The translations under genes and the position numbers were made by a program. Shown piece by piece: positions 1 to 64,000 of a stretch of DNA of 64,000 bases. Numbering within the stretch: the first letter of the stretch is position 1; the number at the start of each line of letters is the position of its first letter. The notes below the pieces were generated by a model. That model did not search any database. It saw only the letters and a list, made by a program, of their open reading frames with translations, and was not told where the DNA came from. The stretch comes from Protoeuglena noctilucae (lineage: Eukaryota): contig OY253671.1 in assembly GCA_958009085.1 (NCBI GenBank), positions 1,426,001 to 1,490,000 on the forward strand, written 5' to 3'.

Positions 1-382
1 TCCACATCTGGGGCCCCAAGTTTGTCGAGACCCGTCTCAAGTGGCGCAAGACGCAGCCCGTCACGGTTATGGAGCTTCGGGCCTACCGGCTGCGGGAGCC
101 CATGGTGCTGCCCAGGCGAGAGGAGTACGCAGGATGCTTCAGGCAAGCCGGGCTGCTAGGCACGAGCGCTGCCCAACGCTCGAGCGGGCGCCGAGCTCAC
201 ACGGCCCTGCCCGCAGCTGGGTGGAGCCCGTGTCGCAGAGGCTAGACGACGGGCTGATGCCCCTCCGCGCTACGTCGACGCCCGCAATCGCCAACGGGGA
301 ATTCGCCGGCCGGCAGCGCCGTCTCCGGGACGTGCTGGAGGCGGTCCCCTTCACCGAGCTGCTCTACGACGGGCTGCAGTAG
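1..382 (+). CDS. 3' end of DUF1802-family protein (partial, 2 exons visible)
   Basis: Spliced read HIWGPKFVETRLKWRKTQPVTVMELRAYRLREPMVLPRREEYAGCFS|WVEP...LYDGLQ*, using GC-AG intron 143-216. The HIW..RL.W....LRAYRL..P.....Y.GC.SWV pattern resembles DUF1802 (recognised from memory). Confidence 0.65.
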   Translation, partial: PHLGPQVCRDPSQVAQDAARHGYGASGLPAAGAHGAAQARGVRRMLQASRAARHERCPTLERAPSSHGPARSWVEPVSQRLDDGLMPLRATSTPAIANGEFAGRQRRLRDVLEAVPFTELLYDGLQ

Positions 383-479
383 CCCGGCAGCAATGGCTGC
401 CATGTGCAGAGACGAGCAGAGTCCACCCCTACCGTAAGCGCGGGGGCCGTATCCGTGCGCAGAGTAGTGCCTGCCCGCG

Positions 480-864
480 CTAGTCTGACCCCCGCATGCC
501 GTTAATCTCGCTCTCCAGCGCCATGGTGGCTCTCTTCTCCGTTATTAGCGCCGACTCTAGCTGGCGTATCCTGGACTTGAGGTCGTGCCGCTTCCGGTGC
601 TTTGCTTCCATGTCCTGGGTGGCATGCGGGGCGAGGGCGGCGGTCAGTCTCACGGGCTGTATCGGGCACTCGCAGCTCTGCTCCCCGTCGCAACCATTCG
701 CATGGTCCGACCTTCTTCATCCCCTCCAGCTTCTGCGTGGCAAGGTCCAGCATCTTCTCCTCCGAGTGGAAGATGCGCTCCTTGGTCTGAGGACCCACGT
801 CCTCCAGCTTGCGATCCCTGCGCGGTGGTTCGGCCGGGCGACGGTCGACGACATGGCGCGACAT
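480..864 (-). CDS. Small (95 aa) coiled-coil protein of unknown function, 2 coding exons
   Basis: Exons 864-712 (MSRHVVDRRPAEPP...QKLEGMKK) and 614-480 (DMEAKHRKRHDLKSRIRQLESALITEKRATMALESEINGMRGSD*), joined in frame by GT-AG intron 711-615. Confidence 0.6.
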
Positions 865-1393
865 GCCAGTTGGCCATGGCAACTGCTAACGCCGCCCGCG
901 AGAGCGGCGCAGAACTAACTCAGGCCCTCAATTTTTTGTAACTCGTGTGAAACTCGCGGCGTCACCTGGCCGGGCCGCGGAGACCCGGGAGCTTCCCCTT
1001 GGCCCGCATCGCGTTTAGGAACTCATTCTTTACCCATGAGTCCCAGACGGGGTTCGCCTCCCCCCTCCCCATCTGCCACTAAGACTGCTGATACCAGCGA
1101 TGGGCAGAACAGGAGAAGCCAAGGCGTTGTTGCCCTTGAACAGGTCACACCTGGGGACGACGGGCGAGCTACCCAGTTGCAGAATGTCGAAATGCCGCAC
1201 GATGACGCGACCGGAGACGCTCGTTTCAACGACGTTTGCGCTGACAGGTTTGCCCTAGCCGGAAAGCAGTGTCGCCGTCGAGGAGAGCCTCGAAGGGCCC
1301 GTTTGTCGCCACCGTTCCGCAATCGCGTAGCTGTTCTTACGGACCAGGCTTGAAAGGGACCAGCTGGACCGCAAGCTGCTAGGCCGCTCGGGA

Positions 1394-2712
1394 ATGGCGT
1401 CCGTGGCCCCGGTTGCGCGGCCGCTGGCTGCCCGGCCTGTCGTCCAGGCCACTTCTAGCCGGGCTCATCATGTGATTTGCATGGCGAACTCCAAGGTCAT
1501 GCAGGCAGAGGTGCGGGGCGGCCGGCTCGGATGTAGCCTCCCTGCGGCCTCGTGGGAGCGCGCCTCCTTGCAATCCCGAGATGCCAAGCTGTCGTACCGG
1601 CCTTTCTTCGACGCTTCTGCCTCACGTCCGCGTTCGGGCTGGGCGAGGGTCGGGTTTTCTCGCCTTGCTCGCTCGTCTGGCTGCCCCTCCTCTGGCTCGA
1701 CAAGGCGATTGACCATGTCGGTGTCTATCGGTGTCGGGCGTGCGGTTCTCGCGCGAGGAGCGGCCCGCGTCGGCGTCCGGCCGCTGCTGGATAGAGGCAG
1801 GCCCCTTGCGAGGCCTGGCGACGCCGGGGATGCGCCTCATACAATGAACTCGTTCTTGGGATCCTTATCGAACGGGTGGGACCACCGACGAGCCTCCGCG
1901 GCCGCTCCTCGCGCGCGCAGGTGGAGGTGCGGCCGGGCGAGCCCTTCGATGCGGCCATGCGCCGCTTCCGCCGGAAGGTGACGAACGCGGGGGTCATCAA
2001 CGAGGTCAAGAGGCGGAGGACGTTTGAGAACTCGCAGGACATCAAGAAGCGGAAGGAGAAGGAGCGGCACCTGAAGAACAAGCGCCGGTGCGGCGCGCTG
2101 CGCCCGTCGTTATGCGCCGTCTCCGAGGCCCAGCATGTCCTTGTCCGCCGCCTGTTCCGCCCAGCGTGATCTCTCTGGCCTTGACGCGCGGCCCTCTCTT
2201 CGCTGCAGGGGCTACGTCCCCACCCTCGACGACGCGGCCCCGCTGGTCCAGGCGCCTCCCTTCTCGGACATGTTTGGCTTCGACGGGGCGTCCGTGCTCA
2301 ACACGAGCCGCTCGAGCCCCTCGAAGGTCCAGCAGGCCGTGACGGTGTCCGCGGCGGACGTGGGCAAGATCCTGGGGTTCCGCGGGGCGACACAGCAGGC
2401 CATGGAGGCGCGCACCGGGGCGCACATCTTCGTCCAGGTAGGTCGCATATCTGTGGGGGTGTGAGAGCACGTGAGCTGGGAGTGACACACAGTGGTTGAG
2501 CAGGGCTGATGCGGGATGCCCCGTGTTTGCAGCGCGTGGAGGGGACGGAGACGGATCAGATTGTGGTGGAGGGGGACGAGGAGAGCGTGCGCAAGGGGCT
2601 GGAGCTGGTGCAGGGGGTGCTGGAGAAGGGCGCAGAGGCGTTCGAGCTGCCCACGGGGCGCAACGCGGGTGGGCGCAAGGGGCCGGTCGCCAAGGAGGCC
2701 GTCGAGGCGTAG
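1394..2712 (+). CDS. PRPS21: Plastid-targeted ribosomal protein bS21 with C-terminal KH domain
   Basis: Exons 1394-1510, 1921-2087, 2209-2437, 2533-2712, all in frame. Transit peptide MASVAPVARPLAARPVV; S21 core VEVRPGEPFDAAMRRFRRKVTNAGVINEVKRRRTFEN; KH motif VSAADVGKILGFRGATQQAMEARTGAHIFV...IVVEGDEESVRKGLELVQGVL. Confidence 0.85.
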
Positions 2713-3247
2713 AGGGCGCAGGGTCCGGGACGTTTTAATGGGCCGTGTCGCGAGTGTCTTGAAAACGTGCTAACCCTACCAGCTGCGGCAGCATGTAGTA
2801 GCGGAAGAGGAGGCGCACTCCGCAGCGCGCTTGCGTGGCTACTCCCGCACTGCACTAGCGGTGACGCCGTGAAAAGCTTGCCGCGCTTCAGCCCGCCACA
2901 CATTGCCACAGCTGGCCCGCCACATTGCCCACGAGCAGCTTGTCGACACGCCAGAGTGGGCCAGGTCCGCCGGTTTCCCTCCGCGGTTGACCTGACTCAC
3001 CCCACTCCCGAAACCGCAATCGGCGCGCGGCTTGGCAGGTCGGACCAGAGTGCGGGTCCCGGCCGCGAGCGCAGAGGCGGCGGAGTGCCACGAGATAATT
3101 CAAATTTTGGCGCGCAGCGAGAGGGCTGGCCGGGGTCACAGCAGGCCAGCCGCGTGCTTTTGTCGTGAGGTTCCTTCCGGGCATCCGTCGAGAGCCTGAC
3201 GGCCCAGAGCCCGGCGGCGCGGTGGAGCAGGGGGACTCGCGACGGGC

Positions 3248-6200
3248 ATGGCCATGGCGGACCCGCCCGGGTGGGAGCACATGGAAGACTTGGCGGGGGA
3301 CGAGAACTTTATCACCCTTGGCTCGATGAGGGCATCTCAGGTGCGAATCGCCGGTCGCGGGCGCGAGGGGCCCCAGCGTTTCGAGAGCCCGCTCGTCAGG
3401 CGTCAGCCGCTTGCGCAAGCCACCGCCACGCCTTTTCCGTGTGGTTTCATGACGCATGCACTGCTTGATGTATGCTGATTGCACAACGGAGCTGTTTGCA
3501 GGAGACGCGGGCGTCCATCGACCTGCCGCTGGCAGAGGGCTCCCGTGCTCGCCCAGACGCCACCCGGATGGCCGCAGAGCTTACGCGACTGGCCGAGGAG
3601 TGGGAGACGGGCCTCGCAGAGGACAGCCTGGACGGCCATGACGCTCCCGACGCGAGGGAGGAGCGCATCGCCGACGATGGGCCCCAGGAGGACCTCTCCG
3701 AGCCTGTGGTCGGCCCTAGCCCGGACCGGGAGCCGGCCCCGGGGTATCCACCGCCCCGCGGAGCCGCGAGGCTCCTGGTGCGGGACGCGGCCGTCGGCTC
3801 GGGCGCCGTGCCCCCGCGTGCCCTCACGCGCGACGTCGCGGCCGGCTCGGGGCGCGTGGACTGGCCCCGTGCGGGCGCCTCGGCCAGCCCCGGGGAGTCC
3901 TCTGCGTCGTCCGGTGCCGCGCCCGAGTCCCTTCGGTGAGCTGCCCGCGCTGGCCGGCGTCGCCTCACGTGCTCAAGTGGCGCCCTGGCTGCGCTCTAGC
4001 CCGGCCATTCCGCCTCTCCCCGCAGCGCCGGCATCCCAGGCACGGGGTCAGGCGCACACGTCGAAGAGCCCGCCCCGCGCCCCGCCCCTCGCCCCTGGAG
4101 CAACCTGGAAGCGGCCGAGTCCCTCCTGGCCCAGCTGCGGGCGGTGCCTGGGAGCATCCCTGAGCACCCGGCGGACTCGTCGCGGGAGGAGGCCGAGGCT
4201 GACTCGTGGACGGACAGCCGCGGAGCAGACGCTGGTGCCGCGTCGGGGTCGTCAGGGTCGTCCGGGGCACCCAGCGGGGAGCCCGCGATGTCCTCGTCGC
4301 CCTCCGCCTCGGCGTCCGCGTCCGCGCAGAGCTTCCCGAGCGACGTGGCCCAAACGCTCGCCAGCGTCGGCGTGGAGCTCCCGGGGCTGCGCCGGGCCAT
4401 GCGGGGGCCGCCGGAGGAGGCGCGCGTGGTGCAGGAGCTCCCACGGTGGGGGGCGCGCACATGAGACTCGCTCGCTGCTCGCGCGCGCTGCGGTCGGTGT
4501 TCGCGCGACGGATGTTCATCCTCCCTGTCCGCCTCTCCAGGTCCTTCCATGCCGCCTCGCAACAGGTGCGGGAAGACCTCTCCTCGGCCAGGCGCCAGGT
4601 CCTGGCCGTCCTGCACTCCCAGCCCGCGCCCATCCGCACTCCCGGTCTGTCGGCCTCCACCGGGAAGTACCCCGCCGTGGCGAACCCCTTGCACCCCACC
4701 GGCGGCCTTCCCGTCCCGCCCGCCCCGCCCTTGCGGGACCACCCCCGCGCCCCCGCCTTCGCGGCCGAGCTCGACGACATCCGCCAGTACCTGGATCAGA
4801 TGAAGGCCAAGCACGTGCTGCCAGGGAGGGGCGGGCCCCATGCCGAGGCGGGCGCAGGGACCGCAGCGGACGCCGCCGCGCAGCTGGCAGCGGTGCTGGC
4901 GGGACTGGAGCGACCGGGGTCGGGGAGGGCGCTGGAGACGGCACCCGCACCCAGGGTGCCCGGGGACGCGGATTCTGGGGCCGCGCCGGCCGAGGGCGGC
5001 GCGCTGACCGAGAAGTCCGCCCAGCAGCGGGCGCCGCTGTATGGCCTGCCGGGTCCCGCCGCGACGGCGCCCGGCCGCACGTCGCACTACCCGCCCGTGC
5101 ACGCCGCCTGGGACGAGGCGCGGGAGACCATCGCGGGGATGGGGGTGGCGTCCGCCGCCCTGCGGGTGTCGGCAGCTGCCCACAGCGCGGCCGGCGCATC
5201 GGGGTCGGACGCCGCGGCCGGCGGGAAGGGCGCAGTTGCCTCGTCAACCCCACAGGCTCCTGGGGCTGCCGCAAACGACGCGGCGGGCGTTTGGGCGCCG
5301 GATGCTGGCGCGGGCCCCACGTTGCAGGGCAGCCACCCCACGCCGCCCTCAGCGAGCCCCCCTCCCTCAGCCCGGTCGACGGCGCTGGCCGCCCTCCCCG
5401 AGCACCCCAGCGACGCGTCCCCGGGCCGAGCACTGCCAGGCCCAGAGGAGGAGGGCGCGGCCCCCTCGCTGCCCGCCGCTGCACCCCCCAGCACGACCCC
5501 GGGGGCCGTGCCCGCCGAGGCAGAGTCGGGTCGCTGGGGCCGGCTGAGCCGCATGCTCCGCGACAATGGATTCGCGGGGGTTTCGGCTGGCGGCGACGCT
5601 CCCGGCAGCGAGCAGCTGGCCGACGCGTTGGAGAGGTGAGCACCGTTGTCTGGGCACGGCATCGCAGCAAGCGTGATTCCTGTGCCGGCCTGCCCGTGCG
5701 AACCCCCCCCGCGTGTCCTGACGCGCAGAGTCGTGGCCGAGTACGCCAAGCGCAGCCGTCTGGTGTCTGACCTGACCAAGGCGGCGCAGATGGCTGCGGC
5801 ACGGGAGCAGCAGCGGGAGGCGATGCTCCGGGAGGCGGTGGAGTCGGCCGACAGGCGAGGAGCATGGGTGGTGCTGCACATGCAGCGGCGTGACTTTGAT
5901 CAAGGCCGCAGAGCTCGAGCCCGGGCCGTTCCCTGTCGCAGAGCCCGCAAAGAGGCGCGTCGGGCGCGGGCGGCGCAGGACGTGGGCCGCGACCGGCAGC
6001 AGACGGACACGGTGGAGGCGGCGCGAAAGGCCGAGGCTGCGGAGCGGGGCACCAAGAAGCTCCGGTTCAAGATCGACACCCTGGAAAGGGCCCTGCGCCA
6101 GAGGCGAGCGGTGCCGCGGCGGGCCCCGGACTAGAGACCGTGCCGATGGCCGGGGCTTATGCTGTCGGCGTTGCCTTGCGGCGCAGGGACGCGGATATGG

Positions 6201-9176
6201 ACCGCCTGAAGGAGCACTTGGCGGAGCGCGTGCAGCGGGAGGAGCGCCGGCAGCAGAGGGACAAGGAGGTGTACGAGCGCCTCAAGCGCGCCCACGCAGC
6301 GTTGCGCGCGGACCGCACGGGGTCGTCGCGGTCCCCGTCGGGGTCGGCGGGGGCGGTGGCGGCTGCGACGCGCGAGCTGCGGCCCGTGGAGATCGTGGGC
6401 ATCTACGAGGCGCAGCGAGACGCGATGGAGCAGGAGCTGGAGGTGAGCGGAGACAGAGTGGCAGTGGCGAGGGGTATGGTGGAGGGGAGGCAAGCTGGTA
6501 TGTCGGGAATGCCTCGTGGATGCTGCCGAGGAGCCGCAAGTGCCACCGTCCGACCTGACACCTGACACCTCCGCACCTGCGTGCCAGACGCTGCGGCGGG
6601 AGAACCGCTCCCTCGCGGAGCAGGTCGCGGACGCGGATGGGCTGCTGGCCAAGCTGCGGCGGCGGCAGCGGGGCGCCCGGGTCACGCGGGGCGAGGGCGC
6701 GGGGACCGCGGCGGACGAGTCGTGGGGGAGGTCGGCTTTGGACGACTCCGGCCTCACCGCGGAGGACGTGGAGGTGGTGGGGCGCGCGCACGAAGCGGAC
6801 CGGCGAGCGGGGGAGCTCGCGAGGGAGGTGCAGGAGGAGAGGGCGCGGGTGCAGGCGAGCGGGCGCCTGGGCACAGCAAAGGGGTGCTGGGGCGGCATGC
6901 CAGGGGTGGCCCCACCGTTCCACCGCCCGTCCGCGTGCCTGCCCGCAGGACTTGAAGCGGGAGCTGGCCCGCCGCGTGGCCGAGGCGGAGGCGCGCGCGG
7001 AGCGGCTGGCGGAGGAGAACGCGTCGCTGATCCTGGAGCTCGAGTCCCGGCCACTGCTGCAGGAGCTCAAGAGCGCCAAGCGGCAGGTGGACATCCTGGC
7101 CGCGCAGCTGCAGCGTGCGAGGGGGGGCGGCGCGGAGCCGGGCGCGGAAGCCGAGGCAGCGGCGGCGGCGGAGGCGGGGCGGGGGCGGTTTGGCCGGGAG
7201 GCGGCAGCGGCGCTGGGGACGCGGGAGGCCGTCAATCGCGACCGCATGGTACACAAGCTCGGCCTGTCTGTGGTCGCCAAGATGCACAAGTGAGCCGACA
7301 AACACTCGCGGAAGGCCAGCAACCTTCCCTTGCCGCGTGAGCCCCCGAGCCCTCCGCGGCCACGGCTTCTGTCGCCCGCAGGGATGTCCTCGTGGAGCTG
7401 GTCCAAGACCTGTGCATCGCCCTCGAGGTGGGCGACCCCACTGTGCTGCCCGCGTCCCTGGCCCGCCTCGACCGCGCCGCTCGCGACGTGCCGCCGCTGA
7501 CGCGCTTCCTCGACGAGGTCTGCGACGTGGCGCTGAACGTCGGCGAGCGCTTCCTGCCGCCGGGCTTCCACCGAGGCAACCGCAACGGCGTGCCCGGTGA
7601 GCAGCGCGGGCCGAAGGCGTCCATGGGCCGACCCCCGGGCTCCCGCTGAGCGCATCTCCTTGCATGGCCCCGCAGAGGTGCTCCGCGCGTGGGTGGCGGA
7701 CCTGGAGGAGCTGCACGAGCGCCGGGCGGCCATGGCGCGGATGGCAGAGTGCCTGGCCACGCGCCCGACGGCCCCGCCGCTGATGCGCTCGCCCGGGGAC
7801 GTGGTGCGGCAGGTGGAGGACGTGGTTAAGTGCGAGAAGAGCCTCCTGGGGTGAGCGAACGGAGGGAGTCCGCGGACCGCGCCTCGGCCCGCCGAGAGTT
7901 CTTGACAGCCATCCTCGCGGCCGTGCGTGTGCAGGGCCCAGGAGACGCTGCGGGCCGCAGAGAGTCTCCTGAGAGCGGACCCGGAAGCCCTCCTCTCGCG
8001 CATCGTGGGGCATTTCATGCATCTTTTCGACGTGAAGAGGCTGGAGGGGGTCCTGCCGGGGATGAACCAGGTGCATACTTGGGGGGACGGGCACCGGCGC
8101 AGGGCGGGTCTACGGCCTCGTTTGCACGGGCTCACGGGCCGCGTCGCTGCAGGTCTACGTGTCGTGGGAGGAGGCCCGCAACGCGATTCGCAGCCTGGGC
8201 GCCCTCCTGGGCATGGGGCCGGAGGCCTCAGCACAGCACGTGGGGATGGAGGTGGAGCGCCTGCTGCGGCTGGCGGGGGAGGACCCGGAGGCGCTGCGGG
8301 CCCGGAGCGCGGCGCTGCACGACGACTACAAGGCGAGGGGCGCTGGCCGTGGATGTTGCGGCGACGGCATTGCGGGTCGCCGCGTGACCCGCCCTGCCGA
8401 GCCTCCGCAGAGAGCGCGGATTCCCCGGGCCGAGGGACCTGCGCGGCGTGGCGTCCGTGGCGAGCCCGCCTTCGTGGGCGTGGTGTTGCGCGACGGGGAC
8501 GTGATCTGGGAGGAGAAGGGCGCGGACGTGGTGCCCATGGACCGAGTCCCGGGCCTCAGTGCCGCCCGGCGTGGTCAAGGCGCGGGCGGGCCAATGGCAT
8601 GGACCGAGGAGACGCCGCAGTCGGACACGAGCTCGGACGCCATCCCGGGCCCAGTGGCCGCGTCGGCTCTGGACGAGGAGGGCGAGGCGGGCGTGGACGA
8701 CAGCCCCCAGGGCCGGGGCCGGCGGGTACGCGCGCCGCGGGCGGAGGACGCTCACGACGAGGCGCTCAAGGAGAGCGTCGGGGCGCTGCGGGAGCTGCAG
8801 GGGCTCTTCGGGGCAAACAGGTGCGGTGGAAGTGACCTGGTATGGTGCTTCAGCCAGCGCTGTCCTGGCAGGATGAGAGCGCCCTGACCCTCCAGAACCG
8901 TCGCACGCAGCGTCCAAGGGTTGTTGATGCATGCCAGGAGAGCCGCAGAGCGTCTGAAGCGCCTGGACGGCCTCGTGCCCAGGTGGGTGGCTGGGAGCAC
9001 GTTGCCCACCCGCTGCACGTGCTGTGCTGCCACCGTCACCGCTCAGGCAGGGCCCGTGCTTTCTACGCAGGTACTCTAAGGCGACGACGCGATTGATGGA
9101 GGTGCTGAGGGTAAGGGAGATTGAAGAAATCGTCCCCGCGGTGGAGCGGCTTGTGGGTGCCCTCCGCAGCCCCTAG
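3248..9176 (+). CDS. CEP70: Centrosomal/basal-body protein CEP70-like, with long low-complexity N-terminus (about 15 exons)
   Basis: WGRLSRMLRDNGF motif, long coiled coils (QREERRQQRDKEVYERL, ENASLILELESRP), HFMHLFDVKRLEGVLPGMNQVYVSWEEARNAIRSLGALLG, and terminal LMEVLRVREIEEIVPAVERL*. Start codon and N-terminal exons are less certain. Confidence 0.7.
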
Positions 9177-9580
9177 AATGGGATGGCTGGCGCGTGGGAC
9201 CGTCTAAACCGTTTGCCCGACTAATAAGACGACTTGTTTTGCTAAACTTGCCTATGCGTGATCGCGGCTAGGGCTTAAAAGCAAGTGACAGCGGCACATA
9301 CATGCTATCATGCGCGGACTCCGCATCACTGTGTTATCACTGCTGGCGTTCCTGCTCTCTTGGCCAGGTCCTTGGAGAGGCATCAGCCTGCGATTGGAAG
9401 AAATCACGTTTGCTCGCCGCGGCAGCGTATCCAGCGAGGGCCGCGTCCGTTGCGTTCGAGGATCCCTCTCCGTTATCGAACGTTGACGTACGAATATGCC
9501 CTGACGGGCCCGCGCGCAACCCGCGACGCGGAGCGTCCCCACGGCCTCCCTGGACTTAGTGCTCGTGTCCTCTCGCGGCC

Positions 9581-12500
9581 ATGAGCGCCCCAGGGGCCGC
9601 GGGATGGCACCCCGCGCTGGAGAAAATTATCCGTGCGTGGTCTCAGTCGGCCAACGAGGCGACAACGCTGGTGGTGAGCGTGCGAAGGGCTGGCCCTCTT
9701 GCGGACGCTCTCGCCCTCCTTTCTCGCCCTCCTGGCGTGCGCTTTCCCGCAAGTCGCTGCCATCGCATCTTTTCGTCCGCAGCAACAGAGCCGGTATGAC
9801 CGTCTGGGCAGCACCTACGAGATGGCGGCCAACTCACTGGCCGCGCTCAGCATGCGTCACCCTGCAGCCGTGATGGAGGCCATCGCCGCGTGGCGGCAGG
9901 GTGCGCAGGCGCGGATGCCGTCGGGGATCGACGACAAGCAGGCCCGTCTGGCCTTGGACTGGCTTTACTACGACGCGGCGCTTCGGTGAGCCGGCAGAGG
10001 GCCGGGGCGTGCTGGGCCGGCGGCCTCCTCGCCCGCGAGCGCCGCCTCTCTGGGTCTCGCCTCGCAGGCTGTGTCGGAAGTGGGACGGCAACGAGGAGCT
10101 GCGAAAAATTCTGTTCAACAGCAGCGGCACGAACAAGCAGCTGCTGTTCGACAGCCATATCGTGGCCCTCTGCCGCGACCCGTCCATGCCCGACCTGACA
10201 GTGCAGCGCGGAGAGCCCCGGCACTTGATGCACGGCGTCGCCTGCAAGTACGCCGAGCTCCTGGAGGCCGTGTCCGTGCAGGCCTTCTCCTATCTCGTCG
10301 ACGCCTTCCTCCTCTGCATGCGCATGCACTACCTGCGGTCCGACCGCGACCGCGACCGGCCCGAGCCTCTCCAAGCGCTGTGCGGCCTCATGACTCGCGT
10401 CCGACTTCCGCTGCGCACGGAGCGCGGCCTGCTCGAGGTCACTGCCTTCCTGCGGGCCCTCACCCGCGATGCGGACAGGAACGTGCCCTTCAACTTCCCT
10501 GGCCCCGACGAGAAGCGCACGCGTGCCGAGGCGAGTGGGCAGGAGTCGGCGAGCAGAGAGGTTCTCCGGGAGGGGGCGCTTTCACGATGGGCTTGGCCAG
10601 ATGCAGGGGCAGCACCCATTGGAGGAGCCGACCAAGCGCGTCCTCTACAACGATGCCACTGCCCACACATCCCCCAGCCCCCGCCGCCCTGTCCCGCAGG
10701 TGCAGCATGCGATGGCGCGCATGCTGACGCACGTGCTGAGTCAGGCCATCGGCGTGCCCCTGGCGGACCCCGACCCATCGACCCCGCCGGACCGCGCCTT
10801 GTCTGCGATGCGAGGGTGGCTGGAGCAGGTCAGCACCCTGCGCTTCGGCTTGCGCGCCTGGATGACGGGACCCAAGGGCCACAAGCACGTCCCCGACGCC
10901 GCGCCCCTCCACGCCGTTGTCACGTGCCTCTACCCCGGCTTCCCCGACCGATTCCTGGAGGACTCCTTCTGGCTCCTGGAGCACCTCCGGGCCTGCCTGT
11001 CGCGCTCTCGGCTTCTCCCAGAGAAGCTCGCCACCGTCCGCGCCCTCCACGCGCTCGTCCGCACCTTCTTTGCCCAGCACCTCCCTGCGGCTGGGGCGAA
11101 GACGGGCGCAGACTTCCTCAACCGCGTGTTCCGCCCCCGCTCCCGAGGGGAGGCCGGAGAGGGCCTCAACCTGTTCGACCTCCTCCGTCTGGGCGAGCTC
11201 ATGTCGACGGGGGACGATCTCCTCCGTCCTGTCCGTGCCATGCTGGCCCAGGCACTCGTGAAGCTCCCGGAGGCAGGGGCCGCGCTCTTCAAGTCCTTGC
11301 TGGCTCTGGAGGGCCCGGGGGCCGTGGACGCCAGGCGTCTGGCCGTGCAGATGCTCCGAGATGCGTGCATCTCAGGTGAGCGAAGGGCGAGAACAGAAGC
11401 CGGCGGCATCATCATGGCTGCGACTGCGCATCGAATGCTTCCGCAACTCTTTGCAGCCGGAGGAAGGCGGGAGCTCAACGGCCGTGACGGCATCAATGCC
11501 AACCTGCTTGATGTCGGCCGCGACGAGGTGGGTGTGGAAGGCCAATGTTTGGACTGTTTCGGAATCTCGCCGACGGCACATCCCTCCGCGTGCGTCTGCA
11601 CCCCGCAGGACATGGCGCTTCTGGCCGAGGGTGCCCTGCAGCGGCTGGTGCTGGGCCCGGATGTGAATGTGTTGACGGTAGTGGACGCGGTGGTGGCGCG
11701 GCAGGTGCTGGGGAGCCTTGCGTCTCTCCTGGACCTTTGCCTGGACAAGCTGAGTCCGACCAAGGGCCTTGTCGGAGGGGCCAAGATCGACACTTCGTTC
11801 AACCCCGTGCTGAGGCGAGGGTTGGGTTGCAGTGCGTTGATCACGCAGCGTCTGTGAACGCTGCGTTGCGTCATAATCCCAATTTACCTTGACGCCGTTG
11901 TCTTCTGCCCAGAGATCTCATGAGCGCCATCCCGTACGTGCCGCTCGCCTCCGACCCAGCCGCATTTGAGCGGCTGACGGAGCTGGTGGTGCATTCAGAC
12001 CCGGGGAACCCGTCACTGGAGCAGGAGATGCGCAGGCGAGTGTAGGCAGCCGTGCTTGCGGAGACAAACAGTAGCACTCTGTTCTACTTTGCGCTACATC
12101 CCCACATGCGGCCTTTGTCTATGCAGGGAGGCTCAGGACATGCTTCGCCGCATGGTGGTTCATCTGCCTACGCGCCGGAGGGCCGTGCTGGGCTTCCTTT
12201 GTCGAGTGCTGCTTGGTCGGGTGCAAGTGGTGGCGGCGGGGGGACGGAGGGTTTTGGGTGAGAGTGGTCAAGAAAGATACAGCAAGACGCTGCACGTTCC
12301 TGGGTGTGAGACCCGCCCCGTGCTTGTCCGTTCGCAGGAGAGGTCCTGGAGCTTGCAACCACTGCCCTGTCGCTTCTTGACTTGTGGAGCGCGTCGCCGG
12401 CCTCGGCCTCCATTGCGTCGGAAGAGCAAGTGGACGTCACCCACCTCGAGTCCACGGGGCTGGCCATGTTGGCAGTGCCAGTTCCAGCGGTGCGAGCGAA

Positions 12501-15500
12501 AGGACTGGCAATGCTCGTTGCCACGCGGCAGGTCGTTCACAGGCTGGTGGAGGGCACACCAGGTACGGCTCAGTCCATGCGCCACGATGCTGGGCCGGAG
12601 CGATTCGTAAAAGCAAGTCTGCTCACAACATCCTTGCACCACTGCTACCGTCCTGATGCGTAGGTGCCCCTCCGCCAGGCCTCCTCGTGGCGGACGTGGT
12701 GGACAACGAGGGCGACGATGTCTCTGCCGACGTTTTCTGGCGCCTGGGGGAATGGTCTGACATGTGGCAGGCGCACCGCCCGTTGCCCGCGGGGGGGGTC
12801 ACGTTCGTCAAGCTCATGTCGGCCGAGGGCGGGCCAGGGTCTTCCGAACAGCAGCGGTGGGCTCTGGCGCTCAGCGAGGTGGTCAAGCGCGCGTCCATCG
12901 CGTCGCAGTCTGGCTTTTCGCAACTGTTTGAGCACTGTGCAGCGGTCGTGAGGCACCCACCGAGGGAGGGACCGCTGGCGCTGGCGCACTGGCGTACCTG
13001 CGCCGGGCTGTGCACGGCGCTTTTGCACCACTCGGGCGCCGGCAGCCGTGACTCGATGCAGCAGGCAAGAGCGTAGGCCTGGATTCGTGTGCTACCTGCA
13101 TTGCAATTGTTCCATGTGTCACGCCAGGTGGAGTGACTTGCTGCAGGTCGTTGGGTGGCTCAGGGATGCGGCGCTGGCTGATGCTGACAAGACCAAAGGG
13201 GCGGCGGAGACGGAGGCGATGCGGGAGGCAGCAGTATGGGCGCTTGGATCAGCGTGGCCGGGGGCTGCGGAACTCGTTCTTCTGTCCTTGGTAAGGCCTA
13301 GTGTGACAGGTCTTGCATTCCGTTCTTCCGAGGAGCTTTATGTTTGCGTTACAAACAACGCGACGCTAATGTCCTGTCGATGCAGCCGTCGACGCTGGAG
13401 GTCGAGGACAAGCGGTCCATGTGGGGCCGGTCCAAGCGCAACGCTGCTCGCCTCGCCCACGCCGACATTGTGCGGCTTCTTGCGGTCTCCTTGCCACCCG
13501 GCACGGTCCGCGCGCAGCAGGCCGTGGCAACGTACTTGGACCTCTTTCTGCGAAGCGCACTTGAGATCCTCACGCGTCCCCTCGAATCCCTTGACGACGA
13601 GCTCTCGCTCAGGTACACAGTCGCGACTATCCTGCGGTCATGTGCGGTCGAGCTCGTTGGGGCGGCGGCGGATGTGCCGGAGCGCCGGGCCTGGTTAATG
13701 CGCGAGCGTCATGCTGGGCTTCTCGCCACCATGATGGCGTGGAGCGCTCAAGCAGGATCTGGGCCGGCGGGGTTGGTGGAAGACGGATGCGATGCACGCG
13801 TCTCGACAGCGTTCCAGGCCAATGCGCGCCTGGCGGTACCGCCAGCGGATGAGGCTGGCCTGCCAGATCAGACCGAGCTCAGGTGCGGGCAAAAGTTGGT
13901 CTCTCGTTTTTTTCTATGCTAGCGCACGCGCATGTGTTGTGGGCAACTCCTATGCCGGCTATGTGCAGGTGGAGTTACGTGGGTGTCGCAGCGCAGCTGG
14001 CGACTGCGCAGCTCATGGACAGTGGCCCAGGCGGAGACGGGAGCGTCAAGGCTGGCAAAGCGAAGGCCGGGGGAGGAGATGCGCCGGCCATCGGTGAGCT
14101 GATGTCATTTACATAATCATGACCTGTCCGACATGCATGCCATGGAAGCGTTTGGGTCGTGCTTTGTCAAGAACATCATTCGTTTATCCTACCCGCAGAT
14201 ATGCCTCGGTGTCTCACGTGGATTGACCAGATGATGGCAACAGCAACGCGTATGCAGGGGACATTGACGACAGCGGAAGCAGCAAGAGTGGTAAGGGGGC
14301 AGACAGTACACGAGAGGCTGTAGCCAACGGGTGTCGACACAGGTGCTTTGTTCAACACCACGCTTCTCCCTTTGCTGCAGCCACCGCAGGGCAGGCCTCA
14401 TCTTGCGAACACGTTGCACGCCCCTTCTCCAGCCAGCATAGGTGAGCAACGCAATAAGATCTGGTACGCTGAGGCGAGCACTGAGGTTGCTGTAGGAATG
14501 ACGCTCTCGCTCTCGCCTTGCAGCACGGCACGCCCTTCAAAACCTCCTCCGCTCTCGGTGGCGGGACGTGCTGCCAGGTGCCGTGGAGCGCTGCTACGCA
14601 GAGGAGCCTGCTATTGCCAACCGGTACTTCTCCGTACTTACGGAGACGGTGGCTGCTATGGAAGTTCCGTGCGAGGTGACTAGAGCGCGATTCTTGACAG
14701 CACGCTTCACGCTGACTATCTAAGGCTCATGCTTCTGTTGCTTGGCGCTTTCGCAGCCCCACGTCATGCTCCCCTTGATGCTGTACAAGCTCGTGGACCC
14801 CACCCCGTCCGTGCGTGATGACGCGGTGCACCTGTGGTACGAGCTCATCCGCAAGTTCTGGAACGATGACGACCCCCAGGAAAGGCAGGCTTGGCAACGA
14901 ATAGTGCTCGATGCGCATTGCCTGTGATGCTGGCGGAACAGGTTGGCCGTGGACGTTGCGCCAACGTTGCACCCACTGTCCTTGCAGGTGGACGCAGCGG
15001 AGGAGCAGTCGCGCACCGTGGTGGGCACGCTGCAGGAGTCCTACCTGCGCTTGCAGTACGACCTCTCCAAGATCATCGCGCAGCACCACACCGACCTAAC
15101 GGAGGTCCGGGTTGCGCTGCTGTTGCAAATGTCCGGCGTGCCTGCGCTTTGCACACGGCAGTGTCTTTTGTCCTGCGCAGGCTCTGGTACTGGAGATGCT
15201 TCGCCGCCAGGCGCAATCGCGGGACTTGATTGCGCAGCACCGCTTTCTCGTGTGCCTGACGCCGTGGATGGAGAACATCACCTTGCCGCTGCGATGGGAG
15301 GGCGCCAAGACGCTCCTGGGGGAGATGTACAGCGCGACGGAGGCCCGGGGGAACCATTTTAGCCACGAGGCAAGTTAAGCTTCAAGCTAAGCTGTGTGTG
15401 AGCTGTTCCAGAGCATGCTGGGTCGCCAGGGCCATCGTCCTTGGATTGCAGGTGGAGCGGCTTTGGAAGGCTGTGGGGGAGAGAAGGGACAACCTTGGGC

Positions 15501-18339
15501 CGGTGCTCGAGTTTGTGCTCTGGAAGGGGCAGGTGAGCCTGCTGGATGGGCAAACACGACCTGTGCCGCGAGAATGGGCTATGAACATTGACACTGTGTA
15601 AACAGCATAACGGCTTACAACTGACCTCAGGAGTCCAGCGTGGATCCTTCGCGTTTGTCAGCCTACTTTGGAGTGGCGAAGCGCATTTGTCTGTACCTGT
15701 CTCGGGCAGACAAAGAGAGCAACCGGGCGCCGGAGACAATTAACCGGCTTGTCGACGAGTACATGTACCGCATCTTGGTGAGCGAGATGCAAGCTAGCGA
15801 GGCGAAGCCAGATCCCACCAACCCCACGCTGACCGACAGCCGCTGCTTCTTCCCCTGTCTGCAGCGAGAGCGGGGTGTTGCCTCCGACGCCGCCCCCGTT
15901 GGGGAGGCGCTGGTGATGCCAGGCTGCGAGCGCCCCATCCTGGCGGGGGCCGTTATCCGCCGCGATGCAACCCTCCTGGTCCCTGAGCTGGCGCTGTGCC
16001 TCTTGAGCGAAGTGGCGTACGAGGCGACGAGCGAGCTCCTCGAGCACGTTCCCAAACTCCTTCACATCGCCGTCGTCTGCATGGACAGCCCCTCCACCCC
16101 CGTTCAGCAGCATGCCCAGCAACTCCTTCTCAACCTGGTGTTCAGCGTGCACACGCGCGTCGAGGGGCTCGGAGATATGCGCAGCTACGCTAAGGCCACC
16201 GCCCTCATCGCCTATCTTCAGTCCGCCAACGGACGCCGCCTCGTTCCCACTGAGGCTCCGGACCTGGACTTGTACCTCCGTGGTGCTCGCTCTGCCTCCG
16301 AAGTAAGCATTGTTTGGGTGCCGGCGCGACCATCGGTGAGGCGTGGAAGACAACTGACTGTTCCTGCTGCTTTTTGTCTGCAGTCAGCCATCCAGGGACT
16401 TGTCTCCCTCGCTGTCGAGTCCATGCCACCGACGCTCAATGCGGCCGCTGCCTGGGCCAGCGTCGCAATGGAATGGGTCCGGGGATGCGCCTCTCGCCAC
16501 CTGGCCTTCCGGTCGCTCCAGGTCCTGAAAGCCCTCCGACCTGAGCTCTCCGTGCAAATGCTCGCCGACCTTATCCACTGCCTGGCCGCCGCTTGCGCCG
16601 TGCCATCGCGGTGGGCTTTGGCCCTGGCGTGCGAGATTAAACTCATCGTGCACGAAGCAGTGATGGCTCAAGAGCCGTCCAAGCTGCTGGTGAGTTGCAG
16701 CTGACTGGGAAGTTACTTGATGCGGAGCTCTAACTGTGCTGAACTGCTTTGCGTCCGCTCGCTTCCACAGCTCTTCCCCCAGCTTTTCTGGGTGTCCATG
16801 GCCGAGATGGGCAGCGTCCACGCGCACGTGTTCCACATGGGCGCCGTCACCTGCACCCGCCTGTTGGGAATCCTTTACGTCAGCCTTGAGAAGGTCCAAA
16901 ACGTCCTTTTGGTGAGGAAGGACCTGTGCTAAACGTCATGGCACCACATCAGCGCTGTCCTTGGCCAGCTTTTGGAAACGCTTGTTCCCCAACCACATCG
17001 CAGTCGTCCATGCCCATGCAAGTGGGGTCTGGCCGCGAAGCCCTCGGAGCCATCGTGCCCTCCCTGGTCCGCGGCCTCGCCTGTCCATCCACGGAAGTCC
17101 AACAGTCTGCCCTCGCCATGTGCTGCGCCTTCATCCCGCCCCTCTTTTCAGGTAAACCATCTTCGATTGCGCGGCATGCAGTGCAAATGCACGGGCGCAG
17201 AGAACCGCACCGCGTCTCCCCATTCCCAGCCTCGGCGCGTCAAGATCTCTTCTACCGATGCACCCCGCATCTCTGCGCAATGCTCGTGTCCTTGTGCGCG
17301 TGGATGTGCGCCGCGGAGCTCTCCGGCTCCGCCCCGGCTGTGGCCGTGGACACCCTTCACCGCACTTTCGGCGCTTGCCCTGACACCAAGCTCAGGTGCG
17401 ACTGGTGCATGGAAGGTACACAGAAATGGCTCATTCGCTGCCTGACCAGTGACATCTTCTGATGCCTTCCCTGCAGCATGAGCGTCGTGCCGACCCTCGT
17501 GTCCCTGGTCGACGCACTCGAGTCGAGGCGGCAGGTGCACGAGCGCTCCGTGTCACGCAAGGGCTCCACCTCCCCCGCGCACCACAACCGGCCCAGCTCG
17601 CCACCGTCGGTCAGCAGCTTCAGTCGCACTGCTGCGCGGGATGGCGCCGAGTTCCAGGCTAGGCTCCGAGTGGCACTCGAGGACATCTGCAGCGCCTTTC
17701 TGCCGGACCCAGGCGAGTAGCTCTGACTTCCAGGGATGTCACAACACAGCCGTCATCCTTCTCGGTTACCCGAGACCGAAGAAGTCCCACAGCCGCGTCT
17801 GCAGGCGCTGAACTGCAGTCGGCATCCCTGGAAGGCGAGACGGCGGGCGTCATCCTGTCCAGCCTCCACCTGCTTTTGGCGCATGGCCGAGAGGACATTC
17901 GAAGAGGCGCCTTGGTGACAGCGCGGGAGGGCGTCCCCGTCAGTCGGTGGCTGGCAGGGCATGGGCAGGTCCAAGGCCTGGTGGAGGCGGCCCTCGCTGT
18001 GCCCGTGGGTCTGCAGGTGCGCGCGAGGGGCGGGCGCAGAAAGGAGGTGACTTTCAGTGTCGGTTGTGCAAACGATGCTGCCACCCTGTCCGATGCCTGC
18101 AGGAGGAAGCGCTGTCCCTTCTGCACGTGCTCATCACCCTGACCGGCCCCAGCCAGGGGGACGGCCTTCGAAGCGCTTCCGAGACGATTGCATGGGCGCA
18201 GGGTCAGGACCTGGTCGCCCAGGATCTCCACAACGTGTTGCGGACCTTCCCGGGCAGCAAGTACGTGGTGCAGGACACTGCCATGCATTGCATCCGCGAG
18301 GACCGGGGAGCGCCCTCGCCACCTTCTCGCGACCCCTGA
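9581..18339 (+). CDS. FRY: Furry/Tao3/Mor2-like HEAT/ARM-repeat scaffold (cell morphogenesis protein), more than 20 exons
   Basis: Conserved blocks YFGVAKRICLYLSR..PETINRLVDE, LCLLSEVAYE...HVPKLLHIAVVCMDSPSTPVQQHAQQLLLNL, WASVAMEWVRGCASRHLAFRSLQVLKALRP, FPQLFWVSMAEMGSVHAHVF; ~8.7 kb intron-rich span. Confidence 0.8.
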
Positions 18340-18491
18340 TGTGGCAGTGAAGATGCACTGCCTTTTCTGCTCCGCGAAACCTAGTCACCCTCTACGGCAA
18401 GTCCGCCCCTCCTTAGTGCTCTCCCTATCGGATCCTCGTCGGGAACCGTTCCTCTTCAGTAGATTCAACGGTGTGGTGAACTCGCAACGCT

Positions 18492-20067
18492 TCACATGTT
18501 GGCCTCTGCCGGGGTCTTTGTGTCAAGAGCGAGCGCATGGATGGACCCCCGCATCTCCTCCGCTAGCGCGGCGTAGATCATCCTGTGGCGCTGCACCATG
18601 GTCTTGGACTCAAACGCCGGCGACACGACCGTCAGGCGGAAGTGTGTCTCCGTGCCAGCGCCTGCCTTCCCGAGCCCTTGCATCATGTGCACGTGTCCCG
18701 CGTGCTTATCCGACTCGTCCACGATGTCGAGCCTGCAACAAAGGTAATGAAAGGGTCAGGGCGCTCAAGGAGTGGCCATGAGGAGCCACAGAGGTGCGGC
18801 GGCACATGCAGAGACGGTGGCGGCACCTAATCGGCTGCAGGGCCTCTGTGAGCTTGCGGCGGATGGCGGCCCGCACAGGCTTGTCAGAGTCCGTCGCCAC
18901 GCCGGCTGCGTTGGCGGCGGCCAGGACGTGGAACGCCATCACGCGCGCCCCCGCGCTGGACGGACACCCGGGTCCGCTCGACTCCTCCTGGCCAACATCT
19001 CCATCCTGCGTTGGCGACAGACGTCGTGCCGTGGGAACGAGCCGTGCGGCGTCCCTTCTGTGGCCACCCATCGATGCGAGCCCCGTCTCGCCTGTTTGCT
19101 TTGCTGGACGAGCAGCTCCAGGGACTTGCGCTGCATGAGCTTGAACATGTTTAGGAAGCCGTTGTTGCGCGAGGGAGTCAGCGCCTGCGTCAGCCCCAGC
19201 ATGTCGATGAAGGACGGGTCGATCCGCACGATCTCCTCCGGCGTGCACCCACTGAGGCCGTTGACCAGCAAAGCCGCAAGGCCTTTCGTGAGCTGCGAGT
19301 CCGAGTCGGCTGCCCACTGCACGCGGCCATCCGCGTCCACCCGTGGCACCACCCACACCTGGGACACACACCCCTGCACCTTGTTCTGCGCGTGTAGGGA
19401 TGGGGGCAGGGGGTTGCCGGATGACGACGAGATCGAGAAGAGGGAGGCGATATCGATGAATCAGCAGAGAGGCTAGCCAGGTGGCGATAGGGCTGTCCAG
19501 ACGCAGCGAGGCTCAGCTCACCTCGGGGATGTGATCCTCCGGGGGCAGCGGCGCCAGCTTCGTGGCGAAGAAAAGCAACTGCTTGTACCGGGCCATGGGA
19601 TCAGGGACCATCTGGAAAGCACCCACGATTTTCTGGAGCGACGGCGGGAGACTCGCGACGTCCTGCGCCGCCGCGCACACCACGGGTAGCTGCAGAGACG
19701 GCAAGGGAGGAGCTAGCTGGCATGATAACGGCGCCGAGCGTCGTCATCGCATAAAACGATTCCATATAAAGCGAAACGGCTGATTTTTCGCGATGTATCA
19801 TCCCTGACGAGTGCAGGACGACCCCAGCGATGGACGCACAGCGGCACGGGCCTATCGAGGCTGGATTGTTCACACCTTGCGGGTCGCGGGAGGATGTAAA
19901 GCCACCCCGATGCTCGGAGAGCTGGAAACTCTCGCGCCGCGCCCCCAGCTCGATCCGCAAGCTGCCGCGGGGGCCCTCCACGTCCGGCCGGCCATCGGGT
20001 CGCGCGCAGCCGCGCAAACAGCACGCGGCCGCGCCGAGAAGCACGTGTGCTGCGTCGCGAGGGCCAT
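18492..20067 (-). CDS. SUFE1: SufE1: plastid Fe-S assembly SufE domain plus C-terminal BolA domain
   Basis: Transit peptide MALATQHTCFSARPRAV; SufE motifs VPDPMARYKQLLFFA, NKVQGCVSQVWV, DSDSQLTKGLAALL, LTPSRNNGFLNM; BolA motifs DESDKHAGH...ETHFRLTVVSPAFE...VQRHRMIY...IHALALDTKTP; 5 exons. Confidence 0.93.
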
Positions 20068-20489
20068 GTCGTCCACAGGCGTGCCCCGCAGGCAGGCCCG
20101 TCTGCGGAACAGATAAGCGGTCTTGCCGCAGCCGCTGGCGCCCCTCGACCGTGTCACGCAATCCAAAGGACAGCCCGCGTCCGCTTAGGATGATTCTGCT
20201 GAATGTCTGGCCGTGCTTGCCTGCAAACGCGATGCGACCTCCCGGCTGCGTCTGACGCCAGCCGGCCACGTTTCATGGAGTGAGCAGGGTCCCCTGGTCC
20301 ACCCAACGCTAGCCCTCTGTCCCCAGTCTCCTACTCGGAACTTTGCAGGTGGTGCACTTGCTCGCCGGGGGGGTTGCTCGCCGCTGGGACCTCGGACTGG
20401 AAGCTAACAACGCGTAGCTTGAGTGTCGCTGGGCCTTTCCGCTACCCCGGCACTCGCCGCCCGGCGCTGTTTGACATACGCACGGGCGA

Positions 20490-21992
20490 ATGATGACCGG
20501 GAACACATCCGACATAGCCAAGCGCCTCAGCTTTGGCGACACCATGAGGCAGGGCATCGAGGAGGCCGTCCTGCGGGACATGACGGGCATCATCAACGCA
20601 TCCGAGCATCCGTCGTTGGATGACGTTCTGCGGTGCGTTGGATGCGCCCCAAGACTCCCTGGCGTGGCTGCTTGCCTCGCGCCGTCCATGACAAGCGAGC
20701 GAGGGAACCCCGCCCTTCCGCAGGACGGTGGGAGCGCTGGAGAAAACGGTGCAGGATCGTTTCGACAAAGTCAAAGAAGCGGCAGTCACCTCCGCGCCGG
20801 GGAACGGGGAGAGCGACGTGCGCCGGCTGCGCCGTCAGTTCAAGAGCATGAAGAGCACTTTCATCCAACACGACGTCAAGGAGTCCTTCCTGGAGGCTCT
20901 GCAGCAGGGACGACCCTGCCCTGAGGTAATGCATCTCGCCGCGGGAGGTTTCATCGGGTGCGCCAACTCCCAGGCAGCGGTCCCTGTGTACGCCATCCGC
21001 ATCCTCCCTGGTGGTCCTGCAGGAGGAGCAGTTTCTCGCCCAGTACCAGGACGAGGTGGACCAGTACGAGAAGCACCTCAAAGTGCAGAAAGCCACGAAC
21101 GCCACCCTGCGCGAGGAGGTGCAGGAGTTGATAAGCCGCGTGTGCGCCGCTCGCGAGGTGAGTGGAAAGTGGCGGGGCCCGGACAGAGCGCCCTTTGCAT
21201 CTTGCTTGCGAGCAGCAGCGAGTCTTGCCCTCTGCCGCTGCAGTCGCTGGCGGCCAAGCTGCACCAGGTCCGGGGGGAGGTGCAGGCAGTGCGCCGCGAG
21301 GCAGAGGCGCACGAGCAGCGGCGTCAATCCGCGGCGCCGAGTCTCGCGGACCCGTCGGTGGACGAAGAGGAATGCCGCATGCTGATTGCCCGCCGCGTGG
21401 ACGAGGCGCGAGGCACCGAGGAGGCCATCGCCGACACCGGGGCCCGGGCCCGGGAACTGGAGGCGGCCATCGCTCGGGCCGAGGACGAGGCCGCGGGGCT
21501 GGAGATGGAGCTGCAGCGCGCGCGTGCTGCGGGGACGAGACGCCGGGCCGAGGAGGGCCGAGCGGCACAGGTGACAGCTGGGCGGGAGACTGCGTGTCAG
21601 AGGCGGGCCAGGGCTCAGCGATGCGGACCGTGCTTTGCGCTCTTTGGGTGCAGGACAACGACACGGAGGCAGTGCTGCAGGCCATGTGCTCCGTGCTCAG
21701 CGACCTGGGGGGTCTGCGCGTGGTGAGCGCGACCGACGAGCGTGTGGTGGTGGCCATCACGACGCTTGAGGGGCCCGGGGACGACGCCGTCGGCGGCCTC
21801 GTGTCGGCTGTGAAACCCCGGGTTGCCGAGCACACGCTCGCCGTGGAGCTGCATGGCAGGGCGCCCGTGGGGGTGACCCTGACCCCACCCACGGTCGATG
21901 TCGCCCCGGCGCTGGAGGTGGCACGCGGGGACGCGCGGGGGACGCAGCTGCTCGTGCAGAGGGTCATGGAGGCCCTTGCGCAGGGCCGCTAG
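20490..21992 (+). CDS. Coiled-coil protein resembling kinetochore Sos7/Kre28/Zwint-1 (5 exons)
   Basis: RRQFKSMKSTFIQHDVKESFLEAL resembles the Sos7-type F.KL+F.Y.EQ.TKE.FL motif, followed by a long coiled coil and a C-terminal beta-rich RWD-like region. GT-AG introns join in frame. Confidence 0.5.
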
Positions 21993-22148
21993 GACGCACG
22001 CGCGCTTGGTTTTGCTTGAACAAGGCCGCACGGCTCTTGAGGGCGAGAAGGCACGTGTCTATCGAACGTGTTGGAGGCGAAATGTTCGCGCAAGCGCCCA
22101 GGCCCCGCGGGGAAGCTCCAGGGAGCACATGTCTGAACGCGGCAGGCG

Positions 22149-24319
<2,171 letters not shown>

Positions 24320-24759
24320 CGCCCCCGTACCCTATCCCCGGACAGCCCGAAGAGGAAGAAGAGCTCCAGGGATGCCACCCCCGGCCGACCGCGGCCTGCG
24401 ATGCGTGCTGGCGACGATCTCTCGCGCTGTGCTGCCGATGATGCAATCCGAGGACGCGGACAGGTGGCGTTACTGCAGAGGAATCGCGGGGTGGACGGCA
24501 CGCGGGGGGATTTCCGCTTCCTCGACATGTCAGAAACACAAACTGTCAGAACGGACCTTCGCTGCGCCAAACCACGAAACGTTGGCAGCGCTTGCTCGCA
24601 TTCGCATCGAGTAGCGCTTCCAGGGTGGATGAGGGCGTAGAAGTAGTGTGGGAGGATATTTAGGAAAATAGATAGGGTTTGGGGACCGGAGGATAGGAAT
24701 AGCTCGCACGATCGACTTGACATTGCGCTGCGCTGCGCGGTCCCGACTCTTGGCCTATC

Positions 24760-27700
24760 ATGGCTCGAAGACGAGCGTGGGGGACCTCTCCCTCTTCGCC
24801 GCTCTTGTTCTTTTCTCTCATTTGCTGGCTGGCGCTCTGCGCTCTGTCCGAATGGTCGTCGGTGGACTTGGATGTGCGGCAAGGCGTGTCCATCTCGCTA
24901 GGCCGGTGAGATGCCGGCACACCCAAACATGCAAGGGACGAGTGCGGCCGGGCGGAGGAAGAATCCGCGAATCCCTTTGTCCAATCGCGCTTTCATCAGC
25001 TTCGCGCTCGCCTGGTCTCACAGCGCGACGGCGGAATCCAACGCCAGCACCGACGCCATCCAGTATGCGGGGACCGTCTGCGACGAGGCTGGGGAGTCCC
25101 CGCACACCGTCCTGCTGCGCCCCGACATGGAGGAAGTCACGCGGCAGGCGAAGCTCTCTTCCGCCGTAGACTCCAGCTACTTTGGCCCCGAATCCGTCGT
25201 CTCCGGTAAGCAGGATTGCGCCGCTGGTTCGCCGCAAAGGCATTGCTGCCCCCGGCGGGTCCGGGACGGTCGGCGCGCCCCGGCTCCCCGCAGCCTCTTT
25301 AACGCTGTGGATCAATCGGATGAGCGACACCTCGGACACTCTGGAGGTCTTCCGCAGCGCGGGGGACTGGGGCGCTGCCACTACCTACGTCGACGGAAAC
25401 GCTTGCTGTACGCCGGACAGGCTCCTAACAAGGGTCCCGCTGGCTGACGTGGCGCCAGACGACTGGCAGCGTCTGACTTTCGACGTGGCGACCGTGCTGC
25501 CAACGTGGATCAGGTGCGCCAGGGCTGCATGCATGCCCAGGGATGGGACACTGGAGTCACCCGCTCGCTTCCATGAATGCCTCCGCCTCCCTGCACGCAG
25601 CCATCCCCTGTCTGCGGGCTTTGTGCTGCGCGTGCAGCAGAGGCCGGGCACCGGGTGCGTCGACTCGCGCGTCGCTGTGGCGTCCTTCTACCAGCCCCCA
25701 GCCATGGGGGAGTACAAACCTGCGCTGCGCGGTACCGTGAGGGCAGATGGCGTGCCTCCGAAGGCCAGGGTGCTCTATCCAAGCGCCGCAACAGGTGGGG
25801 CGCCATCGCACCGGTGCCCGTGACGGGTAACGCGCAACTTCCACCGTCACAGTGCCACCCCGTGCTCCCTGCAGGGGGCTTTGTGTCTCGCGACGACGTG
25901 TGGCTGTACCTGGCTGTGGAGGAGCACGAGTCGGGGTTGTCCCACTTCGAGTGCGCCCTCTCCAACGACCCGGCGCAGCAATACCGCACATGTCCCGTGG
26001 ACCGGGACAACCCTCTCAAGATCAATCTCAAGAGCGTCAAGCTCCCGGCCGGGGCGTGGGTGCGTCGCTGCAAGGGCCGGCTGGGCGCGCCGTGCGCAGC
26101 TGCACCCTGCGTGTAGCACATCCACCTCGCGCCGGACCCCTCCTCGTAGTCGCTGCTGGTGCGGGCCGTGGACAGGGCCGGGAACCAGGGCTCCACGTTG
26201 TCGGTCCCCTTCAAGGTCGACGACACCTCGCCCGTGCTGCAGTTCATGTCGCCCCCCGCCTCCACGGTGTCTGGCAGCATCCTCTTACAGGTCAGGGCCC
26301 CTTGGGCGAAGCGGCGCCGTATGGCGAGGTGTGCACGGCTCACCTTTCAGAGCCACCCCCTCCGCAGATGACTGTGTCGGACACTCACAGCGGGGCGGGG
26401 CCAATCCACTGCGGGCTCAACCCCGCCGTGGACGTGGCGCCCGAGACGCTGTGGGGGAAGCTGGGCGAGTGCCCAGCCCAGATGTCCTACTCTAACCTGC
26501 CGCTGGGCCGACACGTGTTTGTAGCCGTCGCCACGGACAGGGCCGGCAACAAGTCCGCCGTCCTCAGGTGCGGGGGCAGAGACGATTGCAACACACAGCG
26601 TTGCTCCGGCATGCCGAGCTTGTGTACCACTGCCCCCGCCATCCGCCCCACCGTCGCAGGCACGAGTTCACGGTCAGCCGCGGCCCCGAGGGCCGCGTGG
26701 AGTTCCTGGAGGCGTCGCGCGAGGCCATGTCCTTCTGGGTGCACTTCACGGACCCGGTGGACTCCCTGGAGCCGCGCTGTGTGGTTGCCAACGTGGGGTT
26801 CATGATTGAGGGGTGGCTGGACGTGAAGGCCATGGAGAAGCTCGACGACGGCAAGGTGCGTGGGCTGCCTGGCCCGGCACGCGGCTTACCAGGGGGCATG
26901 GCGTGGGTGCCGGGTGGAGAGCGGCCTCTCGTCGCCCATCCCCGCAGAAGTGGTCCGTCCAGGGCGTGCCCGGGGCGCGCATCCTGCAGCACCTCGCCGC
27001 GGCTCCCGTCAGCGTGCTCGTCCAGCACCACTGCCTGGTGGCGAGGGCGGGCGGGCGCGTGGTGGCACATGGGGAGACGCCCATCCCGGTCGACCTGCGC
27101 CCCATCCAGTGCTCGGGGGCGGGCCCCGCTCACGCCGACCTCGGTCAGCCCTTCACGGCGCGCTTCGACGTGAGCAAGGCCGGCGTGGTCCCCGCCTCCC
27201 TCGAGCGTTTGCTGGTCGAGGCTTCGGCCGGGCAGGAGGCGGGGAGGGTGCTGGACATCAGGCGAGGGGGGCGGACGAGCGCCAGCATGCGAGCTTGCCC
27301 GCTGGCCCAGGAGAGGTCGGCCACGGCACCGCGTGTTGGGCCTCCACAGGGTCGAGGACCGGCAGGTGGTGGTGACGGCCGTGGCGCACGAGGCTGGGGA
27401 CGCGGTGGTCAAGCTTCTGCCCGGGTCTCTGGTGAGGGTGGCGCGTAGTGGACAAGCAGGCGACGCAGCGTGGGCTGTACTCTGCAACAACCGCACGACG
27501 CCCCCACCTCTTGCAGCTGGACAAGCTGGGCAACACCCTCAATGCCGACTGCGTGACGCGGCCCGTGACGGTGCACCGCGGGGGCCGCCTGTCGACGTCC
27601 TCCTCCGGCGTCCTGCACCTCGGCAACGTGGCGGGCTCGGCGGGGGTGGCCGTCCCGGGATCGCGGGTTGCCTCGCATCTCCTGGCGGCCTCGTTTGGGA

Positions 27701-29365
27701 ACCGCGTGGCCCAGCCCGTGGCGGATGGGGACGGCGTGGCCGTCGCCGTGCACACCCTCTCGGGCCGGCCCCTGTGGCTGGCGGTGGGGACGCTCGAGCG
27801 CGTGTCGGCGCTGGCCGTGGGGCCCTCGGGCGACGTGCTGGTGGCGGACGGCGAGGCGCTGACGCTCGCCCTGCTGGGCGCGGACGGCCAGCTGGCGGCG
27901 CGGGCCGGCCCCGCCCTGCAGAGCCGGCCCCTGGAGTCCTTTGACGACCTCGTCGACGAGGCCCTGGGGGCGGCGGCGCGGCGGGGCGAGGGGGAGGGGG
28001 AGGGCCCCGGGTCCGAGGCGCTGCTGCGATCCGCGGGCTCCTCCGCGCCGGTCCCCTCGGAGGGCGTGGCGTCCCTGCAGGAGCACCTCCTGGAGAGCGT
28101 GTCGTTCGTGCATGCCGACGCGAGGGGGTTCTGGTACGTGGGCGAGACGGCGCAGGGGCGCGTGGTGGTCCTGGACGAAGGCCTGGCCCTGGTGGCCGTC
28201 CTGGCGCGGTGGGGCTGCGAGGGGCAGGAGGCGCAGGGGGCGGTCCTCGGGGCACCGGTGGGCGTGGCAGTCGACGGCCGAGGGCGCGTGTGGGTGGCGG
28301 ACAGGGACGCGGGGCTCGTGATTGCGTTCGACTCGCTGCACGACTTCAGCCCCGTCGCAGGTGAGCCGGGTGGGGCTTGTCTGGCTGAGGGGCCGGCGCG
28401 CGTGGCGCAATCTGACGTGACTTGGTGCCGTGGCTCCCCGCGCAGTGGTGGGGCCGCGGGGACACGTAATTGTCGAGGACCTCTGCAACCAGGCGGACCT
28501 GCGCAGCGCAGCCGTGGCGAGGGTCGGCGCCTTCACGGCTCTGGAGGGTGTGGCTGAGGTGGGGCAGCGGGCAGCCAAGAGCTCCCAGTCCATGCTGACT
28601 GGCCGCGCACGTGACATTGTTCTCTGTTCGCATGCTACAGCTTGCCGCCAGCCGTGTCCCCAGGTCGACGCCACCACCGCCTGGGTGCTGGTGGGCGGGG
28701 CGGACGGCCGCCGTCTCCTGACGCTCGACACGGCGACCTGGCGCGTGGAGGAAGGGCCCGGGCACCCCGTGGCTGCCGATGAGCACGCTGTCCACTCCCT
28801 GCGCTTCTTCCGTGCCCCGGAGCTCGTGGGTGAGCGTGCGGGGGCGTGCCTGGGTGTGCGGGATCAGGCCCAAGCGGGTCATCACCCGTTGCCGCTTACT
28901 TCTCAAGTATCCTTGCTCCATGCACCCGCAGCTATCGGTCCCGAGGGCGGCTCTGACCAGTCGGGCCCCTTCCGCGTGTCCTTCACGTGGTCCGAGGCTG
29001 TGGAGGGCTTTGACGCCGAGGACGTCCACGTGGGGGGCATCGGGGGCACCCTGTCGCCGCTGGCGACGGAGGACGGGATTACGTTCACCAGGCGAGCGAT
29101 GGCGCGCCTCACCCCGCGCCCCGTGCTGGCAGCTTGCACTGTGCCCGCACTGGGCCGGCATTGAGCCTGTAGCCCAGGCCTCCCCTCCTGCAGCACCGTC
29201 TCTCCCCGCGGCGTGGGCGCCCTGACCCTCAAGGTCCTCCCCGGCTCGGTCACCTCCCTCGCGGGCCTGGCCAACCTGCTTCCCAGCGACACCGTCCGCG
29301 TGCGCTTCAGCGGGGGGCGGTGCGCGGCCGAGATGTCCTGCCAGTGGTCGCTGGCTTTCTACGAG
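24760..29365 (+). CDS. Signal-peptide, multi-domain region (DNRLRE/CBM96-like, several Ig-like repeats, NHL beta-propeller); probably the N-terminal part of a fusion with the downstream ATAD3 module
   Basis: MARRRAWGTSPSSPLLFFSLICWLALCALS signal-like start; VVSASLTLW...EVFRSAGDWGAATTY; Ig-like VRAVDRAGN and VATDRAGN strands; NHL motifs ALAVGPSGDVLVAD and PVGVAVDGRGRVWVADR; terminal Ig FRVSFTWSEAVEGFDAEDV. If unspliced at 29366 the frame stops at 29380. Confidence 0.7.
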
Positions 29366-29463
29366 GCGAGGGCGCTGTAGGGCGTCAAAGCGGTCATGGA
29401 ACAAGCAGCTGGGGCGCTGATCGATCCCATGGCCAGCGCTGCCCGTGTCCCTTGTGCCCGCAG

Positions 29464-31917
29464 CACGAGCTGGCCATGGACCGGCTTCGGGTGGAGGCCA
29501 CGCTGCAGAAGCAGGCGATGGTGGCGGCGGAGATGGAGGCGGCGAGGGTGCGGGTGCAGGAGGAGCGGGCGCTGGGGCAGGAAAGGGAGGCGCAGGAGCG
29601 GCGGCTGGGGCAGGTGAGGGGAGGGGCGTGGGACTATGGATGAGCGAGGCATGCTGGGGGCGGTAACGAGGGTGTCCGCGGCATCGCAGGTCCGGTTGGA
29701 GGCGGATGCGGCGAGGGAGAGCGCGAGGGTCGAGGCGGAGCGGCAGGCGGCGCTGGCACGCGCGGACGTAGAGAGGCAGTTGATGGAGGAGGTGAGTGGA
29801 GAGGCAGATGATGGAGGAGGTGAGTGGAGAGGGAGTTGATTGAGGGGGTGAGGCCGTGGCAGGGGCCGGCAGGTGCTGGCACAGCGTGGCTGGCCGGCCT
29901 TGAATGGACCGGCGAGCATCCGGCTCCCTGCCCCGCCCGCAGCGTCTGGAGCAGGAGCGGCTGGTGCGTGAGATGGACGTGGCCGCTGCGGCAGAGAAGG
30001 CGAAGGCGGAGGCGGCGGCGCGGGTGGCGGAGAAGGAGGCGACGCAGCACCTGGAGCTTGAGCAGATCAAGGCGCAGGGCGCCACGCAGTCGGGCGCCTA
30101 CGTGGCGGCGGTGCTGGCGGGGCTCTCCGCGGCGGGCAAGGGCCTCCTCGCCACGCTCAGCAGCCCCACGCACCTTCGGCAGCTGGCCGTGGCCTTCGGG
30201 GTGTTTGCCGCCCTCTACTTCTCCGCGAAAGAGACTGCGAGGCGAGGACTGCGAGGAGCAGCGGGCACCCGACTGCACAGCGACTGCAACGTCAGGTTGG
30301 CAATCGCACCTGGGGCCTAACCCTCACCCCTACCCCGCCGCCGCAGAGTGGTGAGCGAGCAGGCCTCCCGGCTGCTCAGCCAGCCGCCTCTGGTGCGCGA
30401 GACCACCGTCGGGTGGCTGCAGATGCTGCGGCGGTGGGCACGCGGCCTGTCCCGCCGCACCGATGACCCCAGGCACGCCCTCGACGAGGTCATCCTGCCA
30501 GGCAACCTCCACAGCCGCATGGCGGCCCTGGCCAAGACGGTGGCGCAGGTGGGGGCATGACCCTGGCAGGGAGCATAGGGGTGGACAGGGCCACGTGTTT
30601 CCGGACCGGTGCCCACGCCCTGCAACGCAGACCAAGGCGCATGGCGCGCCCTTTCGCCACGTGCTGCTCTACGGCCCGCCCGGGACGGGGAAGACCATGG
30701 CGGCCACGCGGCTGGCGCGGGGATGTGTGATGGACTACGCCGTCATGTCGGGGGGGGACGTGCTCCCCCTGGGCACGGACGCCGTGCAGGAGCTGAACAA
30801 GCTCTTCGCGTGGGCCAAGTCCTCCCGCCGCGGCCTGGTGCTCTTCATCGACGAGGCCGACGCCTTCCTGCGCAAGCGCGGGGCCACGGGCAACGGCCGC
30901 ATGGGCGCGCCCAGCGAGAACCTGAGGGCGGCCATCAACGCCCTCCTGGCGCACACGGGCACGCAGCAGAGCCACTTCATGATGGTCCTGGCCAGCAACC
31001 GCCCCCAGGACCTGGACGACGCCGTCATGGACCGCATTGACGAGACGGTCGGGTTCCCCAAGCCCGCCCTGCCCCAGCGCGAGGCCATGCTGCGCAAGTA
31101 CTTCCGCGAGTACATCGGGCGCGTGCCCGACCGCAAGGAGACGGTGCGGTACGGGCCCTTGGGCATCTTCGAGGCCCAGGTGGAGCCCTACCAGGCCGCG
31201 ATACCCGACGCAGGTGGGACGCGATGTGACGGGGGTGGGCCGAGATGCATGTTCGCTCGCAGCCGGTGTGACCGGCGGAACGCGCGGGTCCCTCCCCGCC
31301 CCCGCAGGCTTTAAGAGGTGGTCCTGGGAGCAGTGGCGGTTCGTGCCGCGCGCGGTGCGGCTGGTGGACATCACCGACGCGCTCTTCAAGGAGGCTGCCA
31401 TCGCCACGGACGGCTTCTCGGGCCGCGAGATGGCGAAGCTCATGGCCGCGGTGCAGGCCAAGGTGAGCGCGGCGGAGAGCAGCCACAAGAATGCGCGATG
31501 CGTGGGCCGGCAAGCGCGTGCACGCCTCGAGCGCTCTGTCTCATCTCATCCCCCCAGGTCTACTGCAGCCAGGACGAGGGCGGGACGATGTCACTGGACG
31601 CGCGCACCATGCTATCCGTCATCCGCCAGAAGGTGGCCGAGCACGGGGAGAAGGAGCACTTCATGGCAGAGGACGGGAACCCGCAGCCGTCGCCGCCCCT
31701 GACGCCCCCGCCCCTGGCAGCAGGGGGCGGCAAAGTGAGTTGCAGACCCCAGCACAAGGGAGACCCATGCGCACAGGCGATGTGCAGGGCGTCAACCCTC
31801 TCATATCCTGCATATCCCTCGATTCGCTCGCAGGTGGGCGACCGCAGGAAGAGGGGCGGATCGCGCGCCTTCGCGGAGCCGGCCGGCGCAGAGGACGGGC
31901 AGGGCGACGAGGAGTGA
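29464..31917 (+). CDS. ATAD3: ATAD3-like module: coiled coil, TM segment and AAA+ ATPase
   Basis: QPPLVRETT, PFRHVLLYGPPGTGKTM (Walker A), DYAVMSGGDVLPLG, GLVLFIDEADAFL (Walker B), LASNRPQDLDDAVMDRIDE, TDGFSGREMAKL. No canonical ATAD3 N-terminus or room for a separate promoter upstream. Confidence 0.9.
29771..29853 (+). repeat. 28-bp tandem repeat, three copies, spanning a 5' splice site
   Basis: gagaggcagttgatggaggaggtgagtg / gagaggcagatgatggaggaggtgagtg / gagagggagttgattgagggggtgagg. Confidence 0.9.
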
Positions 31918-32114
31918 CGTGGCCCCCAGGGGAGACAGGCGTGACCCGTGGTCCCTCCACCCCGCGCGCCTTTGAAGTGTTGATAACTGTGCCACCTCCC
32001 TCATGACATGGGCCTGCCCTGTGCGTCCCCCTCCCGGTCCATTGAGGGCGGGTCCCCATCCCCCTCCATCAGCCGCCGACGCCGTGGGCGCACCTGCGGG
32101 AAACACTGCTCTCG

Positions 32115-33818
32115 TCAGAGCCCGCTGCCTGTCCAGCACACGAAGCCAAACATGCCTCCGCCCCTCGCCTTGTTCGGGAACCATGGCAGCTGCGTCTGGT
32201 CCGTGTTGCGCTCCGGGATCTGGGCCTCAAGCTCCACCATGCGACTGCGCGAGAGGGGTGCGTGAGAACAGTGCGGTCGACAGGAGCTAGGACAGCAATA
32301 GTGGTTCGAACACGTTACATGGTCCCCCATCGTAAGACGATGCTCGCTCACCGGTGCAGGCGCGCCGTGATTTGAGCCCAGAGCTCCGGCCGGCTGCCCC
32401 CCGCGCACGCGCACTTGCGAAGCAGATCGCTGACGTCCACGGGCTCGCCCACGTTCACCGTCACGCGATTGCCCACCCTCGGGACGCGCGCCTTGGCCGG
32501 CATGACGTCGCCCATCCCCGTGTGGAAGATGGGCAGCACGAGCGGGAAGGCCCTGTCGCTGCACCCGCCGATGGGCTCCGCGGGGAAACGCGGTTGGTCG
32601 CTTGCGCTCGCGTCGCTGTCGCCCCCGCCCGCACTTGCGCTCTCTGCCGCCTCCTGTCGGTGCCTCGCATGCGCCGCCATGGCAGCCTCCCAGTACCCAT
32701 CTGCAGCTAGTAGCATCCAAAAAAGTCAGTTTCTGCCCCACCGCGTCGCCCGCCGCCTCCCCAGCCCCCTCGCACGCGCTCGCCTGGGTACGGGAAGGGC
32801 TTGACAGGCGCGTGGTGGCGGGACGCCACGGTCGAGACGTCCTGGCCCGTGAACTCTGCCTCCACGGCGTCGCAGAGGACGCGGCCGATGCCCCAGCGAA
32901 ATTGGCTGACCCGGCCGTCGTAGTTGACGCGGCCCTGGGGGCACGGGTACGCATGAGGCCTGGCAGTCACCCATGCGCCCCATGCGGCAGAGAGGCAACC
33001 GAGATGACGCGCGCTCACCTCCGCGAAGATGTGCACCCAGTCGCCGTCCACCACGCGCCGCGTGGCCGCACCCACGCACGGCTGCTGGGTGCCCATGCCC
33101 CGCTCCACCGGCACCACCTTGCCGTGACGGAAGAAGTGGGTCAGCACGGGGTGCCCGAAGCAGTACTCGCGCGCGCACAGCGACCATCTCCCTGCGTGGT
33201 GCGAGGGGGCGCGTCCGGCAGCACGCGACGGCGCGGCAGGCAGCGTGGGCGGCGGCCACAGAAGCGCACCTCGTCGATGGATGGACTCCCCCGCCCAGAA
33301 GCTCAGCGGCATGAGGCTCGCCAGGACCCCGGGATCGTCGAACGTGCTCACATGGTTGCTATACGTCACCAGCGCGCGGTTGCCGCGCCGGAGGACGGCG
33401 TCCCTGCGAGGCACGAGTGCAGGCGAAGCGTCGCTAGCACCTCCGCGAGTAGTTTGCGATGGAGCACCACATGCCCATGCCCTTGTCCCTCACTGAATGG
33501 CCTCGGCGTTGCGGAACTCCGTCTGATTCAGCAATCGCGGCAGCGTGTGGCTGATGGCCGCCACGGACACGAGCACGAAGTCCCGGACCCTGCGTGCGCG
33601 GGGCACATCCGCAATTACCGGGGCGCGACTTGCCACCAAACCCGTTCCTCAGCACGGGAGGCATCGCATGGATCCGGAATATACTTGCACGGATACCGCT
33701 GAGCAACTGTCCGGCCCAGCGCCCCTCCCGGCTCGCGTGGCCCGCACCTCCCCCCCCACGGCGGACGGCAGAAGTCGTCGTCAAAGAAGAGCGGCGTCTC
33801 TTGGGCGATGTCGTCCAT
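32115..33818 (-). CDS. TAZ: Tafazzin/NAPE-synthase-like phospholipid acyltransferase
   Basis: MDDIAQETP...RPPWGG start; LVTYSNHVSTFDDP (HxxxxD motif), RWSLCAREYCF, GDWVHIFAEGRV, FRWGIGRV, VLPIFHTGMGDVMP. Confidence 0.88.
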
Positions 33819-34226
33819 CGCCGCTCATCGTGTCGTCCGCAAATGATCCTCTCCGTCGATCCCAAGCTCTCCCAGAGGACCTGTGATTGTTTGCGGGTCG
33901 AGAAGGGGTCCGCACGACGGAGACAGGTGCGTGCTGATCCGTGCGCGCGTCGAAGGCGCCGAAGAACATCTGCCGGAAGCTGAATTTGGCGCGCCAGTTG
34001 CCTGCCAGTTCGTTCAGTGAGGGACGCCATCCGCAGCGACTGCGCTCTCACCGTCACCGTCTCACATACCAAGCTCGATACGTCACACAACTGTGCTATC
34101 TGAAGTCTGCAAACGCTCCCTTCTGCCCTTTCCCCCTGCATCTCCGCGTTCCTGCGCAGTTCCGCGTCTAGCCCCGATTGAGCGCTGTAATTGCCTTTGC
34201 ACAACTGTCAGATAGCTCGTGTAGGG

Positions 34227-34744
34227 ATGCAACGAGATGAAATCATAGCCTCCACGCCCATGTTCAGCGTGGGCGTGGGGAAGGACCCGGCCGATCATCC
34301 GGAGCAGGTGCACGGCGCGCTCGTGCGCGCGGTGGCGCCTGAACACCTGCTGAAGGATGGCATGGGTAAATTCGCGCTTGCGGGCCCGACGCAGAGTGCG
34401 GAGGACGCGCAGAAGGAGCTAGAGGGGCTGCTGAGGAAGGTCGTGATGGTGGAGATCAAGGATGGGAGGCGCATCGTGGGGAGCGTAAACTGCATCGATC
34501 CTCAGGGGAACCTCATCGTCGAGGTGCGGGCGTGGCTGCGGCAGTGCGCCCCACCGCCACCGCCACCGCCATGCTGGGGCTTGCCCACGTCCCCACGCCC
34601 TCGGGCACGCAGCACGCCGTGGAGCACCGCGGCGCCGGGGACGCGGAGCAGACGAGGGAGGTGGGCATGGTGCTCATTCCCCACTACCGTCGCGTGCGCG
34701 TCTGCCTCGCCCAGGACGCATCGCATCGGCCGGGTGGCGCCTGA
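34227..34744 (+). CDS. NAA38: Sm-domain protein, NatC auxiliary subunit NAA38/LSMD1/Mak31-like (start codon uncertain)
   Basis: LEGLLRKVVMVEIKDGRRIVGSVNCIDPQGNLIVE|HAVEHR...REVGMVLIPHYRRVRVCL; one GT-AG intron. Confidence 0.75.
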
Positions 34745-34763
34745 TTCAAACTTGGCTGCTGTG

Positions 34764-37221
34764 TCACCCCGCCCCCGGGAAAGCCTCGGCGTTCTCCCGC
34801 GCAAGCGACGCCAGCTCTGTCGCCCCCCACTTCTCCAGCAAGTGCTTGCCCAGCACGCCCAGCTTGTGCAGCAACTCCCCCGCGTCCTTCTGAGAGCTGC
34901 GCGCATGCCGATGCCGGGAAGTTGACCGTCCCTGCGAGCCCGGGCCCGGCTCGCGGGGAGCGGCCCGCGCATTTCCCGCACCTGAACGCCGCGTCTGCCT
35001 CGTCTTCCCTGCTCGACGCGCCCGTGGTGGCCGTGTTGCCCCCCACCGTGCGCGCCCAGGCCGGCGCCCCCCTCTGGTGCCCCAGCCGCGCCACCGTCTC
35101 GGCCGTCTTCTCCGCCAGCTGCGGGAGGCCCGGGTGCGCGGCCAGGCGCTCCAGGAAGACGGAGGTGTAGAAGTCGAGGGTGCCGGGCGCCACCTCCTCG
35201 ATGGACATCATGCACCCCAGCATCGTCTCGTACCACTGCAGCACGTGGCCCAGGTCGGGGTTGGCGCGCACCACGCTCGCCGCCGCGTACTGCATCGCCT
35301 CCATCACGGGGCCGGCGCCCTCGGGGATGCGGTCCTCCCCTGCGGAGGGGGCACAGGCGTGCGTGGCGCACTGCTGCACGCATGGCACACTGCTGCCGCC
35401 TGGCCCGCACCCCCCACACCCCCCGCCCCCGCTCACCGTTGATGATGGCCAGCAGTCGCTCGGACTGGTACTCTTCCTCCCCCGCGTCGTCCAGCACCGC
35501 CGAGGGCGCCCCACGGAACGACTCCGCGAAAGGGTCCTGGGGGGGCAGCGACTCCTGCCGGGCCAGGAAGGCCGGGTTCACGCCGCGGCCCATCGCCTGC
35601 CCCTTCGCCACGCTCTCCGGCAGGTCCCAGTCCCACGCCGGGGCGCCCCGCGGCGTCTCGCGCTCCGCCTCCTCGGGCGCCCGCTCACGCGCCTCCGCAT
35701 ACAGCTGCTCCTGCGCGGTAAAGCGGGGCGGGGAGGGAATGAAGTCGGCGGCGATCTCATCGGCAAGCGCCCCGCCCGTCTCTGCCTCGGCGACTCGCCT
35801 GGCAGTCCAGCACCATCCCTGGGAAGGACCGCGGGCAGCTGGCGTCTGCCAGGAAGCGGTGCTGCAGGAGCTCCTCGGCCGAGGGGCGCAGGGACGGGTC
35901 CTGCATGCGGATGATGCATGCGGTGACGGCGCTCACATCCGACCCAGGGGCATGGGCCGTCGCAGGCACGCTGCCCGCCACAGACCGCCCTCTGTCAGGC
36001 ACTTGCCTTTTGCAGGCACTTCGACACGAAGTCCTTCAGGGCCTCGCTGAACTTGCCCTCCAGCTGCGGCGGGTCCTCCTTGACGATCTTGAAGATGGCC
36101 TGGAACTCGTTGCCCGCGTAGGGGGGCAGGCCCGTGGCCAGCTCAAACGTCGTGATGCCCAGTGACCAGACGTCCGCCTGCTTCGTGTACCCGTCCGACC
36201 GGCCGGCCTTGATGACCTGCGGCGACACGCACATCGCACGTGGCACGTCAACAGTCCCGCCCCCTTGACGCCAGCCACACCCATTCAACCACCGCGTGAC
36301 TGCCCCTCGCCTCCGGCGCCATCCAAAAGGGCGTGCCGGCCGTGGTCTTCATACGGTCCTGGATGTGGTCCGAGATGCGGCGCGAGGCGGAGAAGTCCGT
36401 GAGGCGCACGGCGCCGTCTCCTGGAGGGGTGGGCGGGGTTAGGTTCGCGTTTTAAGCCCCCACTGCGCGTTGCGGGGTATCCGACTCAGACCTCGCCGCT
36501 TGCCTGAGGCGAGGACGTTGGCGGCCTTGACGTCCCTGTGCACGATGTTGGACTTGTGAAGGTAGCTGAGGCCCTTGAGGACCTCGGTGACGATGTACGC
36601 GATGGTGGGCTCGTCCAGCGTGCGCCGCTCAAGGAGGTCCCGCGTGGAGCAAGCTGCGAGGCGAGAGAGTCTAACATTGGTGCTTCTGATGCAAGCGAGA
36701 TGCTCATACGCGGATCAAGAACGACCGGCCTGCCCCCGACGCACCCATGAGTTGCATCACCACGTTGAGCTCCGATGTCCCGGGCGACACGTAGGAACCA
36801 TAGTAGTCGATGATCTGGGGGGACCTGCGAATAAGGCATGAACTCGTCGCCTGGCCATGCCAGCGCGCACCTCGCCCGCGTGCCAGCCCCCCCCCCCGCC
36901 TGCCCACACGCACCGGACCCGCGTCAGGGCCTCCACCTCGCGCGCCACCATGTCCAGGGTGTCCTCCACGTCCTCCAAGTCGATCACCTTGATGGCCACG
37001 TCGATGCCCTTATCTGCGAACGCCGACGGGCCACGCAGGCTCCGGCCAGACCGCTTCACCCACCGACCGGCAGAGCCCAGGCCAGCTGCCTCACCGATGT
37101 CCACCGCCTTGAAGACCCGACCCAGGACGCCTCTCCCGACCATGAACTGCTTCACGTAGCGACCCGTCATCTTGCCCCACTGCGAGCTGCTCGCGTCCTG
37201 GGCCGGCGCCTTGCCCGCCAT
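34764..37221 (-). CDS. STE20-family (GCK-III / plant MAP4K-alpha-like) Ser/Thr kinase
   Basis: VGRGVLGRVFKA, VAIKVIDLEDVED, HRDVKAANVL, LTDFSASR, AGTPFWMAPEVI, ADVWSLGIT.FELATGLPP; C-terminal SIEEVAPG...FLERL and LGKHLLEKW helices; stop at 34764. Confidence 0.9.
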
Positions 37222-37223
37222 GC

Positions 37224-37677
37224 TCAGGGCTTGGGCGGCTCCTGCACCTTCTCATCAAACTTGCCCGACGCCTGGCGGCTGCCGTCGATGCCACTCGCCC
37301 GGCGAAGAAGCTCCGCCGTGCTCGGCGCCTGGGAGGCGCGCCAGGGAGCGAAGGGTCCATCACGCATTCCAGGGTGCCCTGACCGATTCGATAGGCCCAC
37401 CGACACCCCCGGTCACCTTGATCGGAGCGCGGCGGTTGTCCGGCACGGGCAGGAGATCCTCCAGCGGCTCAGCCTTGTTCGCGGCCTTTCTCCTGCGCGG
37501 GCGGGAGCTTGGCGAGGGCATCCCGCAGTGCGGTGGTTGCCGAGCAGCGCCGCGCTCGTCGACCCCGCGCCGCCAGCGGCTGGCAGAGTGCAATGCGAAG
37601 CTTCACCTGAACGACGCGGAGAAGTCCTTCCAATGCGCACGCTCGTCTTCGCCCAATGGCTTCACCGCCTTGGACAT
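37224..37677 (-). CDS. 83-aa, three-exon ORF immediately upstream of the STE20 kinase (uORF, first cistron, or frameshifted kinase N-terminus)
   Basis: Exons 37677-37607, 37492-37417, 37328-37224 with canonical GT-AG introns in frame: MSKAVKPLGEDERAHWKDFSASFRRKAANKAEPLEDLLPVPDNRRAPIKAPSTAELLRRASGIDGSRQASGKFDEKVQEPPKP*. Junction reads CCC TGA GC ATG. Confidence 0.6.
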
Positions 37678-38104
37678 GGTCGGGCTGTGTCGGGAATTCC
37701 CAGGGCCCTAGGGGTCCGCGCCCGGTCACGAGCCACGGACTGGATCCAAGGATAGCGCAGGATCCACGGCGAGCGATGAGGCGACGTCCCTGAGGCAGCA
37801 CGTGCTGGAGCGCGCTGTATCGCGAAAGAAGCGCGAAAAGGCACTTGAGGGCGCTCGTGCGGATCGCGGAGAACGAGTGAGGCCACAGGGGGCAATCTGG
37901 GGCGGAAGAAGGGACCGGTGTTTCTGTCGGTCTGACTGACGAGACCCCGATCTCGGAAGCGCCCCGCGAGTTTTGAGCAGTTCCGTTGCGACGTTTTCTC
38001 TGCCGTCGATCGCACCCGCGCCCCATCTGCCCGCATCTCCCTCGGCGCTTTCGGACAGCTGATCCGAGGCCGCTCGCGAGCGTGCGGGACTGAGGACCCC
38101 TGGC

Positions 38105-39946
38105 ATGGACAACAGCAGGTACATGCTCGCTGGGCTGCAAGGCGAGACTGTCGTGCGCTTGCCCGGGGAGCTGGACGGCAACGCCTTCTCCATCGACCGG
38201 CTCGTTGGCTGTGTCGTGCACATACTGGACCACACTGCGCAAGTCCAGGTGTGTTTGGACCCTTTCCCTCTGCGGAGCCGCTGGCGGGGGCCCGCACCCC
38301 CGTCGCGCGCCCGCATCGCGCGTCCCCGGGGCAGACTTGTTCCCACGCGGCCCCGCGCGCGACGCCGCGCCTTTTCGCGGACCTTTCCACTCTCGCGGAC
38401 GCTTTGGTCCTCCCCGAACGCTGATGCGTGGCGCGGATGCCGAGTTTGGAGCTCCTGGGGTCCGGACGTGGTCCGGACCGGGGGGTGCCGTGGCTTGGGC
38501 GCGGATCCCTTTCCCGGGCCTCCCGGCAGTCCCGTTGTGGTTGAGAGGATCGCATGTGCCGTGGATCCACTGCAGCCGGGCCCAGGGGCGTTCACAAACG
38601 CCGGATGCCCTCCCGTCCCGCCCCCAGATAGACGACTGTGAGGACTGCACCTTCGTCATCGGGCCCGTGGCTGGACCGGTCTTCTTTCGCGACTGCAAGA
38701 ACTGCACCGTCTCGCTGGCGTGTCACCAGCTAAGGACCCGGGACTGCCAGGTGCGGGGCGGCCCCGCGGCATGCGCCTGGGATGGGCGTGTGATGTGCCA
38801 TGTGCCCCTGCACCTCTGTCTTCGCAGGACATCGTCTTTAACGTCTACTGCGCCTCCCACCCGTCGATCGAGGACTCGAAGCGCCTCACCTTCCGGCCCT
38901 TCAACGTCGCGTACCCCCACCTGAGCGCGCACTTCGCCTCGGCTGGCCTGGACCCCCTCACCAACACCTGGGACACGGTCCACGACTACAACGCCGAGGA
39001 CCCCGGCGCCGAGGACAACTTCCGCGTGGAGGTCCCCGACGTTCTGACATACCAGGAGCTCCCCCTCGACGGGTTAGGGCCCTGCGAGAACCCCGTGCTG
39101 GGACCCTCGGGAGAGCGGTACGCACCGGCAGCCATGGACGGCTTCGAGCAGGACGACCAGTTCCAGGGGAACTTCGACGGCGCCCAGAACGAGGGCGACT
39201 TCGGCGGCTTCGGGGAGGAGGCGGAGGCGGGCTTTGGCCAGGAGGAGGGCTTCGGGCAGGAGGGGGACGCGGACGCCGGCATGGAGGCCCAGGGCGGCGA
39301 CGCGATCGCGCACGGCGATGCCACGGACAACGGCTTCGACGACGGGGCCGCGCATGAGGAGACTAACGGCCCCGTGGCGGTGCCCCCGGCCCAGGCCACG
39401 TTCGCGCCCGCCCCGCCCGACTTCATGAGGGAGCTCGAGGCGCAGGAGCGCGAGCGCAAGCTGCAGCACATCGAGGAGGAGAAGAAGCAGCGCGAGGCGG
39501 TGAGGAGCCGGCCGCATGGTGGATGCTGCAAAGATGATGCGGTGTGGGCACGTCGCGCTCACCGCTCCCCGCGCTTCGTCGCCCCAGATCCGCGCGCAGG
39601 GCAAGGAGTGGCTGCAGCGCTTCCAGAACGAGCGGACGGCGACCCTCGAGGCCCGCAAGAAGGCCAACCGCGAGCAGATGGCCACGGAGGAGCGGATGAA
39701 CGAGCAGTTACAGGAGGCGAGGGGCGCCGCGCCCGCCTCGCCGGCCGCCAGCGCACCGGCTCGTCGTTCCCGCCCTGATGACATGCGAAACGAGCTGTTA
39801 TAATTTTTATGCAGGGCGACAACTTCTGGGAGGGCGTGACGACCATGGTGGCCAAGCAGAACCCGACGTCGGTGAACGGCGTCGACGTCAGCCGCATGAA
39901 GGGCCTCCTCGTCACCGCCAAGACGGTCAACATCCCCGTTCAGTAA
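38105..39946 (+). CDS. RP2/TBCC (C-CAP/cofactor C) domain fused to a clathrin light chain-like C-terminus
   Basis: Exons 38105-38248, 38628-38750, 38828-39499, 39588-39716, 39815-39946. RP2-like VVRLPGELDGNAFSID, IDDCEDCTFVIGP..GPVFFRDC.NC..SLACHQLRTRDC, NTWDTVHDYN; acidic linker; CLC-like EWLQRFQNER...EARKKANRE, NFWEGVTTMV, DVSRMKGLL..AK. Confidence 0.82.
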
Positions 39947-40157
39947 GCGGTTTACTCGCGAGGAGTACTGCCCCGTCTTGCACGCACGGTCTGTCTGGCA
40001 GCCCTGGCTCGCTTTGAAGGAGCATCGTTGTCGCGAGGAACCGTCACTGCACCTCTCACAGCGCATTTTCTGGCGCGCCAGTGCCCGTGACCGAGGAAAG
40101 CAGTGACTCAGCAACAAGCGCGGCGACCCAGCTCCACCACCCGCGCTGCTGGCCCGC

Positions 40158-43100
40158 ATGACGGGCCGGGGGACGCGTCGGCGGCTTTTCAGCTCGGCCG
40201 CGCGGCAGTTCCTCGCACTCGGCAAGAAGCATGTCCTCGTTCGCTGCCGGGCGTGGCCGCTGCTGGTCCTGCAGCTGGGGCAGGTGCGAGGGGCCTTAAT
40301 TTCAGCGCCGATGCGATGCTTATGTCTGGCGTGCATTCCTTCGCGAAGCTGCAGAAGCACGCGTAGCAGCCTGCGGAAGCCCGGAGGACTGTTTGAGGGG
40401 CTCAAGGGTGCAGCTGCACTCTGCAATTCCCCTGCGGCGCGCGGTGCGACGACGTGCTTTGCGGATGTGCGCAGATCGTCATCTTCATGTTCCTTATTTG
40501 GCTCGTCGGGCGCGCGGTCCAGCTGTCGGCGGAATACACGGCGGCAAACGATGACGTCAAGGCGCCTCGCCTGGACGCCGTCAGCAGCATCCCGAGCTGC
40601 TCTGCCAACATCTTTCTTCGAGATGGCTGCTACGATTTCGTCTACACGCCCACCGGCGACCCCATCGTGGAGCAGGTGGTCGCGTCCATGCGCCTCAACA
40701 ACCCAGGCCGCATCATCCCACCAGAGAGGGTCAAGGGCTTCCCAACCTTTCTGGACGCCGACCAGTGGCTCTTCCAGAACTGGGGACTGACCCCAGCCGC
40801 AGTGCACTTCTCCACTCCCGGCACGCCATCGCAGCCCACGACCACCCCCCTCGACGTCGGCTACACCCTTCAGACAAACAGCACGGTCAAGTACTTCAAG
40901 GGCAACTTCGAGCACCCCAACAAGGCCGCCCAGATTCCCCTCCAAGTCGCCGTGGAGCGGGTGCGTGTGCGCACGGGGGGCCATGCTGGTGTATACATGA
41001 GCGTCGTCCATCCCGTGTCCTCGCCTGTGCTGTGCAGGAGCTCTTCCGGCTCATGGCGCCAGGCGGCCAGCTGGGGGCATGGGACGTGGGCCTTATGTCC
41101 TTCGCGCACCCGCCTTATGTCCTTCGCGCACCCCCCGGCCGAGGCTGTTGCTGTGATCGGGTCAACAGCCCCCACGTTCGTCTTTGCCGCGGCCGTATTC
41201 AGCATGGTGGTCGCCATGCACGGGGTCCTCGTCGAGAAGGAGTGCGGCATCCGGTCCATCATGCAGCTCATGGGCTTGGGCGACTCCCCCTATTGGCTCT
41301 CGTGGTGGCTGGCCGAGGGCCTCTGGGCCCTGTACAACGCCGCCGCCGTCATGGCGCTCGGTCACGCCTTCCGCTTCCAGCTCGTCGTCAACAACTCCTT
41401 CGCCCTCGTCTTCTGCCTCGTCTTCCTCGCCTTCCTCTCCGTCACCTCCTTCGGGCAAGTGCCGCACTGACCCAGCAATCTGTCTCTCGTGAGATGCCAC
41501 TTCGTCTAATGTCACTCAGGCAACCTCCCTCGTCTCTGCTCCCGCAGCTTCCTGCTCACGAGCCTGATGAGGCGCCCCAGCGCCACCGTGGGCTGGGTCG
41601 TATACTTCATCGGGTGGCTCATGTCTCTCGTCGTGCTGTTAGGCTTCCCTTACGACCCCAAGTTCCACCCTGGCTGGAGGGCCCTCTTCGACCTATTCCC
41701 TTGGAACGTCCTCACCAAAGCTTTCCAGGACCTGGACCTTGCGGCTCAGCAGATCGGGGAAGGGGGGCTCACGTGGAAGGACCGGTCAGTGCGGCTGCCT
41801 GCGACATGAGCCAACGCAAAAACGAGCGCAGAAGAGGTGGCGATGACAACGCAGGCGCTTCCCTCGATCGCAGGTTCAACTACTGCGTGAAAAAGTATGA
41901 GCCAGGGCAGGCGCTGACCCAGCTGGCAAACTGCTCTACGCCCGTGGGCACCTGCATCCAGATCCTGGCGCTCCAAATTCTGGTGTACCTGAGCTTGCAG
42001 GTGAACAGCCACCACGGACCGCAACCGTGTGACGCAGATACCCTGCACGCTGCTCACCAGAGCACACCCGTAATGCATGTAGACTTCGTGACCAGCAGGT
42101 GTACTTGGACAACGTCCTGCCCACGTCTCTGGGCGCCCGGCGACCTCTCTGGTACCCCCTCGACCCGACCTACTGGTTCCCCTGCCTGGCGAGGAGGACC
42201 GTGCGGCATGCGAGGGCGGCACTCGACGCTGCCAAGAAGTCAGCAGGCCCCGAGGACGCGACCCTCGCTGAAGGTGACGGTGCAAGTCTTGGGCATCAGC
42301 GTGGCGCTTACGGTGCAGGGGCAGCAGGAGGGGGCGCACCCTGTACCATCACCAGAACCGACGCTCCCCTGCGCAGAGAGGGCTGAGGTCATCCGTCGCT
42401 GCGAGCGCTTCGTCCAAGGCGGCTCGAGCGCGGCCCTCCTGCCGGTCGAGCTCTTTGGTCTCAGCAAGTCCTTCCGAACCGGGCTCTTTGGCAAACCCAG
42501 GGACGCCGTCAGGGACGTGTGGTTTGGAATCAGAGAAGGCACCTGCCTGTGCCTGCTGGGGCCCAACGGGGCGGGCAAATCCAGCACGATCAACGCCCTC
42601 GTAGGTGGGTGGGCACGGTGCCATTGCCATTGCCCTTAGGCAAAGCGCTCCTCTCGCACTGTCACCGTCGAGTCCCTCAAGCCCCCCATGCGCAGGTGAC
42701 TCTCCCGTGACGCGAGGCGAGGTGCTGGTGAACGGGCACAGCATCCGGCAGCAGGGGGCGCGCGACCGTGCCCGGGCGTGCATCGGCGTCTGCCCTCAAT
42801 TCGACGTTCTGCTGGGCCAGCTCACCGCCCGCGAGCACCTGCACCTGTTCGGGGCCATCCGCGGGCTCCCGGCAAAGAAGCTCCGCGCCGAGGCCCAGAG
42901 GGTACGAATCGTGTCGCGCGCCTGTCTCACGCCTGCTGCGGTGCCACCGTGACTGTGAATGCCTGGGTGCAGTGAGCGTGACCTGCCTGACGACCCTCGC
43001 AGCTCCTGGACGCCGTGCATCTCACGGGCGCTGCCGACCGGCTCTGCGAGGGCTACTCGGGCGGCATGAAGCGCCGGCTCAGCGTGGCGGCCGCCCTCGT

Positions 43101-43982
43101 CGGCGACCCCGCGTGTGTGGTGCTGGACGAGCCCACCACGGGCATGGACCCGGTCTCGCGCCGGCAGGTCTGGTCCCTCATCCACCAGGCCAAGGTGGGC
43201 GTCGAGCGCCTTCCGCAAGCATACACACTGCGACGTGCGCGGCATGGTTGCCTCAGCTGTGTGAATGCCTCCCTCGCAGGCCGGCCGCGCTGTGCTGCTG
43301 ACCACGCACAGCATGGAGGAGGCCGAGGCGCTGGGCGACAGCATCGGCGTCCTGGTGCGGGGCCAGCTGCGGGCCTTGGGGCCCGGCCTGGCCCTCAAGC
43401 GTGCCTTCTCCTCTCGGTATGAGGTGCGGGTGCTGACGGGGGGCGAGGAGGGCCGGGAGGGGCGGGGGGCGCAGGTGGCAGAGCTGCTGCGGAGGGAGAT
43501 GCCTTGCGCCAAAGTGGAGGTGGCCCGGGGCGTCGTCACTGCTGCCGTGCCGCGGGAGGGCGAAGAGGGCATGGGGCGGGCGCTGCGCAGGCTGGAGGGC
43601 GGGCGAACCGCAATGGGCGTCCGCGACGTGCAACTGAGGCTAGCTCCGCTGGAGAGTGCCTTCTTCAAAATCGTCCACCTTGCCGAGGCCCAGGCCGCGC
43701 AGGTGCGAAGTAGGGGTGGCAATGCTGTGTGCATTCCAGCATAAGGCAGCCGCTCCGTGCTCCGTCAGCATGACTGAGCCACCCACGCATTTCTCGTACG
43801 CGCAGGAGGAGGGGAGGCGGGTGCTCGTCGCCATCCGCGAGGAGGGCGCTGAGGTGTCAGTCCCCGTCGGGGCGGACACGTGGACCTCGCCGTCCGGGCG
43901 GCGGTACGCGCTGACGTGGGGGCAGGACGAGCGCGGGGCGCTGCACTTCGAGTCCTACCGTCCCGCAGAGGAGGACGAGTGA
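40158..43982 (+). CDS. ABCA: Half-size ABCA (plant ABCA2/ATH-type) transporter; frame disrupted by a 22-nt duplication
   Basis: RQFLALGKKH N-terminus, YTLQTNST, QIPLQVAVERE, VEKECGIRSIMQLMGL.DSPYWLSW, Walker A GPNGAGKSS, IGVCPQFDVL, YSGGMKRRLSVA, LDEPTTGMDP, TTHSMEEAEAL. Duplication at 41090-41133 shifts the frame. Confidence 0.9.
41090..41133 (+). repeat. Perfect 22-bp tandem duplication inside an ABCA exon
   Basis: gccttatgtccttcgcgcaccc twice. Confidence 0.95.
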
Positions 43983-44005
43983 CGAGCATGCCATAACGTA
44001 CCCCC

Positions 44006-44991
44006 TCACATCTCGCCGCACTCGACGATGCGCACCGTCATGAGGGGCTTGTTCTGCGGCCCCGTGGCCACGTTCTCCATCTTCCGCACCACGAGCATGG
44101 AGTCGCCCAGCACCCGACCGAAGGCCACGTGCTTCTGGTCCAGCCAGTCCGTCTGCGGGAGTTGCCACATGGGTGGGTGGACACCGTCGGCGAGAAAGCA
44201 ACAGCGTGCTCGGCTCTTGGAACACGCCCTGTGCCTAAGACTCGCCTTGGCTGTCGTGATGAAAAACTGGCACCCGTTCGTGTTGGGGCCGCTGTTGGCC
44301 ATGGACAGGATGCCGGGCCCCGTGTGGCGAGCCGTGAAGTTCTCGTCCTGAGAGAGACACAGAGCAACGCACACGTTCGCGATATGCTTTTTAAGGAAGC
44401 ATGGCTTACGTTGCAGCACTCGTGGGGGCAGGGAACCTCGACACCCTGCCCGGCGCCATTGCAAGCCACGCCCGATGCCTGAAATAGCGCCCGGCGTCCA
44501 CGTCTCGCCTGGAACTTGGTGCCGTAGATGCACGTGCAGCCCGTGCCGTCTCCTTTCACGAAATCACCGCCCTGGATCATGAAGTCCGGGATGATGCGGT
44601 GGAAAACGCAATTCTTGTACCCCACTGGCTGCCCATTCTGCGCAGGCACGCAGCAGTCACGATGTGAGACACAGGACGCAAGCGCAGAACCGACGACGGC
44701 CTTCCAATGGGGCCCTACCTTGCGGTGCTCCCCTGTGCAAAACTGCCGGAAGTTCTCCGCCGTCAGGGGGCAGATGTCCTTCCACAGCTCCATCTTGATG
44801 CGACCGGCTGGCACATCCCCGATCGTCACGTCGAAGAAAACCACCGGGTTGTCCGGCTTCACTGCGCGCGGGGGACGCGGACCAGCTCGGCCTCATCCCG
44901 AAGCACACGGAGCGAACTGGCAGGAAACGCAGGCTTATGTAGCTTTTGTATGCTCTTATGTGTCCCCACCTGGCCTGGTGTGCCACTCCAT
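44006..44991 (-). CDS. PPIH: Spliceosomal cyclophilin H (PPIH/CYP22-type PPIase), 5 exons
   Basis: [92 protein letters not shown]. Confidence 0.93.
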
Positions 44992-45493
44992 GTCCCCCTC
45001 GCAGCAAACTTCGGCCCTCTCGCGCCCACACCAGCGACGCCGGCGATGCAGGCCCTGTAGCCCCTACCACCGCACAAAAGGCAACCCGATGCTTTTGGTA
45101 CGAAGTAAAGTTGCCGCACGGGCCGCGCGTATCCGGGATGCGCCGCCAACGGAGGCGATGGGCGCACGGCACGGCTTGGAGAGAACAGAGCGAGCACTCT
45201 CGGAGGGCCCACGCGCGGACGGGGTCACGGTAGTGGCAGAGCTGCAATGTCACCCGTCCACACCGTGCGGCCCCGTGCCATCGACCCCGCGACTGCCAAG
45301 CCAGTGCCCCATGCCAGGAGGTGCGACATGCTGTCAAGCGGCGGGCTGGCTGTGCGACAGGCACAAACAAGAACAGCCTTTATCGATCGTGAGCTCGTGA
45401 ACTGTGAGCCGGTCGTGAGCGTTCGTGCTCGGCAAGGTTGCGGTGGGTGCTGACCTGGTGCAGGGCCACCGCGTTGCGGGAGGGCTCGGGAGC

Positions 45494-47369
<1,876 letters not shown>

Positions 47370-47381
47370 TCCCTGTAGCTC

Positions 47382-48813
47382 TCAGTGCCGGGGGTCAGCT
47401 GCGTGGTTGCCGCCCGCCTCCCTCAGCGCCGCTAGCTCCTCCTCCAGCTTGCCCTCTTCTCCCTCCATGAACTGCGCGCAAGGACAAACCACGCCTCTTC
47501 CCTATACCATTGCCACCCTTGCCACCCAGGCCCCGCGTTGCCACCCACGCCTTGCTTTGCCCTTGCCTGGTAAGGGGAGAAGTCCTTTCCGGGGAAGCTG
47601 CCCTCGCGGACCTCGTCCCGGTACGCCACGAGGGCGTCGTGGATGTGGCGGCCCACCTCCCCGAACTGCTTGCAGAACTTGGGGGTCACCTTGGCGTGGT
47701 GCGGGTGCTGCATCATGCCCAGCAAGTCGTGGTAGACGAGGACCTGGCCGCTCGTGAGGCCCCCCGCGCCGATGCCGATCGTGGGGATGCCCACTGCACG
47801 TGTCACCGCCCCCCCCACCGCCTCAGGCACGCACTCAAGGACCAAGGCAAAGCACCCGGCACGCTCCAGGGCCTGGGCCTCCCGCACCACCGCCGCGGCC
47901 TCCTCGGCCGTGCGGGCCACGGGCCGGAACCCCCCCAGGACGCTGATGGACTGGGGCATGAGGCCCACGTGGCCCATGACGGCCACCCCCGCGTCGACAA
48001 TGGCGCGGGCGGCTGCGACACGCAAGGGGCTCCCGCCCTCGAGCTTCACGGCGTCCACGCCCCCCTCCTTGACGAGGCGGATGGCTGACGCCACCGCCTG
48101 CTGCGGCGACACCTCGTAGGACCCGAAGGGTAGGTCACCGACCACGAAGGGTCGGGTCACGCCGCGCGTCACAGCTCGGCAGTGCAGCAGCATGTCCTCC
48201 ATCGTCACGGGCTGCGTCGTGTCGTGCCCGTGCACCACCATCCCCACCGAGTCGCCCACCAGCACGATGTCGATGCCCGCATGGTCCACGTGCACGGCCG
48301 AGGGGTAGTCGTACGCCGTCACCATGGTCAGCTTCTCACCCCTCCTGCGCGGGGAAGAAGCCGTGCTTTTGCCGAAGCGGACGCGGCCTCCCGAGCGCCA
48401 TCGCGACGAGTGCTCGCCTGTAGGCCGCGCCCAACGTGCGCAGGGTCACGCGTTTGGGGACGTCCCTCTCTCGAGGACCCGTATAAATGACGGACTCTGG
48501 CCGGTTCGAGAAGCACTTGAAGCGTTCATTTGCATCACTTGCATTCCAGGGGCTCCGCTCGCGGGGAGCGGCGGCGGAAGGGAGCAGACGGAGAGTCAGC
48601 CTGCGATTGCACCTCAGCGGACGCGTATCGTCGGGCCACGCGGTGCGAATGGTAAGCTTACAAGGCTCACGGCATATCTCGAACGTGGCGGGCCTCGTCA
48701 TGCGAGCATGACGCCGGGGGCACTCACGTGCTTCGGGCAAGCACACACGCAGATCCCAGGGCCGCTCGGATGCACCCGCCCCCCCGGCGCATGGGCAGCA
48801 CGGACACTGCCAT
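47382..48813 (-). CDS. PANB: 3-methyl-2-oxobutanoate (ketopantoate) hydroxymethyltransferase, organelle-targeted
   Basis: Presequence exon [13 protein letters not shown]...; [12 protein letters not shown]...[53 protein letters not shown]...[19 protein letters not shown]. Confidence 0.95.
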
Positions 48814-49010
48814 CAAGAGAGGCAGAAAATCACAAAAACAGCCAAAGAGCTCTCGCAAATGACAAGCTGGAGCAGACTTCTTTGCGCACAAGATTGCTTT
48901 CAACAGCTCGCCGTGAGCGTGCGATGGGAAACATAACCCGCATATCACATGACCTGGCGGAAGAGGCTCCTCGAGTCTGACAGCGGCTGACACAGCCGAC
49001 ACATGCCCAG

Positions 49011-51413
49011 CTACGACCCCCCCTCCTGGTCCAACGCCGTGGTCGCCAACGCCTCCGCAAGCTTGGCGCTGCGTGAGCTGTCCAGGCCCGCCACCCCCGC
49101 CAGCAAGCCCTGCGAGCCGTGCGGGGACGCGCGTGGTCATTCGTGCCGTAGCGGACCTCGCTCCCACGACCAGCAGCGAGATGCACAATTGCTGCACACC
49201 CACCTTGGCCTTGGCACTGTCCCCTTTCCGAGCGTCGCCCAGCACGGCCCGCGCCGCAAGGACCTGGCTGGGGAGCACGCGCAACGCCCCGCACGCCCGC
49301 GCGTCGCCCTCCTCGAGCAGCTCGCTCCCCGGCAAGGCACGAACGTGGGGGGCGCTCTCCGCCCGCCACGTCTGCAGCGCAGGCACCCGGGAGTCCTGAC
49401 CCAGCCCCGACGACTCGAGCAGCCGCTGCACCTCACGTGGCGCCCCGTCCATCGCCGTTGGCTTGTGCGACAGGTCCACTCCGGGGCGAGGGCCCAGGCG
49501 CCGGGCAGCGGCCAGCCCGGCTAGGCCCATGGGCGCACCCAGGCCCAGCCCCACGCCCGCGCCCAGGACCGTAGCTGCCCCCGCGCCCGCCCCCTCGGAC
49601 CCCCGCCCCCGCACCCCCGCCAGCGCCGCCGGCCCCGCCCCCTCCCGCGCCTCCCTGCGCTGCCGCTCGGCCCGCAGCGCGTCGGCGTCGGCGAGCGTCC
49701 GCGCCCCCTGCCGCCTCGCGTCGCTCAGCTCCCCGATGGCCGCCCTTAGCTCCACCTCAGCTGCCATGCCCAGCACCAGCGCGCGGTGCTGGGAGGGGGG
49801 CAGGAAGCGCGCCAGGGGGCGGAGGAGCACGTGGACGCGGCGCTCCTCGTCCGACGCCCGCCGCTCCTGCTGCTGCATGCGCCGCACGTCCAGCAGACCC
49901 CTCTGCGGGCGACGTGCCGGCGTGACGCCATCACCGGCCGCGGTCGGCGCAGGCAAAAACACAGTGACGCAGCCAGCGTCCCCAACACGCAGCATGCTAG
50001 CCGCGTCGTTCACCCCGCAATCCCTCCCCCACCACTCGCCTCCAGGATGACGCGCCTCCTCCGCTCGCGCTCGTCCAGGCGTCGGTTGTACGCCCGCACC
50101 ACCTGCAGCTTGAGCGCGCGGCTGGCCTCCGTGTCTGCCTCGGTGAACTCGAGCTCCGCCACGGGTGCTTCTGCCTCGTTGTCCCAGTCGTGGTCGAATT
50201 CCTGGCGCTTCCAGGAGAAGCCCGTCACCTCCGCCGTGTTGTGCACCGACGCAGGGCCGGGGTCCGCCGAGGACCTGCGAGGGGCGACGCACTTTTGTTC
50301 TTGATGACACACACGCCGCGTCTCCAGGGTGCATGACAGTGCTAGTGCTGGCACCCGCGCTTCGGCCTCGCCTGAGCGTCCGCGTGACCCCCTGCTCGTC
50401 GTGGTTCGCCGCCGGCTTGCCGTCCGCGGCCTGGTGGTGGTGCTTGGCCTTCTTGCCCTTTCCGGGAGAGACGGGGCCTGCGAGAGAGGCGGGCAGAGGA
50501 ATCACACCGACCCACTGGGCGGCAACAAGCATTTGCGCCATGTATGGCCACGACGCCTGCACACTGAACTTACCCGCGTCCTCCGCGGTCCGCTTGCCCC
50601 CGCGCCCACCCCGCGCCGGCGCTGCCTCCTCAACCGCCGCCTCATCCTCCGCGGCACTGCGGACCCCGCGCCGCCCCGCCCCGACCGCCTCCCCTACCCC
50701 ATCTGCTGCGCCCTGTGCCAGCGCCACCCCCCGCCCCGGATCCACGCCCGCGAGCGACGGCAGAGCACGCGGCAGCGGCGCCTGGTCGTGCTCCCAGTAG
50801 ACAGCCAGGTAGTGGTGGTGGCACTCGGCAGGGGTGCGCGTCCCCACGTGCTCGGCGATCTTGTCCCAGCTGTGGGGCCCGTGCGTGTCGATGGCCTCCA
50901 GGAGCAGCAGCTCCTCGTCCGCTCCCCACCCGGGGTCGTAGATGGGCACTGCCAAGTGGTCCACCACGCGGAACGCATGCGAGACCTTGTGCGGGAAAAC
51001 CTCCACGCCCACTGCGCGCGCCGGGGAGGGAGCACGGCCCGTGGTATCGGAAGAGAGAAGCCGCTGAAGGCGGCATTACGCAGCGCGCCTCCCAGGTCGC
51101 AGGCGCGGGCGCGCAGGGCGCTCACCCAAGAAGCAGTCGACGCACAGGTCCAGGTCGGGACATTCGTTGCAGCGGACGTGGCCGAGGCCGGTCAAGTCCC
51201 GCTGACAGTTTGCGCAGACAAAGATGAAGCGCCGTCCAGTCGAGGGTTTGGACTTCTGCGCGGGGCTGAGGAGGGGACCTCGCGTTCAACCCTTCGTGAC
51301 TGAACCCGTCGCGAACCCGATGCGTGACCCCGTGGCCCGCGCACCTTCGCCATCAGCGCCGACGAACTTTCCATCGCCGCCTTCCGACGGCTCGGCCGGT
51401 CACCACCTCGCAT
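49011..51413 (-). CDS. ADA2: Transcriptional adapter ADA2 (SAGA): ZZ finger, SANT domain, ADA2 C-terminal region
   Basis: CANCQRDL...VRCNECPDLDLCVDCF, GWGADEELLLLEAIDTHG.HSWDKIAEHVGTRT.AECHHHY, GFSWKRQEFDHDWDNEAE, YNRRLDERERRRRVILERGLL. Confidence 0.92.
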
Positions 51414-52062
51414 GGCTGCCCTGCCGCCTTGGCGCGGGCCGGCCGGCGTGCGTCCCCGCCCGCTGGGCGGCCGGTGCCGTGGTCCCTGGCCAATGCAATA
51501 GACACTGGGCGGCGCGGTGCTCTAAAAGTGAAGCCGGATCGCTTGCTCGGCCGCAGGACTCAGCGCGAGTTGCACGCTACCTGCTGGGCGAGGAGAGTCG
51601 CTGAGGGGCCACTGTACCGGCGCCCCGCTCCTACCAAATACAGCACAGAAAACGGTAGCGTAGCGCGGTGAGCCAGGGCCTGGCGATTACAGTTCTGTCG
51701 AGCTAAAACTCCAGCGTCGGACTTGCGATGAGCAGGCCAGCAGGGCCATCTGGCTGGGCGATGCGGGGGCGCTGGCATTCCTGCATCGATACGCTGGCGC
51801 CACGTGCATCCCGATCCGTGAGGGGGACACTTGCCTTTCGTTTGGTCTCCATGCATCCATCTACGCTTATCTGAAGGCTCAGTACTCGCCCATCGATACC
51901 GGCGCGGCGGAGTAGGAGGGGCAGGTGCGATCCTGGCGTGCGGGCTAGGACAGGCGAGGCGGGAGCGTGTCGCTGCGAGGCCGGTGGGCTGCGCAGGGGA
52001 CCCCTGCGCGCCTCGTGCGGCTCCGTTGCGAACTGCCCATTCCGCTTGCTTGCGTAGACATC

Positions 52063-52400
52063 ATGGACAAGGGGGCATCGGGATCCGGGGCGAAAGCCGA
52101 CGCCAAGACGCCGAACGACTTCCTAAAAGCCATCAAGGGCAAGACGGTGATGGTGAAGCTCAACTCGGGCGTCGGCTACAAGGGCGTCCTGGTGTGCCTC
52201 GATGGCTTCATGGTGAGGCGCGCGCGAGCAGGCTGGGAGCCCCTGTATCGCTGCGCACCGCCCTGGCACACGTACCCCTCGTGCCTTCCCAGAACATCGC
52301 GATGGAGGATACGGAGGAGTACGTGAACGGGCAGCTTAAGAAGCGATACGGGGACTGTTTCGTCCGCGGGAACAACGTCCTGTACATTAGCCAGCTGTGA
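52063..52400 (+). CDS. LSM6: U6 snRNA-associated Sm-like protein LSm6, 2 coding exons
   Basis: KTPNDFLKAIKGKTVMVKLNSGVGYKGVLVCLDGFM|NIAMEDTEEYVNGQLKKRYGDCFVRGNNVLYIS. Probable 5'UTR intron 51668-52057. Confidence 0.95.
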
Positions 52401-52459
52401 CGGTTCAATATTGCGATTGCGCCTGTGCGATGGCTGCGATGGCATCTCCGGGCGGTTGT

Positions 52460-54098
52460 TCACTCGAGCAGGGTGCTCTTGACGAGCATGCCCGTCACCA
52501 CGTACGGGTCCAGGTTCGAGGCGGGGCGGCGGTCCTCGTAGTAGCCGCACGTGTCGTAGGGCACCATGCGCCCCACGCGGATGGAGCACCCGCGGTTGGC
52601 CACGCCCCAAGAGAAGTCGTGGATCGAGGACGTCTCGTGCTTGCCCGTCAGGCGGCGCTCGTTGCCCTCCCCGTACGCCGCGATGTGCTCCGCGTGGCGC
52701 TTCCGCAGCTTCTCCACCTGCAGCACAGTCGCCATATGCACCTCAGCACCACACCGCTCGCAGACGCCTTGCATGTCATGTCATTGAATGCTCCCCTGCC
52801 CCCCCTCGCCTGCTTCTTGATGTTCTCGTACCCCACGCCCTGCTTGCGCGTGTCCTCGTTCGAGTAGTTGACGTGGCCGCCGGCCCCGTTCCAGTCGCCG
52901 GGGATGGGCTTGGGGTCGAACGTAACGATGACGTTGTAGAGTTCGCAGACGCGGTACAGGATGTAACGCGACATCCAGTGGTGGTCGCCGCTCTCCATGC
53001 CCTCGCACGGGCCCACCTGCGACACCAGGGGCATGGGTGGTAAGGCTGGGAGAGACGTGTGAGGGTCAGGGGCTCAGGGGTCGCTGAGCGTGCCTGCCAG
53101 GTTCGTGCACGTGCTTAAAGTGGTCACCTGGTACTCCCACTGGCCGGGCATGACCTCGCCGTTGACCCCCGAGATCTTGATGCCCGCGTACAGGCACATC
53201 TTGAGGTGCGTCTCGGCCACGTCGCGGCCGATCGACGTGCCCGAGCCGGCCGCGCAGTAGTAGGGGCCCTGGGGGCCGGGATAGCCGTTCTTCGGCCACC
53301 CGAGGGGCCAGAGGGAGTTCGGGGCGAGGAGGGTGTACTCCTGCTCGATCCCAAACCACGGCCGCTGCGGGGCACGGGTGGCGCGGGCGGTACATCAGCC
53401 GAGCCCCCGTGGGCGGCGGCGAGCGCCTGCCGCATCACTGCATCTCCCGCCCACCTGCTCCTTGGCCTGCTCCATGATGGCGGCGGCCGGGGCACGCGTG
53501 TTGCCCGGGTGTGCCACAATCTCCGTGAGCACCTTGCCGTCCTTGTCCACCTGGGGCGGGATGTGGCAGTCGCACATCACGAGGAGGTTGTCCCCGCCGC
53601 GGAAGGGGTCCCTGCGCGACACGAGCGAGGAACGGGGGGCGTGACCGTGGGCGTGAGTGGCCCACTCGCCATGCAGTCTCCTCACGGCAGCTGGCCCTCA
53701 CCGGAACATGGCACGCGGCACCATGTACACCTCCGAGTCATTGCCGGGGGCCTGGCCGGTCGACGAGCCGTCGAAGTTCCACACGGGGAGCTCACTGACT
53801 GACTTGGGAGCCTTGTCCAGGCACTTGCACTTGGAGCGCAGCGTGTGGCCCGTGCCGTCGATCCACACGTACTCGGCGCAGATGCGGCCTTGCTGGTCCA
53901 AGTTGCGGAACTCCCTGGACAGGGGAGCGGAGCCGCACGTGCGCTGAGGCCCTGCCCCAAACGCGCACACGAACCCTAGATGCCAAGAGGGTCGGCGCCG
54001 TGCCGCGCCCCTGGCGCCGCGGCGCCTTACCGCAGGATGGCCGGGTCCAGGAGGGCCGAGATACTGCCATCCGTCCCGAAGGTGGGCGCGAGGGCCAT
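52460..54098 (-). CDS. GLN1: Glutamine synthetase type II (eukaryotic GSII, cytosolic type)
   Basis: [123 protein letters not shown]. Confidence 0.97.
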
Positions 54099-55025
54099 GG
54101 CGGGGGCTGGGGCGTGGCGCGAGGGACGCGATGCTGCGGGGGAAACCGGCCCAGCGCGATCCGGGCCTCATCGGGACCACATCAGGGACGGCTTACGGTA
54201 CCGAGCACTGGTAACGGCGTCAGATGGGCCCCGTGACGAGAATCCGGCGCGGAAGGACGAGGTGGGATCGGCGCTAGCCCAAGCGCGGCAGGACCTGCAT
54301 GCGCCACCTTGCAGGCCCTGCCCGCCCGGTGCCCGTGCACATAGTCCTCTTAGGATCGTGACGCCACTGTGGCGCCGCGATGTGGGCAGTGGGGCGAGAA
54401 ATCGGCCCGTAACGGTACCCGAGGCCCTCCGCGATCGATGCCGGCGCGAAAAGGGCGAAGGCCGCTCCTGTCGGAGTCTAAACTACAAAGTTGCTCCGTG
54501 AAACGTCGCACGGGGGCAAGTATCATCGAAAGTGGCCGGCCCGCAGAAAGCTGCCCTCGTCACCTATGCGATGCGTGTGACGGTCCGACGGAATGATGTG
54601 TCGCGATTGGGGGGCCCGGGGATCGCTGGCGCGGTTGAGGTCCCGCCGCACGTGCCAGGGTGTTTCTGGCGAAGGAAACTTTTTGCAGCTCCTCTGGCCT
54701 TCCCGGCCACCTGGTCACTCGCGAACGGAAGAACGTTCTCTGCACTTGACCTGGGCCAGCAGCCAGCTCCTGGAGTAGCTTTGGAAGCGTGATATAGCTG
54801 GCCCAACGTTTTAGCCTTCTCCTCGCCCCTGGAAGTCGCGCGAGAAGGTTATTGCTGGCGTGCGCTGTGAGTATTCCTTGGAGCATTGCTGCATGATAAT
54901 CTCCACCCCTGCGCCCGAGCCCGCGAGCGACCTTCCTGTCCCTGGCATGCCGCAGGTTTTCAAGGGCTCAGGCGTGCGGGGGACCTCGGCGACGGAACAC
55001 CGGGGTATCGTGACGGGTGGAGAAG

Positions 55026-55404
55026 ATGCCGGGTGAGTGCTTGGGCCAAGCGATTGCCGAAACTCACTCCTGCGGGCCGCCCAACGTTGGTTCCCGGCCT
55101 GCCCTGTGCAACAGTGGTCGTGGTGTCGGATATCAAGATCAAGGAGGACGATGAGGCGTACCTGGAGAAGCACAAGATAGCTGAGATGATGCAGAAGCTG
55201 CTGGAGCGCGTGCTGAAGGACAAGCCCGCACGGCCCGTGTCGTTCATGATCGAGGAGATTTGGAGGCTGCGGGTGGGCGGCGCAGCCCCCGCGCGCGAAT
55301 GCCTGCGGAAGCGCAGCCAACACTCCGCGAGCTACTGGTCTCCTGGCCACCCGCAGGACGAGCACATCACCCAGACGCTGGAGGAGGCAGCGGCCAAGCA
55401 GTGA
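55026..55404 (+). CDS. About 70-aa RIIa/Dpy-30-type dimerisation-docking domain protein
   Basis: Three exons giving MPVVVVSDIKIKEDDEAYLEKHKIAEMMQKLLERVLKDKPARPVSFMIEEIWRLRDEHITQTLEEAAAKQ*. The YLEKH.I...Q.LL..VL..KP..P..FM pattern is typical of DD domains. Confidence 0.7.
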
Positions 55405-55442
55405 CGCAGCAGCGCCGTTCCTAGGGTTTCAAGTAGCCCGTT

Positions 55443-58400
55443 CTAACTTTCCGCGAGGGTCGCCTGGCACAACGCCGCGCGCATCCCCTCCAGCCCGCAC
55501 CAGAAGAGGTCAGCGGCCGCGGGCACCCCCACCCGCTCGCAGTACCGGCGGAACGCCGTCCGCGCGTCCAGCTCCCGCCTGACCTCCGCAGCCGCCTCCT
55601 CCGCGCCGCGCATCGCCGCGTAGAAGTCTCGCAGCGACGCCAGGACCTGAGAGCACAGCCACAGGCACCGCCGTGACACCTCTGCCGCGCTGGTGTGATG
55701 GCCAGCTGTGCCACCCCCTGGAAATAGGCGTGGCGCTCGCCTGCTGGGCGTGCATGGGCCTCGGGTCCAAAGAACGACGAACCCACGCAGAGAGGTTGGC
55801 ACGGTTCGGCTCCGCCATGAACCGGGCATCCAGGAGCACCACCGCACCGTAGTCGTGCTCGTGGCGCACGCACCGCCCCAGGCACTGGTTCAAAGCCCTG
55901 CGAACGCCGTGCACAGCCCCGGCTCCCGACAGCGCCGCAGCCCAGGGGCATGGTATGCCAAGGCAGTCCCTCCACTCACCGGAAGGCCTGCAGAGTGTAC
56001 CACTGCTCGCCGGTGGGCAGAGCGGGGTAGGCGCCGTTGTACTGCTTCTTCATCACGACCTTCAGGTCCCGGGCGCTGGGGTATGGAATGCCAACCATCA
56101 CGGCCAGGCGGCACTCGTGGTCGCGGAAGTCAATGCCCTCTGCCAGGGCAAGAGAGGGGTACCATCCCTCACATACCGGGGCGTTTCATCGGCGCTGGCA
56201 CCGGCCGCGCGCTTGGCGCCCTCACCTGACACCTTGCCTCTGGCCGGCACCAGCAGCAGCGCCTTGCGCCCGCGGCTCAGCGCCGCGCGCATGGTCGCCA
56301 CCAGTGCCTCCCCGGTCTGCTCCCGCGTCTCCTCCCCTACCCACAGGCCATCCCCCATGCGCGCCAGGGCGCCCGAGTCCCTCAGCCGCTTCATGGCCTG
56401 CCCCAGGACACTGTAGCTGGGGCAGAAGACGAGCGCCCCCGAGGCAGGGGGCAGGGCGTCCACGGCAGACACCAGGAAGGCCGCCAGGGCGTCGTACTGC
56501 GCCTGGCTGCTCCGGCGGAAGGTCCACTCAAAGCGCTCGCCCCCGAGGGCCCAGGGCACCGTGGCTGCCCGAACGTGGTCCGCCGACACCACGTGCTGGC
56601 CGTCGAGCCTGATGGGGAACCTGGCCCCCAGCTCAGCCTCGAAGGACTCCATGGGGCTCAGGGTCCCGGACGCGAGCACCACCGCATGGGCGACGTCAGA
56701 GATGGGGCGGAAGACCACTCCGGGCCATAGACACCACAGGCAGAACTGCCACTCTTTCTTCCCGGTATCGAACTGCGAACATGGTCACAGCGTATGCCAC
56801 GTGGGCTGCGGTGGGATGCACCTGCACCCTCACCCTCCGCCCAAGGCCACTCGCCTGCAGCGCGGCGCAGTAGTGCCGCGCGTTGTTCTCGCCCACTTGG
56901 CCCCCCTTCTTGCCCTCCCCGAGCCCCCCGAGCACGAGGGTCAGGCACTCCACGAAGGCTTTGCATGTCGCCAGCAACTGCGCACCGTACTGGTGGGGTT
57001 GCGTCACAACACGGCTCCAGAAGCTGTGCGAAGCATCGGCCAGCGCCATCGCACCCACCTCCGCTCCAGGGACCCGAGGCAACCCCTCTTGCTCCTCGCC
57101 AGCGTCCCCGCGGCCCCGCCGCCCCTTGCGCTTGCGGCCTCGCTTGCCGGCGCCGCGGGCCTGCAGCACCGGGCTGTCACGCGCCGTGTCGAGTGCCGCA
57201 GAGAAGGATGCCAGGTTGCTGAAACCCATGGCAAGGAGCTCTTCGAGCAGCCCGGCGAGCCCGATGGGCCTGCATTGGCAGGTGAGGGAGGGGCACAGGT
57301 CAAGATGAGAGGGGTTGCAGGAACGAGCGTCGGCACAGGCGTGGCGGGCGTCACCAGAGGCGGAACGCCTTGTCCTCGGGCAGCTGCTGGCGCCGCAGGT
57401 CATCCACCGCTTCGCGCAGGAAACGACACAGGGCCGTGAACGCCTCGCGCAAGGGCCCGAAGACCACCGCGTCCACGTGGGTGCATGCGTCGTCCAGGAC
57501 CTGTGCAAAGGGAAGGGGCCTCGCAGAGTCAGGCCTCACCGACCGTGTGAGCGCGAGCTGTCGCAAGCAGCCCCGGTGTGCGCGAGCGGCAGCGCCCTCG
57601 CCCTGGTGGCGGCCTCCAGGGCCGGCAGTCCCGACTCGAAGCTCCCCGCCTCCGTGCAGGCGTTCTCGATGTTGTGGGCCTCATCCAGCAGCACCACCGC
57701 GCCCGCCAGCTCCACGCCCATGGCGGCCCGCACCCCGGGGTCAATTATGTAGTTGTACGGGCACATGACGAGGTCGGCGCTCTGCGCCATGGACCGCGCG
57801 GCGAAGTAGGGGCAGCCCCCGTGCTCCCGCCCCGCCGCCGCCAGCTCCTCGACGTCCAGGATGTCCCCGCGGACGTAGTTGGCCAGGTCCTCGGCCCGGG
57901 GGTAGTGCTCGCAGGCCACGGGGTCGGACGCCAGGCGCTTGGTGCACTCCTGTTCCCGGCCGGCCGAGGCGGACACCACCTGGTGGATGCAGTAGTGCTG
58001 CCGCGACGCCAGCACCACCGTCGACGGGGCGTAGGGCGTCCTCTTGAGCTCGGCGATGACCTGGGCGACCTGAGCATGCGTCCGTGATGCGTATATGATC
58101 TGCGGACGCTTCTTGGCAGCCTTGGCGCCCTGCTTTTCCGTCGTCCCTGCCGGCTCAGGGTCCGCCGCGAAGCCCCCAGGCAGTGCGGTGTCCTCGCTGC
58201 CCGCCGCGGCTGCTGGCTGCTGCTTGGCTAGGACGATGCCCTCTGCCTTGACATGCTCCTGCCAGGCGAGCGCGGCCGTCAGCAGCGCCAGTGTCTGCAT
58301 CGCAGGGGACGTGAAGCGTGAAGCGAGTGGGCTGGACGAAGCGACGTGCGCGGGATGCGAGGCGCCATCTCACCTTCCCGCACCCGGTAGGAGCGGACAG

Positions 58401-58625
58401 CAGAGCGTTGCTCCCCGAGGTTAGCGCGAGAAGCAGCTTGGACATGAGCGATTTCTGCGCAGGCAGGCAGAGCAGAGCGTGCGCAGCATGGGTGATGCCC
58501 CGGCTTCCGCGCGCGACCTTCGTTGCGCCCGACAAGCTTGCCTGCACCGAATAGGGTTGTCGCCCTTCTGGAAACTCCAGCGCGACCCCGCCGATGACCA
58601 TGGCGTGCCCACCGGTGCCCGACAT
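55443..58625 (-). CDS. Fe-S cluster DEAH helicase, FANCJ/RTEL1-like (Rad3/XPD family)
   Basis: IGGVALEFP..RQPYSVQ, APTGCGKTLALL, IIYASRTHAQVAQVIAELKRT, four Fe-S Cys (HYCIH, QECT, ACEHY, GCPYF), LLDEAHNIE, LASGTLSP, RGKVSEGIDF, RALNQCLGRCVRH..DYGAVVLLDARF. Confidence 0.9.
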
Positions 58626-59051
58626 GGTTGGCCCCAGCCCTGCAGGGCCATTTGCAAGGAAACTCGCGACGGCTACAATCCCATACTATTTAAGTTAATG
58701 TAAAAAAGAAGTGGGTGGCAACAGACGCTCCGACGGTGGTCACGGCGATGAGCGCAGGGACCCGACAGCTGCCACGCAGTTTGAGGGCGCTCTCTACCAA
58801 CCGCACGAGGCGCGTCGCCGGGGGCTATCGCCTGCAATCCGTGTGTGCGATCACTTGGTCGACTGGCACGCCGCGCCGCGCCGCCGGGCCGTCAGGAACA
58901 CCACACACTGTCACAGCCCTGGCTGGCGCTGCGCCAGTCGTTTGCATCGCCCGAGGGAGCGCAGCGGTGCATTTCGAGGCAAACTGTCTTCGTGACCCAT
59001 TTATTCAGGCATCGAATGCAACGCATGAGGCTCTGACTCGCTTCAACATCC

Positions 59052-60044
59052 ATGAAGGCGTCGACGGGAGGCCTTCCGGCCTGGGCAGTCGTGCGCCTGC
59101 ACGCGGCAGGCTACGCGGTGCTCTTCGCTGCCTTCTTGGTCGCCGCGTGGTCCTTCGTCGCCGACCAAACCGTGGTGCAGCCGGATGGCGCTGCCACACT
59201 GCAAACGCCGCGTGCGCAAGCGACCTCGATCCCTGTCAACGTTGCCGGAGTCGGTGACCCAGCTGGCATCGACCCAGGCAGCAAGGAGGCCAGGTGAGCT
59301 TCCGTGAACAACCGTGCGCCAGGGTCGAGCGCTCCTACGGGCGCTCTTGATCCGTGGCCGGTGAGGTGCTCTCAGGGCACGGGGCGTGTACTCGTTCGTC
59401 GTCAAGGACGTGGACGGTGCCGTCGTGGGCTTGAGCCAATACGCGGGGCTCGTGTCTGTCGTCGTCAACACCGCGTCCGAGTGCGGCTACACGGCGGAGA
59501 ACTTGGGCGGGCTGCAGCGGCTGTACGAGCAGTTCCACAGCCGCGGGTTCACGGTTCTTGCCTTCCCCAGCAACGACTTCCAGCAAGAGTCCCTGGATGG
59601 CGCGGAGCTCCGGCGGGTCTACCGGTGACGAGCAGCATGTGGATGCATGCGTTGTTCGTGCCAGCTGAGCTTGTTTCTCGTTATTCCGCAGTTTCGACCT
59701 TCTCTATCTGCCCTTCCAGGGATGTCTACGGCGTCACGTTCCACATCTTCGAGAAGACGCACGTGGCTGGGCCGGAAGCCCATCCCCTCTTCCGGTACAT
59801 CTCACAGGCCTTGCCGCCCGAGTACGGCAAGGGGCTAAGTGAGCGTGGCAGCACGCTGGGCGCCTGTCCTCAACGTTAGGCTGCCAGCAACCCTGTGGGG
59901 CCGCCGTCGACACGTGCAGAGCCTTCCTGGAACTTCTACAAGGCGATCGTCGACCGCAACGGCCGCCCCGTCGCACGACTGGACATGCCCTTGCAAGAGG
60001 CGAAGCTTCGAGCGCTGATCGAGCCTCTCCTGGCGCAGGGGTAG
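59052..60044 (+). CDS. GPX: Cys-type glutathione peroxidase-like protein with N-terminal hydrophobic anchor, 4 exons
   Basis: AVLFAAFLVAAWSFV TM segment; VVNTASECGYT (TGC, not TGA), VLAFPSNDFQQE, AHPLFRYI, PSWNFYKAIVDRNG. Confidence 0.88.
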
Positions 60045-60241
60045 CCTCTCAGGGCTTTGGAGCCCCAGCCCTTCTTCTTGCGGGTGAGGACCTGCCGGAA
60101 AATCGTGCTTCTCGGCTCAATGAGCGCTTTCCTGCTCTATTGGCGTCACATCGCTGTCTATGATGCGCAAACAGCTCGCGGAGGGGCTCGCGCGCAAATA
60201 GGCGCGCGCCGACTCGCTCAATTTCGACGAAATCGATTCCG

Positions 60242-63115
60242 ATGTCTGGGGACGCGGTGAGATGCGCTCGCCTGACGAGATGATGGTTGATGTACCGAAG
60301 GATTACGGGATAAGCGTTGGGGTCGACCGATTCTCGAAATGGTGCCGGAACTCGCGGTTGGGGGCGTTTTTTCCCACTCGCAGACGCCCGCCCACGACTC
60401 CGAGCAGCCTGAATGTGACCCGTCGCTGGGAGGAGTGCGGTGGGACCCGGACGATGCTTCGGCCGAGGTGCTGGTGGACGCGTGCTTCCACGCCCCGCCC
60501 GACGTTGTGGCGGAGGCCGTCTTCGGGCCCTTCCCCGGGTCGGACGTCCAGGTACGCGATGCTCACCCAGGGCTCTTCCAACTGGCCTTGGCCAGGTCCT
60601 GGAGCTGCCGGCGCGACGCAACAGGAGCGACGCACTTGGTCGGCCTCGCATGCGCAGGAGGCGTTTCACCGGGACAGCGGCCACGCGGACGTCTGCGTCT
60701 CCGAATGGCGCCGCTGCGATGCCGGTCGCCTCGACGGGGGTGGCCCTCCCACCCCCACGTCGCTGGGCGTGCGTGCCTGGCGCGAGGTCCGCTTCGTGGC
60801 GCAGGGCTACCCCGCGCGGGAGGTGCAGCAGGAGCTGGAGCGCAGCGATTCTGACACCCGCGAGTACTTGCAGCGGGTGACGACGGAGGCGACGTACGGC
60901 GACTCGTTCGCGAGCCTGGTGTCGACCACGGTCGAGGGCCTGCCCGGTGGCCGCAGCCGCGTGCTGGTGCGCTCCTGCGTCAAGTTCACCCGCGCCGTCA
61001 ACGCCATCGTCCGCGCGTTCGTCCTCAAGGCGGCGAACGGTGGCATGCGCGAGGCCCACGCCGTCTTGGAGCGCCTGCTGCGCGCCAAGTGGCCGGAAAA
61101 GCAGGTGGAGGTGGAGGTGGAGGTGAAGGAGGTGGTGGTGGAGGAGAAACCGAGGAAGTCTGCCGTCGAGACCGTCGCAGCCGAGGTTTGCCAGCCACCC
61201 GCCGGCGAGGTGCCTCCTCTTCTGGTGCGGGTGCGTGAGGGCGGGATCCTCAAAGATGCCGCCGCTCTGTCGGGGATCCTCTGGGCGGCCCTCGCTGCCA
61301 CCGCCGCGCTGGTGGCGGCCGTGGCGGGGGTGTGCGTGGCCGCCTGGGGACTCCTCACCCCCTCGGGCGCCCGATGGGGCGCGTGGGATGTGCTGCGGCA
61401 GCTGGCCGCCGTTGCCGCGGACGCGCGCGCCTCTGGGAAGGTCGCCCCGGTGTCCGAGGAGCACCGCCGCGCCGCAGAGCCCCTCCTGGCGCACTCGGAC
61501 CTCCCCGGCCCGCTCCGTCAGGCGGCCCTGGCAACCTTGCTGGCGCTGGCAGACATGGTCCTCGGCTCCTCTTCCCTTGCCAGCCGTGCGCTTGGTGTCG
61601 CGGGGCAGGCCGCACACGCACTGCGGGACTGGCCCATCGCCGCTTCCGCGCCCCTGGGCGCCCCCCGCACCTTGGCGCAGTGGGTGTGGGGTTTGTCGGC
61701 AGGGGCGGTGCTGGGGGCCCTGGGGGACCGCCTGTGGGCGATGTCGGCTTCGTCGGACGACCTCGCGGCCCTCAATGCGCCAGGAGGGAGGAGGAAGCGG
61801 CGGGTGCTGTTCAGGGACCTGGGCTTTCGTGAGGACTCGCGAGAGCGGCAGGGGAAGGGTGTTAGCGACCAGCGCGGGGGCGGGCCGGCTGGGCCGCACG
61901 CACGGTCGGCGCCCACGCGGGGTGCCTCGCCCGACACCACCTCCGCAGAGGGCAGCGCCTCAGAGACGGTGAGCCGTGTTGCGGGGTGCCTGGTTGGATG
62001 TTGGTCCCGACCACAGGTTGGGCTGACGACATTGTTGCAACGGCGTTGTTGACTGATGCCTGTCGTTGCTTGCTGCCCCTGCAGTCTGCCTTGGCAAGTG
62101 GATCGGAGCAAAGCGACTCAGAGAAGAACCCGGTCTTTTCCATGAGCCATCGTGTCTGCGTGTACCCCCTCGTCCCCACATCTGAGGCAGGGGAGGGACA
62201 GGCGGCCGTTTTGGCGCCGGTGGGGGTGCCCATCGCAGCCCCTCGCGTGTCTGCAAAATCGGATGATGGGCAGGGACCCACGGGGGATGCACCGACCCTG
62301 CGCGCTTACGAGGTCTTTGAGAACGAAAGGCGACAGCCCTTCCGGTGAGCCGCCGCGGTGTCTGCCACGCTCGGCTTCCCGGCTGCCGTGTTGGTCACTC
62401 AGGTCGACGATTGCGGTCTGCACAACGCCCACCAACAGTGTGTGTTTTGTCAAAGTGACCATTGCAATCTGCATGACGATGGTGGGCGCTTTCCCTTGCA
62501 GGGGTTTCGGGCACTCGTGGCCGGGCCACCTGCTCCCCACCGACCCCGCGCGCTACTCTGCCCGGTGTGGGGCGGATCCCGGCCCCAACGCCCACCGCCT
62601 GTCCAGCCTGGAGCTGCGGCTGCCGCCCGGGTGGCAGTGGCGCGGGAGGTGGCGCGTCGACGTGGCGCCCAGCCAGTGGGCCGAGCCCGGTGAGACGCTT
62701 AGTACGGGTACGCATGCAGGGTATCGCTGAGCGGTGCAGGCCCCCTCGCCACCATGTGAGTACCAGGGCCGCACTGGCTTTGGGTTTGAATCGACACAAT
62801 GGCGATCCCCTCTCCGCAGGCTGCGACAAGCACGGGTGGAGCTACTGGCTCGACTTCCCCCGGGCGCAGTGGCCGCCCCCGCCGGGCCGGGGCGCGCGGA
62901 CGGCAGGGACGTTTGTGCGGGTGCGGCGGTGGGTGCGAGTGACGGAGCGGACGGGGCAGGGCGACGAGGGCGCCGGTGCAAGTGCGGATGTGGGTGCGGA
63001 TGCGGGTGTGGATGCGGAGGGGGCGCTGCACGCGGCCCACTCAGTGTCAGAAACGGCGTTGGCTGAGATGAAAGGGGGTGCAGGCGAGGCGACGGTGGCG
63101 GCCGGGGCCGAGTAA
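60242..63115 (+). CDS. VASt (StART-like lipid transfer) domain, hydrophobic segments and C-terminal DysF (peroxin/ferlin) domain
   Basis: VASt-like EAFHRDSGHADVCVSEW...YGDSFASLVSTTV...SRVLVRSCVKF...FVLKAANGGMRE; TM-like ILWAALAATAALVAAVAGVCVAAWG; DysF-like EVFENERRQPFRGFG..WPGHLLPTDP.RYS, LPPGWQWRGRWRVD, CDKHGWSYWLDF, FVRVRRWVR. Confidence 0.72.
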
Positions 63116-63381
63116 GGGGTTTGGTTGAAGAGGAGGGGGCTTTGAGAGACATAGAGTGGAGAGGGAATGGGTGGGTTTGTTTTGGCGCAGAGATGCTATG
63201 GCGCAGCGATGTCTATTCAAGATGTCATGCTGGTAGAGCAAGGAGGAGAGGCGTAAGAGGCTGCAATGAACGAAAAATCGCGCAACACTTGGGTCCGGCC
63301 AAGGCTGGAAATGCTGCTGCCACTCTGCCAGCCGCACCCTCACACAAGGCCGTGCGATGCTTAGCCAGCGTCATCCACCGC

Positions 63382-64000
63382 TCAGCCGAGGTCGTCGAGC
63401 TCCAGCTCCACCGCCGCGAGGCCGAGGTGCCTGCGGTGGGACAAGAGTGGGACAAGGGAGGGTCACCTCGCCAGCTGATGCAAGGTCAGCAGCACAGGGA
63501 CCATGCGGTGACATCGATCCCTTCATAGACACGCGCAACGACACCACCTCCATCTCCATCACCCACTCACTCGAGGCCACTCCACCACGGCGGCAGATCG
63601 TCGTCCCCCTCGTCTCTCTCCGCGCCGTCCACCCCTTCCACCCTCACATTCCCCGTCACCGCCAAAACCGCCCCCGCTGCCACCACAAACCCCGCGCCCC
63701 CCCCGCCCCTTCCCGACCCAGCTTCGCCCTTCGCTGAGAAAGCGACCGCGACCCTATCCGCACCCGACTGCGCGGCGGAGAGCTCCGCGACGGTCCTGGC
63801 AATGCCGCCCAGCCGCCGGGGCGCGTTGCACGACCAGTCAGCCCGGTCCACCGCCACCACCTGCCAGCTGCGGCGCAGTGGGTGGGGCGGGGAATGAGAA
63901 TGAGAATGGCAATGCATGCACTAGACATCGCAAGGCGGGTTGCTGGGTGCAAAAGATACGCTGACAGGGCCACCGGTCATCTATGGGAGCAAGCAAGAAT
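63382..64000 (-). CDS. 3' end of an unidentified gene extending beyond the window
   Basis: Exon ~63868-63570 (WQVVAVDRADWSCNAPRRLGGIARTVAELS...PPWWSGL) with gtgagt donor, then final exon after the ccgcag acceptor (EHLGLAAVELELDDLG*). Confidence 0.45.

Follow-up and report, generated by a model that had tools for sequence, protein, structure and literature searches.

The locus at positions 24760 to 31917 of the 64,000 nucleotides of Protoeuglena noctilucae DNA analyzed here (the window) raises the question whether an adhesin-like reading frame and the ATAD3-type AAA+ ATPase downstream of it belong to one gene or to two. The original prediction proposed a single gene, in which a 98-nt intron (29366-29463) connects the Ig/NHL frame with ATAD3. 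It is practically certain that exons 1-15 and 16-23 constitute one fused gene.

On the forward strand, the locus was modeled as one gene with 23 exons and 22 introns of 76-151 nt, four of which have a GC donor; the 5067-nt CDS encodes 1688 amino acids. The reading frame stays in phase through all 23 exons, and the single stop codon is terminal. Introns 11-16, 21, and 22 are joints seen in RNA, and introns 17-19 were derived arithmetically from the record positions of RNA contigs. Introns 1-10 and 20, which have no RNA joint among those listed, are based on the open frame and a gap-free alignment to the relative on metagenome contig L004, from which the donor of exon 4 (25794|25795) was placed by homology only. 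The model comprises the following features:

24760..31917, forward strand: whole coding region (model from RNA joints, record arithmetic, and L004 alignment)
24760..24849, forward strand: signal-peptide-like leader, residues 1-30 (hydropathy; leaders of relatives)
25024..25794, forward strand: exons 2-4, DNRLRE/CBM96-like beta-sandwich region, approximately residues 50-248 (alignment to P0005)
25875..27431, forward strand: exons 5-10, Ig-like repeats (Big_13/OmpL47-type and Big_12-type) with conserved Cys pairs (scores of relatives; AF2 of L006)
27517..28829, forward strand: exons 11-13, NHL-type beta-propeller with a low-complexity insert (GEGEGEG...) (Pfam NHL; AF2 of L006)
28932..29365, forward strand: exons 14-15, last Big_12 Ig-like domain, Cys loop GGRCAAEMSCQW, and first ATAD3-homologous residues (SLAFYE) (Pfam; junction alignment)
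29366..29463, forward strand: intron 15, 98 nt, GC-AG, with an in-frame stop at 29378-29380 (sequence and RNA joint)
29464..30101, forward strand: exons 16-18 (first part), ATAD3_N-type coiled coil corresponding to Pfam ATAD3_N approximately 101-200 (profile; relatives)
30102..30233, forward strand: two hydrophobic segments, VAAVLAGLSAAGKGLLATL and LAVAFGVFAALYF, putative membrane anchor of the ATAD3 module (hydropathy)
30347..31917, forward strand: exons 19-23, linker, AAA+ core, lid, and acidic C-terminal tail (Pfam AAA; motifs)

The sequence elements proposed for the junction were all present. The Ig/NHL frame runs to ...SLAFYE at 29365 and is followed by gcgagg; GCGAG donors were also found after 27261, 29091, and 30241. 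A gctgat lies at approximately 29417, the acceptor tcccttgtgcccgcag ends at 29463, and exon 16 begins at 29464 with HELAMDRLRVE. Without splicing, the frame would hit the TAG at 29378-29380. The exact excision of the intron was detected in assembled contigs of the metatranscriptome runs X2 and X3, two samples of a single study: the joint 29363>29462 (98 letters skipped, two ambiguous letters) corresponds to GC..AG at 29365|29464 and was present in one spliced contig per run (X2, 2200 nt, depth 18.5; X3, 2371 nt, depth 14.3), the shorter side of the joint covering 148 letters. Both contigs also carry five nearby joints (introns 11-14 and 16), so that both GC-AG introns in the stretch of exons 14-15 (29092-29193 and 29366-29463) are RNA joints, and exons 17-20 as modeled lie within them according to arithmetic on the record positions. 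Among the contigs listed, none covers exons 1-23; the two junction contigs begin within exon 11 at approximately 28265-28272. None of these joints, including 29365|29464, occurred in the DNA run X5, and the pieces listed for the RNA run X1 were exclusively unspliced and of low depth, with none of the listed joints.

These unspliced pieces bear on a possible second product beside the fused mRNA. Retention of intron 15, in which nt 13-15 form an in-frame stop, would end the protein at 29380 after five extra residues. The product would be secreted and soluble, an ectodomain that lacks coiled coil, membrane anchor, and ATPase. Pieces of X1 do run unspliced across other introns (e.g., 28055-28427, 28679-28984, and 29619-30077), but at depths of 3-6 they may be genomic DNA or pre-mRNA, and none of the pieces listed covers intron 15. 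Because the relatives on the metagenome contigs L003-L006 are intron-free at the junction, no such isoform is possible in them, and we consider it improbable in P. noctilucae.

An arrangement of two genes would require that an adhesin-like gene terminates at the stop 29380 and that a short ATAD3 gene starts from the methionine codon at 29476, the joined contigs being read-through products or assembly chimeras. An ATG is indeed present in frame at 29476, and the contig depth is lower over the 5' half, although such depth figures cannot rank gene parts. Against this arrangement, the joint is an exact, frame-restoring GC-AG excision found in two runs, and the junction contigs extend upstream over ≥1.1 kb of coding exons, in which no in-frame ATG occurs from approximately 28265 to the M codon of exon 15. 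The relatives speak against it as well, since the junction lies within one uninterrupted ORF in four metagenome contigs: L003 (1501 amino acids, cut by the end of the locus), L004 (850 amino acids, starting at the propeller end and reaching the AAA domain), L005 (1427 amino acids), and L006 (1619 amino acids, identical to P0241 from M122). When the spliced model was compared with P0002, P0005, and P0001 (relatives of 1308-1618 amino acids), a single BLAST HSP spanned the junction in each case (E 4e-134, 3e-131, and 5e-122, respectively). The junction motif GGxCx5CQWxLAxYE-HELA is conserved, its part CQWxLAxYE|HELA straddles the splice site, and in L004 it is read straight through in genomic DNA. 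The match of intron 15 is far beyond chance, because the spliced product restores this motif, which is (nearly) invariant in the relatives.

Canonical ATAD3 proteins (human ATAD3A/B; Coccomyxa P0016, 577 amino acids; Chlorokybus P0048, 597 amino acids) resemble the C-terminal ~580 residues of the window protein. Residues 86-575 of P0016 align with residues 1072-1628 in an earlier numbering of the model (36% identity, E 7e-87). The shared portion comprises the latter half of the ATAD3_N coiled coil, the hydrophobic segments, and P-x-LVRET; it also includes an AAA+ domain in which Walker A, Walker B, sensor-1, and the Arg finger are present. Canonical ATAD3 is alignable from LARYEDELARKR on; the ATAD3 homology therefore starts inside exon 15, upstream of intron 15, which is again at odds with a gene boundary at the stop 29380. 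In contrast to canonical ATAD3, the window protein has no counterpart of ATAD3_N positions 1 to ~100, among them the FDPEALERGAKALRE block. That the usual ATAD3 N-terminus is missing had been noted in the original prediction, and it proved absent from the gene and the whole window in tblastn searches with five queries (best E-value 0.19), which likewise speaks against a second gene. Taken together, RNA joints, alignments across the junction, and uninterrupted ORFs in other contigs bear out the single gene, and the arrangement of two genes is refuted in practice.

The truncation of ATAD3_N recurs in the relatives. The profile match begins at position 101-102 in five of the 12 long proteins scanned (P0002, P0005, P0021, P0044, and P0025) and in the ORFs of L003, L005, and L006; it begins at 118 in L004 and at 144 in P0093. 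Scores of the relatives were 58-79 bits, whereas exon 18 of the window remained under the cut-off of 25 (21.6 bits, E 1.5e-4). In the fused proteins, the first ~85-100 residues of ATAD3 are swapped for ~1100 residues of leader and ectodomain, with the fusion point a few residues upstream of intron 15. The hydrophobic segments of the ATAD3 module reach a hydropathy peak of 1.66 (1.7-2.0 for the counterparts in the relatives) and precede basic residues and the PPLVRET motif of ATAD3. Exon 20 matched Pfam AAA (E 1.3e-24) and shares 64% identity with P0001, and the AAA exon shares 60% with P0016. Walker A (GPPGTGKT, 30673-30696), Walker B (VLFIDEAD), sensor-1 (LASN), and the Arg finger (DRID) are all intact, and the same residues are invariant in five family members; the AAA+ domain is thus predicted to be catalytically intact.

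The domains predicted upstream of the junction were recovered partly in the window and partly in the relatives. In the window, NHL (exon 11, E 1e-7, 32.1 bits, cut-off 20) and Big_12 (exon 14, E 4.6e-8, 33.7 bits, cut-off 27) exceeded their cut-offs. None of exons 2-4 matched a family in Pfam or NCBIfam, and exons 5-10 gave weak matches only (Big_13, E 0.2). Residues 58-439 of the model align with residues 60-411 of P0005 (E 9e-15), and DNRLRE, which passes its curated cut-off of 34 in relatives only and not in the short exons of the window, was found in P0005 (DNRLRE_dom, residues 46-214, 56.1 bits) and the L005 ORF (46.2 bits). CBM96 matched weakly and under its cut-off in P0021, L005, and L006 (E 2e-4 to 8e-4). 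The Ig-like repeats of the relatives lie above the cut-offs (Big_13, 32.6 bits; Big_12, 72.2 bits; OmpL47-type barrel, 52-67 bits). AF2 models of L006 displayed three Ig-like domains with pLDDT >90, for which Foldseek returned tandem Ig domains of adhesins as nearest structures, and a propeller with a downstream Ig domain (pLDDT 82.6, pTM 0.76). The best match of the latter was 1l0q, an archaeal S-layer YVTN propeller with a PKD domain (E 1.5e-13), followed by the NHL domains of TRIM71, Thin, and Brat. The 1105-residue ectodomain contains 18 Cys residues compared with two in the other 583 residues, and several of the Cys columns are invariant across family members. Two to seven N-glycosylation sequons were counted per ectodomain, numbers that carry no information on the topology.

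The leader consists of MARRR and a 15-residue hydrophobic core followed by ALS|EW (hydropathy peak 1.88 at residues 12-30); the cleavage site was judged by eye with the −3/−1 rule for signal peptide cleavage. Comparable leaders are found in P0001, P0005, P0241, P0242, and P0002, and the N-terminal leaders are strongly hydrophobic in the model, these five proteins, and P0025. We infer that the product is a type I membrane protein whose adhesin-like stalk is exoplasmic and whose AAA+ ring is cytosolic, a topology we favor with some reserve. The leader would direct the N-terminal part across the ER membrane, so that the Cys-rich adhesin-like part and the coiled-coil stalk would lie on the lumenal or cell-exterior side; a hydrophobic segment would span the membrane and the AAA+ domain would face the cytosol. 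Assembly might proceed as in ATAD3, via coiled coil and AAA+ ring, and there might be coupling between ATP hydrolysis inside and a multivalent binding structure outside. The strongly hydrophobic leaders, the concentration of Cys residues in the ectodomain, and the similarity of the ectodomain folds in the L006 models to extracellular adhesins and S-layer proteins were taken as hints to this topology.

Alternatively, the fusion protein could be mitochondrial like ATAD3. Its AAA+ domain would then lie in the matrix and its membrane segment in the inner membrane, and the intermembrane space would hold the coiled coil and the beta-rich part. With its N-terminal hydrophobic segment as a membrane anchor, the protein would form an enlarged tether between inner and outer membrane. 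The ATAD3 module is intact from coiled coil via PPLVRET to AAA+, the fused clade clusters with ATAD3 sequences, long N-terminal extensions on ATAD3 exist in other lineages (P0020, P0035, P0037, P0045, and P0059), and the N-terminus of ATAD3 reaches the outer membrane. The N-termini of canonical P0048 and P0047 are likewise basic and then mildly hydrophobic (hydropathy 1.75 in the green-algal P0048), and an N-terminal hydrophobic segment alone is therefore no proof of ER targeting. However, the leaders are secretory-like (short n-region, core of 15-19 residues, hydropathy 1.9-2.4, small residues at −3/−1), that of P0005 has no basic residue ahead of the core, the ectodomain consists of typically extracellular domain types with conserved Cys pairs, and the part of ATAD3_N that was replaced is the extreme N-terminal one. 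A mitochondrial location is hence rather unlikely, and the type I topology remains the preferred reading.

Fold and part order of the ectodomain resemble prokaryotic surface proteins in the L006 models (1l0q; adhesin SiiE, 2yn3, E 1.2e-7). The likeness is at the domain level only, hence the low TM-scores (0.2-0.45), and 1l0q, SiiE, and the Big_13 repeat proteins possess neither an AAA+ ATPase nor the ATAD3 coiled coil. In the family profile search, bacterial Big_13 repeat proteins ranked before anything eukaryotic, and the OmpL47-type and DNRLRE models exceeding their cut-offs in the relatives were built for bacteria; the ectodomain may have come from bacteria. FtsH-type proteins, in which N-terminal segments hold an AAA+ ring at the membrane with a domain on the far side, resemble the window protein in this one respect. 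FtsH itself differs in its protease domain, its two membrane spans, and its small periplasmic domain. As the NCBIfam FtsH model has a cut-off of 600 and reached only 48-53 bits in the relatives, the window protein is no FtsH member.

The search for the same fusion in other algae, suggested with the original prediction, was successful. The whole architecture is common to Pedinophyceae sp. YPF-701 ("unnamed protein product", P0001, 1618 amino acids), Chlorokybus atmophyticus (Chlat1/5091, P0005, 1463 amino acids), and several metagenome proteins (P0002, P0021, P0044, P0241, and P0242). These relatives share with the window protein the order of parts from leader to AAA+, the junction motif, and the ATAD3_N truncation point, but identities are only 33-40% across the C-terminal ~840 residues and 23-27% across the N-terminal part. 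They differ in a shorter coiled coil and the missing low-complexity insert in the propeller; several are intron-less, whereas the window gene has 22 introns, and in P0002 the leader passes directly into an Ig domain without the DNRLRE region. In two trees (5/40 and 9/33 rows fused), the fused proteins formed their own clade (SH-aLRT 99) with P0001 as sister of the window protein (support 92 and 98). Canonical green-algal ATAD3 proteins formed a separate clade, which includes P0048; Chlorokybus therefore has both forms. The architecture was not known from any described protein according to the original prediction, and a full-text literature search found no paper on the fusion, which seems never to have been described before. 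It is not unique to the P. noctilucae genome, though, because it is present, unnamed, in public predicted proteomes.

Overall, we assign a probability of roughly 80% to the reading that the fused gene belongs to an old, conserved clade of ATAD3 paralogues in green algae, with the proposed topology as its leading but unproven part. The protein may have the receptor-like or organelle-tethering role proposed in the original prediction. In this marine green alga, one long membrane protein combines a signal-peptide-like leader and a large adhesin-like outer portion with the motor half of ATAD3, an ATPase that is normally mitochondrial, and the fusion represents an old protein family rather than a quirk of a single genome.

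The gene on the forward strand comprises 23 exons, which join in phase from the ATG at 24760 to the TGA at 31917 and encode a protein of 1688 amino acids. It lies in a window that is intron-rich and green-alga-like, with a GC content of 60–76%. The sequence elements of the original prediction, in which an adhesin-like ectodomain continues across intron 15 (29366–29463, GC-AG) into an ATAD3-type ATPase, were all found in the window sequence where they had been placed. The Ig/NHL frame runs to ...SLAFYE at 29365 and is followed by gcgagg; the unspliced frame would end at a stop codon at 29378–29380. The acceptor tcccttgtgcccgcag ends at 29463, and exon 16 begins with HELAMDRLRVE. GCGAG donors are also located directly after positions 27261, 29091, and 30241.

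Eight public runs contain the stretch, four of which are RNA from one marine metatranscriptome study. These four contain a proportion of the sampled words (0.32–0.57) that is close to the exon share. Three RNA runs (X1, X2, and X3) and one DNA run (X5) were compared over positions 23500–33500. The junction 29365/29464 was detected in RNA in one spliced contig of X2 (2200 nt) and one of X3 (2371 nt), two runs of a single study. Both contigs begin within exon 11, at about 28265, and reach the AAA+ exons. The joints are listed below together with those of other RNA contigs.

Splice joints supported by RNA contigs
28360/28446, forward strand, GT-AG, spliced contigs of X2/X3
28558/28664, forward strand, GT-AG, spliced contigs of X2/X3
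28829/28932, forward strand, GT-AG, spliced contigs of X2/X3
29091/29194, forward strand, GC-AG, spliced contigs of X2/X3
29365/29464, forward strand, GC-AG, spliced contigs of X2/X3; the joint in question
29613/29690, forward strand, GT-AG, spliced contigs of X2/X3
31462/31558 and 31734/31834, forward strand, other RNA contigs
32092/32168 and 32700/32784, reverse strand, GC-AG, RNA

The lengths of exon 17 (102 nt) and exon 19 (202 nt), as calculated from the positions in the contig records, confirm the GC donor after 30241. In the DNA run X5, the stretch is present in one piece and without any of these joints, but this run is possibly the source of the assembly itself and therefore does not count as independent evidence against a mis-join. 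For X1, unspliced pieces of low depth and no spliced joints were listed, and none of the listed RNA contigs spans the whole gene. The depth of the X2 contigs rises from about 1–3 at the 5' end to about 12–18 at the 3' end; it is given as one value per contig and is unsuited to a comparison of gene parts. These depths were not counted as evidence of an internal start near 28265. One contig of X3 no longer follows the reference from 29226 (exon 15) and carries 16 unmatched letters there; a minor splice variant or an error of assembly might account for this.

Compared with its counterpart at the metagenome locus L004, the model showed no gaps at the covered junctions with the exception of exon 4/5. 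An exon 4 donor at 25731/25732 was discarded, as it leaves a gap of 21 residues against L004. The missing residues are encoded by the read-through in the window, which ends at a GTGGGG donor; the exon 4 donor was therefore set at 25794/25795, and the matches of the N-terminal part to the relatives improved. Four of the 22 introns carry a GC donor, in each case GCGAG. Among the 14 RNA-supported joints listed, four are GC-AG, two of them in the neighboring gene on the reverse strand. GC-AG introns make up about 1% of eukaryotic introns and are unusually common in this window. A GC-AG intron combined with an early in-frame stop codon would lead most gene finders to split the gene in two. A tandem duplication of 28 nt with one mismatch (29772–29827) copies the exon 17 donor GAG/GTGAGT. 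According to the contig arithmetic, the first copy is used; the second would lengthen the exon by 28 nt, with a frameshift.

ATAD3 is an AAA+ protein of the mitochondrial inner membrane, the N-terminus of which decides its contacts. The C-terminal part of the ATAD3_N domain (PF12037, profile positions of about 100–265), including its hydrophobic segments, is present in the window protein. Since the domain is spread over three exons, exon 18 alone did not reach the cut-off of 25 (21.6 bits, E 1.5e-4). The spliced model aligned to residues 86–575 of the canonical ATAD3 of Coccomyxa (P0016, 577 amino acids) with an E-value of 7e-87. The AAA+ domain (PF00004) in exon 20 was detected with an E-value of 1.3e-24, and its motifs GPPGTGKT (Walker A), VLFIDEAD (Walker B), LASN (sensor-1), and DRID (arginine finger) are intact and invariant in five relatives. 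Positions 1 to about 100 of ATAD3_N (the FDPEALERGAKALRE block) are absent from the model. The missing N-terminus, too, had been predicted correctly: besides its absence from the model, a tblastn search of the 64-kb window with five canonical N-termini yielded a best E-value of 0.19. The alignment to canonical ATAD3 begins at LARYEDELARKR, so that ATAD3 homology starts in exon 15, upstream of intron 15. Two adjacent genes, one ending after the Ig domains and one encoding the ATPase, are excluded by this position.

When the AAA exon was used as a query among longer proteins, most matches were canonical ATAD3 proteins of about 600 amino acids; long relatives with the same extra domains were matched as well.

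Fused relatives of the window protein
P0001, Pedinophyceae sp. YPF-701, 1618 amino acids
P0005, Chlorokybus atmophyticus, 1463 amino acids
P0002, P0021, and P0044, metagenome proteins

The single-gene reading is borne out by these proteins, since the joined frame aligned across the junction to P0002, P0005, and P0001 in one HSP each (E 1e-122 to 1e-134); the same three aligned again over the N-terminal third of the model. Last Ig domain and coiled coil are connected by a junction motif, GGxCx5C(Q)WxLAxYE-HELA, which in the window reads GGRCAAEMSCQWSLAFYE before and HELAMDR after the splice site. In the family alignment, the Cys loop is invariant and CQWxLAxYE-HELA falls exactly on this site. 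In the fused relatives, ATAD3_N matched from position 101–102 onward, with scores of 58–79 bits; in P0093 and L004, the match began at 144 and 118, respectively.

A degenerate pattern of the motif matched nine metagenome loci, five of which encode the fusion collinearly. The remaining four (L001, L002, L007, and L009) were not matched by the model in tblastn and were taken as chance matches. At L003, L005, and L006, the whole protein is encoded by one uninterrupted ORF containing Big_13, Big_12, the propeller, ATAD3_N (101–265), and AAA; CBM96 was weak in L005 and L006 and not found in L003. These three are marine-type contigs with 57–69% GC, which carry the fusion without introns versus 22 introns in the window gene. 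The ORF of L005 begins inside the DNRLRE-like domain and has no leader, so that an upstream exon is likely. The closest relative is L004 (77% GC), where an ORF of 850 amino acids reads ...GGQCAAEMSCQWRLAEYQHELALERLR... without a break and continues into ATAD3_N and AAA. An ORF of 1612 amino acids at the same locus, with a weak NHL match as its sole Pfam result, was rejected as partly an artefact of the high GC content; the real gene lies in two frames.

With the fragment P0003 as query, an exhaustive HMMER search yielded 473 proteins at E < 1e-30, and among the best 150 of these, six matched through the part from Big_12 to the junction, which indicates a small clade. The clade members P0241 and P0242, both from metagenomes, again start with leaders resembling signal peptides. 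A search with the profile of the family alignment returned mostly bacterial Big_13 repeat proteins, with P0021 and P0005 as family members, and the junction region of P0005, used as a query, retrieved nothing but itself and one unrelated leucine-rich-repeat protein; both searches are uninformative as to family size. The ESM Atlas gave no usable match, and none of 53 pattern matches in a search of metagenome contigs with P0002 was confirmed. The window gene encodes a fused, expressed, and conserved protein with intact ATPase motifs.

Two unrooted maximum-likelihood trees were calculated from the region that extends from the coiled coil through the AAA+ domain. A strict P-loop pattern left P0021, P0044, P0025, P0093, P0102, and P0004 out of the first tree, and a looser one admitted P0021, P0044, P0025, and P0093 to the second, which had fewer canonical rows. 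The fused proteins formed one clade among or beside the ATAD3 sequences, with an SH-aLRT support of 99 in both trees, and the window protein adjoined the pedinophyte P0001 (support 92 and 98). Canonical green-algal ATAD3 proteins, including P0048 of Chlorokybus (597 amino acids) and P0053 of Mesostigma, formed a separate clade, to which the fused clade was sister in the first tree (support 91); the second did not resolve its position. As a distinct clade, the fused proteins are paralogues rather than orthologues of canonical ATAD3, and their N-terminus has been replaced. Since Chlorokybus possesses both forms, the duplication dates back at least to the separation of streptophytes from chlorophytes. 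Extended ATAD3 proteins also occur in other lineages: P0020 of Cafeteria roenbergensis (1314 amino acids), P0035, P0037, P0045, and P0059 carry N-terminal extensions of 600–750 residues without a Pfam match, and P0009 has a C-terminal SAP domain instead. In this group and P0009, which form a clade of their own, ATAD3_N starts at profile position 46–87. It seems that the N-terminus of ATAD3 has been extended repeatedly.

In the ectodomain, per-exon scans detected NHL in exon 11 (32.1 bits, cut-off 20) and Big_12 in exon 14 (33.7 bits, cut-off 27), whereas exons 1–4 and most short exons had no Pfam or NCBIfam match. None of the three window exons of the putative DNRLRE region was matched; a candidate counterpart emerged solely from the alignment to P0005 (E 9e-15). 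Among five relatives scanned with NCBIfam, DNRLRE_dom exceeded the cut-off in P0005 and the L005 ORF, remained below it in P0001, and was absent from L006 and P0242. OmpL47-type barrel domains were above the cut-off in P0005, P0242, and L005. The AF2 models were built for the relative L006 rather than the window protein: a first fragment (pLDDT 78.2) contains a beta-sandwich and, after it, three Ig-like domains modelled with confidence, and a second (pLDDT 82.6, pTM 0.76) consists of a propeller with about 27 strands and a subsequent Ig domain. Their Foldseek neighbors were tandem Ig domains of adhesins, an archaeal S-layer YVTN propeller with PKD, and NHL domains. The Ig-like repeats are nearest to bacterial Big_13/OmpL47-type repeats, for example of myxobacterial and actinobacterial surface proteins. 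Such sequence resemblance hints at a bacterial origin of the ectodomain.

Canonical ATAD3 has about 600 amino acids and no secretory leader; in contrast, the window protein begins with a hydrophobic leader (hydropathy 1.88, residues 12–30), and similar leaders are found in P0001, P0005, P0241, and P0242. The leader was assessed by hydropathy and, for the −3/−1 residues, by eye. With a short n-region, a core of 15–19 residues, and small residues at −3/−1, it may serve as a secretory signal. A membrane segment is also apparent in the hydropathy profile, with basic residues after it, and 18 cysteines occur in the ectodomain of 1105 residues versus two in the remainder. The beta-rich portion would then be exoplasmic, as would the coiled coil, and the AAA+ ring cytosolic. 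ATAD3 is reported to assemble through its coiled coil and AAA+ ring, and the fused protein may use the same two elements. We assign a probability of roughly 60% to this arrangement of secretory leader, exoplasmic ectodomain, cytosolic ring, and assembly through coiled coil and ring. Its main rival is a protein that stays mitochondrial as an enlarged tether in the intermembrane space. The canonical P0048 also has a mildly hydrophobic start, so the leader is not decisive; we regard the mitochondrial tether as rather unlikely. Extending the secretory arrangement, an ATAD3 duplicate may have left the mitochondrion at an early stage of the green lineage and become a type I protein of the plasma membrane or endomembranes. 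Its cytosolic AAA+ ring would drive a hexameric, extracellular, adhesin-like stalk with domains possibly of bacterial descent, or would be gated by this stalk. This scenario is put forward tentatively. If true, the protein would be a receptor for adhesion or sensing that is powered by ATP, and no such receptor is known in any eukaryote.

Both neighboring genes are spliced and located on the reverse strand. The upstream one (22819–24472; RNA joint 23666/24189) encodes a protein kinase (Pkinase, E 2.8e-10). About 290 bp separate its end from the ATG at 24760, and this gap (24473–24759) is probably a divergent promoter region common to both genes. One X1 contig starts at 24678, preceded by 17 unmatched letters. 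The downstream gene (32092–33500) encodes an acyltransferase (PF01553, E 2.9e-6), the NHxSxxDDP-type motif of which we take to resemble that of tafazzin-like enzymes.

A full-text literature search retrieved no description of an ATAD3 that is combined with Ig, NHL, or signal-peptide parts. In the text available from PMC10735309, "ATAD3" denotes a tRNA deaminase subunit, and the accessible part of a preprint (bioRxiv 10.1101/2025.10.06.680775) states on this topic only that ATAD3 orthologues exist in plants and algae. The fused proteins are known only as unnamed predictions. A green-algal clade spanning the early-branching streptophyte Chlorokybus, the Pedinophyceae, and marine picoplankton keeps a second ATAD3, in which the N-terminus has been swapped for an adhesin-like part of 1100 residues led by a signal peptide-like segment. 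Should the protein enter the secretory pathway, an ATAD3-type ATPase would for the first time be known outside mitochondria, with a new kind of receptor architecture; with a mitochondrial location, the protein would form a very large structure in the intermembrane space, which would be new as well.

Follow-up and report, generated by a model that had tools for sequence, protein, structure and literature searches.

Introduction

RP2 is the GTPase-activating protein (GAP) of Arl3 in ciliary membrane traffic, and its gene is a human retinal-disease gene. How the protein comes to lie at the ciliary base, and why it influences vesicle traffic, are described as still debated (PMC3879569). The locus described here, within a 64,000-nucleotide stretch of DNA (the window), bears on that debate. 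The initial annotation read it as a single gene whose product joins an RP2-like beta-helix, complete with a putative arginine finger, to a clathrin light chain. The question is whether this is one protein, what its two halves are and what such a protein would do. Our main reading, to which we assign a probability of roughly 0.6, is that its product is the representative, in this alga, of a conserved family whose proteins carry an RP2-type GAP domain N-terminal to a clathrin light chain, with an acidic disordered linker between the two.

Results

Gene model and transcription

The spliced translation gives a gene of 399 codons and five exons on the forward strand, at 38105-39946 of the window, with the ATG at 38105 and the stop codon TAA at 39944-39946. 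It was compared with metatranscriptome contigs from four runs of two studies, taken at an identity of at least 99% to the window. All splice junctions of the gene are seen in these contigs, including that of a GC-AG intron whose joint can slide by three places, none of the GT-AG readings fitting. Two contigs, of 1150 and 1136 nt, each begin in exon 2 and reach the 3' end, and intron 2 is left unspliced in some of the RNA (X8 record 16). The contigs establish both the gene model and its transcription. The features are as follows.

37989..38104, + strand: 5' UTR; RNA contigs start at 37989-38004 (contigs cannot prove a start), and 38105 is the first ATG of the mRNA
38105..38248, + strand: exon 1 in its long form, codons 1-48, with the RP2-specific N-terminal strands (ETVVRLPG); joint 38248/38628 in three of four runs
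38119..38248, + strand: 130-nt piece of exon 1 that is spliced out with an alternative donor, CAG/GTACAT at 38118/38119; joint 38118/38628 in four of four runs
38249..38627, + strand: intron 1, 379 nt, GT-AG, from RNA joints
38628..38750, + strand: exon 2, codons 49-89, beta-helix turns and GAP motif; R84 is AGG at 38733-38735
38751..38827, + strand: intron 2, 77 nt, GT-AG; joint in four of four runs
38828..39133, + strand: first part of exon 3, codons 90-191, end of the RP2 beta-helix and the RP2 post-helix segment to ENPV
39134..39136, + strand: internal ATG, Met192, in the context GCC ATG G, which would open a light chain of 208 aa
39134..39415, + strand: acidic linker rich in G/A/D/E/F, residues 192 to ~285, predicted to be disordered from composition and pLDDT
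39416..39499, + strand: last part of exon 3, start of the long light-chain helix, from the structure model and Pfam
39500..39587, + strand: intron 3, 88 nt, GT-AG; joint 39499/39588 in three of four runs
39588..39716, + strand: exon 4, codons 314-356, central helix of the light chain with KKANRE, from the spliced translation and Pfam
39717..39814, + strand: intron 4, 98 nt, GC-AG; joint 39716/39815 in four of four runs
39815..39946, + strand: exon 5, codons 357-399 (coding to 39943) and TAA, with the light-chain C-terminal W...DVSRMK motifs
39947..40029, + strand: 3' UTR; poly(A) loose end at 40029 in one contig (X10, AAAAAAAA)

Second copies of the four introns were sought within the 64-kb window and none was found. 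Among the neighbouring ORFs of the window none is functionally linked to the gene; there is no Arf-like GTPase and no clathrin heavy chain.

The two halves belong to one protein

An open frame alone is weak evidence at this locus, since a GC content of 67.6% keeps even an antisense frame open for 658 codons in the ORF list. With chance open frames of hundreds of codons present, separate RP2 and light-chain genes could in principle have been read as one. Such an artefact is extremely improbable, and we reject it. In two of the runs a single RNA contig takes in everything between exon 2 and the poly(A) site, with no RNA joint or end within the linker. The linker also has a coding signature, its GC3 of 0.96 against a GC2 of 0.46 resembling the flanking domains, and the identical architecture recurs in dozens of distant proteins. 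As had been claimed, exon 3 occupies exactly 38828-39499 and carries the end of the RP2 domain, the linker and the start of the coiled coil. The join is independent of splice prediction, being spanned by RNA contigs in this alga and lying, in a relative (L001), within a single exon that takes in the latter half of the RP2 domain and all that follows up to the stop, and so covers both halves. L001 was found by a metagenome scan with P0004 as the query and begins at a contig end, after exon 1; the metagenome scan queried with P0001, a shorter protein of the window gene that starts inside intron 2, gave no locus.

The acidic linker, the coiled coil and the C-terminal motifs are all in the spliced translation, and the motifs that had been picked out by eye fall in successive parts of it: CHQLRTRDC in exon 2, EWLQRFQNER...ARKKANRE in exon 4 and NFWEGVTTMV...DVSRMKGLL in exon 5. 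The positions of the Pfam TBCC profile adjoin across the exons (25-65 in exon 2, 67-119 in exon 3), and in the predicted structure the linker has a pLDDT below 50 at P0001 residues 132-202.

The N-terminal domain is of the RP2 type

The RP2-like beta-helix of the initial annotation is borne out by both profile and pairwise comparisons. Exons 2 and 3 match Pfam TBCC with 58.3 and 45.7 bits (cut-off 24.8), and exons 1-3 are colinear with residues 36-81, 83-123 and 129-188 of human XRP2. Residues 2-89 align with XRP2 with no insertions or deletions. Gln82, Arg84 and Glu104 are aligned with XRP2 Gln116, Arg118 and Glu138, which we take to be its catalytic residues with Arg118 as the arginine finger; the arginine that had been named in CHQLRTRDC is the one that aligns with Arg118. 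By this alignment all three catalytic residues are conserved in the window protein. The model of another family member (P0009) has a beta-helix over residues 1-170 with a pLDDT of 94-98 and superposes on RP2 from the RP2-Arl3 complex (3bh6_B) with an rmsd of 0.8 A over 153 columns.

The fold and the arginine finger are also common to tubulin cofactor C (TBCC), the chains of which are the next-best matches in the PDB. The domain might then have the target of cofactor C, Arl2 or tubulin, instead of Arl3, and would link clathrin to tubulin handling; the survival of the family in lineages that probably lack cilia would fit such a role. XRP2, however, clearly outscores TBCC for all of the exons and for the family profile. 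In the PDB exon 1 matched XRP2 only (residues 36-81, E 3.8e-6, two of two sequences at E up to 10). Exon 2 matched XRP2 83-123 with an E of 1e-13 against 6e-8 or worse for the TBCC chains, P0001 gave 1.6e-6 against 4.4e-5, and the family profile 227.7 bits (E 3e-66) against 151.9 bits. The TBCC_N domain of cofactor C had no Pfam match in the window protein, and neither did the C-terminal nucleoside-diphosphate-kinase-like domain of RP2. Taken together, these scores support an RP2-type rather than a TBCC-type domain, and a role on Arl2 or tubulin seems quite improbable. From the likeness to RP2, Arl3 would be the most likely target.

The protein starts with MDNS. An MGC start, presumably the N-terminal myristoylation/palmitoylation motif of XRP2, is present in both of the animal XRP2 sequences that we aligned and in none of the 31 fusion proteins.

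The C-terminal half resembles a clathrin light chain

Residues 122-323 of P0001 match positions 4-214 of the 222 in Pfam Clathrin_lg_ch with 24.6 bits (E 2.8e-5), a narrow pass of 2.6 bits over the cut-off of 22; relatives reach up to 75 bits, and exon 5 by itself gives a weak match to positions 180-214. When compared with the light chains in the PDB the window sequence taken singly is weak (E 0.025), whereas the family profile matches CLC-B (6wcj_B) with an E of 2.7e-16 and 6sct_D with 4.1e-16. The light-chain identity proposed for the C-terminus is therefore upheld, if narrowly for the single sequence, and the HMM evidence supports a clathrin light chain here. In the model of P0001 there is a helix of 70 residues at 216-285 (286-355 of the full-length protein) with a pLDDT of 94-98, followed by helices at 290-297 and 312-324. 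Searches by structure are not discriminating for a long single helix: among the 46 Foldseek matches to this half there was no light chain, such a helix being unidentifiable in this way, and VIA-align returned generic coiled coils only, tied at about Z 7. The first heavy-chain-contact motif has a tryptophan in several relatives, which is absent from the window protein.

An old family, part of which has lost the arginine

The fusion is widespread in green algae and occurs also in some other protists; the named carriers include many green algae, an oomycete, two ciliates, Rhodelphis and a rhizarian. Of 90 matches in the profile search 45 carry both precomputed Pfam families, and both domains are above the Pfam cut-offs in 30 of 48 matches that were picked. 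In a tree of 33 sequences, the 31 fusion proteins are split from the two animal XRP2 sequences by one branch (SH-aLRT 99) and their subclades follow taxonomy. The window protein clusters with Pedinophyceae and P0006 (SH-aLRT 98), and is at most 38% identical overall to any aligned member. As judged from this tree, the fusion family is clearly old and vertically inherited.

The arginine is gone from a clade of 13 sequences (10 Trebouxiophyceae, 2 Tetraselmis and P0029), 12 of which have lost the glutamate as well. The family can therefore persist without GAP chemistry. The fusion persists also in chlorelloid algae, for which no flagellate stage is known. Tetraselmis is a flagellate and is without the arginine, so the link of the fusion to cilia is not clean. 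The protein could simply be the cell's clathrin light chain, with the RP2-like domain as a structural or binding appendage devoid of GAP activity. The arginine is, however, kept in the other 20 of the 33 sequences, across very distant lineages, which argues for selection on the catalytic site, and in the window protein all three catalytic positions and the gap-free alignment to XRP2 are retained. A role as a mere appendage is accordingly unlikely for this alga, and we favour a domain that would still act as a GAP.

An alternative donor in exon 1

The RNA contigs also reveal an alternative donor in exon 1, which is new here and had been missed by the earlier reading. The short joint has depths of 12.3, 16.6, 22.5 and 6.4 in the four runs and the long one 7.7, 12.1, 13 and 0, so that by contig depth, a poor measure, the short exon 1 accounts for about 60% of the 5' ends. 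Removal of the 130 nt shifts the frame, and the ATG at 38105 then reads five codons (MDNSR) before a TAG. After this small ORF the next AUG in any frame of the short-form mRNA is Met192. Given the share of 5' ends with the short exon 1, the fusion may not be the main product of the gene.

One possibility, which we put forward tentatively, is that the gene has two products. The long exon 1 would give the fusion; the short one would give a five-codon uORF followed by putative re-initiation 425 nt downstream at Met192, and hence an ordinary light chain of 208 aa that would be the cell's bulk light chain. The short joint occurs in all four runs from both studies and is deeper than the long one, and the ATG at 39134 has the context GCCATGG and stands at the start of an acidic stretch typical of light-chain N-termini. 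Light-chain-only sequences are found elsewhere: in another lineage a light-chain-only ORF of 175 aa (P0240, called on 1467-nt contigs) shares a 90% cluster with a fusion of 386 aa (P0241), and Tetraselmis striata has a separate light chain of 223 aa that is close to the light-chain half of the fusion. ATG-free windows of 440 nt are also rare in the 64-kb window (11 of 2543 on the forward and 18 of 2543 on the reverse strand), which would fit a tract kept clear for re-initiation. As a signal of selection, however, this tract is largely explained by other causes and we set it aside: the RP2 region is Met-poor throughout the family, with no Met at all in 8 of 30 homologues, a GC3 of 0.87 makes out-of-frame ATGs rare, and a tract of that length is common in L001 (79 of 601 windows). 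In addition, there is no family-wide conservation of the internal Met, isoform levels are not measurable from contigs, and the short form could be an unproductive isoform targeted for decay.

Discussion

How might an RP2-type GAP domain on a light chain work? In the reading that we prefer, the C-terminal half would bind the clathrin heavy chain in the manner of an ordinary light chain, which would place three flexibly tethered GAP domains on each triskelion. These domains may switch off an Arf-like GTPase at clathrin-coated membranes, and clathrin binding may stand in for the lipid anchor by which the N-terminus keeps animal RP2 on membranes, and which is absent here. The initial annotation had likewise suggested a direct link of Arl3/tubulin GAP activity to clathrin coats, perhaps at the flagellar base; the flagellar location is conjecture.

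When a gene fusion is retained in lineages that are only remotely related, its partners usually function together. The union of an RP2-type GAP with a clathrin subunit is shared by green algae, ciliates, an oomycete, Rhodelphis and a rhizarian, which suggests that clathrin-coated membranes may have been an ancestral workplace of RP2. A bolder version is speculative, and we hold it to be doubtful: that the fusion represents an ancient version of RP2, no younger than the last ancestor shared by green algae, Rhodelphis, ciliates, oomycetes and rhizarians, that it physically couples the GTPase switch of ciliary traffic to clathrin coats, and that in this alga one gene toggles between GAP-bearing and plain light chains through the 5' splice site of exon 1, the uORF and re-initiation at Met192.

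The family also bears on the reading of clathrin structures. The members from Chlamydomonas incerta and C. schloesseri have 551 and 533 aa, so 'the light chain' in Chlamydomonas-type algae may be about twice its textbook size. For a recent in-situ map of clathrin from Chlamydomonas (EMD-51789), the interpretation used light chains of ~25 kDa (10.1101/2024.12.28.630444).

The fusion had been presented as novel, which stood only in part, as the architecture is already auto-named in databases. Public labels include 'Tubulin binding cofactor C/Clathrin light chain' (JGI), 'Xrp2 protein' (NCBI) and 'Clathrin light chain' (UniRef). Catalogued examples are CAG9466289.1 from Pedinophyceae, a Pycnococcus 'Xrp2 protein' and OQR84125.1 from Achlya, and an ESM Atlas cluster of the architecture has 61 members. 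In the openly available literature searched, we found no paper describing an RP2-light chain fusion.

Comparison with known systems

The window protein belongs to the catalogued 'Clathrin light chain/Tubulin binding cofactor C domain-containing protein' family and shares its domain order and motifs; the gene has an intron pattern of its own and, in exon 1, the frame-breaking donor. With human RP2/XRP2 (PDB 2bx6; 3bh6 and 3bh7 with Arl3) it has in common the N-terminal strand and the beta-helix, colinear over XRP2 36-188. It differs in lacking the MGC lipid-anchor start and in having the linker and clathrin light chain in place of the NDP-kinase-like C-terminal domain. TBCC (PDB 2yuh, 9m1m) shares the beta-helix fold and the arginine-finger motif but falls below XRP2 in every comparison, and its TBCC_N domain is absent here.

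Clathrin light chains (mammalian CLCa/CLCb, 6wcj_B and 6sct_D; plant CLC1-3) have the same acidic N-terminal stretch and single long central helix, and their C-terminal NRE, W and D-x-S-R-M-K motifs are also in the window protein. In contrast to them, the window protein adds about 190 N-terminal residues that would form the GAP domain; it also lacks the first Trp of the heavy-chain-binding region, and its single-sequence similarity is weak. The trypanosome protein TbRP2, with TOF-LisH motifs and a TBCC domain, offers a precedent in which a lineage-specific added module targets an RP2-type domain in place of lipid anchors (PMC3879569). In TbRP2 this module stands at the N-terminus and fixes the protein to basal bodies, whereas in the window protein it is C-terminal and would be a subunit of clathrin.

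Gene structure and transcription

The features that the initial annotation described at 38105–39946 of the plus strand are borne out: once four introns are taken out, 399 codons run from the ATG at 38105 to the TAA at 39944–39946.

Exons of the gene model
38105–38248, plus strand, exon 1
38628–38750, plus strand, exon 2
38828–39499, plus strand, exon 3
39588–39716, plus strand, exon 4
39815–39943, plus strand, exon 5

The first three introns are GT-AG and the last (39717–39814) is GC-AG. An open frame is weak evidence by itself at 67.6% GC, where a nearby antisense frame stays open for 658 codons. Of seventeen listed public runs that cover some part of the stretch, eight are recorded as RNA; contigs from four metatranscriptome runs (X8, X10 and X11 of study P3, X13 of study P4) were aligned, every contig at 99% identity or more. 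The joints 38750/38828 and 39716/39815 were seen in all four runs, 39499/39588 in three, and 38248/38628, which defines the long exon 1, also in three, with a shorter side of 31 letters. The joint of the GC-AG intron can slide by three places, with an AG acceptor in the GC..AG reading only. Two single contigs, one of 1150 nt (X10) and one of 1136 nt (X11), continue without a gap from exon 2 as far as about 40029, where eight A form a loose end of the X10 contig. A single spliced RNA therefore carries the light chain together with the linker and the end of the RP2 domain.

The database protein P0001 (JGI, 329 aa; four contigs, the longest 1485 nt) has exactly the exon 3–4–5 splicing of the gene model and starts at an ATG within retained intron 2 (38751–38827). 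This intron is kept in some RNA, record 16 of X8 being unspliced across 38722–38854; such RNA could represent pre-mRNA or else a third isoform, whose product would have half of the RP2 domain.

Domain identities

The N-terminal half is an RP2-type domain, as the initial annotation had proposed, with human RP2 (XRP2) scoring above tubulin cofactor C (TBCC) for exons 1–3 and for the family profile. Exons 2 and 3 both match Pfam TBCC, at 58.3 bits (profile 25–65) and 45.7 bits (profile 67–119) respectively, and the continuity of the profile confirms the splice between them. When searched against all PDB sequences, exon 1 matched XRP2 alone (residues 36–81, E 3.8e-6), exon 2 matched XRP2 83–123 at E 1e-13 with TBCC chains at 6.4e-8 or worse, and the exon 3 part matched XRP2 129–188 at E 1.6e-6 against 4.4e-5 for TBCC. 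Gln82, Arg84 and Glu104 align at a constant offset to XRP2 Gln116, Arg118 and Glu138, the arginine finger of RP2 and the residues that assist it. A profile built from 21 family members gave 227.7 bits for XRP2 and 151.9 bits for TBCC. The AlphaFold model of the family protein P0009 (mean pLDDT 83.7) has its beta-helix at 1–170 and superposes on the RP2-Arl3 complex 3bh6_B with an rmsd of 0.8 over 153 columns, compared with 2.2–2.4 for TBCC entries.

A clathrin light chain makes up the C-terminal half. The Pfam scan proposed as a check was passed narrowly, Clathrin_lg_ch giving P0001 24.6 bits against a cut-off of 22 (E 2.8e-5, profile 4–214 of 222); exon 5 by itself reached only 13.9 bits. Against solved light chains the window sequence by itself gave E 0.025, while the family profile gave E 2.7e-16 for CLC-B 6wcj_B and E 4.1e-16 for 6sct_D. 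The NRE, W and D-x-S-R-M/F-K motifs align throughout the family. In the model of P0001, a helix of 70 residues (216–285, pLDDT 94–98) precedes two short helices. Fold searches with this half singled out no light chain, because a lone long helix resembles any coiled coil.

Between them lies a linker (residues 192–290) with a high content of G, A, D, E and F, which the model of P0001 predicts to be disordered.

Coding signature on either side of the join
RP2 part: GC1 0.65, GC2 0.42, GC3 0.87
Linker: GC1 0.78, GC2 0.46, GC3 0.96
Light-chain part: GC1 0.65, GC2 0.35, GC3 0.98

Family and descent

The fusion is a protein family and not a local accident. An exhaustive HMMER search with P0001 against 1.84 billion representatives gave 293 matches at E up to 1e-3, and from the 150 of these listed 48 were chosen, non-randomly, because the match extended into the light-chain half or fell into two stretches.

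Pfam domains in the 48 chosen matches
Both domains above cut-off: 30
TBCC and a sub-threshold light chain: 1
TBCC only: 7
Light chain only: 9
Neither: 1

A profile search returned 90 proteins, 45 with both precomputed Pfam families. Named members of the family are known from many green algae (Pedinophyceae sp. YPF-701, Tetraselmis, Mesostigma, Bryopsis, Pycnococcus, Chlamydomonas incerta, C. schloesseri, Volvox, Pleodorina, Trebouxia, Myrmecia, Apatococcus, Elliptochloris, Micractinium, Parachlorella, Picochlorum, Nannochloris and Helicosporidium) and from non-green protists: the oomycete Achlya, the ciliates Furgasonia and Protocruzia, Rhodelphis and Lapot gusevi.

In a quick maximum-likelihood tree of 33 rows, a 99% branch parts the 31 fusion proteins from two animal XRP2 sequences. 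Three sets come out as single groups: Trebouxiophyceae with 99, Chlamydomonadales with 99, and the five rows from outside the green algae with 94. The pattern is consistent with vertical descent and speaks against contamination of the predator transcriptomes by algae. The window protein clusters with the Pedinophyceae protein and P0006 (98), at an identity of no more than 38%. L001, a genomic locus of a relative from a metagenome scan, lacks introns 3 and 4; one uninterrupted exon (270–1332) encodes its RP2 domain from the second half onwards, followed by the linker and the entire light chain.

Elliptochloris bilobata P0163 (708 aa) has protein-phosphatase-2C domains ahead of TBCC and Clathrin_lg_ch, and represents either an additional fusion or the product of merged gene models. 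In Tetraselmis striata, two gene models encode a stand-alone 223-aa light chain, whose C-terminal half is very similar to the light-chain half of the Tetraselmis fusion (comparison of P0072 with P0242); this similarity suggests that the light-chain part of the fusion was recently split off or duplicated.

Loss of the arginine finger

The arginine is present in 20 of the 33 aligned rows and the glutamate in 21. The 13 rows without arginine (ten trebouxiophytes, two Tetraselmis and P0029) form a single clade (99%), in which the arginine is mostly replaced by Gln and, in 12 of the 13, the glutamate has gone too. From their sequences these look like clathrin light chains with a dead GAP domain. 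Many chlorelloid trebouxiophytes are not known to have a flagellate stage. ARL3 is among the four ARF-family members whose presence tracks cilia, according to the available text of PMC9250359. Arginine loss in trebouxiophytes would be consistent with a GAP site that serves the cilium. That the fusion is kept without the arginine suggests that the light-chain role is the indispensable one. The correlation with the flagellum is imperfect, as Tetraselmis is a flagellate yet lacks the arginine.

A second mRNA form

All four runs also contain the joint 38118/38628, from a donor within exon 1 (CAG/GTACAT). Contig depth, though a poor measure of abundance, was 12.3, 16.6, 22.5 and 6.4 for this joint against 7.7, 12.1, 13 and 0 for the long-exon joint, and in the distal part of exon 1 about one third of that in the proximal part. 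The short exon 1 drops 130 nt and shifts the frame, so that the frame opened by the ATG at 38105 has five codons and then a TAG; the next ATG in any frame, at 39134 (Met192, GCCATGG), opens a 208-aa frame comprising the acidic stretch and the light chain. Such a short upstream ORF, with 425 nt behind it, leaves favourable conditions for re-initiation. One gene might make two products, the fusion from the long exon 1 and a 208-aa light chain from the short form, to which we give about one chance in four. The ATG-free tract was also tested as a sign of selection. Stretches of 440 nt that lack ATG are rare in the whole window (11/2543 and 18/2543). Against this, the corresponding region is devoid of Met in 8 of 30 homologues, out-of-frame ATGs become scarce at high GC3, and the ATG-free tract in L001 is not unusual (79/601 windows), so the tract permits re-initiation and is no evidence for it. 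The short-exon-1 RNA may instead be an unproductive isoform.

From another lineage, P0240 is a 175-aa light-chain-only frame called from an internal Met on 1467-nt JGI contigs, and shares a 90% cluster with the full 386-aa fusion P0241. The pair may be a parallel to the short-exon-1 RNA.

Genomic neighbourhood

The upstream neighbour (37416–37766) lies on the minus strand, its RNA joint 37491 to 37606 reading CT..AC on the plus strand and so GT-AG on the minus; the two genes are divergent, with about 220 bp between their outermost RNA contigs. The ORFs searched in this neighbour matched no Pfam family, and none of the seven other coding pieces identified by Pfam in the window has a link to clathrin or cilia.

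Other coding pieces (Pfam)
1795–2166, plus strand, ribosomal protein S21
18942–19460, minus strand, SufE
22779–23138, minus strand, protein kinase
40397–41467, plus strand, ABC-2-type transporter piece, just downstream of the fusion gene
47435–48445, minus strand, ketopantoate hydroxymethyltransferase
57539–58369, minus strand, DEAD_2 helicase
59365–59625, plus strand, glutathione peroxidase

Discussion

The domain identities, the retention of the catalytic positions, transcription and conservation are established. The light-chain half would be expected to bind the clathrin heavy chain and, with three light chains per triskelion (10.1101/2024.12.28.630444, available text), coats would then carry GAP domains at the end of flexible, acidic tethers some 95 residues in length.

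The initial annotation held the fusion to be novel. The bare architecture is not new, having been catalogued in databases beforehand under automatic names; what stands is that no published description was found in full-text searches of openly accessible literature. The available text of a pan-eukaryotic light-chain survey (PMC9490929) does not mention the fusion, and that of the trypanosome RP2 paper (PMC3879569) does not contain the word 'clathrin'. The fusion is a conserved, testable and unstudied link from a ciliopathy GAP to clathrin.

RP2 is attached to membranes through N-terminal lipids. XRP2 has an MGC start and a kinase-like C-terminal domain, whereas the window protein has neither; the lipid motif is absent and clathrin binding would supply the membrane address instead. 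The protein can be seen as an RP2 whose targeting module is a clathrin subunit and, just as well, as a light chain with a GAP head. Trypanosome RP2, where TOF-LisH motifs answer the same targeting problem (PMC3879569, available text), provides a precedent for an RP2 core with a swappable targeting module, the module being TOF-LisH motifs there and a clathrin light chain here.
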